Source of the DNA: Candidatus Parcubacteria bacterium | GTDB lineage: Bacteria > Patescibacteriota > Minisyncoccia > Minisyncoccales > Staskawiczbacteraceae | Assembly: GCA_019658985.1 (NCBI GenBank) | Contig: JAIFWS010000001.1 | Span: forward strand, 1 to 31,110 | Reading direction: 5' to 3' | Length of the DNA stretch: 31,110 bases | Part shown: piece by piece, positions 1 through 31,110 of the stretch | How the letters are laid out: every line of letters starts with the position of its first letter | Position numbering within the stretch: position 1 is the first letter of the stretch | Notes under the pieces: generated by a model | Database searches by the model: none | Told to the model about the DNA's origin: nothing | Seen by the model: only the letters and a program-made list of their open reading frames with translations | Position numbers and translations under genes: made by a program

Positions 1-153
1 AGGGAAATTCCGTTTTCTGTTAGCAACGACTGGCCATCATGCCCCAAATCCTGCGTCTTGGCATTTTCAGTTGTCTCCGCATGGCGGACAATAATTATTT
101 TCATGGTCTTATTTCTATGCAAAAACGGTCCTCGGACCGCCTTGCATTTAAAA

Positions 154-2280
154 TTAAATATCTAAGTTCTTTACCGACTTGGCGTGAGTTTGGATAAACT
201 TCTTTCTTGGTTCTACTTCTTCTCCCATCAAAATGTCGAATGTGCGGTCGGTTTGATGTGCGTCGTCGATTTCAACTTTGAGCAATAAACGGTTAGCAGG
301 ATTCATGGTTGTTTCCCAAAGCTGTTCGGAATCCATTTCCCCTAAACCTTTATACCGCTGTAAATTAATGCCGGTGGTTTTTTCCATTTTCGCCACCAAG
401 CCGTCTTTTTGTTCTTCAGTATAGGCGTATTGCACAGACTTTCCCTGCTGAATTTTGTACAGTGGCGGCTGGGCGATATAAATGTAGCCGGCCTCCATAA
501 TTGGACGGAAATAGCGATAGAACAATGTCAAAAGCAACGTGCGGATATGGGATCCGTCGACGTCGGCATCGGTCATGATAATAATCCGGTGGTAGCGCAA
601 TTTTTCCAAACTGAAATCCTCCGCCACGGCTGTCCCCAAAGCGATGATAATCGATTTGATTTCTTTTGAGCCGAGCATTTTGTCGAGTCTTGCCCGTTCA
701 ACGTTCAAAATTTTACCCTTCAACGGCAAAATCGCCTGGAATCTCCGGTCGCGGGCCATCTTGGCCGAACCTCCGGCTGAGTCCCCCTCCACAATGTATA
801 ATTCCGATTCTTCCGGATCTTTGCTCAAGCAGTCAGCCAATTTTCCTGGCAGCGCCAAGCCTTCCAAAACCCCTTTACGCAAAACGGTAGCGCGGGCGGC
901 TTTGGCAGCGAGCCGGGCTTTGGTTGCCAACAAACAGTTTTCAATAATCGCACGGGCGTCGGTTGGATTGCGTTCCAAATAATCGGCCAAGGCTTCGTTG
1001 ACGGCGTCTTCGACCGCGCCCTTGGCTTCCGGATTTCCTAATTTAGCTTTGGTCTGTCCTTCAAATTGTGGGTTGCGGATTTTAACGGAAATAACCGCGG
1101 TCAATCCCTCGCGCACATCTTCTCCGGAAAAATTTTCATCTTTTTCTTTTAAGAAATTTTCACGGCGGGCGTAGGCGTTCAAGCAACGGGTTAAGGCTGT
1201 CCGGAATCCCGAAACATGGGTTCCTCCTTCCGGAGTATAAATGTTGTTGGCAAACGACTGCTCAGTGCATTCCATTTCTTGCGTGTACTGGAAAGCGGCT
1301 TCAATGGCCACGTCTTGCTTGGTGGTCGCCAATGAAAAAATATTCTGATGGCGGGGAGTATTTCCCATCACCAAGAATTTCACAAAGCTGCCAACTCCTC
1401 CCTCAAAATAAAAAGTGTAATCGGCTTCTTCGCCTTTTTTGCGTTCATCCCTGAAGCTGATTTTTACGCCGCGGGTCAAATAAGCTTGCTGGCGGACATG
1501 GCCCAAAATCTTTTTTGGATCCCATTTTATTTCCGGGAAAATCTGCGGATCGGCTTCAAAGGTAATGGTTGTTCCGGATTTTTTTGAATCGGATACTTTT
1601 TTCACCTGTCCTTTTGGAACGCCACGGAAGTATTCCTGTTTGTAAATCCCGCCATCGCGGTGGATTTCGGCTTCCATAAATGTGGAAAGCGCGCAAACCA
1701 CCGAAACTCCCACTCCGTGCAAACCTCCCGACACTTTGTACGCATCTCCCCCGAATTTTCCTCCGGCGTGCAGGGTTGTTAAAACAGTTTCTAAAGTAGA
1801 CTTTCCAGTGTCGGGATGTTTTTCTACCGGGATCCCGCGGCCATCGTCGGAAACTGAAACCCGATTGCCCTCCATTAAGGTAATTTGAATACTCTTGGCA
1901 TATCCGGCCATCGCTTCGTCCAAGCAGTTATCCACGATTTCCCAAATCAAGTGATGCAAACCATCAAGTCCCGTAGACCCGATATACATTCCCGGACGCA
2001 GACGGACCGGCTCCAAGCCTTTTAATACTTGGATGTCTTTTGCACCGTATTCGCCCTCCTTGCGGATTTTTTTAGCAGCAATCGCTTCCAATTTTGGAGC
2101 TTCTTTCACCTTCTCTTCAACCACTTCGGGTTTGCGCACGGCTTTGGCCTCCCAAGGTTTGGCCTTGGTAGATTTTTCTTTTTCCGGCAAAGCAATCTCC
2201 GGCTTTTTAGGTTCTTTACCCCGAGCAACCTCGAGGGGCTTTTTTGGCTTTTCCCCTTTTTCTTTAATCGCTATTTTCAT
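154..2280 (-). CDS. gyrB: DNA gyrase subunit B with a K/E/P-rich N-terminal extension
   Basis: GHKL motifs (PVRLRPGMYIGS, EIVDNCLDE, DDGRGIP, GGLHGVGVS), FEGQTKAKLGN, TOPRIM motifs EGDSAGG, PLKGKILNV and DADVDG, and C-terminal RYKGLGEM. Confidence 0.97.
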   Translation of the reverse strand: MKIAIKEKGEKPKKPLEVARGKEPKKPEIALPEKEKSTKAKPWEAKAVRKPEVVEEKVKEAPKLEAIAAKKIRKEGEYGAKDIQVLKGLEPVRLRPGMYIGSTGLDGLHHLIWEIVDNCLDEAMAGYAKSIQITLMEGNRVSVSDDGRGIPVEKHPDTGKSTLETVLTTLHAGGKFGGDAYKVSGGLHGVGVSVVCALSTFMEAEIHRDGGIYKQEYFRGVPKGQVKKVSDSKKSGTTITFEADPQIFPEIKWDPKKILGHVRQQAYLTRGVKISFRDERKKGEEADYTFYFEGGVGSFVKFLVMGNTPRHQNIFSLATTKQDVAIEAAFQYTQEMECTEQSFANNIYTPEGGTHVSGFRTALTRCLNAYARRENFLKEKDENFSGEDVREGLTAVISVKIRNPQFEGQTKAKLGNPEAKGAVEDAVNEALADYLERNPTDARAIIENCLLATKARLAAKAARATVLRKGVLEGLALPGKLADCLSKDPEESELYIVEGDSAGGSAKMARDRRFQAILPLKGKILNVERARLDKMLGSKEIKSIIIALGTAVAEDFSLEKLRYHRIIIMTDADVDGSHIRTLLLTLFYRYFRPIMEAGYIYIAQPPLYKIQQGKSVQYAYTEEQKDGLVAKMEKTTGINLQRYKGLGEMDSEQLWETTMNPANRLLLKVEIDDAHQTDRTFDILMGEEVEPRKKFIQTHAKSVKNLDI

Positions 2281-2294
2281 TTTAAAAAATTTAA

Positions 2295-3434
2295 TTATCT
2301 AATAATAGCATTAAACTCCGCTTTCGTCTTCTCGGTGATCCGGTCATGGATTTTATTTACTTCATCATCGGTCAAGGTTTTTTCAAGCGAGCGATATACA
2401 ATATGGAACGTGTAACTCTTTTTCCCGGCGCCGAATTTTTCGTCGTTTTCGTAGCTATCCATTAATTTCACTTCTTCAATTAGGCCTTCGGCTTCGTCCT
2501 GTACTACTTCGTAATAGTTATTCAGGTTAATTGATTTATCAATGACAAAAGAAATGTCGCGGTTGATCGGCGGATATTTGCTGACTTCCTTATATTTCTG
2601 GTCTAAATTTTTTAACTGTTCTTTGATACGCGAGTCCTGTGACCAGAAAATCCTAATGTCCGGGATTTCCATCTTGGCGATAGCCAATCTTTCTAATCCA
2701 AACCCAAACGCCCAGCCGTGGTAACCTTCAAGACCGAAATTTTTAAGCACGGCTTTTTTCGGCATTCCCCCGCCCAATAACTCCAGCCACTTTCCATTAA
2801 AATCTATTTCTACTTCCAAAGATGGGTCGGTATAAGGGAAGGTGTCAACGTTAAATCTAAACTTTACATCCTGGCCAAAAATACTTTTAACAATCAACGA
2901 CAAGGCATTTTTCAGATCCTCAATCGTAAGTTCTTTTCCCCCATCAGGAATCAAATACAAGCCTCCCATCTGGTGGAAGACGTTCATGTGGCGCTGGTCA
3001 ACTTCGTCTTTTCTATAAACCTTGCCATAGCAAAAAACTCCAAGCTCTTCTTTCTTAGCGATTTTTTCGCGGATCTCGGGATGATTCAAATAGTAATACC
3101 ACATGACGGTGTCATGGGTACGCAGGACATTTTTTTCGTCCAAATAGTAGGTATCGGATTCGCTGCGGGCCGGATGGTCGGCGGCGAAACTGAATAAGTC
3201 AAATAAAATATTGGTTGGGATGACTTCCGGAATAATGATATTGTCGAAATTTTCAAATTCCTTGATCGCTAAAACCCGATCAGCCAGCGCTTTCAATGGA
3301 GAACCCTCAGTCCGGGACAAATCCGGCATCGCCATGACCCGCCTTAGCCTCTCGGCCTTAATATCCTGCCGGGCATTTACCTTGGCAACCAGCGCCTCTT
3401 GCTCTTTGGTGTCTATCGTAATGTTTTTGTGCAT
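2295..3434 (-). CDS. pheS: Single-chain (mitochondrial-type) phenylalanine-tRNA ligase: alpha catalytic core fused to FDX-ACB anticodon-binding domain
   Basis: HPARSESDTYY, LRTH, GKVYRKDEVD..H..VFHQ, FPYTDPSLE, WLELLGGG and GWAFGFGLERLA, followed by KYPPINRDISF...YRSLEKTLTDDEV (FDX-ACB). Confidence 0.92.
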   Translation of the reverse strand: MHKNITIDTKEQEALVAKVNARQDIKAERLRRVMAMPDLSRTEGSPLKALADRVLAIKEFENFDNIIIPEVIPTNILFDLFSFAADHPARSESDTYYLDEKNVLRTHDTVMWYYYLNHPEIREKIAKKEELGVFCYGKVYRKDEVDQRHMNVFHQMGGLYLIPDGGKELTIEDLKNALSLIVKSIFGQDVKFRFNVDTFPYTDPSLEVEIDFNGKWLELLGGGMPKKAVLKNFGLEGYHGWAFGFGLERLAIAKMEIPDIRIFWSQDSRIKEQLKNLDQKYKEVSKYPPINRDISFVIDKSINLNNYYEVVQDEAEGLIEEVKLMDSYENDEKFGAGKKSYTFHIVYRSLEKTLTDDEVNKIHDRITEKTKAEFNAIIR

Positions 3435-3486
3435 ATTATTATTTTATAGTCTCATTTTACTCCAAATCCCTCTAAAAATCAAGACC

Positions 3487-3512
3487 AAAAAAGCCCCCAT
3501 TTGGGACTTTTC
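3487..3512 (-). terminator. Probable intrinsic terminator after the response regulator
   Basis: Minus strand AAAAGTCCC-AAAT-GGGGGCTTTTTT, an imperfect hairpin plus U-tract. Confidence 0.5.
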
Positions 3513-3522
3513 TACAGGAGTA

Positions 3523-3915
3523 TTATTTGCCGGCTTTCTCCAGGATTTCGTTGATCTTCTGGATAACCGTAGCAACCCGCCAGTCTGATTTTATCAAATA
3601 ATGAGAGGGCTTTAATGTAACAATATCCTCCACCAAATCCTCGTTAGTGGCGTTTAGGTTAGTCAAAATAATCACTGGCACCGTTGCCCCCCATTTATCT
3701 TCGCGGATTCTTTTAAATGCCTCCATGCCGCCCATTACCGGCATCAGTAAATCAAGCAAAATCAGGTCCGGGTGTTTTTCCAAAGCCAGCTGAACGCCTT
3801 CCTGTCCGTTTGCCGCTACGATTGAATGGAACTTTCCCAGTTTCAGGGTAGTTAAAACAATCTCACGGATATTCTCATCGTCTTCCACCACTAAAATTGT
3901 TTTTTGTTTTGCCAT
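3523..3915 (-). CDS. Single-domain response regulator (CheY-like receiver)
   Basis: ILVVEDD, DLILLDLLMP (phospho-Asp), VIILTN and YLIK; no output domain. Confidence 0.93.
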   Translation of the reverse strand: MAKQKTILVVEDDENIREIVLTTLKLGKFHSIVAANGQEGVQLALEKHPDLILLDLLMPVMGGMEAFKRIREDKWGATVPVIILTNLNATNEDLVEDIVTLKPSHYLIKSDWRVATVIQKINEILEKAGK

Positions 3916-3920
3916 AATAC

Positions 3921-4000
3921 TAGAATCTAGAATTTAGAAAGTAGAATCTAGAATACGGAACGTTGCGATTCTATTTTCTATTTTCTAACTTCTATGTTCT
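3921..4000. repeat. Head-to-head heptamer tandem repeats, (TAGAANN)x5 then (TTCTANN)x4-5
   Basis: TAGAA at 3921, 3928, 3935, 3942 and 3949; TTCTA at 3969, 3976, 3983 and 3990 (TTCTC at 3997). Confidence 0.9.
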
Positions 4001-4004
4001 CGTT

Positions 4005-4895
4005 TTATTGTTTTGCCTCGTCCCTAAATGAAAAACTCACTTTCTCGCCAAGATATTTTTCATAACCCGCCACTAGTAAAGCGATGACTTTCGACGGATT
4101 ATCCGTTATATCCAAAACGCGGCCGGTTCTCGGATCGATTTGCAAGCCGTTGATATGGGACGCCACCTCAATAGCCGGGTCCCCCACCTTCAGGCGCATC
4201 TGCATAATGGTATCGCTAAGGATTTCAAAAAACACCCTTTTATCGCTAGAAACATTAGAATAATCGAGCGGACTCAAGCGGTTTAATTTCCGGCGCCTCA
4301 AGAAAAGATTGCTTATAATCACGGCTACCAAGACAATCGCGACGGTAATTCCGCCGTAGGTAAGAAAATCAGACTGGAATAATCCGAAAAACTTTTTTTC
4401 GACAATAAACGGAAACTGGGTAGTAGCCGGCACAACCTGGTCTTGATATACCAGCGATGCCCTGGCAATATATTTTCCCGGAGATGCTTCAAAAGGGACC
4501 TGGATGGTTTTTACGAACGTAGCCGTGGTTTCTACGGCGACTGTTTCTGAAGTAGCATAAATCTGTCTGCCAGACTGGTCGAAAATCCCGTAGGTAATTG
4601 TCACATCAACCCGATGGCCGCCGCCAAAATTCAATAACTTAATGGAAATCGGAAGAAGTTCTCCCGGTGCCACTCTCACCGTCAGGCCGGCGCTGGTAGT
4701 TTCAATCTTTGCATTGCGCGTAACATTGGTATCGGGCTGTTGCTGATCTGGAGGAAGCGGTTCATCCGCCAGCGCAACTGAAAAAGCAAGCATGTTCGCT
4801 AAAAACACCGCTAACATAATGCTAAAGGTGACGAGCATATCTGAACGGAGTCTGCGGCGTATTAAAATAAGTCGGCTTCGCGCTAAGCTTTGCAT
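4005..4895 (-). CDS. Hypothetical membrane-anchored protein
   Basis: Hydrophobic signal-like segment, beta-rich (Ig-like?) region, one TM helix (YGGITVAIVLVAVIISNLFL) followed by RRRK. The true start may be a downstream Met. Confidence 0.75.
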   Translation of the reverse strand: MQSLARSRLILIRRRLRSDMLVTFSIMLAVFLANMLAFSVALADEPLPPDQQQPDTNVTRNAKIETTSAGLTVRVAPGELLPISIKLLNFGGGHRVDVTITYGIFDQSGRQIYATSETVAVETTATFVKTIQVPFEASPGKYIARASLVYQDQVVPATTQFPFIVEKKFFGLFQSDFLTYGGITVAIVLVAVIISNLFLRRRKLNRLSPLDYSNVSSDKRVFFEILSDTIMQMRLKVGDPAIEVASHINGLQIDPRTGRVLDITDNPSKVIALLVAGYEKYLGEKVSFSFRDEAKQ

Positions 4896-4974
4896 AGAGA
4901 TTTATCTATTTTACCATAAAACAAAAAACATCAAAATAGCACTGTGCATATCTTGATGAGTTCAGCCCAGAAAG

Positions 4975-5706
4975 TTACATGAAACGGGTAATAATAAAGA
5001 TAAAGAGTGAACCGAGAACCGTCAGCCCTATCAATTTATAGGAGCTGTGCTCTGAATGGGCTTCCGGAAGGATATCCGAAGCTCCAATATAAAGCAAGAA
5101 AACCGAGAAAAATCCCAAGTATAAGAATAAGAAGTATTCAGGCACTGAGAAGAATAAGGTTGAAAGCACGCCCAAGACCGGGGTCAGCGCCGTTACATAT
5201 AAAAATAACTTTGCCTTTTTGTCGGTATTCTTATGATTAAGCATCAGGGCAACGGTATTCATACCGTCCGTAAAGTCATGGGAAATTACCGCGATGGCGA
5301 TTAAAACCCCGATCATGGAATTAACCTGGAACCCGAGCCCGATCGCCACGCCGTCCATAAAACTATGCCCTGCGAGCGCCAATGCGGAGGCTACGCCCAC
5401 ATGAGGGTGCTTGTGGTCAGGAAAATGCTCGTCGGTATGGCTATGGATTAAAATGGTTTTTTCCAGGACATGGAAAACTAAAAATCCCGATACCAGCGCC
5501 ACCATTACCCAGATCGTGGGGAAATTGTAGGTTTTAATCTGCTCGATGATTTCCGGGAAAATATCGAATGCCACAATCCCCAGCAATACGCCGGCGGCAA
5601 ACGCCATAATATAATGTATCTTGCTTTTGAATTTTATAGCAAAAAGCCCCCCTAGAAATGTGGAGGCGAAGGTGACTACCGAGAACAGTAACGGTTCTAT
5701 AATCAT
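4975..5706 (-). CDS. ZIP family divalent metal transporter (ZupT-like)
   Basis: Multi-TM protein with a His-rich loop (HSHTDEHFPDHKH), HSFMDG, HDFTDG and LPEAH motifs. Confidence 0.92.
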   Translation of the reverse strand: MIIEPLLFSVVTFASTFLGGLFAIKFKSKIHYIMAFAAGVLLGIVAFDIFPEIIEQIKTYNFPTIWVMVALVSGFLVFHVLEKTILIHSHTDEHFPDHKHPHVGVASALALAGHSFMDGVAIGLGFQVNSMIGVLIAIAVISHDFTDGMNTVALMLNHKNTDKKAKLFLYVTALTPVLGVLSTLFFSVPEYFLFLYLGFFSVFLLYIGASDILPEAHSEHSSYKLIGLTVLGSLFIFIITRFM

Positions 5707-5752
5707 GGCTTTTGGCTATTATAGCAAAAAACCCGCCAAAAAGCTATCCAGC

Positions 5753-6193
5753 TCAAAAGAGGTTTTTAAACATATAATCATGGTCTTTTTGGGAGAAACC
5801 CAGCGATACGTATAAATTTTTGGAAACCGGGGTCGATGAAGTCAGTTTAATCTGTTTAATGTTCTTGGCCTGGGCAATAAATAATACTTTTTCCATTAGG
5901 GCACGGCCGATTCCCTTTCCCCGGTGATACTCATCAACCACTACTTCCTCAATCCAGGCAATTAATCCTTTGGAAGGGATAACATACCAGGCCAGCCCTC
6001 CAAACGCCACTACCTTCCCTTCTGATTCGGCAACTAAAAATTTGCTGTTGCCGGATACCGCCAGTTTCCTGATCCTCGCCGCCAGGTGCTGGGGATCAAC
6101 AATATTTTTTGTCAGCTGCAAAATTAATTCTGCGGCCTGGCCGGCGTCTTTTTTTTGTAAACTTCGTATTTTAAATTCCATAATTATGAGCAA
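5753..6193 (-). CDS. GNAT family N-acetyltransferase
   Basis: IEEVVVDEYHRGKGIGRALM acetyl-CoA motif A and LYVSLGF. The start is probably MEFKIR. Confidence 0.9.
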   Translation of the reverse strand: MLIIMEFKIRSLQKKDAGQAAELILQLTKNIVDPQHLAARIRKLAVSGNSKFLVAESEGKVVAFGGLAWYVIPSKGLIAWIEEVVVDEYHRGKGIGRALMEKVLFIAQAKNIKQIKLTSSTPVSKNLYVSLGFSQKDHDYMFKNLF

Positions 6194-6268
6194 GGAAGGA
6201 ATAAGAAATCACAGTTTATTATTCCGACCGCGCGATTGATTTCATAAATCGCGGACGATTTATATAAT

Positions 6269-8095
6269 TTACTCTACCGTTACGCTTTTTGCTAAATTAC
6301 GGGGCTTATCAATTTCACATCCCCTCGCAACCGCGACATAATAGGCAAACAGATGCAATGGAATCGTAGCCAGAACCGGCGTGAGCATTTCCAGATTTTC
6401 GGGAATATATATTACATCATCAGCAATTTTTTGGATTTCCCGGTTGCCCTCGGTGGCGATAGCAATCACCTTGCCGCCTCTGGCTCTGATTTGCTGAATC
6501 GTGGAAATATTTTTTTCATAAACTGAATCAGTCGGGACAATGGCAAGGGTTGGAAATTCATTATTAATAAGCGCCAAAGAACCGTGCTTTAACTCCCCGC
6601 CGCGCATGCCTTCTCCATGAACATAGGCCACTTCTTTTAACTTCAAAGCCCCCTCAAGAGCAATGCCATAATTATATTTTCTGCCGATAACGCAAAAATT
6701 AGGGTACTGATGATACCTTCTGGCAATTTCTTCAATACTATTCCTCCGGCCTAAAATTTCCCGGACTTGGGCGGGGAGCTCTGAGAGTTTTCCAACAACA
6801 TCCCTGCCTGCCGGCCCGGATAACTGCCGCTGTCTTCCCAGAAAAAGACTGACGAGCGCCAGCGCTGCCACCTGGGCGGTAAACGTTTTCGTGGAGGCTA
6901 CGGCGATTTCCGGACCGGAATGAGTGTAAACTCCGGCATCCATCTGGCGGGCCAACGTGGAACCGACCACATTAACAATTCCCAAACTCAAACCCTTCCG
7001 CTCTTTCACTTCCTTAAGGGCTGCCAACGTGTCTGCGGTTTCGCCGGATTGGGAAATAAAAATAGAGAGCGTGTGGCCGTCAAACACCGGTTTTCGATAA
7101 CGGAATTCAGAACCGATTTCAACTTCCGTCGGAATACCTCCATATTCTTCGAGCATATATTCACCCACTTGGGCAGCATAAGCCGAACCGCCGCAGGCAA
7201 TAATCTGGATACGGTTAATATCACGCAACTTATCCTGTATGCTTTCCAATCCGCCCAGTTTCACGCCTCCCTCATCCATCAATAATCTGCCGCGCAACAC
7301 ATTTTCCAAGCTGGCCGGGTGCTCCATGATTTCTTTAAGCATGAAGTGCGCGTATCCCGTTTTCTCTGCTTCCTGCAACGTCCATTCGACTTCTGTTGCC
7401 ACTTTATCCTTGGCATTATTCTTCAGATCGGTAATTTTACATCCCTCTCCGGTTACAATGGCAATTTCGCCATCATCCAGAAAAATCATTTTATTAGAAT
7501 GGGAAAGGATGGTGCCAGGATCAGAGGCGATAAATCCTCCATCGTTATTGACTGAAATGACAATTGGGGCAGAAAGACGGGCCACCACGATTTTATCTGG
7601 GTCTTGCTTGGCAATAACGGCGATTCCATACGCTCCCCTTACTTGCGCCAGCGCCTTACCCACTGCCTCTTCTAGATTTCCGGTAAAAAAATGTTCGACG
7701 AGATGAGAGAGCACTTCGGTATCGGTCTCTGAAATAAACCGATGGCCTTTTGCTTGCAGCTCATCTTTAATCTGCTGGTAGTTTTCGATAATCCCATTAT
7801 GGATAACAAAAATATTCTGTTTGCAGTCAGCGTGCGGATGGGCATTTTCTTCGGTGACACCGCCATGCGTTGCCCAACGCGTGTGACCAAGGCCGATTTT
7901 CCCAGGAATATCCATCCCTTGGATTTTTTCTTCCAGCTTCTCCAATTTTCCCGTTGCTTTCACTAACGTAACATTATCATGATCAAAAACCACTACCCCG
8001 CTGGAATCATATCCGCGATAACTTTCATGGCGCAATCCGTCCATGAGGAGCGGCAACGCTTGCTTTTTACCAATGTAGCCGATAATCCCACACAT
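6269..8095 (-). CDS. glmS: Glutamine--fructose-6-phosphate transaminase (isomerizing)
   Basis: The true start is MCGIIG (ATG at 8095, catalytic Cys2). Motifs YRGYDS, GHTRWATHG, HNGIIEN, SQSGETADT, VASTKTF and KPRNLAKSVTVE. Confidence 0.98.
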   Translation of the reverse strand: MCGIIGYIGKKQALPLLMDGLRHESYRGYDSSGVVVFDHDNVTLVKATGKLEKLEEKIQGMDIPGKIGLGHTRWATHGGVTEENAHPHADCKQNIFVIHNGIIENYQQIKDELQAKGHRFISETDTEVLSHLVEHFFTGNLEEAVGKALAQVRGAYGIAVIAKQDPDKIVVARLSAPIVISVNNDGGFIASDPGTILSHSNKMIFLDDGEIAIVTGEGCKITDLKNNAKDKVATEVEWTLQEAEKTGYAHFMLKEIMEHPASLENVLRGRLLMDEGGVKLGGLESIQDKLRDINRIQIIACGGSAYAAQVGEYMLEEYGGIPTEVEIGSEFRYRKPVFDGHTLSIFISQSGETADTLAALKEVKERKGLSLGIVNVVGSTLARQMDAGVYTHSGPEIAVASTKTFTAQVAALALVSLFLGRQRQLSGPAGRDVVGKLSELPAQVREILGRRNSIEEIARRYHQYPNFCVIGRKYNYGIALEGALKLKEVAYVHGEGMRGGELKHGSLALINNEFPTLAIVPTDSVYEKNISTIQQIRARGGKVIAIATEGNREIQKIADDVIYIPENLEMLTPVLATIPLHLFAYYVAVARGCEIDKPRNLAKSVTVE

Positions 8096-8096
8096 A

Positions 8097-8837
8097 TTAT
8101 AATGATTCCCAAATAAAATTAAATAATTGCTGCTGCGTGGCAAACAAAGCCTCGTCCTCGATGATCAGGGCCAAGGGCTGTTTTGATTTAGTCGCGGAAA
8201 CCATGGCCACTTTGCCAGGGTAGATTAAAATGTAGGTCGGTGAACTTTTTTTGACACTCAAGGATTTTTTTTCTGCTAATTCCGCCACCGATCCCTTGTG
8301 GCCAATACCGATTGATTTGATACGGATTTTTCTTTTGATGCGTTGTTTTGTAAAATCGGGAAAAGCTTTGTAAATGTATTCGCGGATGGCTTCGGAAGAA
8401 AAAACGGAATAGTTTTTTTCTTTCGAGGATTCTGTTATTTCTAGCACATCAGATAAGACCGCCTTCAATCCCGCAAAACCTTCATAGTATTTCACCACCG
8501 GTTTATCAGGAGATTTATTAAAGAGCGATGTAAGTTCCGGAATGGCATCCGTCAACTCTTTTTTAACAGATTCAAGATTTTCTATTTTCTGCGCCAGTGT
8601 TTTCTGCAGGGCGGCCGGATTTTCGGCAACAAAAAATTGTTTAGTATCTTTGTGATAGTAACTAACCAAACCGCCTTCTTTTAAAGACTTTAAAATATCA
8701 TAGGTAGTGCCGCGGTTTATCTTACTAAAAGAAGCCAGAGTACGGACCGAAGAAGGGCCCTGTTCCAGCAGGACAAGGTAAATTTTTATTTCCTTGTCCG
8801 AGAAACCCAATTGTTTTAGTATCGGAATAACTTCCAT
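8097..8837 (-). CDS. TrmB family transcriptional regulator
   Basis: LKQLGFSDKEIKIYLVLL...SKINRGTTYDILKSL wHTH and a PLD-like C-terminal region. The likely start is ATG 8837, just below a sigma70 promoter. Confidence 0.9.
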   Translation of the reverse strand: MEVIPILKQLGFSDKEIKIYLVLLEQGPSSVRTLASFSKINRGTTYDILKSLKEGGLVSYYHKDTKQFFVAENPAALQKTLAQKIENLESVKKELTDAIPELTSLFNKSPDKPVVKYYEGFAGLKAVLSDVLEITESSKEKNYSVFSSEAIREYIYKAFPDFTKQRIKRKIRIKSIGIGHKGSVAELAEKKSLSVKKSSPTYILIYPGKVAMVSATKSKQPLALIIEDEALFATQQQLFNFIWESL

Positions 8838-8844
8838 ATCAATC

Positions 8845-8872
8845 ATTATAGTTTATGTGCAGCATCTGTCAA
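8845..8872 (-). promoter_or_regulatory. Sigma70 promoter of the trmB-glmS operon
   Basis: Minus strand TTGACA (8872-8867), 16 nt, TATAAT (8850-8845). Confidence 0.75.
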
Positions 8873-8910
8873 TTTTTTTTCTACAATATTTGTGGATAAT
8901 ATTTTGCAGC

Positions 8911-8940
8911 AATAAAAAATCCCTTCTTTACAAAGGGATT
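8911..8940 (-). terminator. Intrinsic terminator of array 1
   Basis: Minus strand AATCCCTT-TGTAAAG-AAGGGATT-TTTTATT, 15 nt beyond the last repeat. Confidence 0.75.
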
Positions 8941-8954
8941 ATTGAAGCCTTAAC

Positions 8955-10586
8955 GACGGACTACTCCGCCCCTCGGTTCAAGATGAGGCGCTATGCACCA
9001 CCATGCCGGACGTTGTAATAATGACGGAATACTCCGCCCATCGCGCAGACTAACTAAAGAGCGGGACACCTGAGCAAACTAAACCGAAGGTAGGCAGATT
9101 AATGGCGGATAACTCCGCCCATCGCATCGTGACGCGATACTAGACGATACCGTGCGGAAGCATGAGTATCCTTAAAGACGGCGCACGCCGTCGGACAGCG
9201 GGACACACCGACAGCGGAGAGAGTCGTACAAAACCTAGCTCAGCTCTGTTGTCATGGCGGCATACACCACCCACGACTAGGCAAAAGAGCGCTTTACCAG
9301 ACATTGCCACACGACACGAAAGCTCATCGACAGCGGAGTACTCCGCTCATCCACTATACTGGCACTAGGACTGGCTTCACCTCACAAGACCGTGACTTCA
9401 TAGCGGAATACTCCGCTCGCTCACTATACCGGCGCTAGAACTGACTTTACCTCGCAAGGCCATAACTACTCCGCCAGGCGCCAGGCAACAGTAGGCTCGA
9501 CATTACGTGAGCAGACCACAGGATAACCATTCCCTTGACGGTTTACACCGCCCCGGAACTAGCATTACCTCACTCCGCCTAGCTTAGCTCGACGGATGCA
9601 CAGGAGAATTCATGGCAGAGTACTCTGCCGGGCGTGAAGCGCGGGAGAAGATTGCGGCACCGTGACAGACTTAACCAAGATTTATGGCGGAGTACTCCGC
9701 CCAATACCTGACCAAGCCCGATCTTGCTAGACCTGGCCTTGCCAAATAATAGCGGCGTACGCCGCCCGTAACTTAGAGACGCGTGAGGTCGCAAAGCGAC
9801 AGTTGACTACACGGGACGATACCGCAGCCAATGCATGGCGGAATACTCCGCCCCGAACAAGAACATAGCGGATCGCAGTAAACCATGCCGATTCACAGCT
9901 TGCTCTTGCTTTCATGGCGGCGTACGCCGCCCTTCAAACTAAGTTACCATGAGCTAGGGTACCTTGCCTAATCGCGGCGGATTACTCCGCCCGGCAAAAC
10001 TAACGTGCAGTTGGCTACTCCACGTTACAAGAATACCACGACGGCATACGCCGCCAGAAAAGATACCTGGCTTGACTCCGCGCCACTAAACCTAACCTAA
10101 TCATGACGGAATACTCCGCCCGATACTGTGGCTTAACCCACTGCACCATAATGAGGTAAACCCCATTAATGGCGGAGTACTCCGCCCGACAATCACAATG
10201 TACGGTTGACTGCCATGTGTCGCCAGATAGGTAACGACGGAATACTCCGCCGCGCATGTCGGGTTACGCCACGATACGTTGGCGCACACCGCCTTGAATT
10301 GCATAACGGAATACTCCGCTCAGAAGCCGGGTAGACTCCGCCTTAGGAAGCTTAGCTCCACCCCACCAAATATAACGACGACATACGCCGCCGTGCATGC
10401 AGCACTAAGCTGGATCACACGCCATCGGACCTTGCCATTAACGGCGGATCACTCCACCCGCTAGCTAGCTCCAAGCTACTGCGCGTTGCCTAACTAAATA
10501 TCGACAGCGGATTACTCCGCTCTTCACTGAACAAACACGCAACTAAGACGTAGCCCGCAACGGGCCGCCTTAAGTTATAGCACTTG
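8955..10586 (-). CRISPR. Array 1: non-canonical CRISPR-like hairpin-repeat array with 5-nt-periodic spacers (22 full repeats plus 1 half)
   Basis: 16-nt cores (+ strand consensus G(G/A)CGGA-NTA-CTCCGCC) at 8955, 9023, 9104, 9177, 9256, 9332, 9402, (half 9468), 9537, 9614, 9686, 9751, 9837, 9916, 9976, 10040, 10105, 10171, 10236, 10305, 10377, 10443 and 10506. Spacers are distinct, with a periodic first unit to ~10586. Promoter and terminator give minus-strand orientation. Confidence 0.85.
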
Positions 10587-10598
10587 CATATTCCAAAT

Positions 10599-10627
10599 AA
10601 TATAACTTAAGGCGATTTCTTAATCAA
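10599..10627 (-). promoter_or_regulatory. Sigma70-like promoter of array 1
   Basis: Minus strand TTGATT (10627-10622), 17 nt, TATATT (10604-10599), overlapped by inverted repeats. Confidence 0.65.
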
Positions 10628-10638
10628 ATAAGAAATCT

Positions 10639-10678
10639 AATAAAAATCACGGAGCCGAAGACATTGCTGTACTTCGGC
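10639..10678 (-). terminator. Intrinsic terminator of the DinG gene
   Basis: Minus strand GCCGAAG-TACAGCAATGT-CTTCGGC then TCCGTGATTTTTATT. Confidence 0.65.
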
Positions 10679-10707
10679 GCCGCGATCATTTGTCTACCCA
10701 GGCCTGC

Positions 10708-12648
10708 TCAGTCGACGAGCAGATCCTCGGCCTCCCCGAGACACTCTTCCAGATCCCGGTCGCCGATGTAGACGCCGTGGGCCTGCAACTCCGGCGGCAG
10801 GTTGTGGAAAACGAGTTCCCGGAACCCTTCGGACATCAGCAGAGACACACCCTTGCAATCCTTGCTTCGGATGTTACGGCCGAGAGCCTGGAGAGTCTGC
10901 AGGACAACGCGCGCCCTCGTCCGAACCCAAGCCCCCTTTCCATAGCGCTGTTGTTCGAATTGCGCAACCGCACTCTCCGGATCGGGATACCCCGGGCGCA
11001 GGAGCCACAGCGCACCAGCTAGACCGTCCGGCAAATCCAAGCCCGTGCCGTAGTGCGCCATGCACCCGATCAGCACTTGGCCCTGCCCGTCCTTGAAGAG
11101 TCGCGCGGCCTCCTTAGCCGGCATGTGACCGTTATAGGTCACGACTTCCAGACCCGCTTGTTCACAGAACGCGATACACTGTTCACGTTCTTTGTTCGAC
11201 ACCAGGAGCACGAGGCTACGGATGTCTTGCTCAGCCAGGCGTGCGCAGCCATTGGCGATGGCTCGCAACGTTCTCCGTTTTTTCTTCCCTGACATGTCCT
11301 GCTTGCGCGAGAGATCGTCCACGTCGCAAGGCACCATGATGCGACGGTTGGTCGCCGGGAATGGCGACGGAGCCGAGTGCATCTGCAGGCGCAGACCCGT
11401 TTCGTAGCGGAAGTGGTCGGCGTTTTGGCCGATCGTGGCCGAGAAGCAGAGGGTGGTGGGAGGAGCCAGCCTCTTGATGATCAGGCCAGCCACGTAATGG
11501 CAGTGGAGCCTGAGCAGATACTCGACTCTTTCCCTTCCCTTCTTGATCTGGAAGAACGAACAGGTGTAGTTGAGCGGCCGACGGATGACTTCGTCGTCAT
11601 CGTTCTTCACCGGGATGCCAAACCTCATCGTATGGCCATATCGCCGGAGATCCCGCGTCAGGCGTTCCAGATCCCTGACAGCACGGAAGTCGGTTGGCAT
11701 TTTGAGATGCCCCGCCTCGATCGCTGCCCGTCTTCTCTCGCCCTCAATGATACCGGGTTCGATTTCATCGAGGATTTCTAGTAGCTTCTCAATCTGGTCA
11801 CCCTCGAGCAGATACTCCCGATCGGGTTGCCGATCCTCGCTGTGGGCAATCTCATTCATTGCTTCCAAGAAACGCCTCAGGATCGGCGCTTCCGGTGCGT
11901 GAATGCGTTCGAGAAGGGCGATCGCCTGGCTGACGTGGTAGTTACTGATCGTGTAACTCAACGTGTAGCGGATGACATCCGGCCACTGGTGAGCTTCGTC
12001 AACGATCAGCACTGGCACGCGGCCGTAGGCGGTCTGATACACGTCGCCATCCTGCTTGTTGCCAAACAGCATGATGTACGTGTAGGCGGACATGGTCATG
12101 ACGACGATGCCGCCACCTTTCTTGGCTTCGTAGGTCTGTTGGTAGTACGGACAAGGAACCGCGGACGGATCCTTGACTTGGCCGGTCTTCTGATCAACGT
12201 AGTGCGGACAGTTCTTGTGGAACATGTACGGCACTTCGTCAACGCGCGGCACATCCGGATTGGCGGCCAGCACGGGCAACTCGTGCCGCTGGACCGGGTT
12301 TTTCGGCTCTTCCTCGAAGCCCTCGTGGGCCCAAGGACAGACGTGGTCATGTTGACCGAAGACCACCCGCACATCGGGATGCTCTTCCTTGATCTGCGCG
12401 ACCACTGCCCGGGACGGCGCGATCCACACAACCGTCTCGCCCGGTTCCAGTTTGCTCAGGGCATACGAGGCGGCAGCATATTCCAGCGCCGTCTTGCCCG
12501 TCCCCGTTGGAAGCTGCTGAAGCCACTTCCCCTCCGCCAACGCCCGCATCGCATCCCGTTGAATGGGACGCGGAACAGTGATTTTGTCGGTGAGGGGGAA
12601 ATGGGACAATAGCCCCGGCGTGTCGAACTTCAATCTGTCCGTCGGCAT
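10708..12648 (-). CDS. DinG/XPD-family SF2 helicase (array-embedded)
   Basis: Q motif RPIQ, motif I PTGTGKT, motif II VDEAH, motif III FSAT, motif V GTGLDLP, motif VI QALGRNIRSKDCKG. Cys motifs CPW, CPHY and CPYY lie in the Fe-S region. SD GGAGGAG. Confidence 0.93.
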   Translation of the reverse strand: MPTDRLKFDTPGLLSHFPLTDKITVPRPIQRDAMRALAEGKWLQQLPTGTGKTALEYAAASYALSKLEPGETVVWIAPSRAVVAQIKEEHPDVRVVFGQHDHVCPWAHEGFEEEPKNPVQRHELPVLAANPDVPRVDEVPYMFHKNCPHYVDQKTGQVKDPSAVPCPYYQQTYEAKKGGGIVVMTMSAYTYIMLFGNKQDGDVYQTAYGRVPVLIVDEAHQWPDVIRYTLSYTISNYHVSQAIALLERIHAPEAPILRRFLEAMNEIAHSEDRQPDREYLLEGDQIEKLLEILDEIEPGIIEGERRRAAIEAGHLKMPTDFRAVRDLERLTRDLRRYGHTMRFGIPVKNDDDEVIRRPLNYTCSFFQIKKGRERVEYLLRLHCHYVAGLIIKRLAPPTTLCFSATIGQNADHFRYETGLRLQMHSAPSPFPATNRRIMVPCDVDDLSRKQDMSGKKKRRTLRAIANGCARLAEQDIRSLVLLVSNKEREQCIAFCEQAGLEVVTYNGHMPAKEAARLFKDGQGQVLIGCMAHYGTGLDLPDGLAGALWLLRPGYPDPESAVAQFEQQRYGKGAWVRTRARVVLQTLQALGRNIRSKDCKGVSLLMSEGFRELVFHNLPPELQAHGVYIGDRDLEECLGEAEDLLVD

Positions 12649-12766
12649 ACACTCCTCCCGCTAATAGAGTGGTTGGCTGTCTCCGTTGATTCGAGGATGT
12701 CCGTGCTAATTATCAAAGGTCTTCATCGCTGGACTCGCCCTAGGGCAGGTCTAACGAAGCGCGCTT

Positions 12767-12795
12767 AATTTAACATCAAAAATATCCTTTGTCAA
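12767..12795 (-). promoter_or_regulatory. Sigma70 promoter of the DinG gene
   Basis: Minus strand TTGACA (12795-12790), 17 nt, TAAATT (12772-12767). Confidence 0.65.
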
Positions 12796-12832
12796 TTGAT
12801 TATTATTGTTATAAAAATCCCTGTTTTATACA

Positions 12833-12860
12833 AACAAAAAGACAGCCTGTAAGAGCTGTC
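12833..12860 (-). terminator. Intrinsic terminator of array 2a
   Basis: Minus strand GACAGC-TCTTACAG-GCTGTC-TTTTTGTTT. Confidence 0.75.
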
Positions 12861-12870
12861 TAGAATCAAT

Positions 12871-13779
12871 GACGGAATACTCCGCCCTAAGTGCGGGTGC
12901 GACTTTCCAGGCCGTAGAGGAGGCCGCGGCGACTAACTCTGCCCGATAATAACGGTGTACACCGTCCACAGCGGCAAGGCGCGCTAGCGGGATTCACGAA
13001 ACTCTGCGCTGAGTAATAGCGGATTACTCCGCCCAAAAGGACGTGGCGTGATACGATAAGGGACCACACCCTGGCAAGCCCAATCGATGGCGGAATACTC
13101 CGCCCGATACACTAACTTGGCACGCCCTACTTAACCCAACCTTGGCAAAGATCCATGGCAGAATACTCTGCCGACTGCTCCAGGCCGCTTTGGCGGACCA
13201 GACGCCACGATGCTTTACCCCGGTCTCATCAGCATGACGATCTACATCGCCGCTAACCCGAGTTCTAAGCTGGTTGACGTTACTCTACCGAGCCTCAATC
13301 ATGGCGGCTACGCCGCCCGGCACCAAGGGTTGCCGTACGGCACTTAACTGCACGTAGTATTCATGGCGGAATACTCCACCGGGCAAGTAGACGTGGAAGA
13401 TATTACGACACCGTACGTCAAATCATGGCGGTCGACGCCGCCCGGTACTCGATCCTGCGTTAGCTGACATTGCTCTGGCATGAATATTGGCGAACTACTT
13501 CGCCGGATAGCGCTGAGTAGGAAATCCTGGAGTACTACACGTTACAGCACGCCACGACGTCTAACGACGGAATACTCCGCCCCTAAACCTACTAAGAAGG
13601 AGGGAGCTACGCCATACTAGGTAACGGCGACGTACATCGCCCGAGAGGTGGCTCAGCAATGCCTTAAGATGCTTTACTCAACCCCAAGAATCATGACGGA
13701 CTACTCCGTCCGCAAGTGTACTTAATCCTGGTGGACTAAACCGTAGCTAAGGGAAATGTCAAAGAACCTATCCAATGAA
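12871..13779 (-). CRISPR. Array 2a: same non-canonical hairpin/pentamer array (13 repeats)
   Basis: Cores at 12871, 12951, 13018, 13089, 13157, 13236, 13303, 13365, 13427, 13489, 13566, 13626 and 13695. The first unit (13715-13779) is also periodic. Confidence 0.85.
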
Positions 13780-13784
13780 TTCCC

Positions 13785-13813
13785 AATGTAACACAAAACC
13801 TCCTACAAATCAA
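13785..13813 (-). promoter_or_regulatory. Sigma70-like promoter of array 2a
   Basis: Minus strand TTGATT (13813-13808), 17 nt, TACATT (13790-13785). Same -35 hexamer as the array 1 promoter. Confidence 0.65.
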
Positions 13814-13820
13814 TTTCGCC

Positions 13821-13854
13821 AAAATAAAAAAGGACAGCGTTTGACGACTGTCCT
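13821..13854 (-). terminator. Intrinsic terminator of array 2b
   Basis: Minus strand AGGACAG-TCGTCAAACG-CTGTCCT-TTTTTATTTT. Confidence 0.75.
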
Positions 13855-13867
13855 ATGAACTTGTAAT

Positions 13868-14712
13868 AGCGGCTATGCCGCCCTTTGAGATAAGCTGCTT
13901 TAGTTTACCCAGCTGCATCATACCCAATAATGACGGATTACTCCGCCCGTAACGCCGAACCGTCCTACCTGACGCTACTCAAGAGAAATGACTAATGACG
14001 GATTACTCCGCCCATCGAAGAGCAGGATACGACAGCTGGCAGAACCCCACCATACGTTATCAATGACGGATTACTCCGCCCTGCACCGGGACTAATTACG
14101 CAGCACGATACGCCACGATGGCACTTGCCTAACAGCGGCGTACGCCGCCCAAGACCGGACACGAGGCTTGCTTAACTGTAGTAAGCTTTACCTAACCGCA
14201 GCAGGTCGATGACGGTCTACGCCGCCGGTAAGGTAAGTCGGTGGTGGTGCGCGAAGCTTCACTAGCGCGCAACCTGACTCAACTTTATCATAACAGCGGA
14301 CTACTCCGCCCTCTACAATGGCTTACTTACGATGAGGTGAACTACGCTTTACTAAAACTTCATGGCGGACTACTCCGCCCAAAGATGTGCGCAACAGCGA
14401 CACGCTCGGGCTCGCTGCGCCATGGTAAATTCATCGATGGCGGACTACTCCGCCCGAAAACTTGCTGAGGGCGGGTGCGCCTAACTCAACACAACACCAC
14501 CGAATCGTTGGCGAAATACTCCGCCGGACAAGCTGGTATTCCGCGATTTACTGCACGGAACGTTGCAGAGCTTGAGCACCGTAATGGCGGACTACTCCGC
14601 CCCGTACGAATAACTACTGAATGGAACTATGCCCTGGCTAAAACCATGACGGTTTACACCGCCCGGTAACCTGCAACGGAGAAGTCAACTCTACGTAACC
14701 AAGCCGAATCAT
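13868..14712 (-). CRISPR. Array 2b: same non-canonical hairpin/pentamer array (12 repeats)
   Basis: Cores at 13868, 13932, 13997, 14065, 14134, 14211, 14295, 14364, 14439, 14510, 14586 and 14648, with periodic sequence continuing to ~14712. Confidence 0.85.
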
Positions 14713-14717
14713 CAGGC

Positions 14718-14766
14718 AAAAAAAATCGCAGAACCAGCACACATTCCTGTGTGTCCGGCCCTGCGA
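14718..14766 (-). terminator. Long hairpin plus U8 (terminator or attenuator) between the CSD-protein gene and array 2b
   Basis: Minus strand TCGCAG-GGCCGG-A-CACAC-AGGAAT-GTGTG-CTGGTT-CTGCGA-TTTTTTTT, about 17 bp including G.U pairs. Confidence 0.65.
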
Positions 14767-14806
14767 CCCTAACGACGGTTGAACCCGCCTTTTGTTCGCC
14801 GAAACA

Positions 14807-15733
14807 TCACGACACCGGCTCGACCCCGAAGGCATCGAGCGTGTACTTGGGCTTGCGGCCCGGACGGTATTCGGTCTTGGGGTTGCGTTGAGCCTTGGCC
14901 AGGTTCGAGAACCTGACCCGTTGACCTTGGCCCAGGTAGCGCAGCCGGGGGCTCGGCGGCGCCTCCGTCCAGTGCACCCGCGCCCAGCCCTGAGCGGTGA
15001 CGATCTTGCCCATGTTGCGGGCATCGTGCCAGCTCTCCACCATCCCTTCGTTGCGCCGGAGCCCGTCGATACTCGGCTCAGGCGGAAAGAGGGTGTCGGG
15101 GGCGGGAATCAGCGGCAGTCCCTCGGGAGCGAGATTCACCAGAACCGTTCCCAGGTGCTTGTGTTTGCCGACGCCCGGAAAACAGAGTCTGCCCTTGTAC
15201 CCGGAACAGGCCAGCAGGTCCTGTCGGCGCTGCACCGTCAGGAAGAACTGCCTACCCTGGCTGATGACGGCCACCTCCCACACGTGCACATGGCCGGTCA
15301 GCCTTCCTGCCAGCCGCACGTACTGGCCGAGGCACAGCGTGTTAGCCGGATAGGAGGTCTTGTTGAGGAGAGGACCATCGTAGGCGAAGAGATCCAGGCC
15401 GAAGCGGGATCCGAAGACGACGCCCTCGGAGTCCTTGTCGCGACTCGACAAGAAATCGAAGCGCCGCTTCTGCTTGGCGTGGGCCTCTTCGTAGCCCTCC
15501 TCATTCAATTGGGGGATGTCATCCGGGTCACGGTTCCAGTCCTTCTGGGGCAGGAAGTTATCATCTCCCGTCCGGAAGAACGCGACCGTCCAGTCGGCGT
15601 CGTCGGCCACCTCGGCCAGGATCGTCACCGATCCGGAAGCCAAGTCTCCGACGTAGCCGTCTGCTTCGGGCGCCACGAGGTCTTTTTCGTGATAGACCTC
15701 CACAGCAACGCCCGGGATCTGGTAAACGCTCAT
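14807..15733 (-). CDS. Hypothetical protein with a C-terminal cold-shock-like (OB-fold) domain
   Basis: Residues ~229-308 (EGMVESWHDARNMGKIVTAQGWARVHW...YLGQGQRVRF) align by eye with CspA (GxVKWFNxxKGFGFI...VFVHF...LxEGQxVxF). SD AAGGA. The N-terminal 220 aa are not recognised. Confidence 0.7.
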   Translation of the reverse strand: MSVYQIPGVAVEVYHEKDLVAPEADGYVGDLASGSVTILAEVADDADWTVAFFRTGDDNFLPQKDWNRDPDDIPQLNEEGYEEAHAKQKRRFDFLSSRDKDSEGVVFGSRFGLDLFAYDGPLLNKTSYPANTLCLGQYVRLAGRLTGHVHVWEVAVISQGRQFFLTVQRRQDLLACSGYKGRLCFPGVGKHKHLGTVLVNLAPEGLPLIPAPDTLFPPEPSIDGLRRNEGMVESWHDARNMGKIVTAQGWARVHWTEAPPSPRLRYLGQGQRVRFSNLAKAQRNPKTEYRPGRKPKYTLDAFGVEPVS

Positions 15734-15825
15734 TGGCGAAACCGTCCTTTCTTTTCAAGGTGCACTTATTGCCCGCCGACATAGCGAGCTTCAGATAGAT
15801 TGCTCCTATCATATAAATTATCACT

Positions 15826-15869
15826 TGTCAATTAATTGCGTTGACAGACGGAACATAGTATGTTAGCCT
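15826..15869. promoter_or_regulatory. Back-to-back divergent promoters for the CSD-protein and Cas7-like genes
   Basis: Plus strand TTGACA (15841-15846), 17 nt, TAGCCT (15864-15869) with an extended TG. Minus strand TTGACA (15831-15826) has only a weak -10. Confidence 0.55.
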
Positions 15870-15941
15870 CAAAACCAGTTTCAGGATGAATGTCTGGCGA
15901 CGCCAGCGAATCCTGAATAGCACCTAGCACCGGGAGAACCT

Positions 15942-16877
15942 ATGTCCGAGCCTGCTGTGTTGGAACTGCCGGCGCTCGACGAGAGCGCTATCGCCACCAT
16001 GTACGAAAGCCCCATCATGACCACGCGTCGGGTGGCGGTGTTCAAGTTCTGCCTCAAGGGCCGCAAGCCCTTGCTCTGCGACCGCATGAGTGGGGGGGCG
16101 TTGGACTCCATCTTCACGGGCCAGAAGCTGGAGATCGCGCCCGACATGCGGATCGAGGAGCGGGCCTGGATGAAGGCCTATGGGCGCAGCTACGAAAAGG
16201 ACGTACCGGTCGGCCCCGCCGTCATCCCCGTCGAGAACCTCTCGGCGGCCCTGGTCGCCGCCGGCTGCGCGATCCAGTACGGCAGCGGCAAAACGGAGAA
16301 GGTCACCTTCTCCACGAAGAACACTTCGTTCTTCGGCATGATCGAGTTCCGCGACGAGCACTTCACCATCTTCGGCCCGGACGGGAAACCGGCCGAGTGG
16401 GTGGTGGACAAGCGGCGCGGCGCGGCCAACAACAACAATGGCAGCGCGGTCTGCATCGTCCGCCCCAAGTGGCCGCGATGGTGCATCGCCGGCTACCTGG
16501 ACCTAAACCTGGACTCCGGCCTCAGTCCCGACAAGGCGCTGGACCTCTTCACCGAGGCGGGCAAGAACCACGGCCTGTGCAGCGCCAGGCCGGGCAACAA
16601 AATGACGTTCGGCATGTACGACGTCACCACGTTCGAGTGGGTGGGGGGCGTGGACCCCAAAACCATCACCGTCAGCGTGGGCAGCAGCACGACGGCGGCC
16701 AAGCCCAAGCGCGCCACCAGCCGCAAAAAGAAGGTTGCCGACGAAGCGCCCGCGCCGGACGCCACTTCGGAGACGCCGGCGGACGCGACGCTCGACGGCC
16801 AAGCCGCGGCCGAGACGCTGGGGCCCGGCACGCCGTTGGGCAACGGCGAAGCGCCCGCCGCCGAAACCCCGCAGTAA
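15942..16877 (+). CDS. Cas7-like RAMP-superfamily protein (candidate guide-binding backbone subunit)
   Basis: RAMP-like motifs: FKFCLKGRKPLL (beta1), AVIPVENLSAALVAAG (cf. Csm3/Cmr4 xIPGSSLKG), VVDKRR...IVRPKWPRW (thumb region) and AGKNHGLCSARPGNKMTFGMYDV (G-rich loop, cf. GLGxxRxxGxGxF). ~70-aa low-complexity tail. SD GGAG. Confidence 0.72.
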   Translation: MSEPAVLELPALDESAIATMYESPIMTTRRVAVFKFCLKGRKPLLCDRMSGGALDSIFTGQKLEIAPDMRIEERAWMKAYGRSYEKDVPVGPAVIPVENLSAALVAAGCAIQYGSGKTEKVTFSTKNTSFFGMIEFRDEHFTIFGPDGKPAEWVVDKRRGAANNNNGSAVCIVRPKWPRWCIAGYLDLNLDSGLSPDKALDLFTEAGKNHGLCSARPGNKMTFGMYDVTTFEWVGGVDPKTITVSVGSSTTAAKPKRATSRKKKVADEAPAPDATSETPADATLDGQAAAETLGPGTPLGNGEAPAAETPQ

Positions 16878-16902
16878 CAACTGATGGGACCAACAACGCA
16901 AT

Positions 16903-16940
16903 GCCGCCAAGAGATTCTATCTCCTGGCGGCTCTTTATTT
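16903..16940 (+). terminator. Terminator after the Cas7-like gene
   Basis: GCCGCCA-AGAGAT-TCT-ATCTC-C-TGGCGGC followed by TCTTTATTT. Confidence 0.7.
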
Positions 16941-16958
16941 ATATGTATTCAGAAATTT

Positions 16959-17321
16959 CTATTTTTCTTCTTCCCTGTTTAATTTTTGCGCTGCTTCGGG
17001 CGTAGAAACCGGTTTGCTGATCAAAAATAATTTTACAATCGCCCACACTAAAAAGTAATATACGAGCAAGGCAACTAGGCAACTCCATTCAATAACGAAT
17101 CCCTGCGATGCAATCCGGGGGAAAATACCTACAAACGGCCCAACCAAGGGCTGGGTCAGATTATAAATCAGATTTACAAAAGGCGAGGCCGGATTAGCGC
17201 CCAATAATCTGAAGATAAAACGTACGACAATCAAGAATTCAACAATGCCAAGTATGTACCACGCAATTTGAACACCCCGGTACAAGGGCTTAGTGGCTGG
17301 AGAATTGTAAGATGATTCCAT
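16959..17321 (-). CDS. YggT family membrane protein
   Basis: LIVVRFIFRLLGANPASPFVNLIYNLTQPLVGPFVGIFP is the YggT signature. Confidence 0.85.
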   Translation of the reverse strand: MESSYNSPATKPLYRGVQIAWYILGIVEFLIVVRFIFRLLGANPASPFVNLIYNLTQPLVGPFVGIFPRIASQGFVIEWSCLVALLVYYFLVWAIVKLFLISKPVSTPEAAQKLNREEEK

Positions 17322-17389
17322 AATCTTAAAGGAAAAGCATTTTAATTATATTAGCTCTTCCATTATCCCCTATCTTCATGAATTTATTA

Positions 17390-18598
17390 TTAAATTCCCG
17401 CGGCGGATTTTATCAAGTTTTTAACCGCGTCAATCGGAATGGCAAAACTGATATTGCTCGACCCCTGCACGGTGGCAACGTTAACCCCCACCACCCGGGC
17501 TTGCAAATCCAACAAGGGACCCCCAGAATTCCCCGGATTAATAGCGGCGTCGGTCTGGATCACTCCCGTCAACGTTTCTACATTACCCGTGCTATCTGAA
17601 GCATTAATCGTCCTGTTTAATCCGGAAACGATTCCTAAAGAAACCGAATTGGAAAATTGCCCCAGCGCGTTGCCGATCGCGATGATCGGCTGGCCTAATT
17701 GCAAGGAAGCAGAATCTCCGAGCGAGATGGCCGGATAACCGCTACCTTCAATTTTTACCACGGCGATATCATTTTGCGCGTCTTTTTGGATGATGCGGAT
17801 CGGCTGCTGGACTCCGCTGGCCAGCGTGGCGGTATACGTGGCCTGGTCATCGAAGACCACGTGCTTATTAGTAACGATATATCCGTTAGGGCTTACTAAA
17901 AAACCTGTCCCCGCTCCCAAGCGCTGCTCCACCATTCTTCCTGTCGGCTGGTACGTCGGCACTTGGAAAAGCCCATTGCCGAAGGGATCCTGGTAGACAA
18001 CCTGGTATTCCGGAACCTGCTTGGTAATCACAATAGAAATCACTGCCGGAGCTGCTTTGCCGATAGCCGCAACTGTCATGTCGCTTTGCGACAGCGGCGG
18101 AGCCACGGTTGGAGCGGTAGCCACCGGTGCCGGATTCTGGACTGGATTTACCGCTGTTGTTTTAAAAGAGGAAAGCAAAGCATTTAATTTTGCGCGCGTT
18201 ACTGGACCCACAGTACCGGTCTGCAAAATCCCGTATTTTGCCTGGAATTTTATAACGGCACTCCGGGTAGCCATGCCAAAAATCGATGTCTCCCGGCCGG
18301 GCGAACCGGATCCCGATACTGCCACCTGGGTTTGCGCGTCACGGTTTAATACCGACTGCAGGCAGACCACGTCCTGGCCGGCGCTCCCTCGTTGTAAATT
18401 TCGGGTGAACGTAATACTGATGCAAGCCGCAGGAGTTCCTTGTGAAAAACCTGTCCCCTGCAACTGGGCTAATTGATTATTTAAAAGATTAAGCTGGTTC
18501 TGAATTTCTTGCAGCGTCGCTCCCTTGACGCTAAAAGGAACCAAAGAAACCGCTATCGCGAGAACGGCCAGAACTTTAGTAATGGTTGTGTTTTTCAT
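17390..18598 (-). CDS. Secreted trypsin-like (HtrA/S1C) serine protease with N-terminal peptidoglycan-binding domain, no PDZ
   Basis: Signal peptide; LQRGSAGQDVVCLQ...FQAKYGILQTGTVGPVTR (PG-binding); catalytic triad VTNKHVV, NDIAV and GNSGGPL. Confidence 0.9.
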   Translation of the reverse strand: MKNTTITKVLAVLAIAVSLVPFSVKGATLQEIQNQLNLLNNQLAQLQGTGFSQGTPAACISITFTRNLQRGSAGQDVVCLQSVLNRDAQTQVAVSGSGSPGRETSIFGMATRSAVIKFQAKYGILQTGTVGPVTRAKLNALLSSFKTTAVNPVQNPAPVATAPTVAPPLSQSDMTVAAIGKAAPAVISIVITKQVPEYQVVYQDPFGNGLFQVPTYQPTGRMVEQRLGAGTGFLVSPNGYIVTNKHVVFDDQATYTATLASGVQQPIRIIQKDAQNDIAVVKIEGSGYPAISLGDSASLQLGQPIIAIGNALGQFSNSVSLGIVSGLNRTINASDSTGNVETLTGVIQTDAAINPGNSGGPLLDLQARVVGVNVATVQGSSNISFAIPIDAVKNLIKSAAGI

Positions 18599-18658
18599 AA
18601 AATTAAAAGTTAGTTGTATTAATTTCAGGACGGTTCTAAAAATTATTTCTTAGAATAG

Positions 18659-19300
18659 TTATTGGTAATTTCTCCCGTCGCCGGTTATCGGTATCCGCTG
18701 GCCCAGGTATTTGGGTTTGGCATTGGTTATCAAGTCAAACATCGCTTTCTCATTGGCGAACACTTCGCGCAGGTAATTGGCAAACAGGATATGCCCGCCA
18801 TCGGCGCTGACCCCGTAAGCATCGATTCCTAATTTCCGGGCAATAAAAACTGCCCGGGGCAAATGAAATGACTGGCTCACAATGAGTACCGAGGAAACCT
18901 GAAAAATATCCCGAGCCCGGTACATCGTACTGTAGGTATCAAATCCGGCGTGATCCAAAAAAATGTCCTGGTCCAATACTCCCTTACTTAAAAGATATCG
19001 GCGCACCGGATCGACTTCATTATAGTTTACCTCGGCGTTATCCCCCGATACCAGAATCTTTTTTATTTTTTTTGTGTTATATAGCTGGATGGCTGTATTA
19101 GTGCGGTCTTTTAAGATCGGGGAAAGCGTAGCATTGGAAATCACTGACGCACCTAATATTATGGCCGCCTCTGCATTAGGAATTTGTGAATTCCTCTGGT
19201 AAATATACGGAGCCGAAAACAGGTGTACTGAAAAATTCACTGTAAACACCACGGCGACAACCAAGAAAATTAGGGCGATGAAAGTATAAAATTTTTTCAT
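18659..19300 (-). CDS. SanA/ElyC/YdcF (DUF218) family protein
   Basis: N-terminal TM, AIILGAS, ILVSGDN, DHAGFDTYSTMYRARDIF, VSQSFHLPRAVFIAR and REVFA. Confidence 0.92.
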   Translation of the reverse strand: MKKFYTFIALIFLVVAVVFTVNFSVHLFSAPYIYQRNSQIPNAEAAIILGASVISNATLSPILKDRTNTAIQLYNTKKIKKILVSGDNAEVNYNEVDPVRRYLLSKGVLDQDIFLDHAGFDTYSTMYRARDIFQVSSVLIVSQSFHLPRAVFIARKLGIDAYGVSADGGHILFANYLREVFANEKAMFDLITNAKPKYLGQRIPITGDGRNYQ

Positions 19301-19410
19301 GGGCTTTTATAATTACTATCTTACCCCTTTTCTTTTTTTATACCAAGGCCGCGGTAAAAATCGCTTAAACAAAAATGCTCGCCCTGATACAATCAGAACG
19401 GGCCTTGCCG

Positions 19411-19749
19411 TCATCCTCCCGCCGGGGTGAAAGCGTTCCAGGGCGGCGGATCTGCTGTTTTTTTATCCGCACGGACCAGATCGCGGATCCTGCCCAGCGC
19501 GATCAGCTCCAGGCTAGGGATACCATCCACCTTCCCGAACACCCAGCCGTGCCACCGGGCGGCTTTCTCGCGGTCCGAGAAGCCTTCCGCCTCACCCATC
19601 ATCCAGAGCAGGTAGGCCGGGAACTGGTCGGGGCGGAAGATCCCTTGGGAAAACAGCGTCCGGTCCGCCTTCTCCATCTGCCGGAGGGCGTTCTCATCGT
19701 ACTCGATGATACGCTGAGAGATCTCCGAAATCGTTCTGGGGTAATGCAT
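19411..19749 (-). CDS. Hypothetical protein (GC-rich, stand-alone)
   Basis: 112-aa ORF with SD GGAG and GC3-biased codons; contains EKAARWHGWVFG. Confidence 0.6.
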   Translation of the reverse strand: MHYPRTISEISQRIIEYDENALRQMEKADRTLFSQGIFRPDQFPAYLLWMMGEAEGFSDREKAARWHGWVFGKVDGIPSLELIALGRIRDLVRADKKTADPPPWNAFTPAGG

Positions 19750-19819
19750 GATCTGTTCGCTCCGAAAAGACTAGGTGACACTGTATCGATCTTACCTGAA
19801 TTTAAAAAATTATCAAACA

Positions 19820-19846
19820 AAAAACCGCCCTTATACGGCGGTTTTT
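19820..19846. terminator. Bidirectional intrinsic terminator after copA
   Basis: AAAAACCGCC-CTTATAC-GGCGGTTTTT. Confidence 0.8.
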
Positions 19847-19854
19847 AAAGTGCG

Positions 19855-22173
19855 TTATATTCTTTTGACCTTAATGCGGAGCGAATTAAATACCACCGAC
19901 ACACTAGAGAACGCCATGGCCAGGCCCGCGAAGATCGGATTCAATAGCCAGCCGAACAACGGAAAAAATAATCCGGCCGCCAGCGGAATTCCCACAAGAT
20001 TATAAATAAACGCCCAAAATAAATTCTGCTTGATTCCCCGCATCGTAATGCGCGAAAGCCTGATAGCTTTGACGATTTTTGAAATATCGCCATAAAGCAA
20101 TGTGATGCCGGCGGTTTCAATGGCAACATCGGTTCCGGTTGCCATGGCAATACCCACATCGGCTTGGGCCAGCGCCGGCGCGTCGTTAACGCCATCTCCC
20201 GCCATCGCTACCAGATTTCCTCCGGCCTGTAACTCTTTGATTTTATTCAGTTTATCTTCGGGTAATATTTGGGCGAACACCTGGTCAATGCCGACCTGCT
20301 TGGCAATTGCACTGGCAGTATTTGCATTATCACCTGTCAGCATTACGGTTTTAATTCCCAGCTTATGCAGATTTTGTATTGCTTCCACTGCTTCAGGCTT
20401 TACCGTGTCGGCAACCATCACCACCGCCACTACCTCTTTGGCTGTCGCCAAGATTACCGGCGTTTTCCCCTGCAATGTTTCCGCTTCAATGCTTTTGGCA
20501 TCAAACTTAATCTTGAGATCAGAAATAAGTTTTATATTCCCCGCGAAATATTCTATTGCCCCAACTATTCCCTTCAACCCCTTGCCCTTTACCGATTCGA
20601 ATTTTTCAACGTCCGCGGCTTCAATTGACTTTTCTTTGGCATATTCCAAAATCGCATGGGCAATGGGATGTTCTGATTTTTTTTCCAGACCCGCAAGAAT
20701 AGAGATGACTTCCGCGTCACCCAACTTCGCCTGCCCTCCGGAGCCTTGGCGAAGGAGGGAATAATTTTTAATTCCGGCAAATTCAGGCTTGCCGCGGGTT
20801 ATGGTTCCGGTCTTATCCATCACCACGGTTGTTACCTTATGGAGCTTTTCCAGTGTTGCGGCATCTTTAATTAAAATCCCTTCGCGAGCTCCCTTGCCCA
20901 CGCCCACGATAATGGCCGTCGGGGTAGCCAGGCCCAATGCACACGGGCAAGCAATCACTAAAACTCCCACAAATGAAGTTAATCCATATGAGAGTGCTTG
21001 GGAAAATCCCAAAAAGTACGTACCCACCGTCAACCACACCGCCAGCGAAACAAAAGCGATCACCAAAACAATCGGCACAAAGACACTGGAAATTTTATCA
21101 GCCAGGGCTTGGATTGGCGCCTTGCTTCCCTGCGCCTCCTGCACCATGGTTACAATGCGCGCCAAAAGAGTCTCGGACCCGACCTTCGTCGCCTTAAACG
21201 TAAACGTGCTATTGGTATTTAAAGTTCCGGAAATTACCGTATCGCCAACATTTTTTTCTTTTGGCATCGGCTCGCCGATTACCAAAGCTTCATCGATAAA
21301 GGAAGTGCCTTCAGTGATAACGCCGTCAACCGGGATTTTTGCGCCAGGTTTTACAATAATCAAATCTCCATGCACCACTTCATTTATAGAAATTTCCGTT
21401 TCTTTTCCGTCGCGGATCACCAGCGCGGTCTTTGCCTGCAGATTCAATAATTTTTCAATTGCATCGCCGGTCTTTAATTTTGACCGTACCTCCAAATACT
21501 TTCCCAGGGCGATAAACGTAATGACCACAATTGTAACGTCATAGTAAGTGTGACTGACGTTGATAAAACGACCCAGCGGTTCTTCAAAAGCAGTAAGGAT
21601 AAAGCTATATAAGAAAGCAACTGACGTTCCGATACCGATCAGTGAATCCATATTGGCTTTGCCATAGCGTAAAAACCGGTAAAATCCCAAGAGATACGGC
21701 TTGCCTACCACAAATAACATATACGTTGCCATGATCGGCAGTAAATGATGAAAGAATTCCGAAACCGCATACGATGGCATTGGCGCTACCTTAAATTGCG
21801 CCAACAAATCCCAACCCATAATAAAAATACTGATAACCGCCAATGGCAAGGCCGACAAAACTAAATTTCTCTGTTTTGCAATTTCTTCCAGCTTTTCTTT
21901 TTTTGCATCGCCCGCCATAGCTTTAGCGAAGGCAGGACTGGCCATATAAACATTTTCCTTGCTTGGAATTATTATCGAATACCCCAATGGCTCTATTTTT
22001 TTAGAAAGATCTTCAGCACTGATTTTTTTCTCATCAAAAGAAACTTTGATGGTTTCTGTGCCATAATTAGACTCTATAGAAACAACCCCCGGGACTTTTT
22101 TAAGTGTTAGCTCGATTACGCTTGCGCACGAAGCACAATGCATGCCTTTTATGCCGTAGGTTTTTGAGATCAT
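19855..22173 (-). CDS. copA: Copper-translocating P1B-type ATPase
   Basis: HMA GMHCASC, CPCALGLATP, DKTGTIT, SEHPIA, GDGVNDAPAL, and P1B-1 motifs YN..GIP and MAFSS. Confidence 0.95.
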   Translation of the reverse strand: MISKTYGIKGMHCASCASVIELTLKKVPGVVSIESNYGTETIKVSFDEKKISAEDLSKKIEPLGYSIIIPSKENVYMASPAFAKAMAGDAKKEKLEEIAKQRNLVLSALPLAVISIFIMGWDLLAQFKVAPMPSYAVSEFFHHLLPIMATYMLFVVGKPYLLGFYRFLRYGKANMDSLIGIGTSVAFLYSFILTAFEEPLGRFINVSHTYYDVTIVVITFIALGKYLEVRSKLKTGDAIEKLLNLQAKTALVIRDGKETEISINEVVHGDLIIVKPGAKIPVDGVITEGTSFIDEALVIGEPMPKEKNVGDTVISGTLNTNSTFTFKATKVGSETLLARIVTMVQEAQGSKAPIQALADKISSVFVPIVLVIAFVSLAVWLTVGTYFLGFSQALSYGLTSFVGVLVIACPCALGLATPTAIIVGVGKGAREGILIKDAATLEKLHKVTTVVMDKTGTITRGKPEFAGIKNYSLLRQGSGGQAKLGDAEVISILAGLEKKSEHPIAHAILEYAKEKSIEAADVEKFESVKGKGLKGIVGAIEYFAGNIKLISDLKIKFDAKSIEAETLQGKTPVILATAKEVVAVVMVADTVKPEAVEAIQNLHKLGIKTVMLTGDNANTASAIAKQVGIDQVFAQILPEDKLNKIKELQAGGNLVAMAGDGVNDAPALAQADVGIAMATGTDVAIETAGITLLYGDISKIVKAIRLSRITMRGIKQNLFWAFIYNLVGIPLAAGLFFPLFGWLLNPIFAGLAMAFSSVSVVFNSLRIKVKRI

Positions 22174-22187
22174 AAGTTTGCGCTACA

Positions 22188-23567
22188 TTAATTAACGACT
22201 TGGATATTTCCCCGGACCATTCCCATAGGACAGGTAAACTTATAGTTGCCTGCGCTCTGCGGCGTAAATTCCGCAACCGTTACTTTGCCCTTATTCGGAT
22301 CCAGATACACCGACCCGCCCGGCAGAAGATTGGAAACCAGCGCTCCGGCATCACAGCCTGGCTCGCCCGATGAAGTGATTTCCCAGCGCACCGGAACTCC
22401 AGCTTTTACTTTGAAAGAACCTGGCTCATACGTAACTGACCGCACGGTCATTTGCAATAACTGCTTGCCGTCAACCATCGGCGCCAAACCGATCGCATTT
22501 TGGCTTTGCGTCTGGCTCTGATTATTCAAAGTGAGACTACCCAAACCGAATCCCAAAACATCCATCTGGTTTGAAATATTAAACAGAGCAAAAAATAATA
22601 CTAAAAATCCGGCGACTTTGGAAAAAGTAAGCGATAGATGCGGCCGGGAGAAAAATGTTGTGCTGGATAATCCGATTAGCAAAAGCACCGGGGCGGTGCC
22701 CAAGGCGAAAGCTCCCATGATCAAGGCTCCCTGCATGGCGCTACCCGTCAATAAAGCAATTGTCTGGGCCGTAATCGTAAATCCGCACGGAAGCAGGAAT
22801 GTTAGACCCCCCATCACCAACGGCATGTATTTCCCTTTGAAATTATTTTCGTTGGCTACATAACGGGTTATAAATTTGGGCATCGAAAACTGGAATCTGG
22901 AAAATCCTTTTACTTCCAGCATTTGGAGCGCGAGGCCCATCATGAAAATAGAAACGGCGATGACTAAAAATGCTACAAAGCCCAGTGATATTTGCAAACG
23001 GCTGCCAATCAATCCCAATAATGCGCCGCCTAGCGCATAAGAAGCGACCCGACCAATATTAAATAATATATGGGGTTGGAATTTTTTGTAGGAATTTTGT
23101 TCATCGGCATAAAGCTCGTGCCATTGCTTTGACATCGATAGAACGATTCCGCCAACCAATGCCGCGCAGCTGGAAAGGCCGGCCAGTAATCCGAATCCAA
23201 AAAAGGCAAGCAGTGATGAATTAGATCCGACATTTAAAAAGGCGGAAAGGCCGGCTCTATCCAACAACAAGAATGCGATGACAACAAAAATAGCGATGAT
23301 AAATCCAAGAAGCGTCTTATTAATTGGCTTGCCTTCTTCAGATAATTCCTGCTTTTTAACTTCGGAAAACGTATAATTATCTGGTTTAAAAATGGCGTTT
23401 AAGACATGCACATTAGGCTGCTGGCCTTCGTACTCAATCACGGCTTGGCCTTTGCCGGTTGAAGCCTGAACGGACTTCACCCCGGGAACTTCCAGCAACT
23501 TCTTTTCAATTAATACTTCACAAGCCGCACAGTGCATCCCTTTTATATAATATGTTTTTTCCTGCAT
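22188..23567 (-). CDS. HMA + DsbD/TauE-like TM + cupredoxin-like domain protein
   Basis: GMHCAAC, SSCAALVGG, FNIGRVASY, LLPCGF and C-terminal YKFTCPMGM. Confidence 0.88.
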   Translation of the reverse strand: MQEKTYYIKGMHCAACEVLIEKKLLEVPGVKSVQASTGKGQAVIEYEGQQPNVHVLNAIFKPDNYTFSEVKKQELSEEGKPINKTLLGFIIAIFVVIAFLLLDRAGLSAFLNVGSNSSLLAFFGFGLLAGLSSCAALVGGIVLSMSKQWHELYADEQNSYKKFQPHILFNIGRVASYALGGALLGLIGSRLQISLGFVAFLVIAVSIFMMGLALQMLEVKGFSRFQFSMPKFITRYVANENNFKGKYMPLVMGGLTFLLPCGFTITAQTIALLTGSAMQGALIMGAFALGTAPVLLLIGLSSTTFFSRPHLSLTFSKVAGFLVLFFALFNISNQMDVLGFGLGSLTLNNQSQTQSQNAIGLAPMVDGKQLLQMTVRSVTYEPGSFKVKAGVPVRWEITSSGEPGCDAGALVSNLLPGGSVYLDPNKGKVTVAEFTPQSAGNYKFTCPMGMVRGNIQVVN

Positions 23568-23571
23568 AGGT

Positions 23572-23847
23572 TTATTTATTAAATAAATTGGTCACTTTCA
23601 ATATTTCCTGCGTCATCTCCCGTTTCTTTCTTTCATCATTACTTCCCATAGCATTTTTAAAACACATATTAAGATGGTTCTCCATCAACATCTGATGCGC
23701 GGATTTTAAAAGCCCCAGCACCGCCAGATTCTGTTGCATAATATCAACGCAATAGACATCCTGCTCCACCATTCCAATAATTTTTGAAATGGAGCTTTGT
23801 GCTTTTTTGAAATTGACCAGTGCTTTTTTCTTATTCTCTGGAATCAT
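23572..23847 (-). CDS. csoR: CsoR/RcnR family metal-sensing repressor
   Basis: MVEQDVYCVDIMQQ...LMENHLNMCF gives the Cys/His/Cys ligands; first gene of the copper operon. Confidence 0.9.
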   Translation of the reverse strand: MIPENKKKALVNFKKAQSSISKIIGMVEQDVYCVDIMQQNLAVLGLLKSAHQMLMENHLNMCFKNAMGSNDERKKREMTQEILKVTNLFNK

Positions 23848-23863
23848 GTTGTATGGTTATTTA

Positions 23864-23916
23864 ATACCTACCCCCCAGGTATACCTTAAGTGTACTCTCC
23901 TAAAAATTCTTGTCAA
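23864..23916 (-). promoter_or_regulatory. Copper operon promoter with CsoR-type operator
   Basis: Minus strand TTGACA (23916-23911), 16 nt, TACACT (23894-23889). Operator ATACCT-ACCCCCC-AGGTAT (23864-23882), an inverted repeat around a G/C tract typical of CsoR sites. Confidence 0.8.
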
Positions 23917-23944
23917 ACTAAAAACCGCCTACAGGGGTAGGGCG

Positions 23945-25234
23945 TTACAGCTGGCGGCCTAAAAGACTACACACCCATTCCAGTATCTTTTCCGGCCACG
24001 GCCGTTTCCGCCAGAGATCCAAATTAATTTCTTTGCATTTTTCCAGGTCCATATTAAATTCCTTCCGCATTTTCAAACCGAAAGATTCGCTCAAAACACA
24101 TAATACATTCTCTTCATTTAATTCCTCGGACCGCACATCCATATTGGCCGATCCTAAAATAGACCAGCAATCGTCGGCCAGGAAATTTTTGGAATGGATC
24201 ATCGTCGGCTGGTATTCGTAAATTTTCACGCCCGCCGAAAGAAGCCGGTCGTAGTAATATCTTCCGGCGTAGTAAACTAATTTTTCATCATTATTAATAT
24301 TGGGGACTATCAAGACAACATCCACCCCCTCCTGCGCTTTTTGGATGAAGACTTGGCGTATGTACTTACTCGGAAAAAAATAAGAATTCTGGATGTAAAT
24401 GCCCTTTTGCGCCGCCATGCACGAAAGCCAGAGCACATTGCGCAGGAGATTTGTTTCCAGCACCGGCGAACTGGTAAGGCTGATCCATTTTGATTCCGTG
24501 GTTTCTTCCTCGATCGGCGGATACACCCCTTCGCCGGTAAGGATTTCACCGCAGGCATTAGTCCATAAGGTATTAAACACCCGTTGGATCGCACGCGCCT
24601 GGGTGCCGGTTACCCGGAACATTACATCGCGCCAATGCTTTTTGTCTTGGGCGTCTCCCGTCCACTCCTGGCCGATGGCAGAGCCGCCGGTGTATCCGAA
24701 TTTTCCGTCAATGATAAAAGCCCGGCAGTGGTTGCGGCGGTGATAGCGGGTCAGGATGCCAAACCGCAATGGGCGGAACCACACTATTTTTATACCGCCC
24801 TCCTCAAGCTGGAGCTGGTTTGCTTTGTAGAATGTATTGGATCCGGTGCTGTCCAACAGGAGCCGGACTTCAATTCCCTCCTGGGCTTTACGTAAAAGAG
24901 CGCTCAATATCTGCTGGCCGATCGGGTCATGCGGCCGCAAAATGAAAACGGTGATATGGATTGTTTTTTTGGCGTTCTCAATATCATTCAAAAGTGCCGG
25001 GAAAAATCCGTCCCCGTTATTGAGTATTTGCGGCAATCCGCCATGTTCAAACGTAGTACGGCTAGTAGCTTCCAAAGCCCGTAAAAAACTCTCATCTTTG
25101 AAACTGACCCGCCCCCGCAGGTTGAATTTCTCCGGGCCGCGTCCCAGTGAAGTGAAAAAAGATAAAAACCAAAAACCAAACCCGAGAATTCCGGATATCA
25201 ACAAGAATATTTCCACTACCGGCAGGATCATCAT
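23945..25234 (-). CDS. Cardiolipin synthase-like phospholipase D protein
   Basis: N-terminal TM, RNHCRAFIIDG...GG (variant HKD1), WRDVMFRVTG and HSKNFLADD...GSANMD (HKD2). Confidence 0.9.
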   Translation of the reverse strand: MMILPVVEIFLLISGILGFGFWFLSFFTSLGRGPEKFNLRGRVSFKDESFLRALEATSRTTFEHGGLPQILNNGDGFFPALLNDIENAKKTIHITVFILRPHDPIGQQILSALLRKAQEGIEVRLLLDSTGSNTFYKANQLQLEEGGIKIVWFRPLRFGILTRYHRRNHCRAFIIDGKFGYTGGSAIGQEWTGDAQDKKHWRDVMFRVTGTQARAIQRVFNTLWTNACGEILTGEGVYPPIEEETTESKWISLTSSPVLETNLLRNVLWLSCMAAQKGIYIQNSYFFPSKYIRQVFIQKAQEGVDVVLIVPNINNDEKLVYYAGRYYYDRLLSAGVKIYEYQPTMIHSKNFLADDCWSILGSANMDVRSEELNEENVLCVLSESFGLKMRKEFNMDLEKCKEINLDLWRKRPWPEKILEWVCSLLGRQL

Positions 25235-25370
25235 GCGATAAGTTTAACTCTTTTTCATGAAATAATCATGAAAGCTCGTTGCAATCGGCGGAAAAATTCA
25301 CCAAGATCCTCAACGCGGATTCGAAAAAATAAAGGATGCTAACCCTTTGTCGCCTACGTCGCTCAGAAGT

Positions 25371-25407
25371 AAAAAAGGCCCGCGGCTGGTCGAAACCAGC
25401 CGCGGGC
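25371..25407 (-). terminator. Intrinsic terminator after the 159-aa ORF
   Basis: Perfect 13-bp stem GCCCGCGGCTGGT / ACCAGCCGCGGGC with a 4-nt loop (UUCG on the minus strand) and a U-tract. Confidence 0.85.
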
Positions 25408-25412
25408 TTGCA

Positions 25413-25892
25413 CTACCGCCATTGCTCCGGCGGCAAGAGCCAAAAATCGGGGTGGAGCGATATCGAACAGTGGGGATGGCTATCACCGATAGCCCGGAGA
25501 ACTTCAATGGTTCCTTCGAGCCACCGCGGGTCGCACGACACCAAATCCTGTGCATCCAGGCAGACCAGCGCCCTCTTCCCATCCAGGAGGAGGGCAACCA
25601 CTTCGGAGGTGCACTCTCCCCACCACCTGGTATTCACCCCGGTGAGCTGGCGCTCGATCGAGGTGATTCCCCCGCCTTCGGGAACGAACATGTATAACTG
25701 CATGCCGACAGAAACCATCGTGCCGCGGTGAAGCTTCTCACCCACCGCGAATTCACTTTTTCCGTCCTTGGCGATCTTCTGCAGATACGGATCTCCAGTT
25801 CCCGTGTAGGTGATTTGTACCACGTACACAGAACGGGAAACCGTCACGGCGTAGAATCGCTCAAGAACATCATCCAGCCTTTCGGCTTTCAT
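25413..25892 (-). CDS. Hypothetical protein (GC-rich, stand-alone)
   Basis: 159 aa, SD AAGGAGG, own TTGATA-16-TAGTAT promoter candidate and terminator. Confidence 0.75.
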   Translation of the reverse strand: MKAERLDDVLERFYAVTVSRSVYVVQITYTGTGDPYLQKIAKDGKSEFAVGEKLHRGTMVSVGMQLYMFVPEGGGITSIERQLTGVNTRWWGECTSEVVALLLDGKRALVCLDAQDLVSCDPRWLEGTIEVLRAIGDSHPHCSISLHPDFWLLPPEQWR

Positions 25893-25997
25893 CAGGACCT
25901 CCTTCCCAACAAGAGACTGATTTCACTACTACAATACTATCCAATTTCCAAGAATTATCAAATTTTAAATTAAAAAATGAAGTTATAAATAAAATGA

Positions 25998-26023
25998 GCC
26001 CGTCCTGACGCGTCAGGACGGGC
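25998..26023. terminator. Perfect 26-bp palindrome (probable terminator)
   Basis: GCCCGTCCTGACG|CGTCAGGACGGGC, followed on the minus strand by TCATTTTATTT. Confidence 0.7.
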
Positions 26024-26362
26024 CCTGCTCCGCTTCAGCCGCGGCGAGCGTGTCTTCGAAGACGAAGGTGGTGACCACCGCCCACGAGCTGTCGAAGTTT
26101 TCGTACTTCCATCGACGGGTGAACCCAGCTTGAGGAACAATCGGGCCAAATCCTCGTGACAGGAACGTTGCGAACCTACCCAGAGTCTCTTGGCGCGCAT
26201 GTCCATGAAAGACCGCTCGATGGCATCGGCCGCCTCTTGGACCGATCCGAAGTACTCGGTGTCTTCCAGATCCTTATTGGCCCGGCCGATCTGGCAGGCC
26301 ACCACATTCCTGCCGACCAACTGCTGGTTCATCGTAACGTCGGGAAACGCCGGGAATCCCAT
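26013..26362 (-). pseudogene. Hypothetical gene with a probable single-base frameshift near 26195
   Basis: SD AAGGAGG at the start. After ...MDMRA a second frame reads QETLGRFATFLSRGFGPIVPQAGFTRRWKYENFDSSWAVVTTFVFEDTLAAAEAEQGPS*, ending at a terminator palindrome. Confidence 0.5.
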
Positions 26363-26494
26363 ACCCCCTCCTTCTTCTCAGGGACGCGACTAGAGCAAGC
26401 CGTCGCTTAGCTTGCGTTAGTAATATTCTTTTTTACGATTACTGTCAAATAAAAACCTCGCCAAGAATACTCCGGGCGAGGCATCCGAAGTGCC

Positions 26495-26845
26495 TCATTT
26501 TTTAGCCTGCTCGCGCTCGACATAGTCGATCGCTTCGCCGACCGTCTTGATCTGCTCGGCCTGGTCATCGGGGATCGTGATCTCGAACTGCTCCTCCAGT
26601 TCCATCACGAGCTCCACGATGTCCAGCGAGTCGGCGCCGATGTCCTCAACGAACGCGGTCTGGCGGGTAACCTGTTCCTTATTCACCCCCAGGTTTTCAC
26701 AGACGATGTCGATCACACGCTCCTCGACCGAGGAACTGGTCACGGGCTGCGCCACGCCGGCCGTCTCGGGCACGACCCTGGGGACGATCTCGATTTCGGC
26801 CTTGGGCTCGGGCTCTTTCGGCGAACCGTAGCTCTTCCTGGCCAT
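26495..26845 (-). CDS. acpP: Acyl carrier protein with a ~38-aa N-terminal extension
   Basis: [41 protein letters not shown] (phosphopantetheine Ser in DSL). Own TTGACA-16-TAATAT promoter, SD and terminator. Confidence 0.93.
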
Positions 26846-26920
26846 CTCTTCTCTCCCTTGGGTTCGGGCGATGGGCTTCTGCTAATCTCATATTAATTCT
26901 TTCCATTGTTCTGTCAAACA

Positions 26921-26949
26921 AAAAACCACCCGTGTCCCGGGTGGTTTTT
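26921..26949. terminator. Bidirectional intrinsic terminator after the MFS gene
   Basis: AAAAACCACCCG-TGTCC-CGGGTGGTTTTT. Confidence 0.8.
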
Positions 26950-26961
26950 AAAATATCTGAT

Positions 26962-28599
26962 TTAGTGGGCGGAAGCAATTGATTTACCGACTTCTACATC
27001 TTTTGAATTAGGCAATAAGAAAGAAAGCGCCAAACCGAACACGACGAACATCGCCGCAAAAAGAAGCATCTCACGGTTACCGTCTACGGTTGCCTGGTTG
27101 CCCAGGGACGTGATTTCGTTGGTAATAGCAGGGGGAATATTTTGGCTTGATAACGACGAAGTTCCGGAAAATTCAATATTAGAAGATTGCTGGTTTACAT
27201 TCTGCACGATAACGGGTTTTAATGGTTCGGGGATTACCGAGCTGGCCTGAATGCCGCTGATCAGATGAGAAGATAGAACTGAAAGTAAAACGGCTCCCAA
27301 GATAGCCGCCCCGAGTGTCGCGCCCAATTGCCGCATCGTCGTATTAACCCCGGAAGCCTCACCGGATTCCTGGACTGAAACCGCAGAAAGGGCCATATTG
27401 GTGGTTTGCGAGAATAAAAATCCTGATCCGATTCCGAATAAGATAAATCCGGGAGCGAGCGCCCATTGGCTGGACACAATGCTTATCTCGGAGCGTAATA
27501 ATAAAAATCCGACAATATTAATAAGGAAGCCAAGCTGGATAAGATGTTTAGGCCTGACATACTTGCTGATGTAAGCTGAAAAAGGCGCGGCAAATAATAG
27601 TGAAAGTGTCATCGGCAAGAGGGCGTAACCGGTATGTAGCGCGTCCAGATGCTTTACTCCTTGCAAAAATACTGGCATGGCAAAGAAGATCCCTGTCTGG
27701 ACTAATGCCAATACTGCGGTAACCGAAGCAGCAACGGTGAATTGTTTATTTTTAAAAAGGGCCAGTGATACCAGTGGCGTTTTACCGCTTTTTTGCATCC
27801 CCATTTCCCATAAGATAAATAATTCCAATAAGAATATTCCCGCCGCCAGGAAATACGGCACTACAGTATATCCGGCCGGCATAATCGTTTGCCCAAATAC
27901 AATAAAGGCTTTGGTAGAAAAGAACCAGCCATAGGTTGAGGATTCAATCAATCCGAACACAATAGAAAGCAACCCGAGCGCTGACAAGGTAATACCCACA
28001 AAATCAATTGTTATTTTTTCTTCAGTATCACGCGCTTCTTTTATAAGATAGGCACCCAGCACAAGAATAAGCGCTACTCCCACATTCAACCGGAAGGCCC
28101 AGCGCCAAGAATAATAGGTGGTAAGCCATCCTCCGAAGATAGGACCGAAGGCAGCGGAGGCTGCCGCAATCCCTCCCCAGATCCCAAAAGCAAGCTGGCG
28201 GTCGCGGCCCTGATAATTGGAAACTAATAATGAGGTGGTAGCCGGCAGCATCAGGCACGCGCCAATCCCCTCAATAATAGCCTCGCCTACAACCATGATG
28301 CCCACGCTATTACTTATGGAAGCGATGAAAGATCCGACGGCGAAAATAATAGCTCCCAAAATAAACATCCGTTTGCGTCCAAAAAAGTCGCCGAAACGCC
28401 CTCCGGTAATCGTAAAGGCAGCCAGCATAAGGGAGTAGGCCGTAATTACCCATTGGATACTCAGCACATCGGTATGCAGGTCTGTGATAATATTCTTCAA
28501 TGAAACATTGAGGATCGTCGTATCGAGCACGATGATGGTCAGGGCGAAACTCAGCACGATAAGCGGAGCCCATTTTCTTAAAGCTTCTGATAGTTTCAT
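26962..28599 (-). CDS. DHA2 (EmrB/QacA-type, 14-TMS) MFS transporter
   Basis: LDTTILNVSL, WVITAYSL, GGRFGDFFGRKRMF (motif A), GPIFGGWL...SWRWAFRLNV and MRQLGATLGAAILG. Confidence 0.92.
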   Translation of the reverse strand: MKLSEALRKWAPLIVLSFALTIIVLDTTILNVSLKNIITDLHTDVLSIQWVITAYSLMLAAFTITGGRFGDFFGRKRMFILGAIIFAVGSFIASISNSVGIMVVGEAIIEGIGACLMLPATTSLLVSNYQGRDRQLAFGIWGGIAAASAAFGPIFGGWLTTYYSWRWAFRLNVGVALILVLGAYLIKEARDTEEKITIDFVGITLSALGLLSIVFGLIESSTYGWFFSTKAFIVFGQTIMPAGYTVVPYFLAAGIFLLELFILWEMGMQKSGKTPLVSLALFKNKQFTVAASVTAVLALVQTGIFFAMPVFLQGVKHLDALHTGYALLPMTLSLLFAAPFSAYISKYVRPKHLIQLGFLINIVGFLLLRSEISIVSSQWALAPGFILFGIGSGFLFSQTTNMALSAVSVQESGEASGVNTTMRQLGATLGAAILGAVLLSVLSSHLISGIQASSVIPEPLKPVIVQNVNQQSSNIEFSGTSSLSSQNIPPAITNEITSLGNQATVDGNREMLLFAAMFVVFGLALSFLLPNSKDVEVGKSIASAH

Positions 28600-28742
28600 A
28601 TTCTGTATAGTATAAAGAGGTTACTATTTTTTAGTTAATTTTACATCAAATATATAAGCATCTTAACTAATTAAATGCGTTTTGTAAAGAAGCAAAAACA
28701 CCCCTTTGGGTGTTTTTGCGTCCAAGTAAAAATATTACATCG

Positions 28743-29897
28743 TTAATTTATTTCCCTTCCGTCTTCCCAAACCGACATTCCCTTTTTCTTTAATTCTTGG
28801 AAAAATTCATTCGTCGGAACCGCCATATCCGGCGCGAAACTGCCGCGGGCGGTAAGCCGGCCATCATGGATCATCTGGGCCATAATCGATGCTGGCAAGC
28901 CCGTATCAATATTGCATCCCGCTTCATTCCAGCCAGGCAACGTCGATACGAGGCACTCCATTCTTTTGATAAGGATGTTCCCTTCTTTACCCTTTCCCGA
29001 CACTTCCACCCAGAGATTCTCCCTCTCACTATACTCTTCCGGGCGGGGCAGACGGGTAAGAATACGCGCCACCGCGTCCACCGGGCAAAGGACGTCGTCC
29101 TCAAACGGCAATTCATCATACGTATTAAAGCCGAGTTCGATTAATTTGTTTAATGTTTCCAATGCGTGATCAGGGAAGCCTCCATAAAATCTGATGTTCT
29201 TTGGTTTTAAATGCGCATAGTCAACGGAAAAAGTGTATTGCTCCGGATGGGTAACCAGATAACATTTTTGCGAACCGATTTCCCGGAACTCCCGAGTGAT
29301 CTCAGAACCCTTAGGATCTTTTTTAAGCCATACCCCGTCTTCCATGAGCGGAGCCGGCTCGGTAAGTTCCCAAAAAATACTCGGCATGGAAAAAGGGACG
29401 TAAAACTTTTTTACATTGGAATCCCACGCGAAACCAAGCTCTATCGTATCAATCTCGCTGAAAAACTGCGACGCGTGTTTCATCATCACATTATTAATGC
29501 CGGGAGTGGAACCGCATCCGGTAATGGCCACCAGATTGGCCTTCTTGAAAGCATCGTGCATATCAAGCTGGTCTTTGGTCATATCAAAATCAGACCCAAG
29601 GTCGATGACGTGTTTTTTTTCCTGAAGGCATATTTTGTAGACAGTATCATTCCAATCCCCCTCCGCGCAATTGACGACAATCGGCACATCAAGCCCCTTC
29701 AGTAATTTTTTAATGCTTTTTTCCTCACGCAAATCAACTGTGGCAAACGACATATCTTTAAACTTGGCCAAATTTTTTTCTGACCCTTCCTTGTAAAGAT
29801 CGGCGCAACATACTTTATACCCGGATTCTAAAAGATCGCGGGTGACAATCTGGCCCTGCATTCCGTTGGACCCGATAACTAAAAAATCATATTTCAT
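28743..29897 (-). CDS. Saccharopine dehydrogenase-family NAD(P)-dependent oxidoreductase
   Basis: LVIGSNGMQG Rossmann motif, HVIDLG and ITGCGSTPGINN (GxGxxPG). Confidence 0.85.
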   Translation of the reverse strand: MKYDFLVIGSNGMQGQIVTRDLLESGYKVCCADLYKEGSEKNLAKFKDMSFATVDLREEKSIKKLLKGLDVPIVVNCAEGDWNDTVYKICLQEKKHVIDLGSDFDMTKDQLDMHDAFKKANLVAITGCGSTPGINNVMMKHASQFFSEIDTIELGFAWDSNVKKFYVPFSMPSIFWELTEPAPLMEDGVWLKKDPKGSEITREFREIGSQKCYLVTHPEQYTFSVDYAHLKPKNIRFYGGFPDHALETLNKLIELGFNTYDELPFEDDVLCPVDAVARILTRLPRPEEYSERENLWVEVSGKGKEGNILIKRMECLVSTLPGWNEAGCNIDTGLPASIMAQMIHDGRLTARGSFAPDMAVPTNEFFQELKKKGMSVWEDGREIN

Positions 29898-29953
29898 ATA
29901 TGATTATTATATCATATAATGGTAATAGGCTATATGACAGGTTATTAACATCT

Positions 29954-31110
29954 ATGAAACACGAAATATTTTGGAAAAATCCCAGCTATCAACCAAGGCC
30001 GGCGTTATCGGGGGACATCGAATGCGACTATCTTATTGTCGGTGGAGGGATAACGGGAGTCTCGGCCGCTTATTTTTTGGCAAAGTCAGGCGAAAAAAAT
30101 ATTGTACTTATCGATAAAAACCAAATTGCCAGCGGGGCCACCGGCATGGCCGCCGGCAGCCTTGTGCTGCAGGGAGAAACTGATTTACTCGATCTTTTTA
30201 AAACGCATTCGCCGGAAGAAGCCGTACTTTATTGGGAAGGGATCCACCAGGGACTCGACAGCATACAAGAGGTCATTAAAACAGAACACATCGATTGCGA
30301 TGCCGAGCCGCAAGATACTTTTTATGGCGGCTACAGATATACATCGCTTATTGATCTTGATAAAGAATATGAAGCCCAAAAAAGCCTCGAACCGACGACA
30401 CGATACCTGACAGGAGAAGAGCTCAGGAAAGAATTAAATACACCGCTATTTACCCGGGCAATCCTCTCCTCATTCCATGGGCTATCGGTCAACCCCTTAA
30501 AACTGACCCAAAACCTATCCAATGCGCTGGTAAAATACGGGGTAAGCATTTATGAAAATACGGCATATCTGGGCTCAACGAATAGCGTAGCTAAAACGGG
30601 GCAGGGCTCTATCAGGTATAAGAAAATGATTGTAGGCATCGACGCGGATGATCCTACCGACGAAGTCAAAACCCAAAAAACAACCATTGGCATTACGCGG
30701 CCTCTGACTGAAGCTGAACTCGAGGAAACAGGGCTTAAAAAAAAGAAAATCGTGTGGGACACCAAGAAAAGTTACCACTATTTTAAACTGACAAAAGATA
30801 ACCGGCTTCTCATCGGTTTTGGCACCACCATTGTCCATAAAAAGCACCGGAAAACCCAGCCGCATCTTCCGCATTTTAACCAGATTGAAAGTTTTTCTAA
30901 AAAACTGTTCCCCTATCTTAATCTTCCTTTTGAATACGCCTGGACGGGAAACTTCGGCGTGACTAAAAATTATGAGCCGCATATCGTCTTTGAAGACAAT
31001 AGCGTTTCAATCTCCGGCGCCGGTTCGCAAGTCATCTGCTTCATGGCTGCCCATCACGTGGTCAACAAACTCCTGGGCAAACCGTCAGACATGGATATCT
31101 CTTTCCCTCC
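29954..31110 (+). CDS. FAD-dependent oxidoreductase (DadA/PuuB-like), running off the window end
   Basis: Not in the ORF track. ATG at 29954 gives MKHEIFWKNPSYQPRPALSGDIECDYLIVGGGITGVSAAYFLAKSG...IASGATGMAAG (GxGxxG FAD motif) and appears open to 31110. Confidence 0.88.
   Translation, partial: MKHEIFWKNPSYQPRPALSGDIECDYLIVGGGITGVSAAYFLAKSGEKNIVLIDKNQIASGATGMAAGSLVLQGETDLLDLFKTHSPEEAVLYWEGIHQGLDSIQEVIKTEHIDCDAEPQDTFYGGYRYTSLIDLDKEYEAQKSLEPTTRYLTGEELRKELNTPLFTRAILSSFHGLSVNPLKLTQNLSNALVKYGVSIYENTAYLGSTNSVAKTGQGSIRYKKMIVGIDADDPTDEVKTQKTTIGITRPLTEAELEETGLKKKKIVWDTKKSYHYFKLTKDNRLLIGFGTTIVHKKHRKTQPHLPHFNQIESFSKKLFPYLNLPFEYAWTGNFGVTKNYEPHIVFEDNSVSISGAGSQVICFMAAHHVVNKLLGKPSDMDISFP

What the first reader, a model, noticed from the sequence alone, without database searches (positions are those of the whole stretch)
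8911..16940. Candidate new RNA-guided system: orphan Cas7-like RAMP + DinG helicase + CSD protein + three pentamer-coded hairpin arrays
Seen: 47 full short hairpin repeats in three separately terminated arrays, separated by distinct 5-nt-periodic spacers. They surround a DinG/XPD helicase and sit next to a Cas7-like gene and a CSD-domain gene. No cas1/2/5/6/8, Nop-domain protein, RT or integrase is present. Established: Cas7 RAMPs polymerise along guide RNAs with a fixed nucleotide step, and type IV-A CRISPR pairs a nuclease-less Cas7 complex with a DinG helicase for transcriptional interference. From memory, and not verifiable here, recently reported VIPR systems pair a Cas7-like protein with RNAs of alternating GGY/NN motifs. 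Inference: this is a minimal VIPR-like RNA-guided DNA-binding system in a CPR-type chromosome. It has a relaxed NGY/NN code, ~48 guides and a recruited DinG effector, an architecture I do not recognise as described.
Basis: partly seen in the sequence, partly recalled or inferred. Interest (0 to 1): 0.97.

Follow-up and report, generated by a model that had tools for sequence, protein, structure and literature searches.

The report
Helicase-linked VIPR system with 47 guides
This 8-kb island in a tiny (CPR-sized) bacterial chromosome is a VIPR system, a CRISPR-like RNA-guided DNA-recognition system first described in 2026 preprints. It has 47 guide-RNA units, a DinG-type helicase and an extra cold-shock-domain protein, so it is a rich new example of a known kind rather than a new kind.

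Summary
There are 47 covarying hairpin repeats in three minus-strand arrays. The spacers between them carry a strong 5-nt periodicity (z = 11). The arrays sit around a DinG/XPD-type helicase and next to a Cas7-fold gene and a CSD-containing gene.

The 311-aa protein is a true Vipr homologue. A profile of its family hits the solved SUSP1 Vipr chain (PDB 36pp) at E = 6e-12 over nearly its full length. Its model matches only Csm3/Cas7 RAMPs.

Each RNA unit is an AU-rich leader, 8-13 pentamers [G>N]-Y-N-N-N, and a 6-bp hairpin as 3' handle. This is the published vrRNA layout, with the published relaxed "YNNNG"/"WGT-NN" type of repeat.

New here: in 21 guides orthologous with a relative whose Vipr is 84-85% identical, the two bases after Y change three times less often than the other three positions (p = 1e-7). 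This is evolutionary support for the NN code in this clade.

Helicase-linked VIPRs are already mentioned in the preprints, and this scan has met them in at least 13 other Patescibacteria genomes. The claim of an undescribed architecture therefore fails.

Possibly new details are the conserved 308-aa CSD accessory, polycistronic hairpin-delimited arrays of 32-72 units, and the helicase's best match to a type IV-A "CasDinG" profile. Targets, expression and the helicase's role remain untested.

The parts
15942..16877 (+). vipr gene: 311-aa Vipr (Cas7-like RAMP). The folded core is about residues 30-238, preceded by an N-terminal helix and followed by a disordered basic/Ala-Pro-rich C-terminal tail.
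   Evidence: GC3 is 0.91. The family has 289 clusters at 50% identity. The family profile hits PDB 36pp_D 'SUSP1 Vipr protein' at E = 6.2e-12, profile positions 15-204 against chain residues 4-191. The AF2 model has pLDDT 85.8. The top 50 Foldseek PDB hits are all Csm3/Cmr4/type VII Cas7/gRAMP.
14807..15733 (-). Second accessory gene: a 308-aa protein with a C-terminal cold-shock/S1-type OB domain (residues about 226-308). The N-terminal beta-rich part is unassigned.
   Evidence: GC3 is 0.81. There is no Pfam, PHROG, NCBIfam or PADLOC hit. Homologues at 41-48% identity sit in other CPR contigs between a roughly 300-aa Vipr and long arrays plus a helicase. VIA-align gives Z 8.4 and rmsd 1.9 over 64 residues to M. 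tuberculosis CspB. Foldseek AFDB hits are CSD proteins.
10708..12648 (-). Helicase accessory gene (vap): a 646-aa SF2 DinG/XPD-type helicase with Walker A (GTGKT), DEAH, Helicase_C_2 and a Cys/His cluster (H102, C104, C147, H149, C166 invariant).
   Evidence: Pfam DEAD, Helicase_C_2 and ResIII. PADLOC typeIV_DinG PDLC01439 at E = 9.7e-37 over residues 26-619. NCBIfam DinG, YoaA and Csf4 match only weakly. The alignment with helicases of five other Vipr loci is at 37-88% identity. The family co-localises with Vipr in 9 of 9 genomes.
8955..10521 (-). vrRNA array 1: 22 hairpin-tailed units. The first guide extends upstream (RNA sense) to about 10590.
12871..13710 (-). vrRNA array 2: 13 units. The first guide extends to about 13785.
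13868..14663 (-). vrRNA array 3: 12 units. The first guide extends to about 14715. This array lies directly downstream of the CSD-protein gene and has no recognisable promoter of its own.
10599..10627 (-). Promoter-like site of array 1 (TTGATT-17-TATATT).
13785..13813 (-). Promoter-like site of array 2 (TTGATT-17-TACATT).
   Evidence: Read by eye. It has the same -35 hexamer as array 1.
8918..8940 (-). Intrinsic terminator closing array 1.
12840..12861 (-). Intrinsic terminator closing array 2.
13831..13854 (-). Intrinsic terminator closing array 3.
14715..14790 (-). A degenerate 48th hairpin right after the stop codon of the CSD gene, then a long hairpin plus T8 between that gene and array 3.
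   Evidence: Sequence read.

Best explanation
The island is a chromosomal, helicase-linked VIPR (Viral Interference Programmable Repeat) system.

Three minus-strand transcription units encode 47 vrRNAs. Each vrRNA has an AU-rich 5' leader and 8-13 pentamers of the form [G>N]-Y-N-N-N. It ends in a G and a 6-bp hairpin with a GUAN loop, which serves as the constant 3' handle.

By homology with SUSP1 Vipr, one Vipr protomer binds each pentamer. The filament flips out the x-G-Y bases and presents the two bases after Y for gapped pairing with double-stranded DNA, most likely with one skipped target base per repeat.

The DinG/XPD-type helicase is the dedicated effector or accessory that acts on the bound target. 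By analogy with CasDinG it would unwind or clear DNA from the R-loop and so block transcription or replication. The 308-aa CSD protein is a second, clade-specific accessory that binds single-stranded nucleic acid. Its role is unknown; it may help read through, process or load the long polycistronic arrays.

The biological role is most likely interference with phages or other mobile elements of this CPR bacterium.

Shown here: Vipr homology and fold, the RNA architecture and its strand, gene linkage, and purifying selection on the NN positions.

Inferred: filament assembly, the skip rule, the roles of the helicase and CSD protein, and the defence function.
For: Vipr homology: the family profile hits the solved SUSP1 Vipr at E = 6.2e-12 over nearly its full length, including the thumb R-P (SUSP1 R138-P139 = window R174-P175, invariant) and the G-loop.

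RAMP fold: pLDDT 85.8, and the Foldseek top 50 are all Cas7-group proteins.

vrRNA layout: period 5 with z = 11.4. Y is kept at 80-96% in repeats 1-9 counted from the hairpin, and G at 24-72%. The repeat tract precedes a covarying 3' hairpin, and only the minus strand pairs, through G.U pairs. Minus-strand terminators close each array.

Code: across 21 guides orthologous with relative L001, substitution rates per pentamer position are G 0.243, Y 0.249, N3 0.095, N4 0.079 and N5 0.238 (chi-square p = 1.4e-7). The dinucleotide after Y is therefore selectively constrained, while the three scaffold positions drift within their class.

G-loop residues fit the relaxed motif. SUSP1 D177 and H17, which contact G1, are S214 and D47 here, and W178, which stacks on G2, is A215. 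R179 (Y3 pocket) and R138 (G2 salt bridge) are kept as R216 and R174 (with residue roles from bioRxiv 10.64898/2026.04.26.720927).

Linkage: distant relatives in a Pacebacteria genome and a Pacearchaeota genome have Vipr, pentamer RNAs with hairpin tails, and a helicase. In the phylum sample, 9 of 9 Vipr-positive genomes have the helicase within 8 kb. The CSD partner is conserved in the roughly 300-aa Vipr clade.

The published description of VIPR covers helicase accessories and YNNNG-type repeats.
Against: No expression data exist: no RNA run holds the locus.

No target was found. The own genome gave nothing above shuffled controls under any skip rule. Seven viral, two metagenome and one genome-collection pattern scans gave nothing above chance. 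The 1-nt skip rule is therefore untested for this clade.

The canonical GGY motif is not present; only Y is strongly kept.

Array 3 has no recognisable promoter.

The type number (probably IV) could not be checked, because the paper's figures and tables are not held as text.

The Vipr-CSD complex prediction gave no verdict.
Confidence: 0.88

Rival explanations
1. A degenerate or minimal type IV-like CRISPR locus: an orphan CRISPR array with CasDinG and a lone Csf2-like Cas7, using ordinary contiguous spacers.
For: Repeat-spacer arrays with a period of about 65-70 nt would be called CRISPR by array finders. The helicase's best profile is PADLOC typeIV_DinG at 1e-36. The protein has a Cas7 fold.
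Against: The spacers carry a hairpin-phased 5-nt code, with only 2 of 5 positions under selection. CRISPR spacers do not show this. No Csf1, Csf3 (Cas5), Cas6 or Cas1/2 is present. The RAMP family hits SUSP1 Vipr by sequence and no Cas7 family in Pfam or NCBIfam. The repeat is only 16-22 nt long.
Confidence: 0.03
2. A domesticated VIPR used for regulation of the host's own genes, that is, programmable transcriptional repression of chromosomal targets rather than defence.
For: The location is chromosomal, between housekeeping genes, with the same synteny in a relative. Characterised VIPRs act by transcriptional silencing. There are no mobility genes.
Against: No guide matches the 697-kb own genome better than shuffled guides under any of 16 rule-and-skip combinations. 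About half of the guides have no orthologue in a relative whose Vipr is 84-85% identical, which suits an arms race better than regulation. The family is patchy: 9 of 400 other genomes in the phylum sample.
Confidence: 0.06
3. The hairpin arrays are selfish or structural repeats (REP/MITE-like, or terminator arrays) that are functionally unrelated to the neighbouring genes.
For: Short GC-rich hairpins are common intergenic repeats.
Against: The repeats occur nowhere else in the window. The same gene-plus-array combination recurs at 32-48% protein identity in distant CPR and DPANN genomes, with different hairpin sequences but the same pentamer code. Compensatory stem changes and strand-specific G.U pairs are present. 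Selection is position-specific within the spacers.
Confidence: 0.02

Closest known systems
VIPR systems (Vipr + vrRNA + vap), bioRxiv 10.64898/2026.04.26.720920. The characterised type II examples are Escherichia phage SUSP1 and a Pseudomonas fulva prophage. Structures are in 10.64898/2026.04.26.720927 (PDB 36pp).
   Same: The Vipr protein is homologous over its full length. The guide is a pentamer-repeat RNA with a structured constant 3' tail and 8-13 repeats (published range 9-16). Two of every five bases carry specificity. The locus is minimal, with no adaptation genes.
   Different: The motif is x-G-Y/NN (G 24-72%, Y 80-96%) instead of GGY/NN, with matching changes in the G-loop residues that read G1 and G2. 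The tail is a simple 6-bp hairpin, not a pseudoknot. There are 47 guides in three polycistronic arrays rather than 1-4. It lies in a chromosome, not a phage. The accessories are a DinG-type helicase and a CSD protein, not a small DNA-binding Vap1.
Helicase-associated VIPR types (types III-V are said to encode nucleases or helicases; type IV by elimination) and the non-canonical YNNNG / WGT-NN repeat variants (10.64898/2026.04.26.720920; 10.64898/2026.10.21.760802).
   Same: Vipr plus a predicted helicase. The pentamer consensus is relaxed, with one degenerate scaffold position. It occurs in a prokaryotic chromosome.
   Different: The assignment could not be verified, because figures and tables are not held. 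Neither text mentions a CSD-domain accessory or hairpin-delimited arrays of tens of units. No member of this type has been tested experimentally.
Type IV-A CRISPR-Cas (Csf complex + CasDinG/Csf4)
   Same: A nuclease-free Cas7-type RNA-guided filament is paired with a DinG-family helicase. The helicase's best profile match is PADLOC typeIV_DinG (E = 1e-36).
   Different: There is no Csf1, Csf3 or Cas6. Guides are not contiguous spacers. Repeats are 16-22 nt long. NCBIfam cas_csf4 matches only at 7.7e-5, far below its cut-off.
Type III Csm3 / Cmr4 Cas7 subunits
   Same: The RRM core, thumb and G-loop fold is shared: Foldseek E = 3e-6, with the top 50 hits all of this group.
   Different: Sequence identity is 7-15%. 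The step is 5 nt instead of 6 nt. There is a single RRM. No Cas10, Cas5 or Cas11 partners are present.

Membership tests
VIPR system | A Vipr protein: a minimal RAMP (single RRM core, thumb, G-loop) homologous to the described Vipr. | tested here: met
   A profile of 104 family members hits the SUSP1 Vipr chain 36pp_D at E = 6.2e-12, profile positions 15-204 of 252 against chain residues 4-191 of 202. The AF2 model has pLDDT 85.8 and only Cas7-group structural hits.
VIPR system | vrRNA made of at least 4 tandem pentamers with the canonical GGY/NN (YNNGG) consensus. | tested here: not met
   The first G is not conserved and the second is at 24-72%. Only Y is kept, at 80-96%.
VIPR system | vrRNA with a related consensus accepted by the authors (NNNGG, YNNNG, NNNNG; also WGT/NN, TGH/NN). 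| tested here: met
   The RNA-sense pentamer is [G>N]-Y-N-N-N, which equals YNNNG when read in register. Period-5 power has z = 11.4, with 8-13 repeats per unit.
VIPR system | The repeat tract is followed by a constant, structured 3' tail. | tested here: met
   The pentamer phase is locked to the downstream (RNA-sense) hairpin in 35 of 43 units. The hairpin is 99.3% paired, with compensatory changes in 5 of 6 pairs.
VIPR system | The NN dinucleotides carry target specificity. | tested here: met
   This is an indirect, evolutionary test. In 21 orthologous guides, the two bases after Y change at 0.08-0.095 per site, against 0.24-0.25 at the other three positions (p = 1.4e-7).
VIPR system | Gapped target recognition with one skipped target base per repeat. 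| tested here: inconclusive
   No significant protospacer was found in the own genome, the viral, metagenome or genome collections, or related loci.
VIPR system | vrRNAs are expressed and co-purify with Vipr. | not testable with these tools
   No RNA sequencing run holds the locus.
VIPR system | A minimal locus of vipr plus accessory (vap) gene(s), with no cas adaptation or processing genes. | tested here: met
   The island has only three protein genes. No cas, integrase or RT domains were found in the window.
Type IV-A CRISPR-Cas | A Csf1/Csf2/Csf3 effector complex with Cas6-type processing and a CRISPR array of contiguous spacers. | tested here: not met
   No such genes are present. The spacers are pentamer-coded.
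Type IV-A CRISPR-Cas | A CasDinG (Csf4) helicase. | tested here: inconclusive
   PADLOC typeIV_DinG PDLC01439 matches at 9.7e-37 over the full length. NCBIfam cas_csf4 scores 21 bits against a cut-off of 400. No phylogeny was made.
DinG/XPD (Rad3) SF2 helicases | Walker A, DEAH box, the Helicase_C_2 C-terminal domain and a 4-Cys Fe-S cluster domain. | tested here: inconclusive
   Walker A (GTGKT), DEAH and Helicase_C_2 are present. Only three Cys (C104, C147, C166) plus H102 and H149 are invariant. The fourth Cys seen in the short-Vipr relatives is Y, H or Q in this clade. There is no hit to any solved chain by sequence.
Cold-shock domain / S1 OB fold | A five-stranded OB barrel of the CSD type. 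| tested here: met
   Residues 226-308 give Z 8.4 and rmsd 1.9 A over 64 residues at 22% identity to CspB, followed by Unr and Lin28 CSDs. AFDB hits are named CSD proteins. Pfam CSD is not reached by sequence.

The most novel reading that the evidence does not exclude
This clade may be a distinct VIPR sub-architecture with three features. First, dozens of guides (32-72 per locus) are made from long polycistronic, hairpin-delimited arrays. Second, a previously unlisted CSD/OB-fold accessory protein enables read-through, processing or loading of these arrays, or binds the displaced DNA strand. Third, its DinG-type helicase shares recent ancestry with type IV-A CasDinG. That would give a direct evolutionary bridge between VIPR and a CRISPR type, and a natural system in which a gapped-code filament recruits a motor enzyme.
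Probability: 0.2. Interest if true: 0.7.

Novelty: new member of a known kind. Interest (0 to 1): 0.4.

Why it matters
VIPR is only months old as a concept, and only phage-borne type II systems have been tested. This locus is one of the richest natural guide repertoires available for the untested helicase-linked form. It offers 47 guides here and at least 72 in a close relative.

The pair of genomes gives an evolutionary readout of the code. Only the two bases after the pyrimidine are under purifying selection. The protein's G-loop substitutions predict which scaffold bases became free.

This makes concrete experiments possible. One is to work out what the DinG helicase and the CSD protein add to a nuclease-free, gapped-code DNA binder. 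Another is to ask how long arrays are processed without Cas6. A third is to ask how guides turn over without Cas1/2.

It also matters for annotation. Array finders and defence-system profiles will tend to label such loci as orphan CRISPR arrays with type IV-A DinG.

Tried and rejected
1. Self-targeting. All 47 guides were scanned against the 697-kb own genome under four choices of paired positions and 0-3 skipped bases. The best matches equalled those of shuffled guides.

2. Viral protospacers under the N3N4 + 1-skip rule.
- Two 20-base patterns and one 18-base pattern gave no hit.
- Guide 13695 (18 bases) hit four homologous contigs of an abundant 16-kb siphovirus family, whose capsid resembles those of Arthrobacter, Curtobacterium and Gordonia phages.
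- That match extends to 23 of 26 positions, but the skipped base falls on codon position 1.
- No other guide converges on 82 related contigs, which include apparently complete genomes of about 16 kb.
- Another 18-base pattern gave seven hits on contigs of diverse GC content and sequence, so hits of this size are at chance level. A further 18-base pattern gave one hit, with no second guide on it.
- I reject the candidate as unsupported.

3. Patterns of 24 and 22 bases in the metagenome collection, and a 24-base pattern in the genome collection, gave no hit.

4. Cross-targeting of other VIPR loci gave nothing above the null.

5. Expression. No RNA run holds the locus; only small shares appear in soil metagenome DNA contigs.

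6. Vipr + CSD protein complex prediction gave no verdict (score 0.00). It is evidence neither for nor against binding.

7. The single Vipr sequence against PDB sequences gave nothing; only the family profile reaches SUSP1 Vipr.

8. The N-terminal 215 residues of the CSD protein gave only sub-threshold S1/CSD-like leads in the protein atlas.

9. Rfam families and tRNAs: none in the window, so there are no ribozyme-interspersed arrays.

10. The paper's supplementary tables, needed for a type assignment, are not held.

Full report
**What is in the sequence**

The region 8,950-16,900 is a GC-rich island (0.52-0.64) flanked by DNA of 0.42-0.48 GC.

A fuzzy search and then a position-weight scan found a 16-nt hairpin repeat only inside 8,955-14,663 and only in one orientation. 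On the plus strand it reads GRCGGAnTACTCCGCC, preceded by AT and followed by C.

With two copies that have a 3-nt loop, there are 47 copies:
- 22 in array 1 (8,955-10,521)
- 13 in array 2 (12,871-13,710)
- 12 in array 3 (13,868-14,663)

There are also two remnants (about 9,467-9,490 and 14,771-14,790).

I aligned 45 of the copies on the minus strand and counted the 6-bp stem:
- It is paired in 99.3% of cells.
- Five of the six pairs show changes on both sides.
- It contains 28 G.U/U.G pairs, which would be A-C mismatches on the plus strand.
- No shuffle out of 500 reaches the observed pairing or covariation.

The repeat is therefore a structured RNA read from the minus strand. Terminator-like hairpins with T-runs on the minus strand close each array at its low-coordinate end. 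A minus-strand promoter-like site precedes array 1. A second site with the same -35 hexamer precedes array 2. Array 3 follows the 308-aa gene and a long hairpin plus T8, without a promoter of its own.

**The spacers**

The 44-70-nt spacers have strong power at period 5 (z = 11.4) and at its harmonic 2.5 (z = 11.1). They have none at period 3.

Phase fitting gives NNN-R-C on the plus strand. The phase is locked to the plus-strand upstream hairpin in 35 of 43 spacers.

In RNA sense each unit reads as follows:
- an AU-rich leader
- 8-13 pentamers [G>N]-Y-N-N-N
- a G
- the hairpin

Y is kept at 80-96% in repeats 1-9 counted from the hairpin, and G at 24-72%. This is the layout of a vrRNA, in which a tandem repeat tract precedes a constant structured 3' tail (bioRxiv 10.64898/2026.04.26.720920).

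**The proteins**

The 311-aa ORF (15,942-16,877, plus strand) has no Pfam, NCBIfam or PADLOC hit. It belongs to a family of 289 clusters at 50% identity.

A profile of 104 members hits exactly one solved chain, 36pp_D "SUSP1 Vipr protein". The E-value is 6.2e-12, over profile positions 15-204 and chain residues 4-191 of 202. The single sequence alone does not reach it.

The AlphaFold model (pLDDT 85.8) has its top 50 Foldseek matches in the PDB all among Csm3, Cmr4, type VII Cas7 and gRAMP. It is a Vipr.

The alignment places these residues:

| SUSP1 residue | Role in the structure preprint | Window residue |
|---|---|---|
| R138-P139 (thumb) | R138: salt bridge to G2 | R174-P175 (invariant) |
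| D177 (G-loop) | reads G1 | S214 |
| W178 (G-loop) | stacks on G2 | A215 |
| R179 (G-loop) | holds Y3 | R216 |
| P180 (G-loop) | – | P217 |
| H17 | reads G1 | D47 |

The residues lost here are those for G1 and the G2 stack. The residues kept are those for Y3 and the G2 salt bridge. This fits a motif in which G1 is free, G2 is half-kept and Y is kept. It is an inference from an alignment, not a structure.

The 646-aa minus-strand ORF (10,708-12,648) is an SF2 helicase:
- Pfam finds DEAD, Helicase_C_2 and ResIII.
- It carries Walker A and DEAH motifs and an invariant H/C cluster.
- Its best profile by far is PADLOC typeIV_DinG PDLC01439, at 9.7e-37 over the full length.
- Curated DinG, YoaA and Csf4 models match only weakly.

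The 308-aa minus-strand ORF (14,807-15,733) has no family hit. Its model (pLDDT 74.7) ends in a cold-shock/S1 OB barrel: Z 8.4 and rmsd 1.9 A over 64 residues to CspB, with AFDB CSD proteins as further hits.

The rest of the window holds housekeeping genes (GyrB, PheS, GlmS, a P-type ATPase and others). No cas, integrase or RT domain was found. There is no Rfam family and no tRNA.

**Relatives**

A JGI contig (L001) encodes a Vipr 84-85% identical to this one, with the same synteny and at least 72 units: TrmB-like regulator, array, helicase, arrays, CSD protein, Vipr, YGGT.

Loci with CSD-protein homologues at 41-48% identity hold 55 or more and 32 or more hairpin-delimited (G-Y-N-N-N)n units and a 640-650-aa helicase. 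They come from a groundwater metagenome and another metagenome. One of them shows the adjacent roughly 300-aa Vipr.

More distant Viprs of about 200 aa (about 32% identity) also sit beside pentamer RNAs and a ResIII/Helicase_C_2 helicase. They occur in a Pacebacteria genome and a Pacearchaeota genome. In the Pacebacteria locus each pentamer RNA appears to have its own promoter, and in both loci each ends in a hairpin tail followed by a T-run.

In an even sample of 400 other genomes of the phylum:
- 9 carry the Vipr family.
- All 9 carry this helicase family on the same contig within 8 kb.
- 2 of the 9 carry the full-length CSD partner next to Vipr. Weaker CSD relatives also occur in genomes without Vipr.

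The own genome is 697 kb, 97.5% complete, and has one copy.

**A test of the code by evolution**

Between the window and L001, 21 guides are orthologous (at least 70% identical). Roughly half of the guides have no counterpart.

In the orthologous guides, substitutions per site by pentamer position are:

| G | Y | N3 | N4 | N5 |
|---|---|---|---|---|
| 0.243 | 0.249 | 0.095 | 0.079 | 0.238 |

The chi-square p-value is 1.4e-7. Changes at Y are almost all C/T.

So the two bases directly after Y are under purifying selection. The three scaffold positions drift within their class. These two bases correspond to N4 and N5 of the published G1-G2-Y3-N4-N5 unit. This is independent support that the NN code applies in this clade.

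Within the window all guides are distinct (mean pairwise identity 31%). The exception is one paralogous pair, units 9332 and 9402, which differ mostly at the pyrimidine position.

**What it is and how it probably works**

The locus is a helicase-linked VIPR system.

Shown here:
- Vipr homology and fold
- the vrRNA architecture and its strand
- the obligatory linkage to the helicase
- the selective constraint on NN

Inferred by homology with SUSP1:
- One protomer binds per pentamer.
- The filament flips out x-G-Y.
- It pairs with dsDNA in gapped fashion, probably with one skipped base.

Speculative:
- The helicase acts on the R-loop as CasDinG does in type IV-A.
- The CSD protein helps with read-through, processing or loading of long arrays, or binds the displaced strand.

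**Targets and expression**

I could not identify targets. Self-targeting is not supported. Ten pattern scans of public collections gave nothing beyond chance.

One 18/18 hit of guide 13695 to an abundant 16-kb siphovirus family extended to 23 of 26 positions. It stands alone among 47 guides. It has the skipped base at codon position 1. It is matched in kind by seven hits on unrelated-looking contigs for another guide.

No RNA data exist for the locus. The Vipr-CSD complex prediction gave no verdict.

**Comparison with what is known, and novelty**

The discovery preprint defines seven VIPR types. It says types III-V encode nucleases or helicases, and that III and V are the only types with nucleases. 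By elimination, type IV would be the helicase type. It also lists YNNNG among the alternative repeats.

A later preprint reports non-canonical WGT/NN and TGH/NN repeats. The scan's own notebook records helicase-linked VIPRs in at least 13 other genomes; the eight shown are Patescibacteria.

I file it as a new member of a known kind.

Three details are not mentioned in the texts I could read:
- the conserved CSD-domain accessory
- polycistronic hairpin-delimited arrays of 32-72 guides
- the helicase's affinity to a type IV-A DinG profile

The last point may also mean that such loci have been, or will be, annotated as CRISPR type IV-associated.

Noticed in passing
window 10708-12648: PADLOC's profile PDLC01439 ('typeIV_DinG; CAS-IV-A; associated') matches this VIPR helicase at 1e-36 over the full length, while curated DinG and Csf4 models barely match. 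Defence-annotation pipelines, together with CRISPR array finders, would probably mislabel such loci as orphan type IV-A.
   Followed up: partly
window 9332-9475: This is the only paralogous guide pair in the arrays (units 9332 and 9402, 77.5% identical over 40 nt). They differ mostly by C/T changes at the periodic pyrimidine position, which suggests growth by unit duplication. A half-repeat remnant follows at about 9467-9490.
   Followed up: partly
L012-L093 (IMG/VR contigs), e.g. L012:315-340: Guide 13695 matches 18 of 18 NN positions (23 of 26 when extended) in a 414-aa tail-region gene. The gene belongs to a very abundant 16-kb siphovirus family (597 related stretches) whose capsid-protease resembles Arthrobacter, Curtobacterium and Gordonia phages. 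By the control scans this is at chance level, but it is the only lead to a target.
   Followed up: yes
L005:1596-3369; G239:C1:9494-13908; G102:C89:5482-6957: Several related loci carry two Vipr paralogues side by side.
   Followed up: no
window 25001-27000: A second GC-rich patch (0.50-0.56) holds three ORFs of 130-159 aa (25336-25731 +, 25413-25892 -, 25970-26362 -) without any Pfam hit.
   Followed up: no
window 16660-16877 (Vipr residues about 240-311): The roughly 300-aa Vipr clade has a disordered C-terminal tail with a basic patch (KPKRATSRKKK) followed by an acidic/Ala-Pro-rich stretch. It also has an extra N-terminal helix. Both are absent from the roughly 200-aa Viprs. Their function is unknown.
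   Followed up: no
G117, G161, G162, G176, G348, G373: Proteins of about 290 aa related to the CSD accessory (E = 1e-9 to 1e-17, covering its central and C-terminal parts) occur in CPR genomes that lack Vipr. The accessory was probably recruited from a wider CPR protein family.
   Followed up: no
window vs L001: About half of the guides have no orthologue in a relative whose helicase DNA is 84% identical, and shared units are rearranged. Guide turnover is therefore fast, although no Cas1/2-like adaptation genes are present.
   Followed up: partly

Follow-up and report, generated by a model that had tools for sequence, protein, structure and literature searches.

A predicted VIPR locus with three long arrays of period-5 guide RNAs on a chromosomal island in a small genome of Patescibacteria type

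Genes and arrays of the locus

The window, i.e., the whole analyzed stretch of 31,110 nucleotides, contains a group of three protein-coding genes and three arrays of hairpin-punctuated units. P0001 (15942..16877, plus strand; 311 aa) is the candidate Vipr protein, assigned by Foldseek and profile comparison, while all other features considered here lie on the minus strand. P0002 (14807..15733), characterized by an AF2 model and Foldseek, is an accessory protein of 308 aa, and P0003 (10708..12648) is a 646-aa helicase of the DinG/XPD family which, based on Pfam, PADLOC, and synteny, is probably a VIPR accessory (vap) gene. VIPR (Viral Interference Programmable Repeat) systems, consisting of Vipr, vap, and vrRNA, have the locus of Escherichia phage SUSP1 as their reference (10.64898/2026.04.26.720920, 10.64898/2026.04.26.720927).

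In total 48 hairpin units, the number of spacers given in an earlier note made from the sequence alone, were located and are named here by their hairpin coordinate. Array A (8941..10598) comprises 23 units with tracts of 8–14 N-G-Y-N-N pentamers, each followed by a 16-nt hairpin, which on the RNA strand is of the type GGCGGAGUAUUCCGCC; in the unit at 9463 just half of the hairpin is present. The array ends in an intrinsic terminator (8918..8940), formed on the minus strand by a 9-bp stem followed by a run of U; a candidate for a sigma-70-like promoter, a consensus match only (9/12 in a consensus scan), is situated upstream of the array (10599..10627). Array B (12862..13800) has 13 units and array C (13855..14790) has 12, with intrinsic terminators at 12840..12861 and 13831..13854, respectively. 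Included in array C is a leader region that immediately follows P0002 on the minus strand and contains eight consecutive A (U8 in the RNA) around 14708–14715. There is strong support for about 48 predicted vrRNAs encoded by three minus-strand transcription units, each vrRNA consisting of 8–14 pentamers of the form 5'-N-G-Y-N-N-3' and a short covarying hairpin as 3' tail.

A period of five nucleotides locked to the hairpins

The earlier note had described a strong 5-nt periodicity of the spacers, and this is borne out by the 45 inter-hairpin segments, in which identity autocorrelation reaches 0.322, 0.325, 0.316, and 0.322 at lags 5, 10, 15, and 20, compared with 0.21–0.25 (about 0.23) at other lags. 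Fourier analysis yields a power of 1.48 at period 5 (z = 11.9; 0.75 +/- 0.06 for 300 shuffled controls) and a similarly pronounced harmonic at 2.5 (z = 11.1), and no signal is observed at periods 3 or 6. The phase is locked to the hairpin, so that the minus-strand unit can be written as 5'-(N-G-Y-N-N)n-hairpin. At positions 4, 9, 14, and so on up to 39, counted along the minus strand away from the hairpin, a pyrimidine is found in 80–93% of the units and G in 0–9%, and the base 5' of each phased pyrimidine is enriched in G (31–69%), which agrees with the near-invariant pyrimidine, usually after G, that had been noticed before. Even when whole spacers are counted without correcting for slips, 414 of 513 in-phase positions are Y. 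At this locus, the position corresponding to the first G in the published GGY motif is degenerate (33% G), and the N positions, NN included, have a near-uniform composition. Individual pentamer runs that had been singled out as examples hold as well, with in-phase Y at 9/9 positions in unit 9686, 11/12 in 9256, 13/14 in 9751, 11/11 in 10305, 9/10 in 13626, and 13/15 in 13695. The occasional slips mentioned in the same place correspond to register shifts of 1–2 nt, for example in units 9332, 9402, 9976, 10171, 13236, and 13301.

A tract scanner demanding Y at 9/9 phased positions and G at ≥5/9 recovers the four published vrRNAs of SUSP1, of which one precedes the genes and three follow them. 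In the window, the minus strand has 24 such tracts, of which 23 lie within the arrays, and the plus strand has one, whereas shuffled sequences yield 5.8 for both strands together. Every tract is followed by the 3' tail, in which a stem of 6 bp encloses a loop of 4 nt. The stems occur in 22 distinct sequences and, read on the minus strand, contain 240 Watson-Crick pairs, 28 G.U pairs, and 2 mismatches. Of the 30 stem pairs in 45 hairpins that are not Watson-Crick, 28 are thus G.U in minus-strand RNA, whereas a plus-strand transcript would have an A.C mismatch at each of these. This bias and the three minus-strand intrinsic terminators identify the minus strand as the functional one.

P0001 resembles Vipr and is accompanied by a DinG-like helicase

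P0001 is predicted to consist of a minimal Cas7-like RAMP core (about residues 28–235) and a disordered tail of 75 aa rich in Ala, Pro, Thr, and Lys. The structural model is moderately confident (mean pLDDT 56, core 65–87), and its best 50 matches in a Foldseek search of the PDB are all CRISPR RAMP effector subunits, mostly of the Cas7 group (E 1e-4), the type IV protein Csf2 being among the structural matches; fold comparison (VIA) gave Z scores of 8.2 and 8.0. At the sequence level, no match was obtained with the Cas7 models of Pfam and NCBIfam. In contrast, the P0001 family profile matches the Vipr ORF of phage SUSP1 (E 4e-10), and hhalign of the family with SUSP1 Vipr (96.6%, E 6.3e-10, 172 columns of 200 residues) aligns the motifs RP..F..W and AG..G...RP..FG.F. 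These comparisons strongly support the view that P0001 is a homolog of the published Vipr protein. In the alignment, Asp and Trp of the SUSP1 G-loop, which bind G1 and G2, correspond to Ser and Ala in P0001, whereas the Arg of the Y pocket is retained. A relaxed G and a strict Y in the tracts would fit these changes in the G-loop together with the kept Y-pocket Arg.

P0003 contains Pfam DEAD and Helicase_C_2 domains, and its best PADLOC model, which it matches over nearly its full length, is typeIV_DinG PDLC01439 (E 9.7e-37). With the NCBIfam model cas_csf4 it scores 21 bits, far under the cut-off of 400. Helicase vaps are mentioned for VIPR types III–V, and the preprint text names neither DinG nor this phylum, Patescibacteria (10.64898/2026.04.26.720920, 10.64898/2026.04.26.720927). 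In P0002, an N-terminal β-rich domain matching no recognized fold precedes a cold-shock/S1-like OB domain (residues 226–308); for the AF2 model (pLDDT 78.9) Foldseek finds CspA/CspB with probability 1.0 and a TM score of about 0.75, and fold comparison (VIA) gives Z 7.5 at an rmsd of 2.0.

The best defense-model match of P0003 to a type IV-A DinG, the Cas7-like fold of P0001 with Csf2 among its matches, and the array-like architecture with repeated hairpins might suggest a divergent type IV-like CRISPR-Cas system (Cas7 and CasDinG) whose spacers were captured from invaders and owe their period to selection after capture only. Such a scenario is highly improbable, as PADLOC, Pfam, and NCBIfam searches of the ORFs detected no Cas1/Cas2, Cas5, Cas6, or Cas8-like gene, the repeats are 16-nt hairpins of varying sequence and not fixed CRISPR repeats of 28–37 nt, and P0001 matches the Vipr profile and none of the Cas7 sequence models. 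Furthermore, a frequency of 80–93% Y at eight or more phased positions is impossible to obtain by capturing arbitrary DNA, and no contiguous matches of the inter-hairpin segments exist in phage or plasmid collections. The earlier view that these spacers are not captured protospacers agrees with what the VIPR preprints demonstrate by experiment for homologous systems.

Related loci and selection on the guides

In 14/14 independent related loci examined, the same trio occurs, consisting of a Vipr gene, a DinG-like helicase, and period-5 N-G-Y-N-N tracts on one strand, the P0003 ortholog being separated from the Vipr gene by a few kb at most. Long-array loci, the only ones in which P0002 homologs were found, contain 44, 54, 31, 26, and 26 tracts versus 0.4–5.8 in shuffles. 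The present locus has 48 guides, and relatives have up to 54 or more. Loci L146, L162, and L164 have only 1–5 tracts, which is near the shuffle level, but these are located beside the Vipr gene. In L130, every unit possesses its own promoter and terminator, which argues that the units are RNAs.

Could the arrays be a feature of the DNA only, with no function as RNA, for example curvature signals, degenerate pentanucleotide microsatellites, or clusters of REP-like hairpins? A period of 5 is half a helical turn and REP elements form hairpin clusters too, but the chance that this applies is close to nil, since G.U pairing is strand-specific, units are framed by terminators and promoters, the phase is locked to a hairpin that was found nowhere else in the genome, and each of the loci pairs the tracts with an RNA-binding RAMP.

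Selection was assessed with 28 orthologous unit pairs from the window and from the related locus L129. At the Y position there are 51 transitions (C/U) and no transversions. The NN positions changed in 49/448 cases compared with 97/448 at the other two non-Y positions, G and N1 (chi-square about 19), with substitution rates of 0.10 and 0.12 versus 0.21–0.23. The NN series of orthologous units are often identical at 15–16 of 16 positions; NN are variable between guides and conserved within orthologous guides.

Search for targets

The earlier note had proposed to search with gapped NN patterns, and its pattern NN.NN.NN already equals the published 1-nt skip rule (NNxNNx...), under which the skipped base would coincide with the wobble position of codons. 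Exact seeds of 8–9 NN from five vrRNAs were compared with IMG/VR, JGI metagenomes, and 185,579 species genomes. In these collections no natural target was revealed for any of the five, seed extensions being at chance level, and no self-targets were encountered in the 697-kb genome with skips of 0–3. The earlier note had also suggested checking whether hits fall on codon positions 1–2. The composition of NN is unlike that of codon positions 1–2 of the genome (TA 6.7% versus 3.1% expected), and four seeds display no enrichment of wobble frames. With the seed of unit 13489, however, 17/21 matches are in the two wobble-consistent frames, and 13 of these, mostly in Pfam fn3 domains, read in the sense frame as VGA[N/K]V[T][S/R]F/LT (VGANVTSFT in 12 of them). 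This in-frame match on a fibronectin type III (FN3) motif is suggestive.

The lack of a target and the near-uniform composition of the N positions are what one would expect if the RNAs were scaffolds for protein filaments, or sponges, without a target code, with the N positions as free filler and a period caused by P0001 footprints only. This is unlikely, although somewhat less so than spacer capture, because NN is under stronger purifying selection than G and N1, specific units are retained between genomes whose accessory proteins are only 30–45% identical, homologous systems have experimentally been programmed through NN (10.64898/2026.04.26.720920), and one NN seed lies in frame on the conserved FN3 motif.

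Proposed function of the locus

The region most likely (probability about 0.88) represents the guide-RNA part of a VIPR system that resides on an island in the chromosome, the genome being small and of Patescibacteria type. The locus belongs to a kind already described, i.e., RNA-guided DNA recognition by VIPR as first reported in 2026 preprints, and does not constitute a new category. It is an unusually large form of VIPR in a tiny genome of 697 kb, more than 1% of which (about 8 kb) is occupied by the system.

Vipr is a minimal RAMP protein, each protomer of which binds one GGY/NN pentamer, sequestering GGY and exposing NN (10.64898/2026.04.26.720927). Its Y pocket excludes purines (10.64898/2026.04.26.720920, 10.64898/2026.04.26.720927), and target specificity results from NN alone, every third target base being skipped (10.64898/2026.04.26.720920). 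By homology to the published structures, P0001 would polymerize along the tract with one protomer per pentamer, holding G and Y in its pockets, and exclusion of purines from the Y pocket would lead to the near-invariant pyrimidine every 5 nt. The idea of the earlier note that each pentamer is the footprint of one protein subunit thus gains support from the one-protomer-per-repeat structure (10.64898/2026.04.26.720927) and from the Vipr homolog encoded alongside. The displayed NN would pair with DNA, one target base being skipped between dinucleotides, and a vrRNA of 10–13 pentamers would therefore read a site of 30–39 bp through 20–26 bases. That NN form a discontinuous target code, as had also been proposed, is in line with NN-only specificity in homologous systems (10.64898/2026.04.26.720920) and with NN being the most conserved. 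The DinG-like helicase may convert binding into interference by acting on the target once it is bound, in the manner of CasDinG in type IV-A CRISPR-Cas. P0002 may assist in the production or loading of vrRNAs encoded by the long arrays, and new guides may arise by duplication and divergence of units and not by spacer capture.

The period-5 code constitutes a different mode of reading DNA by RNA, which was resolved only in 2026 and in phage systems with few guides (bioRxiv 10.64898/2026.04.26.720920, 10.64898/2026.04.26.720927), and the locus and its relatives present VIPR logic at a much larger scale in ultra-small bacteria. Several hundred guides across these loci are a natural data set for the targeting rule of the degenerate NGY variant, for helicase accessory genes acting on the unusual triplex R-loop, and for the proposal that CRISPR RAMPs descended from Vipr; the constant partner, a DinG-type helicase, is also the one employed by type IV-A CRISPR-Cas. 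We tentatively speculate, at less than even odds, that the Patescibacteria loci might represent a distinct, host-domesticated VIPR type, in which a cold-shock-domain protein assists the maturation of very long hairpin-punctuated arrays (from 48 to more than 70 guides) and noncontiguous DNA binding is turned into interference by a CasDinG-like helicase. Such loci might link phage VIPR with type IV CRISPR-Cas (Cas7 and DinG) as a living intermediate and provide a large germline-encoded guide repertoire to CRISPR-poor organisms.

Comparison with known systems

With the VIPR system of SUSP1 the locus shares a single-RRM minimal RAMP homologous to Vipr, guides of similar length (about 9–16 pentamers, 8–14 here), in whose repeats a pyrimidine and a G are conserved while two bases vary and which end in a structured 3' tail, an accessory gene next to that of Vipr, the absence of adaptation genes, and the absence of self-targets, as the preprint reports for other VIPRs. 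In contrast to the phage locus of SUSP1 with its four vrRNAs, it resides on a chromosomal island of a Patescibacteria-type genome and has 48 vrRNAs in three long hairpin-punctuated arrays. The motif is N-G-Y instead of G-G-Y (YNNNG is listed as an alternative in the preprint), the tail is a plain 6-bp hairpin whereas that of the SUSP1 clade is pseudoknotted, the accessory genes encode a DinG-like helicase and a protein with a cold-shock domain, and Vipr carries the disordered C-terminal tail of 75 aa.

Type IV-A CRISPR-Cas (Csf1–Csf5 and CasDinG) similarly combines a backbone of Cas7 fold on a guide RNA with a 5'-3' helicase of the DinG family and lacks a nuclease, the probable outcome being interference by binding and unwinding and not by cutting. 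However, P0001 is the only RAMP-like protein of the locus, in which no counterparts of the Cas8-like Csf1, the Cas5 protein Csf3, or the Cas6 protein Csf5 were detected, each subunit would cover 5 nt and not 6 nt, and the guide would be read discontinuously. Whereas type IV-A spacers are captured, the guides are germline-encoded and periodic, and the array consists of short variable hairpins with period-5 spacers, without near-identical repeats. Class 1 Cas7 filaments (Csm3, Cmr4, and type VII Cas7) resemble the predicted assembly in their RRM core, thumb hairpin, and glycine-rich loop, and in having one subunit per fixed number of guide nucleotides with periodic base flipping. Cas7 advances in steps of 6 nt, flips one base, and imposes no constraint on the guide sequence, whereas at this locus the step is 5 nt, the protein would hold three bases, and G-Y is required at each step.

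Minus-Strand Hairpin Units With a Five-Nucleotide Rhythm

The 697-kb genome of this Candidatus Parcubacteria bacterium is distributed over 62 contigs and is 97.5% complete, the window being one whole 31-kb contig. Across about 8.9-17.0 kb of the window the G+C content is 52-64%, compared with 40-50% in nearly all flanking DNA, and this stretch harbors 48 copies of a 16-nt hairpin in three blocks (arrays A, B, and C) with a spacing of 60-86 nt. On the plus strand the hairpin has the form GGCGGA-nTAC-TCCGCC, of which many compensated variants exist, and each block ends in an intrinsic terminator on the minus strand, at 8918-8940, 12840-12861, and 13831-13854. The hairpin does not occur elsewhere in the 697-kb genome, its use as a DNA pattern against genome contigs gave single chance matches only, and no Rfam family is present in the window. 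Among the 270 stem pairs of 45 hairpins, 240 are Watson-Crick pairs and 30 are not. Since 28 of these 30 are G·U pairs on the minus strand only and A·C mismatches on the plus strand, the pairing pattern indicates that the minus-strand RNA is the functional molecule of the hairpin units.

The earlier note had described a strong 5-nt periodicity of the spacers, and its purine/pyrimidine counts for single spacers hold on recount. For the inter-hairpin segments as a whole, identity autocorrelation reaches 0.32 at lags 5, 10, 15, and 20 and 0.21-0.25 at other lags, and the period-5 Fourier power lies 11.9 standard deviations over shuffles, with no signal at periods 3 and 6; the periodicity is therefore well established. 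Its phase is locked to the hairpin. When the RNA strand is followed backwards from there, a pyrimidine occupies each fifth position in 80-93% of units and G hardly ever does, and the base 5' of it is mostly G. In RNA sense, a unit thus reads 5'-(N1-G-Y-N-N)n-G-hairpin with n = 8-14 pentamers, and a few units show register slips of 1-2 nt. Because their folding energy is only marginally under that of shuffles (mean z -0.27), the tracts are not strongly structured.

Some units deviate from this scheme. At 9463-9478, the hairpin is reduced to its 3' half (plus strand ..ACTACTCCGCC), probably through decay or deletion of the repeat. Within 9332-9475, two adjacent units (family D14), whose register is shifted with respect to the hairpin, are 80% identical over 66 nt; they resemble the product of a recent tandem duplication and hint at the origin of new guides. 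At 14700-14790, between the end of the gene for the accessory protein P0002 and the first unit of array C, a plus-strand A8 run (U8 in the RNA) lies beside a GC-rich inverted repeat, and the two could constitute an attenuator between the P0002 gene and the array.

P0001 Is a Homolog of Vipr

P0001, encoded at 15942-16877 on the plus strand, has no match in Pfam, NCBIfam, or PADLOC. Its AlphaFold model has a mean pLDDT of 56 including a disordered tail, with core blocks at 65-87, and points to a Cas7-group RAMP fold. All of its Foldseek matches are CRISPR RAMP effector subunits, mostly of the Cas7 group (E about 1e-4, probability 1.0), including Csm3, Cmr4, type VII Cas7, Cas7-11, and Csf2, and VIA-align gives Z values of 8.2 and 8.0. 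With a cutoff of E <= 1e-3, a HMMER profile of the P0001 family recovers 5,175 cluster representatives; the family also matches phrog_4652, a group of unknown function, and in phage phiSUSP1 (KT454805.2) the profile matches a single ORF (E 4e-10). When the P0001 family was compared by hhalign with the Vipr protein of SUSP1, 172 of 200 residues were aligned with 96.6% probability (E 6.3e-10). A disordered C-terminal extension of about 75 residues rich in Ala, Pro, Thr, and Lys (16650-16877, plus strand) is shared by P0001 and its 84%-identical relative and is missing from family members of about 200 residues.

VIPR systems consist of Vipr, a RAMP protein of about 20 kDa, an accessory gene vap, and guide RNAs (vrRNAs) of about 100 nt in which 9-16 YNNGG repeats are followed by a structured 3' tail (10.64898/2026.04.26.720920). 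The double-stranded DNA target is set by the NN dinucleotides alone, one base, which usually is the wobble position of a codon, being skipped between dinucleotides (10.64898/2026.04.26.720920). In cryo-EM structures, one Vipr protomer occupies each repeat, both G bases and Y are held by the protein with purines sterically excluded from the Y pocket, and NN is exposed for pairing (10.64898/2026.04.26.720927). With our pentamer scanner, exactly one vrRNA was detected upstream of the vipr gene in SUSP1 and three downstream of it, as published. The explanation of the rhythm offered in the earlier note, namely that each pentamer is the footprint of one protein subunit and that the NN pairs carry a discontinuous target code, is correct in outline and matches the published VIPR mechanism. 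Binding by a TRAP-like ring and periodic binding of the Rho or Hfq type had also been considered and were set aside in view of the RAMP protein and the VIPR papers.

Selection on the Pentamer

The locus L129, on a contig from another metagenome, encodes a P0001 homolog with 84% identity, has the same gene order, and contains 67 hairpin units. In both loci, the island (8900-17000 in the window) is inserted at the same site, between genes for a TrmB-type regulator and a YGGT-family protein. For 28 window units with clear orthologs in L129, substitutions were tallied by pentamer position over 40 nt each, i.e., 224 sites per position. Y was substituted at 51 of 224 sites, the first and second N after Y at 23 and 26, N1 at 50, and G at 47. 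All 51 changes at Y are transitions and none is a transversion, whereas the four other positions together show 90 transitions and 56 transversions; Y is thus free for C/U exchange, but a purine is never allowed. This 51:0 pattern is explained by the published Vipr pocket, which admits a pyrimidine only. The NN bases are best conserved, with 49 of 448 changed versus 97 of 448 at N1 and G (chi-square about 19), as is explained by NN carrying the published target code. In orthologous units, the NN series often agrees in 15-16 of 16 bases, and some units are still recognizable between loci whose accessory proteins are only 30-45% identical. Because P0001 is homologous to SUSP1 Vipr and because the published pocket and NN code explain the substitution patterns, the system in the window belongs to the VIPR systems described recently and does not constitute a new category.

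Related Loci and Partner Proteins

We reached 14 independent loci with a known or presumed P0001 homolog by looking up proteins, from named MAG contigs, and in a sample of 401 genomes of the phylum, L137 and L138 being counted as one since they share an identical P0002 homolog and the same context. In L137 and L139, which were reached through the P0002 homolog, the Vipr gene is presumed; in L137 it would be a divergent 299-residue ORF beside the P0002 homolog. In all 14 loci, a gene for a DinG-like helicase lies a few kb away at most, and tracts of at least nine phased G-Y pentamers on one strand adjoin the Vipr and helicase genes. Tract counts are 44 in L129, 54 in L137, 31 in L159, 26 each in L139 and L160, and 1-15 in the other loci, compared with 0.4-5.8 in shuffles; counts are at shuffle level in L146 (5 vs 4.2), L162 (2), and L164 (1), and in L162 and L164 a tract immediately follows the Vipr gene. 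In L130, from a Paceibacterota MAG, the units are small individual genes, each with a promoter and a terminator hairpin of its own, which argues that the units are RNAs. Two Vipr-like genes each are present at L134:1596-3369 and L159:7995-12400, the second copy in L134 (190 residues) showing 86% DNA identity to the first over its 3' end. More distant members of the Vipr family, with about 25% identity, are gp42 of Gordonia phage Pipp and gp45 of Mycobacterium phage Brocalys, both temperate actinophages, in which they are situated in the early or immunity region and have no DinG neighbor. As the system was present in only 9 of the 401 sampled genomes of the phylum (0 of 5 of the same order), these data suggest that the VIPR island was acquired by horizontal transfer.

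The helicase of the window, P0003 (10708-12648, minus strand), is of the DinG/XPD type and a probable vap product. Its best defense-system model is type IV-A DinG (PADLOC, E 9.7e-37), and by analogy with CasDinG of type IV-A CRISPR-Cas, which it resembles, it may act after target binding. P0002 (14807-15733, minus strand; model pLDDT 79) combines an N-terminal beta-rich domain (residues 1-225), for which no fold was recognized, with a cold-shock/S1-type OB domain in its last 80 residues. Homologs of P0002 occur only at loci with long arrays of 26-54 units (L129, L137-L139, L159, and L160) and are absent where single vrRNAs possess their own promoter and terminator. Since its presence correlates with long arrays without individual promoters, we would guess that P0002 helps in vrRNA maturation or loading.

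Search for Targets

The searches described here identified no natural target. Within the 697-kb genome, neither contiguous or masked pentamer matching nor NN-only matching with a skip of 0-3 gave anything above controls, which were pentamer-shuffled for the former. Among 50,697 phage and 72,556 plasmid records, nothing with contiguous similarity to the arrays was found either, a lone match at E = 0.5 lying inside the helicase gene, in agreement with the earlier view that the spacers are not captured protospacers. Four gapped patterns retaining all non-Y bases had 0 matches in IMG/VR. Exact seeds of 8-9 NN with a 1-nt skip were derived from the units named by hairpin coordinate 9751, 14364, 9023, and 13489. 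In IMG/VR, two 9-NN seeds had 0 matches and two 8-NN seeds had 72 and 32, extension being at chance; one 9-NN seed had 26 matches in JGI metagenomes (best 23/26, chance level); and two 9-NN seeds had 21 and 10 matches in 185,579 species genomes, none of them full-length. Even when three mismatches were allowed, the full 12-NN pattern of one unit had no match in the 401 genomes of the phylum.

One lead comes from unit 13489 (13505-13565, minus strand), whose NN series, if one base is skipped between dinucleotides, corresponds to nine codons of the motif VGANVTSFT. Its 9-NN seed accounts for the 21 matches in species genomes. Thirteen of them are in the sense reading frame and 12 of these encode VGANVTSFT; most belong to a fibronectin type III repeat (Pfam fn3, E 1e-7 to 1e-11) that recurs in several bacterial phyla. 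Because a random nine-codon pattern would seldom be expected to fall on a motif that is both widespread and conserved, the matches suggest that this guide may read an FN3-domain gene in codon register. The three NN flanking the seed have no match to fn3 genes, and the other four seeds show no fn3-like or wobble-frame pattern. As to whether hits fall on codon positions 1-2, a check proposed in the earlier note, 17 of the 21 mutually related matches of this one seed lie in the two frames in which the skipped base is a wobble base (one third expected). The overall NN composition fits codon positions 1-2 of this genome no better than a uniform distribution.

Comparison With Described VIPR Systems

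Seven types of VIPR have been described, some with nuclease or helicase accessory genes and some with alternative repeats such as YNNNG (10.64898/2026.04.26.720920). In the main text of that preprint, no mention is made of DinG, of cold-shock domains, or of Patescibacteria. In contrast to the GGY of published VIPR, the motif is here a degenerate N-G-Y, the first G being G in only 33% and the second in about 50-60%. In the hhalign alignment, the G-loop residues of SUSP1 Vipr reported for G1 binding (Asp) and for stacking on G2 (Trp) correspond to Ser and Ala in P0001, and the Y-pocket Arg is retained, which would fit the N-G-Y pattern of the RNA. Furthermore, the 3' tail is a bare 6-bp hairpin, and the guides are packed in three long arrays without individual promoters. 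With its large arrays, its DinG-like and cold-shock-domain partners, and its Patescibacteria host, the system represents a VIPR variant worth following up.

What the first reader, a model, noticed from the sequence alone, without database searches (positions are those of the whole stretch)
8955..14663. Repeats are conserved as an RNA structure: compensatory changes, G.U pairs on one strand only, GUNN loop
Seen: repeat sequence varies widely but pairing is kept. Compensatory variants include GGCAGA/TCTGCC (9614, 13157), GGCGGC/GCCGCC (9916), AGCGGA/TCCGCT (9332), GACGGC/GCCGTC (9177) and GGCGAA/TTCGCC (13489). Apparent A.C mismatches on the + strand become G.U pairs on the minus strand, e.g. 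10377 reads GGCGGC-GUAU-GUCGUC and 9256 reads GGUGGU-GUAU-GCCGCC. True mismatches are rare (13427, 14211). The loop is GUAN in most repeats and starts with GU in nearly all, and a conserved RU(U/G/C) follows the stem. This independently fixes the minus strand as the functional RNA. Inference: the hairpin is a processing site or end cap. With no Cas6 present, the processing enzyme is unknown (the RAMP itself, the 308-aa protein, or a host RNase).
Basis: partly seen in the sequence, partly recalled or inferred. Interest (0 to 1): 0.82.

Follow-up and report, generated by a model that had tools for sequence, protein, structure and literature searches.

The report
VIPR guide-RNA tail hairpins
The repeated hairpins are real, selected RNA structures: each caps the 3' end of one guide RNA in a large array of a VIPR system, a CRISPR-like RNA-guided system first described in 2026 preprints, so this is a notable new example of a known kind.

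Summary
There are 45 regular hairpins plus 2 with 3-nt loops, all on the minus strand (GGCGGA-GUAN-UCCGYC). They pair in 99.3% of cells, with 24 compensatory cells, 28 G.U against 2 A.C (p 9e-7), and a conserved RYNRAU tail.

The repeats are not CRISPR repeats. Each "spacer" is a 5-nt-periodic YNNNG tract phase-locked to the hairpin on its 3' side. The 311-aa protein is a homologue of the SUSP1 Vipr protein (hhalign 96.6%; PDB 36pp E 1e-8) with a Cas7-like fold. The locus is therefore a VIPR system (bioRxiv 10.64898/2026.04.26.720920 and .720927). In that system a structured 3' tail caps each vrRNA.

The same gene order (Vipr, cold-shock-domain protein, array, DinG-like helicase, array) recurs in five other CPR loci. 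Their stems differ in sequence but the hairpin-plus-tail layout is the same.

Its CRISPR framing does not, and the processing enzyme remains unknown. Cas1 and Cas6 were not found; the genome has RNase Y, J and III.

This scan has already met VIPR in at least 52 other genomes; the eight notes shown were all from phages.

The parts
8949..10530 (-). vrRNA array 1. It holds 22 regular units, each a YNNNG-periodic guide tract followed by a 16-nt 3' hairpin and a RYNRAU tail, plus one truncated remnant at 9460-9475.
8918..8940 (-). Intrinsic terminator that ends array 1: a 9-bp stem followed by UUUUAUU.
   Evidence: sequence
10599..10627 (-). Promoter-like site (TTGATT-17-TATATT) upstream of array 1.
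   Evidence: consensus match only
10708..12648 (-). DinG-like SF2 helicase of 646 aa, the candidate VIPR accessory (vap) gene. It lies between the arrays.
   Evidence: Pfam DEAD/Helicase_C_2. PADLOC typeIV_DinG PDLC01439, E 1e-36, full length. Syntenic orthologues at 35-88% identity in L008, L009, L013, L017, L020, L023 and L024.
12865..13720 (-). vrRNA array 2. It holds 12 regular units plus one unit with a 3-nt loop at 13303-13318.
12840..12861 (-). Intrinsic terminator that ends array 2.
13860..14790 (-). vrRNA array 3. It holds 11 regular units, one unit with a 3-nt loop at 13866-13882, and a degenerate first copy at 14767-14789.
13831..13854 (-). Intrinsic terminator that ends array 3.
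10171..10186 (-). Best-scoring example of the tail hairpin: GGCGGA-GUAC-UCCGCC (37.5 bits with model R1).
14807..15733 (-). 308-aa protein. The N-terminal beta-rich domain has no identified fold. The C-terminal part (about residues 226-308) is a cold-shock domain. It points the same way as the arrays and is a candidate second accessory protein.
   Evidence: AlphaFold pLDDT 74.7. Foldseek matches to CspE/CspA, TM 0.74-0.79 by target. VIA Z 8.4, rmsd 1.9 A over 64 residues. Homologues next to arrays in L008, L017, L020, L023 and L024.
15942..16877 (+). vipr gene. It encodes a 311-aa minimal RAMP (core residues about 25-240) with a disordered K/A/P/T/E-rich C-terminal tail.
   Evidence: hhalign against SUSP1 Vipr 96.6%, E 6e-10. 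Profile against PDB 36pp_D 'SUSP1 Vipr protein', E 1.1e-8. phrog_4652. Cas7/Csm3/Cmr4 fold matches.

Best explanation
The locus is a chromosomal VIPR (Viral Interference Programmable Repeat) system in a bacterium with a 0.7-Mb, CPR-type genome. Three minus-strand transcription units carry about 47 guide RNAs (vrRNAs) in tandem.

Each vrRNA has three parts. First comes a tract of roughly 8-13 pentanucleotide YNNNG repeats, the guide, in which Y and partly G are the protein-held scaffold. Next comes a 6-bp/4-nt hairpin. Last comes a short single-stranded RYNRAU tail.

By analogy with the SUSP1 system, where a 3' pseudoknot caps the RNA, the hairpin is inferred to do three things:
- mark and protect the 3' end of each guide;
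- fix the register of the 5-nt repeats for the Vipr filament, which would extend from the hairpin towards the 5' end;
- define the unit boundary, so that the long transcript can be cut in the A/U-rich tail, probably by host RNase Y or J or by an accessory protein.

Shown here: the structure, the strand, the phase-lock, and the homology to Vipr. Inferred: transcription, processing, filament nucleation and DNA targeting.
For: 1. Selection for the hairpin.
- Within the window.
- Between orthologous units of two genomes: 33 of 37 changed pairs still pair.
- Across 148 hairpins from several loci.

2. The hairpin belongs to the tract on its 5' side.
- Pyrimidines occupy positions -5, -10 ... -45 from the stem in 36-43 of 45 units.
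- There is no phase relative to the hairpin upstream.
- The same holds in L008, L017, L020 and L023.
- The period-5 signal is strand-specific: 99 windows on the minus strand against 2 on the plus strand, with 3-12 in minus-strand shuffles.

3. Vipr homology.
- hhalign 96.6%, E 6e-10, to the SUSP1 Vipr gene.
- hmmsearch E 1.1e-8 to PDB 36pp 'SUSP1 Vipr protein'.
- phrog_4652 and Cas7-like fold matches.
- In phages LESphi2 and Zizzle the homologous gene sits beside (NNGGC)n arrays.

4. Published VIPR anatomy matches.
- 9-16 pentanucleotide repeats followed by an invariable structured 3' tail; YNNNG variants noted; helicase accessory genes in types III-V.
- The pseudoknot caps the 3' end, protomers resolve 3' to 5', and the Y pocket excludes purines.

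5. The architecture is conserved while stem sequences differ.
- GGCGGA/UCCGCC here.
- GAYGGA/UCCGUC in L017, L020 and L023.
- AGCAAG/CUUGCU in L024.
- Terminator hairpins in L009 and L013.

6. Minus-strand terminators end each array.

7. Cas1 and Cas6 were not found in the genome. RNase Y, J and III are present and RNase E/G was not found.
Against:
- No target was found under any skip rule in the own genome, in the related loci, or in three exact scans of viral contigs.
- The scaffold is weak compared with the published GGY motif: Y 86% but G only 52%.
- The Vipr model has mean pLDDT of only 56.
- The 16-nt hairpin is much simpler than the SUSP1 pseudoknot tail, so its roles in capping and nucleation rest on analogy.
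- The exact VIPR type cannot be checked, because the figures and data tables are not held.
- Some units are out of phase or decayed.
Confidence: 0.85

Rival explanations
1. The system is VIPR, but the hairpin is only a passive RNA-stability and boundary element. It would block 3' exonucleases and set host-RNase cleavage sites, and would not be recognised by Vipr or the accessory proteins or used to nucleate the filament.
For: - The stem sequence is free to vary as long as it pairs.
- Loops differ between lineages.
- In L009 and L013 an ordinary terminator hairpin takes the same place.
- RNase Y and J are present.
Against: - The strict phase-lock of the 5-nt repeats to the first stem base implies that the register is read from the hairpin.
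- Within this lineage the loop G-U-A is more conserved than the stem, and the tail RYNRAU is conserved across loci. Both suggest sequence-specific contacts.
Confidence: 0.25
2. The locus is a degenerate, adaptation-less type IV-like CRISPR array. The hairpins would be CRISPR repeats processed by an unrecognised Cas6-like enzyme, and the intervening sequences would be old spacers.
For: - The helicase's best defence-library match is a type IV DinG model, E 1e-36.
- There is a Cas7-like protein.
- Unit spacing of 60-86 nt resembles repeat-plus-spacer lengths.
Against: - The spacers carry a 5-nt scaffold that is phase-locked to the hairpin.
- Repeats vary within one array: 33 distinct 16-mers among 45 copies.
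- Spacer lengths range from 44 to 70 nt.
- No PADLOC model matched either unassigned protein, and Cas1 and Cas6 were not found in the genome.
- The RAMP is specifically a Vipr homologue.
- Units are inherited vertically and diverge, rather than being acquired.
Confidence: 0.04
3. The palindromes act at the DNA level, as REP-like elements or protein-binding or recombination sites, or they act as transcription attenuators. They would not be parts of mature RNAs.
For: - They are short G+C-rich palindromes.
- A few are followed by T-rich sequence and score as terminator-like.
Against: - G.U occurs 28 times against 2 for A.C, which is meaningless for duplex DNA.
- All copies have one orientation and occur only in this locus of the genome.
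- Most copies lack a U-run.
- Real terminators end each array.
- The copies are coupled to the strand-specific period-5 tract.
Confidence: 0.03

Closest known systems
VIPR systems: Vipr plus vrRNA. The reference is type II of Escherichia phage SUSP1 (bioRxiv 10.64898/2026.04.26.720920, 10.64898/2026.04.26.720927 and 10.64898/2026.10.15.759431; PDB 36pp).
   Same: - A minimal RAMP protein homologous to SUSP1 Vipr.
- Guide RNAs made of about 9-13 pentanucleotide repeats with a pyrimidine scaffold position, followed by a conserved structured 3' tail.
- Several vrRNAs in tandem.
- No Cas1 or Cas6 found.
- Adjacent accessory genes.
   Different: - The scaffold is YNNNG (Y 86%, G 52%) rather than GGY. 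The paper lists this variant without detail.
- The tail is a bare 6-bp tetraloop hairpin plus RYNRAU rather than a pseudoknot of about 40-60 nt.
- There are 47 guides in three terminated arrays (about 85 in relative L008), against four in SUSP1.
- The accessory genes are a DinG-like helicase and a cold-shock-domain protein rather than a small DNA-binding Vap1.
- The host is a 0.7-Mb CPR chromosome, not a phage.
- By elimination from the text this is probably the helicase-bearing type IV, which I could not verify.
Type IV CRISPR-Cas (Csf1, Csf2, Csf3 and Csf5 with CasDinG)
   Same: - A Cas7-fold backbone protein plus a DinG-family helicase.
- No nuclease and no adaptation genes.
- The guide RNA carries a 3' hairpin.
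- The helicase matches a PADLOC type IV DinG model at E 1e-36.
   Different: - No matches to the searched Cas5, Cas6 or Cas8-like (Csf1) models.
- The repeats are not identical.
- The spacers are 5-nt-periodic scaffolds rather than contiguous guides.
- The expected protein period is 5 nt rather than 6 nt.
TIGR-Tas (PMC12045711)
   Same: Non-CRISPR tandem guide-RNA arrays found in phages and CPR bacteria. Some variants have hairpin-flanked units processed in the linkers.
   Different: No Nop-domain Tas protein, no box C/D motifs, and no 18-nt dual-repeat period. The protein here has a RAMP fold.

Membership tests
VIPR | Vipr protein: a minimal single-RRM RAMP homologous to SUSP1 Vipr | tested here: met
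   hhalign 96.6%, E 6e-10, 169 columns, against ALH47069.1 of phiSUSP1. hmmsearch E 1.1e-8 against PDB 36pp_D 'SUSP1 Vipr protein'. phrog_4652. Foldseek matches to Csm3, Cmr4 and Csf2, probability about 1.
VIPR | vrRNA guide tract: 9-16 tandem pentanucleotide repeats with a fixed scaffold (GGY, or a related consensus such as YNNNG) | tested here: met
   Y at 86% and G at 52% of phase positions. Phased over about 9-11 units. Strand-specific at 99 against 2 windows. The paper lists YNNNG variants.
VIPR | Conserved structured tail immediately 3' of the repeat tract | tested here: met
   The hairpin starts in register after the last pentamer. Covariation. The tail here is a simple hairpin, not the pseudoknot of the SUSP1 clade.
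VIPR | Adjacent accessory (vap) genes predicted to act on DNA | tested here: met
   The DinG-like helicase and the cold-shock-domain protein are syntenic in six loci. The text says types III-V carry nucleases or helicases. Identity with a named vap could not be checked.
VIPR | vrRNAs are expressed, bound by Vipr, and direct gapped recognition of DNA | not testable with these tools
Target searches gave only chance-level matches.
CRISPR-Cas type IV | CRISPR array of near-identical direct repeats separating unrelated, non-periodic spacers | tested here: not met
   33 distinct 16-mers among 45 copies. The spacers carry a phased YNNNG scaffold.
CRISPR-Cas type IV | Cas6/Csf5, Cas5/Csf3 and Csf1 partners | tested here: not met
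   No PADLOC, NCBIfam or Pfam Cas family matched the 308-aa or 311-aa proteins. No Cas6 or Cas1 Pfam match in the 97.5%-complete genome.
CRISPR-Cas type IV | DinG-family helicase (Csf4) | tested here: inconclusive
   PADLOC typeIV_DinG PDLC01439 matches at E 1e-36 over the full length. NCBIfam cas_csf4 gives only E 8e-5 over a partial stretch, far below its cut-off.
TIGR-Tas | Nop-domain Tas protein and box C/D-like tigRNA arrays | tested here: not met
   No Nop domain in any protein of the locus. The array anatomy is different.

The most novel reading that the evidence does not exclude
This DinG-plus-cold-shock-domain subtype from CPR bacteria may be a mechanistically distinct branch of VIPR. 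In this reading a minimal hairpin-plus-RYNRAU tail is read by the cold-shock-domain protein, rather than by a pseudoknot and Vipr alone, to process arrays of 50-85 guides and to phase the filament. The relaxed YNNNG scaffold might then use a different pairing code. Its type IV-like DinG could make it an evolutionary bridge between VIPR and type IV CRISPR-Cas.
Probability: 0.2. Interest if true: 0.7.

Novelty: new member of a known kind. Interest (0 to 1): 0.45.

Why it matters
VIPR was described only in 2026, and mostly from phages with a handful of guides.

- **Size and setting.** This locus shows a cellular, helicase-associated version. It takes about 1% of a 0.7-Mb genome and carries about 47 guides (about 85 in a relative).
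- **A natural mutagenesis series.** The many diverged copies show that what is selected in the guide's 3' tail is a 6-bp helix in fixed register with the pentamer tract, plus a short single-stranded motif.
- **A testable minimal design.** This gives a minimal tail for VIPR guides that can be tested directly.
- **A link to type IV CRISPR-Cas.** The DinG-type helicase raises the question of how VIPR relates to type IV CRISPR-Cas.

Tried and rejected
- **Plain Fourier analysis of pyrimidine content.** It gave only weak enrichment, because the hairpins break the phase. Profiles anchored on the hairpin were decisive.
- **Target search in held sequence.** I tried seven pairing rules: NN or NNN with 0-3 skipped bases (NNN with 0-2). 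The search space was the own genome with the island masked, then an 846-kb set that also held the related loci. Matches were no better than scrambled guides, apart from period-5 hits on unmasked array copies.
- **Target search in viral contigs.** Three exact gapped patterns of 20 specified bases found nothing. Exact matching is a weak test, so I stopped there.
- **Rfam.** No ribozyme, CRISPR direct-repeat or other family matched in 8700-15000. So this is not the hammerhead-interspersed VIPR array type.
- **TIGR-Tas.** Considered and rejected.
- **Neighbour avoidance.** I tested whether neighbouring hairpins differ more than random pairs, which would limit mis-pairing. They do not (P 0.33).
- **Minimum-energy folding of a two-unit transcript.** It pairs the two neighbouring repeats with each other. 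The within-unit compensation argues against that fold.
- **Other searches that returned nothing.**
  - The 311-aa core against the phage collection by tblastn.
  - The helicase against PDB sequences.
  - The search for related loci with alignment A2, which had no stretch conserved enough to search with.
- **N-terminal domain of the 308-aa protein.** Foldseek and VIA rows were filled by the C-terminal cold-shock domain, so the N-terminal fold remains untested.

Full report
**Setting**

The window is a whole 31-kb contig (C59) of a 697-kb genome that is 97.5% complete. This is a CPR/Patescibacteria-type organism: the related loci come from Saccharibacteria and groundwater CPR assemblies. Positions 8.9-16.9 kb form a G+C-rich island (55-64%, against about 45% elsewhere).

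**The observation**

A scan of the minus strand finds 45 hairpins of 16 nt of the form GGCGGA-GUAN-UCCGYC. Two more copies have 3-nt loops and two are decayed remnants.

- On the 45-row alignment, 99.3% of stem cells pair (shuffles 88.8 +/- 1.0, 0/500).
- Five of six pairs show changes on both sides, with 24 compensatory cells against 5.6 expected. Sliding the partner by 1-3 columns destroys the pairing.
- There are 28 G.U pairs and only two A.C combinations (p 8.7e-7).
- 96% of units pair perfectly with themselves, against about 40% when arms of different units are combined. So compensation is local to each unit.
- The loop G, U and A, and the 3' flank R-U-N-R, are conserved.

My list was chosen partly by pairing, so I sought independent tests. 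A relative with 84-88% identical proteins (L008) has syntenic arrays. Among orthologous units, 37 stem pairs differ and 33 still pair: 11 by double change and 22 through G.U. A covariance model built from the window finds about 250 matches in the related loci. In the best 148 distinct matches all six pairs covary, with 106 compensatory cells against 13.3 +/- 2.9.

**What lies between the hairpins**

The first-stage scan had also noted a 5-nt periodicity, and I tested it.

- Anchored on the 5' edge of each hairpin, pyrimidines occupy positions -5, -10 ... -45 in 36-43 of 45 units. G is enriched one base before each of these positions.
- Anchored on the 3' edge of the preceding hairpin, there is no phase at all.
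- Overall the phase positions are 86% Y and 52% G, and the three positions between are close to uniform.
- A simple score finds 99 positive windows on the minus strand, 2 on the plus strand, and 3-12 in minus-strand shuffles.

So each unit is a YNNNG tract, then a 3' hairpin, then a short tail. Spacer length (44-70 nt) is not a multiple of 5, so the register is set from the hairpin.

**The proteins**

*The 311-aa protein.*
- It has no Pfam, NCBIfam or PADLOC match.
- A profile of its few close homologues finds 5,175 cluster representatives. This family corresponds to phrog_4652 and occurs in Felix O1-like coliphages, mycobacteriophages and Pseudomonas phage LESphi2.
- Its model (pLDDT 56) matches Csm3, Cmr4, type VII Cas7 and Csf2 (Foldseek probability about 1, E 1e-4; VIA Z 8.2).

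*The 308-aa protein.* It ends in a cold-shock domain.

*The 646-aa protein.* It is a DinG-like helicase. Its best defence-library match is a type IV DinG model at E 1e-36.

*Conserved gene order.* The order Vipr-like gene (divergent), cold-shock-domain gene, array, helicase, array recurs in L008, L017, L023 and L024. It recurs in L020 as well, where the contig ends before the first gene.

**Identification**

In LESphi2 and in mycobacteriophage Zizzle, the DNA just upstream of the homologous gene is an explicit (NNGGC)n array. A literature search then found the VIPR preprints. These report the following:

- Vipr is a minimal RAMP.
- vrRNAs consist of 9-16 YNNGG repeats followed by an invariable structured 3' tail.
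- The variable dinucleotides pair with DNA, with one skipped base per unit.
- Seven types exist, with alternative NNNGG, YNNNG and NNNNG scaffolds.
- Types III-V carry nuclease or helicase accessory genes.

I checked homology directly. The family profile aligns to the phiSUSP1 gene that lies between the published vrRNA positions at 96.6% probability, E 6e-10. It also hits PDB 36pp 'SUSP1 Vipr protein' at E 1.1e-8.

The hairpin repeats are therefore the 3' tails of vrRNAs.

**Comparative support for a structural role**

- L017, L020 and L023 use GAYGGA/UCCGUC stems with U-rich loops of 3-6 nt and an AUUGAU or AUUAAU tail.
- L024 uses AGCAAG/CUUGCU with its own compensatory variants.
- L009 and L013 encode single vrRNA genes, each with its own promoter. 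There the periodic tract runs into a long terminator hairpin.

A helix in register with the tract is thus the conserved feature. The GUAN loop is particular to the window's lineage.

**Transcription and processing**

- Each array ends, on the minus strand, in a clear hairpin-plus-U terminator at 8918-8940, 12840-12861 and 13831-13854. A promoter-like site precedes array 1.
- The genome has no Cas1, Cas6 or RNase E/G match, but it encodes RNase Y, J and III.
- I infer, but did not show, that the long transcripts are cut in the A/U-rich RYNRAU tail and that the hairpin protects the new 3' end.
- No ribozyme lies between units.

**Evolution**

- Arrays in the window and in L008 are collinear, with gains and losses of units.
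- Aligned guide positions differ at 12-22%, against 31-35% at four-fold degenerate sites in the flanking genes. This points to purifying selection, although only alignable units were counted.
- At the Y position, 84% of changes are transitions.
- The two variable positions just 3' of Y diverge less (0.12 and 0.15) than the third (0.22). This is a hint that the canonical NN code persists and that the third N is a relaxed G.
- The cold-shock-domain gene occurs in only 9 of 401 sampled genomes of the phylum. Together with the foreign G+C content, this suggests horizontal spread.

**Limits**

- No reads could be examined.
- No targets were found.
- The VIPR type cannot be assigned from the held text.

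**Verdict**

The system is a member of the recently described VIPR family, not a new RNA-guided system or a CRISPR variant. This scan has already reported VIPR arrays in at least 52 other genomes; the eight notes shown were all from phages.

Noticed in passing
window 10708-12648 (-): The helicase matches a PADLOC type IV-A 'DinG' model over its full length (E 1e-36) far better than any housekeeping DinG model (E 1e-6, partial). This may point to a link between helicase-bearing VIPR and type IV CRISPR-Cas, or to CPR helicases having been used to build that model.
   Followed up: partly
L009:10610-12260 and L013:2199-3997: Distant loci from assemblies labelled Pacebacteria and Pacearchaeota carry a 200-aa Vipr and a DinG-like helicase. 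Their vrRNAs are separate small genes, each with its own promoter and a long terminator hairpin as tail. L013 has two Vipr paralogues.
   Followed up: partly
L022:4563-4751 (Mycobacterium phage Zizzle gp53) and L021:4576-4910 (Pseudomonas phage LESphi2): (NNGGC)n pentamer arrays lie directly upstream of the phrog_4652 gene. In Zizzle the array is annotated as a 62-aa hypothetical protein (gp53), which is probably not a gene.
   Followed up: partly
window, guide tracts upstream of hairpins 10171, 9976, 9402, 9332, 13236 and 10506: These units lose the pyrimidine phase within the tract. They may be decayed or frame-shifted guides. Units 9332 and 9402 are an adjacent duplicated pair with 80% identity (family D14).
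   Followed up: no
window vs L008, guide positions: The third variable position of each pentamer diverges as fast as the scaffold positions (0.22), while the first two diverge less (0.12-0.15). This suggests only two bases per unit are read.
   Followed up: partly
window 16660-16877 (+), residues about 240-311 of the 311-aa protein: A disordered K/A/P/T/E-rich C-terminal extension is absent from the 200-aa homologues.
   Followed up: no
L008:8870-9796 (P0011): The orthologue of the 308-aa protein is unalignable over about 35 residues (alignment columns about 225-260) and conserved on both sides. This looks like a compensated frameshift or an assembly error.
   Followed up: no
window 8900-16950: The island has 55-64% G+C in a genome of about 45%. 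The cold-shock-domain gene is present in only 9 of 401 sampled genomes of the phylum and in none of the 5 sampled genomes of the same order.
   Followed up: partly
window 10099-10235 (-): Minimum-energy folding of two adjacent units pairs the two near-palindromic repeats with each other instead of forming local hairpins. Folding during transcription, or protein binding, would be needed to prevent this.
   Followed up: partly

Follow-up and report, generated by a model that had tools for sequence, protein, structure and literature searches.

Two adjacent vrRNA units in a VIPR-like locus of a Parcubacteria genome as a probable tandem duplicate, and slow change of NN dinucleotides in orthologous guides

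Two adjacent guide units in a repeat array of a Candidatus Parcubacteria bacterium are probably the products of a tandem duplication of one vrRNA gene, and we put the probability of this reading at about 0.8. The window, by which we mean the whole stretch of 31,110 nt that was analyzed (contig JAIFWS010000001.1, positions 1 to 31,110), carries the two copies on its minus strand at 9332-9397 and 9402-9467. What is new here is modest: class-specific substitution rates in orthologous vrRNAs and what appears to be a guide-gene duplication caught in the act.

VIPR (Viral Interference Programmable Repeat) is a CRISPR-like system first described in 2026 (bioRxiv 10.64898/2026.04.26.720920, 10.64898/2026.04.26.720927, 10.64898/2026.10.15.759431). 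As published, it combines a stand-alone RAMP protein (Vipr) with vrRNAs in which 9-16 YNNGG repeats are followed by a structured 3' tail; contacts with DNA are made by pairing of the NN bases, and one target base is skipped per repeat. YNNNG and NNNGG are alternative repeat consensus sequences, and types III-V carry nucleases or helicases as accessory (vap) genes (bioRxiv 10.64898/2026.04.26.720920). In published systems, one Vipr protomer binds each pentamer and offers the two N bases for gapped DNA pairing, and the cryo-EM paper places Y in a pocket that sterically excludes purines (bioRxiv 10.64898/2026.04.26.720927). Characterized examples of type II are those of Escherichia phage SUSP1 and of a prophage in Pseudomonas fulva (bioRxiv 10.64898/2026.04.26.720920, 10.64898/2026.04.26.720927, 10.64898/2026.10.15.759431). 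For phage type II, the preprints show the gapped code biochemically and structurally. They leave open the origin of guides and whether the code extends to the divergent helicase-linked systems of ultrasmall bacteria; where new vrRNAs come from is not stated in them, and substitution rates by repeat position are not given.

In the window, about 48 units of 60-86 nt lie on the minus strand in three ORF-free stretches. The first array (8940-10560, about 23 units) is preceded by a promoter-like site (10627-10599) and closed by a terminator (8940-8918), the second (12860-13745, 13 units) ends in a terminator at 12861-12840, and the third (13860-14700, 12 units) in one at 13854-13831. Within the 697-kb genome (62-contig assembly), arrays were found on this contig only. 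Between the arrays lies a minus-strand gene for a 646-aa DinG/XPD-type SF2 helicase (10708-12648; Pfam DEAD, Helicase_C_2, and ResIII), which is likely an accessory (vap) gene. A helicase gene of this type also adjoins the Vipr homologues of two related loci, the JGI metagenome contig L126 and the Pacebacteria contig L135. L126 was found via a protein 84% identical to the Vipr-like protein described below, by a homologous-protein search followed by retrieval of the encoding contigs. Further along, the minus strand encodes a 308-aa protein without a Pfam family (14807-15733; 76% aa identity to its L126 counterpart).

The plus strand at 15942-16877 encodes a 311-aa protein, likewise without a Pfam family, whose AlphaFold model (residues 1-250, pLDDT 65, pTM 0.67) has the Cas7/Csm3-like fold of a stand-alone RAMP. 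Compared with a fold library, the model matched chains of Csm3, Cas7-11, and type VII Cas7 (E 3e-4 to 5e-3, prob 0.95-1.0), the best matches being Csm3 and Cas7-11 chains (E about 3e-4, prob 0.99-1.0). A PDB sequence search with the protein returned chance-level matches only. We therefore refer to this predicted RAMP as Vipr-like, the basis being a medium-confidence model that matches Cas7 proteins and not a solved Vipr (library to 2026-04-08).

Because hairpin-ended YNNNG guide arrays occur together with a Cas7-like 311-aa protein and an adjacent helicase, and because Cas1 was not found, we class the locus with VIPR, as a helicase-linked system of YNNNG type. It shares with VIPR a Cas7-like stand-alone RAMP beside arrays of guides built from pentanucleotides, in each of which a pyrimidine recurs and two bases vary, a structured 3' tail that is conserved, a DNA-acting accessory gene, and the lack of cas1/cas2. 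The equivalence of C and U in the window arrays also fits the purine-excluding Y pocket (bioRxiv 10.64898/2026.04.26.720927). In contrast to the published repeat, the window repeat is YNNNG, in which only the G adjoining the next Y is enriched (60%) and both G positions are near-neutral. The tail is a simple 6-bp hairpin, whereas that of SUSP1 is a pseudoknot, and about 48 guides in three arrays compare with four guides in SUSP1. Unlike the phage and prophage type II systems, the locus resides in a high-GC island of a 0.7-Mb Patescibacteria-type chromosome.

The locus also resembles class 1 CRISPR systems in its repeat-spacer layout, its hairpin-forming repeats, its Cas7-like RNA-binding protein, and its association with a DinG-family helicase. 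In class 1 CRISPR, a Cas7 backbone imposes 6-nt periodic base flipping, and type IV-A employs CasDinG; deletion and duplication of units via the repeats of CRISPR arrays are known. The window locus differs in that it is without Cas1/Cas2 and Cas5/6/8, and its repeats measure 16 nt. Moreover, its “spacers” carry an internal 5-nt scaffold and therefore cannot be captured protospacers. A reading as a CRISPR-Cas array was rejected on account of this scaffold, of a Cas1 HMM search that gave no match in the genome (97.5% complete) and detected Cas1 in 7 control genomes, and of an Rfam scan of the window that matched no family.

Read on the minus strand, a vrRNA gene consists of 9-10 YNNNG pentamers followed by a 3' 16-nt hairpin, GGCGGA-GUAN-UCCGYC. 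Positions -5, -10 and so on to -45 from the hairpin are pyrimidines in 77-94% of 47 units, and the intervening positions are close to random. The pentamer class of each base was assigned by phase-tracking Viterbi; over the 128 units of the window and L126, class Y is 96% pyrimidine, G2, which immediately precedes Y, is 60% G, and G1, one base further 5', is 31% G. The hairpin tail has a 6-bp stem and a GUAN loop, and the stem covaries. Among the 128 hairpins, the pairs at stem position 6 include AT (80), CG (21), TA (9), TG (6), and GC (5), and orthologous hairpins show 12 double compensatory and 28 single-sided pair-keeping changes versus 19 pair-breaking ones. The frequent G.U stem pairs are possible on the minus strand only, the terminators and the promoter-like site lie on that strand too, and transcription probably proceeds from it. 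For the calling of units, a sliding Fourier period-5 detector was also tried for other loci and proved too noisy, because hairpins break the phase; units were called from their hairpins instead.

Copy A of the duplicated pair (unit W9347) comprises a hairpin at 9332-9347 (AGCGGA-GUAC-UCCGCU) and a pentamer tract at 9348-9397, and copy B (unit W9417) a hairpin at 9402-9417 (AGCGGA-GUAU-UCCGCU) and a pentamer tract at 9418-9467. An earlier note on this DNA had aligned 9353-9397 with 9423-9467 without gaps at an offset of 70, and its description was largely borne out: 36/45 positions are identical and all nine differences (alignment positions 8, 12, 17, 22, 26, 32, 37, 40, and 42) are transitions. 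Six of them, at 12, 17, 22, 32, 37, and 42 (2 mod 5), do fall on one period-5 position, corresponding to Y in the minus-strand RNA. The difference at position 8 (9360), taken at the time for a triplet third base, actually lies on a G-type scaffold position. The count of only two NN differences is correct for the 45-nt span and becomes three once the 5 nt adjoining the hairpin are included. The homology is also longer than previously claimed: it covers 66 nt including the hairpin (9332-9397 versus 9402-9467, 53/66 identical, 13/13 differences transitions) and ends sharply at 9397/9467. Copy A has the NN code AC CT GA GA CA CT GC AT GG and copy B the code AT CT GA AA CA CT GC AT GA, a difference of 3/18 bases.

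The pair is the sole outlier among 1128 pairs of window units (76% identity versus a mean of 40%, sd 5%). Its local score is 28, whereas the highest score in about 10,000 comparisons after class-preserving shuffling was 18. Both copies carry a rare, A...T-closed hairpin variant, as the note had observed, which occurs in 4/48 window hairpins, and both have the same two phase slips. They agree at 9/10 G2 positions and at 8/9 G1 positions, where agreement by chance is about 26% per site since G1 is nearly unconstrained. This agreement at nearly unconstrained G1 sites argues for shared descent and not for a shared target only.

No homologue of the pair's tract was found in L126, in L135, in the locus L134 of a same-genus genome, or in the rest of the genome. 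Since the pair is absent from the syntenic L126, the duplication would be specific to the window lineage, unless L126 lost the block. We propose that a whole unit, with its pentamer tract and its hairpin, was duplicated in tandem over 70 bp, after or independent of the split from L126, and that the likely cause was unequal recombination or slippage between hairpin repeats. That the copies arose independently of Cas1, as had been suggested, agrees with the outcome of the Cas1 search of the genome. The copies would then have diverged by transitions only, concentrated at the C/U-equivalent pyrimidine positions and with changes at 3 of 18-19 NN bases, so that both guides would still specify nearly the same gapped target. 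Both copies may be expressed and loaded, and such duplicates could serve as raw material for new guides. Against this reading stands the fact that the pair is a single event, picked post hoc. Its Y divergence of about 60% also exceeds the ortholog Y divergence of 23%, though the pair is missing from L126. It may thus be older and have been lost in L126.

The damaged repeat that had been noted upstream of copy B is real. Only the 5' stem half and the loop are left at 9466-9475 (GGCGGAGTAG on the plus strand), about 12 nt (3' stem half and tail) being deleted, and unit W9475, whose pentamer tract (9476-9536, minus strand) is without a complete 3' hairpin, abuts copy B. This tract is orthologous to unit J1669 of L126 (score 30), which has a complete hairpin; the 12-nt deletion would hence be specific to the window lineage, unless the block was lost in L126. 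This half of the hairpin may have been removed in a separate event, a microhomology deletion of 12 nt.

Gene order in L126 is the same as in the window: TrmB regulator, array, helicase, arrays, 308-aa gene, Vipr, and YGGT gene. L126 has about 80 units compared with 48 in the window; 38/48 window units have a clear ortholog there, 10 are private to the window, and 42 are private to L126. Between the shared flanking orthologs J1669 and J1505, L126 has one different unit (J1586) and the window has five (W9417 to W9119). Together with the paralogue pairs described below, the comparison shows that whole guide genes are duplicated, moved, gained, and lost at hairpins. As a further observation, the order of units is scrambled between window 8940-14700 and L126 460-8900: W14012 has its L126 ortholog in another array, the run W13504-W13442-W13380/W13317 is reversed, and W13104 and W14310 are relocated. 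DNA relatives of the array were not found in 60 related genomes, a search of genome contigs for the hairpin pattern returned scattered single chance matches only, and a related-locus search with the Vipr-like protein yielded none in genome contigs or metagenome contigs.

A comparison of substitution rates by pentamer position had been put forward as a check on the gapped reading of these guides. Over the 38 orthologous units of the window and L126, the rates are not uniform (chi-square P = 3e-15). Differences were found at 82/357 Y positions (23.0%; 79 transitions and 3 transversions), at 32/360 N1 (8.9%), 29/362 N2 (8.0%), 98/362 G1 (27.1%), and 77/363 G2 positions (21.2%), and Y and NN differ strongly in rate (P = 1.5e-10). 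For comparison, 29-35% of the fourfold-degenerate sites in three flanking genes differ (33% overall). NN sites change 2.7-fold more slowly than neighboring sites, for transitions and transversions alike. At Y, C/U exchanges occur at a rate of 0.23, equal to that of transitions at G1 sites, which are unconstrained (0.18-0.22). Two proposals of the earlier note, purifying selection on NN and the interchangeability of C and U at the periodic position (79/82 ortholog Y changes are C/U), are thus confirmed by the orthologs, and not by the duplicated pair itself. A conserved scaffold or GGY motif is not upheld; the rates at G1 and G2 are as high as at Y, and the repeat reads YNNNG.

The window and L126 therefore amount to a natural experiment in which the NN bases of orthologous guides are conserved some three- to fourfold better than neutral sites. 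This evolutionary evidence supports the view that specificity is carried by the NN dinucleotides, and it lends independent support to the gapped code in a YNNNG-type system. It also suggests a practical rule for annotating and aligning such guides, which is to compare NN only. Along the guide, with pentamers counted from the hairpin in the 38 orthologs, NN differences amount to 3-8% in pentamers 2-5 and 7-8 and to 14-16% in pentamers 1, 6, and 10. Taken broadly, NN is best conserved in pentamers 2-8 and less so in the first and last, a hint that the end repeats may matter less for the guide.

Measured against these rates, the duplicated pair is a good illustration but weak evidence alone, with an all-transition spectrum and a low rate of G change that are mildly odd. 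Direct internal evidence for a gapped code, which it had been claimed to offer, is not needed, since the code is already published (bioRxiv 10.64898/2026.04.26.720920, 10.64898/2026.04.26.720927). Over 48 phase-matched sites, the copies differ at 6/10 Y, 1/9 N1, 2/10 N2, 1/9 G1, and 1/10 G2 positions, and the contrast between NN (3/19) and non-NN (8/29) is not significant. The Y excess is clear against a uniform null (P = 0.005), marginal against ortholog-derived rates (P = 0.05), and not significant with transition-only weights (P = 0.24). Y positions (6/10) also differ more than G positions (2/19; P = 0.009), whereas in the orthologs Y and G change equally, and only 1/35 ortholog pairs reaches the Y share of the duplicate pair. 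Transitions make up 13/13 differences in the pair but 65% of those between orthologous units, and only 55% in these orthologs outside Y. A transition-only mutational process may, besides selection, contribute to the spectrum of the pair.

Among the alternatives to a local tandem duplication, the one that survives best, while still unlikely, is that one copy was imported. Recombination with a diverged homologous array of another strain or element would have placed an allelic guide beside the resident one, and the differences would then reflect between-strain divergence. The window and L126 diverge widely in which units they have and in what order, one unit even having moved to another array, so recombination at hairpins is frequent, and the copy junction coincides with the damaged hairpin. 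The Y divergence of the pair (6/10) exceeds the between-locus value of 23%, as an import would allow, but its G divergence (2/19) is below the between-locus 24%, the opposite of what a distant donor predicts. An import also has to contend with the rare hairpin variant common to both copies, and donor-like sequence was not found in L126, L134, L135, or the genome.

Somewhat less probable again is that the pattern of differences reflects mutation and not function, through a transition-only process on non-template-strand pyrimidines (e.g., cytosine deamination in a highly transcribed array), many of which occupy the Y phase. All 13 differences are transitions, and sense-strand pyrimidines changed at 8/21 sites in the pair compared with 3/27 purines (P = 0.04); the comparison of in-phase with out-of-phase pyrimidines (6/10 versus 2/12) reaches only P = 0.07. 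The orthologs, in contrast, show no strand asymmetry (C/T 0.18 and A/G 0.22 at unconstrained G1 sites), and the slower change of NN in transitions and transversions alike is beyond what a mutation bias can produce.

We consider it very improbable that the pair is an assembly artefact, in which two strain variants of one unit were joined in series in a metagenome-assembled genome. The assembly is in 62 contigs, the junction beside copy B is irregular (truncated hairpin), and the public reads from a soil run give no piece that covers 9300-9500. However, the copies differ at 20% of sites, and their longest identical run of about 9 nt is too short to mislead a k-mer assembler; the tails of the two hairpins differ, and tandem or dispersed paralogue pairs are also present in two independent assemblies. 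Least probable of all is that independent guides became alike by convergence of their NN codes on related targets, without DNA duplication: the codes agree at 15/18 bases, which is what guides directed at two alleles of the same gene would show, but 8/9 nearly unconstrained G1 and 9/10 G2 positions agree as well, the hairpin variant and the two phase slips are common to both copies, and the spacing of the copies is exactly one unit length. Among public sequencing runs, we found a single trace of the array, in the DNA run of a soil metagenome, which yielded a 151-nt contig identical to window 10355-10505 and a 38-nt partial piece; RNA runs that contain the stretch were not found.

Targets of the two guides were also sought. 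A self-target search of the organism's own genome with skips of 0-3 bases gave no enrichment for skip 1. The W9347 code in the exact one-base-skip pattern had 6 matches in IMG/VR (L127-L132, four of them independent) in unrelated genes, compared with 0 and 1 matches for permuted-order control codes and 0 for the W9417 code. Two of the six matches fall in genes for CI-like HTH repressors, within the part that encodes the Peptidase_S24 domain, and four place the skipped base on codon position 1.

A tandem duplication at 9332-9467 raises the question of how far arrays grow by duplication and divergence, as had been supposed. This was found in part: one clear tandem event in the window stands beside one probable event and two pairs in two related loci, and most of the turnover is left unexplained. 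In total, three loci with about 170 units hold four paralogue pairs. In L126, the adjacent units J7888 and J7807 share their NN code over the first seven pentamers, with 3/7 Y positions differing, and have wholly different codes in the last three; they are either an old tandem duplicate or a recombination mosaic. L134, whose Vipr is 44% identical, has AT-rich hairpin arrays with a dispersed 73-nt paralogue pair at 6715-6787 and 8218-8290 (85% identity, 1.5 kb apart). It also has a mosaic pair (units 2224 and 2881) that shares its ends and a rare hairpin variant and not its middle. Pooled over three paralogue pairs in a hand tally, 10/27 Y, 6/55 NN, and 9/53 G positions differ.

Paralogues of the 10 window-only and 42 L126-only units were not detectable. 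An all-versus-all comparison of NN positions only, which the earlier note had recommended, gave about a two-fold excess over pentamer-order shuffles and no further clear paralogue (NN-only identity of at least 0.65 in 7 window pairs versus 2.8 shuffled, and in 19 L126 pairs versus 8.2). This comparison neither proves nor excludes older duplications. Duplication and movement of whole guides are a candidate route to new guides that explains a minority of the turnover. A more speculative reading, which we hold to be less likely than not, is that VIPR guide repertoires, for which adaptation machinery is not known, could arise and be replenished through cassette dynamics at the hairpins: tandem and dispersed duplication of entire vrRNA genes, shuffling between arrays, and mosaic replacement, followed by drift of NN. 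If this is true, the pair at 9332-9467 would be a duplicate caught before retargeting, and the process would be a Cas1-free precursor of spacer acquisition.

A different arrangement of guides was observed in L135 (10600-12260), where some ten YNNNG guides are situated between the genes for a Vipr homologue of 202 aa and a ResIII/Helicase_C_2 helicase. L135 resembles the window in having a Vipr homologue (32-35% identity) beside a helicase and YNNNG guide genes. It differs in that every guide forms a separate mini-gene, which runs from promoter to terminator and has a long terminator hairpin for its tail, instead of being one unit in a long co-transcribed array.

The VIPR island itself (window 8900-17000) has a GC content of 52-64%, compared with 40-50% in its flanks. 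It is bordered by housekeeping genes (a glmS-like gene and genes for a TrmB regulator, a YGGT protein, and a protease), and it sits at the same site in L126. Its high GC content stems either from an insertion that is old or from an effect of the system itself on base composition.

What the first reader, a model, noticed from the sequence alone, without database searches (positions are those of the whole stretch)
10708..12648. DinG/XPD helicase inserted between arrays as its own transcription unit
Seen: all SF2 motifs are intact, with its own promoter (12767-12795), SD and terminator, and arrays directly on both sides. Only three Cys motifs (CPW, CPHY, CPYY) are visible in the Fe-S region, versus four ligands in XPD/DinG. 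Established: CasDinG is the 5'-3' helicase effector of type IV-A CRISPR. Inference: DinG was recruited, convergently or ancestrally, as the effector of this pentamer-guide system. The incomplete ligand set may indicate a lost or altered cluster.
Basis: partly seen in the sequence, partly recalled or inferred. Interest (0 to 1): 0.76.

Follow-up and report, generated by a model that had tools for sequence, protein, structure and literature searches.

The report
XPD-like helicase of a VIPR system
This gene encodes an XPD/DinG-type DNA helicase that always travels with a Cas7-like guide-RNA protein and its guide-RNA arrays (a VIPR system, first described in 2026), so it is probably that system's motor subunit, recruited independently of the DinG helicase of type IV CRISPR.

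Summary
Window 10708-12648 (minus) is an intact 646-aa SF2 helicase with all motifs, a sigma-70-like promoter, a Shine-Dalgarno site and a hairpin-U terminator. It sits between hairpin-repeat arrays on the same strand.

The arrays are not CRISPR. They are about 45 vrRNA genes, each with 9-10 pentamers (g)GY/NN and a 3' hairpin. A nearby stand-alone Cas7-like protein matches the published definition of Vipr (bioRxiv 10.64898/2026.04.26.720920).

The helicase belongs to a small, well-separated XPD/Rad3/DinG clade. All 14 relatives' loci with enough flanking DNA carry a Vipr homologue next to the helicase. Helicase and Vipr distances covary (Mantel r 0.86). This 0.7-Mb genome has no other XPD/DinG gene.

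I found no special kinship to CasDinG/Csf4, so recruitment looks convergent. The "missing" fourth Fe-S ligand is His144. Across 72 family representatives this ligand is Cys141, Cys144 or His144, never absent, so the cluster is probably altered rather than lost.

The VIPR preprint already says some types encode helicases. This is therefore a new, uncharacterised member of a known kind. The mechanism is inferred.

The parts
10708..12648 (-). XPD/Rad3/DinG-family SF2 helicase gene (646 aa), putative VIPR accessory (Vap-type) helicase
   Evidence: ORF and translation; Pfam; AF2 model pLDDT 88.8; Foldseek full-length matches to DinG 6fwr (TM 0.68), XPD and CasDinG
12490..12504 (-). Codons of motif I / Walker A (G49-T53, GTGKT)
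   Evidence: Invariant in 24-sequence family alignment; coordinates by arithmetic from the start codon
11989..12000 (-). Codons of motif II, DEAH (D217-H220)
   Evidence: D217, E218 and H220 invariant
12151..12339 (-). Fe-S domain ligand region: C104 (12337-12339), H144 (12217-12219), C147 (12208-12210), C166 (12151-12153)
   Evidence: C104, C147 and C166 are present in 72 of 72 family representatives. The fourth ligand is C141 (45), C144 (9) or H144 (18), mutually exclusive. The three Cys align with TaXPD cysteines C92, C128 and C164, which I recall as cluster ligands
12767..12795 (-). Sigma-70-like promoter of the helicase gene (TTGACA-17-TAAATT, TG extended)
   Evidence: 10 of 12 matches; prediction only
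12652..12659 (-). Shine-Dalgarno GGGAGGAG, 3 nt upstream of the ATG
   Evidence: sequence read
10639..10688 (-). Intrinsic-terminator-like hairpin plus UUUUAUU after the helicase stop codon
   Evidence: fold: -28.3 kcal/mol, z -3.0; sequence
8918..10627 (-). vrRNA array 1 (about 20 units, 8947-10525) with promoter-like site 10627-10599 and terminator 8940-8918
12840..13720 (-). vrRNA array 2a (about 12 units) with terminator 12861-12840
13831..14674 (-). vrRNA array 2b (about 11 units) with terminator 13854-13831
14807..15733 (-). ORF308, conserved third gene of this helicase-VIPR subclade; C-terminal CSD/S1-like segment; function unknown
   Evidence: No Pfam, NCBIfam, PADLOC or PDB hit. Homologues in L018, L020, L022, L023, L034 and L037
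15942..16877 (+). vipr: stand-alone Cas7-like RAMP (311 aa; core 1-235, disordered tail 236-311)
   Evidence: AF2 model pLDDT 74.6; Foldseek to Csm3 / Cas7-11, E 5e-7, prob 1.0; homologues beside the helicase in 14 relatives' loci

Best explanation
The gene encodes an ATP-dependent XPD/Rad3/DinG-family DNA helicase that is a dedicated accessory subunit (a 'Vap' in the published terms) of a chromosomal VIPR system. That system comprises the Cas7-like Vipr protein (15942-16877), ORF308 and about 45 vrRNA genes in three arrays. Shown here: the gene is intact with all ATPase and helicase motifs; it has the four-domain XPD fold; it belongs to a distinct clade that is always found beside vipr; and it is inherited together with vipr. 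Inferred: Vipr-vrRNA filaments find foreign double-stranded DNA through the noncontiguous NN code and open an R-loop triplex, as published for type II VIPR. The helicase then loads on the exposed single strand at or next to that structure and translocates 5'-3' using ATP. This would unwind DNA and displace polymerases, so that silencing or replication block extends beyond the bound site without cutting. That is how CasDinG is thought to work in type IV-A CRISPR. The Fe-S domain most likely still holds a [4Fe-4S] cluster, bound here by three Cys (104, 147, 166) and His144.
For: Gene and motifs. Fold: AF2 pLDDT 88.8 and pTM 0.86; full-length Foldseek matches to E. coli DinG, archaeal and eukaryotic XPD, and CasDinG. 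Distinct clade: in 1.84 billion representatives about 50 full-length clusters score E<1e-130, then there is a gap to 1e-53 and 1e-32; the clade has 99% local support in the tree. Linkage: a Vipr homologue lies next to the helicase in L001, L018, L020/L021, L022, L023 and L034-L042. Co-directional vrRNA-like arrays flank the helicase in L016, L017, L019, L020/L021, L022 and L023; L001 and L018 also have units beside it. Helicase and Vipr distance matrices give Mantel r 0.86, with 0 of 5000 permutations as high. Patchy spread: 9 of 400 sampled genomes of the phylum, none in the same order. The island has 52-64% GC against 42-48% in the flanks. The genome's only other Helicase_C_2 hit is UvrB. 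vrRNA signature: Y at distances 5, 10...45 and G at 6, 11...41 from the hairpin in 41 units. Vipr fold: Csm3 / Cas7-11, E 5e-7. No self-targets in the 697-kb genome, which fits foreign targets. [quoted passage not shown] Fe-S ligands.
Against: Nothing here shows physical contact between the helicase and the Vipr RNP, ATPase or unwinding activity, polarity, expression, or any target of the guides. The published, characterised VIPR (type II) silences without a helicase, so the motor is not needed for recognition and its contribution is unknown. The R-loop triplex wraps the non-target strand, so it is unclear where a 5'-3' single-strand translocase would load. I could not confirm that the helicase vap of the preprint is this family, because its data tables were not held.
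Confidence: 0.62

Rival explanations
1. The helicase serves the guide side, not the target side. It would remove RNA-DNA hybrids or R-loops, or recycle Vipr filaments. Examples are resolving R-loops and hairpins in the densely transcribed arrays that surround it, stripping VIPR complexes from DNA for turnover, or helping vrRNA-RNP assembly. This resembles E. coli DinG, which to my knowledge unwinds R-loops.
For: The gene sits between co-directional, hairpin-rich arrays in the window and in L017, L019, L020, L022 and L023. The top structural match is E. coli DinG. Characterised VIPR silences without a helicase.
Against: Minimal loci such as L001, with only about 5 vrRNAs, and L018, where the helicase is next to vipr and most arrays lie elsewhere, still keep the helicase. 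VIPR types without a helicase also carry arrays.
Confidence: 0.2
2. It is a true relative of CasDinG/Csf4. The helicase module was inherited from, or donated to, type IV CRISPR rather than recruited independently.
For: Among Foldseek hits CasDinG chains have the highest sequence identity (17-18% against 12-16%). Both serve RAMP-based, nuclease-free systems.
Against: The Csf4 equivalog profile TIGR03117 scores 21 bits against a 400-bit cut-off, which is no better than DinG, YoaA or dinG_rel. The dedicated PADLOC Csf4 models score at most 24 bits. The one strong PADLOC hit (PDLC01439, 125 bits) is a generic XPD/Rad3 profile that scores a real rad3 protein at 392 bits. The family profile hits XPD at 4.8e-19 and DinG at 1.3e-11, with CasDinG outside the best 60. 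TM-scores to CasDinG (0.57) are lower than to DinG or XPD (0.63-0.68). The Fe-S ligands are conserved here, whereas to my knowledge CasDinG has a vestigial Fe-S domain.
Confidence: 0.08
3. It is an ordinary DNA-repair helicase (DinG/YoaA/XPD) that happens to lie in the island.
For: It is the only XPD/DinG-type gene in a very reduced genome.
Against: It scores 24-28 bits against cut-offs of 598-680 for the DinG and YoaA equivalogs. It was found in only 9 of 400 sampled genomes of the phylum. It is always linked to vipr. It has foreign GC content.
Confidence: 0.03

Closest known systems
VIPR systems (Vipr RAMP + vap + vrRNA; bioRxiv 10.64898/2026.04.26.720920 and 10.64898/2026.04.26.720927), specifically the types said to encode helicases (types III-V; by elimination probably type IV)
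   Same: A stand-alone Cas7-like RAMP. Guide RNAs made of about 9-10 pentamers with a fixed G-Y and variable NN, capped by a structured 3' tail. No adaptation genes. An accessory gene that acts on DNA. No self-targeting.
   Different: The readable text gives no family, sequence or function for the helicase vap, so identity with this clade is untested. This locus is chromosomal in a 0.7-Mb genome of the phylum where relatives are labelled Patescibacteria, and was not found in IMG/VR. It carries about 45 guides in three separately terminated arrays. The first G of GGY is degenerate. It has a third conserved gene (ORF308).
CasDinG / Csf4 of type IV-A CRISPR-Cas (PDB 8e2w, 7xex, 8rfj, 8s35)
   Same: An XPD/DinG-fold helicase attached to a nuclease-free, RAMP-based RNA-guided DNA-binding complex. 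The likely role is a 5'-3' motor acting after R-loop formation.
   Different: It is not a family member: the Csf4 profiles are far below cut-off, there are no csf1/2/3 or cas6 genes, and there is no CRISPR array. It keeps three Fe-S cysteines plus a His/Cys ligand. By profile it is closer to XPD/Rad3.
Archaeal/eukaryotic XPD (Rad3) and bacterial DinG/YoaA repair helicases (PDB 4a15, 2vsf, 6fwr)
   Same: Four-domain architecture (HD1, Fe-S, Arch, HD2), a DEAH box, and Fe-S cysteines at the positions of TaXPD C92, C128 and C164.
   Different: It does not reach any equivalog or subfamily cut-off. The second ligand has moved and is His in this protein. There is a ~22-residue insertion in the Fe-S domain (residues ~112-135) in its subclade. 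Its genomic context is a guide-RNA system, not repair.

Membership tests
XPD/Rad3/DinG Fe-S helicase superfamily (SF2) | Conserved SF2 motifs I, II (DEAH), III, V and VI | tested here: met
   Invariant G49/G51/K52/T53, D217/E218/H220, S403/T405/G407, G536/D538 and Q587/G590/R591/R594. Pfam DEAD and Helicase_C_2 are above cut-off.
XPD/Rad3/DinG Fe-S helicase superfamily (SF2) | Four-domain fold: two RecA-like domains with Fe-S and Arch insertions in the first | tested here: met
   AF2 model pLDDT 88.8. Foldseek aligns 620-790 columns to DinG, XPD and CasDinG, with TM 0.56-0.68 and E down to 5.5e-25.
XPD/Rad3/DinG Fe-S helicase superfamily (SF2) | Four cysteine ligands of a [4Fe-4S] cluster | tested here: inconclusive
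   Three Cys are invariant. The fourth position is His144 here, Cys at the same column in 9 representatives, and Cys141 in 45. No representative lacks all three options. Metal content was not measurable.
XPD/Rad3/DinG Fe-S helicase superfamily (SF2) | 5'-3' DNA unwinding driven by ATP | not testable with these tools
   Needs biochemistry.
CasDinG / Csf4 (type IV-A CRISPR) | Match to Csf4 family profiles at family level | tested here: not met
   TIGR03117 scores 21 bits against a 400-bit cut-off. PADLOC Csf4_0_IVA scores 23.7 bits. CasDinG is outside the best 60 PDB hits of the family profile.
CasDinG / Csf4 (type IV-A CRISPR) | Encoded with csf1-csf3/cas6 and a CRISPR array | tested here: not met
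   No Cas family hit for the neighbouring ORFs. The repeats are 16-nt hairpins with 44-70-nt pentamer-periodic units, not CRISPR repeats.
VIPR system accessory gene (vap), helicase class | Adjacent gene for a minimal stand-alone RAMP (Vipr) | tested here: met
   The 311-aa ORF folds as a Cas7/Csm3-like RAMP. Homologues lie next to helicase homologues in 14 relatives' loci.
VIPR system accessory gene (vap), helicase class | vrRNAs with tandem pentamers (GGY/NN or related) and a conserved 3' tail | tested here: met
   5-nt periodicity in register with the hairpin over 9 pentamers in 41 units. Compensatory changes in the hairpin.
VIPR system accessory gene (vap), helicase class | Same protein family as the helicase vap listed by the discovery preprint | not testable with these tools
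   The text says only 'nucleases or helicases'. The held supplement has no match for helicase, DinG, vap3/4 or type IV.
Housekeeping DinG / YoaA | Equivalog-level profile match | tested here: not met
   NF008729 scores 27.8 bits against 598. NF053712 scores 23.8 bits against 680.

The most novel reading that the evidence does not exclude
This helicase clade, with ORF308 and very large multi-promoter vrRNA arrays in tiny symbiont-type genomes, is a VIPR type that the seven published types do not cover. It would be a three-gene, motor-driven variant whose XPD-like helicase carries a 3Cys-1His Fe-S cluster and turns static RNA-guided binding into processive interference. That would be a second, independent invention of the type IV-A CRISPR strategy.
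Probability: 0.25. Interest if true: 0.7.

Novelty: new member of a known kind. Interest (0 to 1): 0.5.

Why it matters
VIPR was described only in 2026, and only its helicase-free type II has been studied. What the enzyme-bearing types do after target recognition is an open question.

This locus and its roughly 50 sequence clusters of relatives give a concrete, well-delimited helicase family for answering it. The family has defined catalytic residues, a testable Fe-S ligand switch, and a conserved partner set.

If the motor works as proposed, RAMP-based guide systems would have acquired an XPD/DinG helicase at least twice (type IV-A CRISPR and VIPR). That would point to a general solution for nuclease-free interference. 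It would also offer a compact programmable motor for silencing over a distance.

The locus also shows that a 0.7-Mb genome spends about 1% of its DNA on this system.

Tried and rejected
The contigs of the closest homologues, such as P0002 at 88% identity, could therefore not be inspected.
It returned only one true relative (L001) and is not a census.
- The IMG/VR scan with two family-specific peptides found no relative.
- A tree including CasDinG was not possible. The Csf4 family search over 400 Pseudomonadota genomes and 14 control genomes found nothing, and sequences may not be typed in. Profile scores were used instead.
- Complex prediction (helicase + Vipr 1-240) gave no verdict, score 0.00, controls not run. 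This is not evidence either way.
- The look-up of sequencing runs listed no RNA holder and only one soil DNA run with 5% of the sampled words.
- Sequence searches of PDB with the single helicase, Vipr and the ORF308 profile found nothing significant.
- Rfam, tRNA and TRF scans were empty for the arrays.
- My first ideas were dropped: REP-like elements, integron attC sites, or an engineered construct (because of modular AT-rich promoters and terminators). Homologous natural loci from many metagenomes share the architecture.
- The self-target search under 0-3-nt skip rules gave only chance-level scores.
- No search for foreign targets was attempted. Exact 18-base gapped patterns in IMG/VR would give about as many chance hits as real ones.
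- The IQ-TREE run did not finish, so FastTree was used.
Full report
**1. What is at the coordinates.**
- Window 10708-12648 (minus strand) is a 646-aa ORF with an ATG start.
- Pfam finds DEAD (1e-12), Helicase_C_2 (4.8e-11) and ResIII.
- In an alignment of 24 relatives the diagnostic SF2 residues are invariant: GTGKT 49-53, DEAH 217-220, S403/T405/G407, G536/D538 and Q587/G590/R591/R594.
- GGGAGGAG lies 3 nt before the ATG.
- After the stop codon a ~16-bp hairpin is followed directly by UUUUAUU (-28.3 kcal/mol, z -3.0).
- Repeat arrays lie 187 nt downstream and 223 nt upstream of the gene.
The transcription unit itself is predicted, not measured.

**2. What surrounds it.**
- The gene lies in an 8-kb island (about 8911-16940) of 52-64% GC inside 42-48% GC flanks that carry housekeeping genes such as gyrB, pheS and glmS.
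- The genome is 697 kb in 62 contigs and 97.5% complete. The one named relative-bearing genome (L001) is labelled Patescibacteria.
- On the minus strand the arrays consist of 41 clear units, about 45 with degenerate ones. Each ends in a 16-nt hairpin, GGCGGAGUANUCCGYC, with compensatory variants such as GGCAGA...UCUGCC and GACGGU...ACCGUC.
- In register with the hairpin, the 45 nt upstream show a pyrimidine at distances 5, 10...45 and G at 6, 11...41, with a weaker G one position further. That is nine pentamers NN-(g)GY.
- Three minus-strand terminators close the three arrays.
- Rfam, tRNA and tandem-repeat scans found nothing.

**3. Identity of the system.**
I read the papers.
- VIPR consists of a minimal stand-alone RAMP (Vipr), an accessory gene (vap) and vrRNAs. 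The vrRNAs have 9-16 YNNGG pentamers plus a structured 3' tail, and variants such as NNNGG and YNNNG exist.
[quoted passage not shown] Types III and V are the only ones with nucleases (10.64898/2026.04.26.720920).
- Target binding forms an R-loop triplex (10.64898/2026.04.26.720927).
- I tested the fit independently. The 311-aa ORF at 15942-16877 has no Pfam, NCBIfam, PADLOC or PDB sequence hit.
- Folded with 12 homologues, its model (pLDDT 74.6, core above 85) matches Csm3 and Cas7-11 RAMPs at Foldseek E 5e-7, probability 1.0.
- Together with the pentamer-plus-tail RNAs, this meets the published definition of a VIPR locus.

**4. Is the helicase part of the system?**
- The protein family is small. 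There are 29 clusters at 90% identity in 5.8 billion proteins.
- Among 1.84 billion 50%-identity representatives, about 50 full-length clusters score E<1e-130. There is then a gap to 1e-53, 1e-32 and a continuum near 1e-25.
- In a FastTree with 16 XPD/Rad3/YoaA-like outgroups, the 72 representatives form one clade with 99% local support.
- I recovered 8 metagenome loci, one MAG locus and 9 genomes out of 400 sampled from the window's phylum, none from the same order.
- An HMM of the Vipr alignment finds a Vipr homologue within about 5 kb of the helicase in L001, L018, L020/L021, L022, L023, L034, L035, L036, L037, L038, L039, L040, L041 and L042.
- The three loci without a Vipr homologue (L016, L017, L019) end 1-5.5 kb upstream of the helicase, inside arrays.
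- Hairpin-tailed arrays co-directional with the helicase flank it in L016, L017, L019, L020/L021, L022 and L023. L001 has vrRNA-like units on both sides, and L018 has units downstream of it plus a larger opposite-strand array beyond ORF308.
- Over 11 loci the pairwise distances of helicase and Vipr correlate (Mantel r 0.86; 0 of 5000 permutations). This shows joint inheritance as a module, not contact.
- The genome's only other Helicase_C_2 match is UvrB.

**5. Which helicase family, and its relation to CasDinG.**
- The AF2 model (pLDDT 88.8, pTM 0.86) aligns over its whole length with several helicases:
  - E. coli DinG: TM 0.68.
  - T. acidophilum XPD: TM 0.63-0.65.
  - TFIIH XPD: TM up to 0.67.
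  - CasDinG: TM 0.57-0.58.
- The family profile hits PDB sequences of XPD at 4.8e-19, CHL1-type and human XPD at about 1e-18, FANCJ at 2e-15 and E. coli DinG at 1.3e-11. CasDinG is not among the 60 best, of which the last has E 1.5e-5.
- The NCBIfam equivalogs are all far below cut-off and indistinguishable: DinG 27.8 bits, YoaA 23.8, Csf4 21.0.
- The one strong PADLOC hit is PDLC01439, labelled 'typeIV_DinG', E 9.7e-37. It is misleading. The same model scores a genuine rad3 protein at 392 bits and every generic outgroup at 140-390 bits.
- I conclude that the clade derives from XPD/Rad3-like helicases and was recruited to VIPR independently of CasDinG.
- A formal tree with CasDinG could not be made.

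**6. The Fe-S ligands.**
In the profile alignment to T. acidophilum XPD, C104, C147 and C166 pair with cysteines C92, C128 and C164. That these, with C113, are the cluster ligands is from my memory of the structure papers.
- In 72 family representatives those three Cys are invariant.
- The remaining ligand is Cys at column 141 in 45 representatives, Cys at column 144 in 9, and His at column 144 in 18. No sequence has none or two of these options.
- On the tree, C141 is ancestral. The subclade with a ~22-residue insertion moved the ligand to column 144, where His and Cys interchange several times.
- The C/H144-x2-C147 spacing resembles the CxxC that I recall for S. acidocaldarius XPD.
- This pattern is what a conserved metal ligand would show. 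I therefore read the window's protein as a probable 3Cys-1His cluster, altered rather than lost. Only metal analysis can settle it.

**7. Mechanism.**
- Shown: an intact motor of the XPD type, strictly coupled to a Vipr-vrRNA system; no nuclease domain in it; and no self-targets of 41 guides in the host genome (best 14-17 of 20 coded bases, equal to shuffled codes).
- Inferred: after the Vipr filament has opened an R-loop triplex on foreign DNA, the helicase loads on single-stranded DNA and translocates 5'-3'. This would extend unwinding and evict polymerases, as is thought for CasDinG.
- The main rival is a guide-side or recycling role, meaning R-loop removal at the arrays or stripping of VIPR complexes from DNA.
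- ORF308 is conserved only in the subclade that includes the window. It has a CSD/S1-like C-terminus and may bridge or regulate. Its role is open.

**8. Novelty.**
- Helicase-bearing VIPR types are mentioned in one sentence of each of two preprints and are uncharacterised.
- The XPD/DinG identity, the ligand switch, ORF308, the array size and the host group are not in the text I could read.
- I file this as a new member of a known kind. There is about a one-in-four chance that it is a type outside the published seven.

**9. Limits.**
- One collection scan was wasted on a generic motif.
- The complex prediction gave no verdict.
- No RNA run was listed.
- Family counts come from samples, not censuses.

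Noticed in passing
window 14807-15733 (-): ORF308 has no family hit. Its last ~70 residues resemble a cold-shock/S1 OB fold (EGxVESWYxARNMGxIxTxQGxARVHWS...GERVxF). Homologues occur only in the helicase subclade loci L018, L020, L022, L023, L034 and L037, always next to vipr.
   Followed up: partly
window 16647-16877 (+), Vipr residues 236-311: Vipr ends in a disordered basic-then-acidic tail (pLDDT below 50). The Viprs of L018, L020 and L022 share it, but minimal loci such as L001 lack it. It is a candidate recruitment tail.
   Followed up: no
PADLOC model PDLC01439 (no coordinates): This model is labelled 'typeIV_DinG, CAS-IV-A; associated', but it scores genuine rad3/XPD and generic YoaA-like proteins at 140-390 bits. 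A hit to it should not be read as type IV CRISPR.
   Followed up: yes
L023 4083-5015 (-); L034 9494-10129 and 13243-13899; L041 5440-6147 and 6430-7095: The vipr of L023 is split over two reading frames, either a frameshift or an assembly error. L034 and L041 each carry two vipr paralogues beside one helicase.
   Followed up: no
L001 880-1010 and 3060-3480: In this distant relative the vrRNAs use xxxGT pentamers and a longer tail hairpin (GGAGGAGTTA...TAACTCCTCC). The locus is minimal: vipr, one vrRNA, the helicase, then about four vrRNAs, followed by a LexA-like gene.
   Followed up: partly
window 10540-10650, 12760-12850, 13745-13860, 15780-15900: Short AT-rich patches with promoter-like and terminator-like elements interrupt the GC-rich island. 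They have the composition of the host genome rather than of the island genes.
   Followed up: partly
window 8097-8846 (-): A TrmB-family HTH regulator gene abuts the island. It has the strongest sigma-70-like site of the region (8872-8845, 12 of 12 matches). Whether it regulates the island is unknown.
   Followed up: no
G000 contig C62 (L015 1111-3057): The only other Helicase_C_2 match in the genome is UvrB (952 bits), so this reduced genome has no separate DinG/XPD repair helicase.
   Followed up: yes
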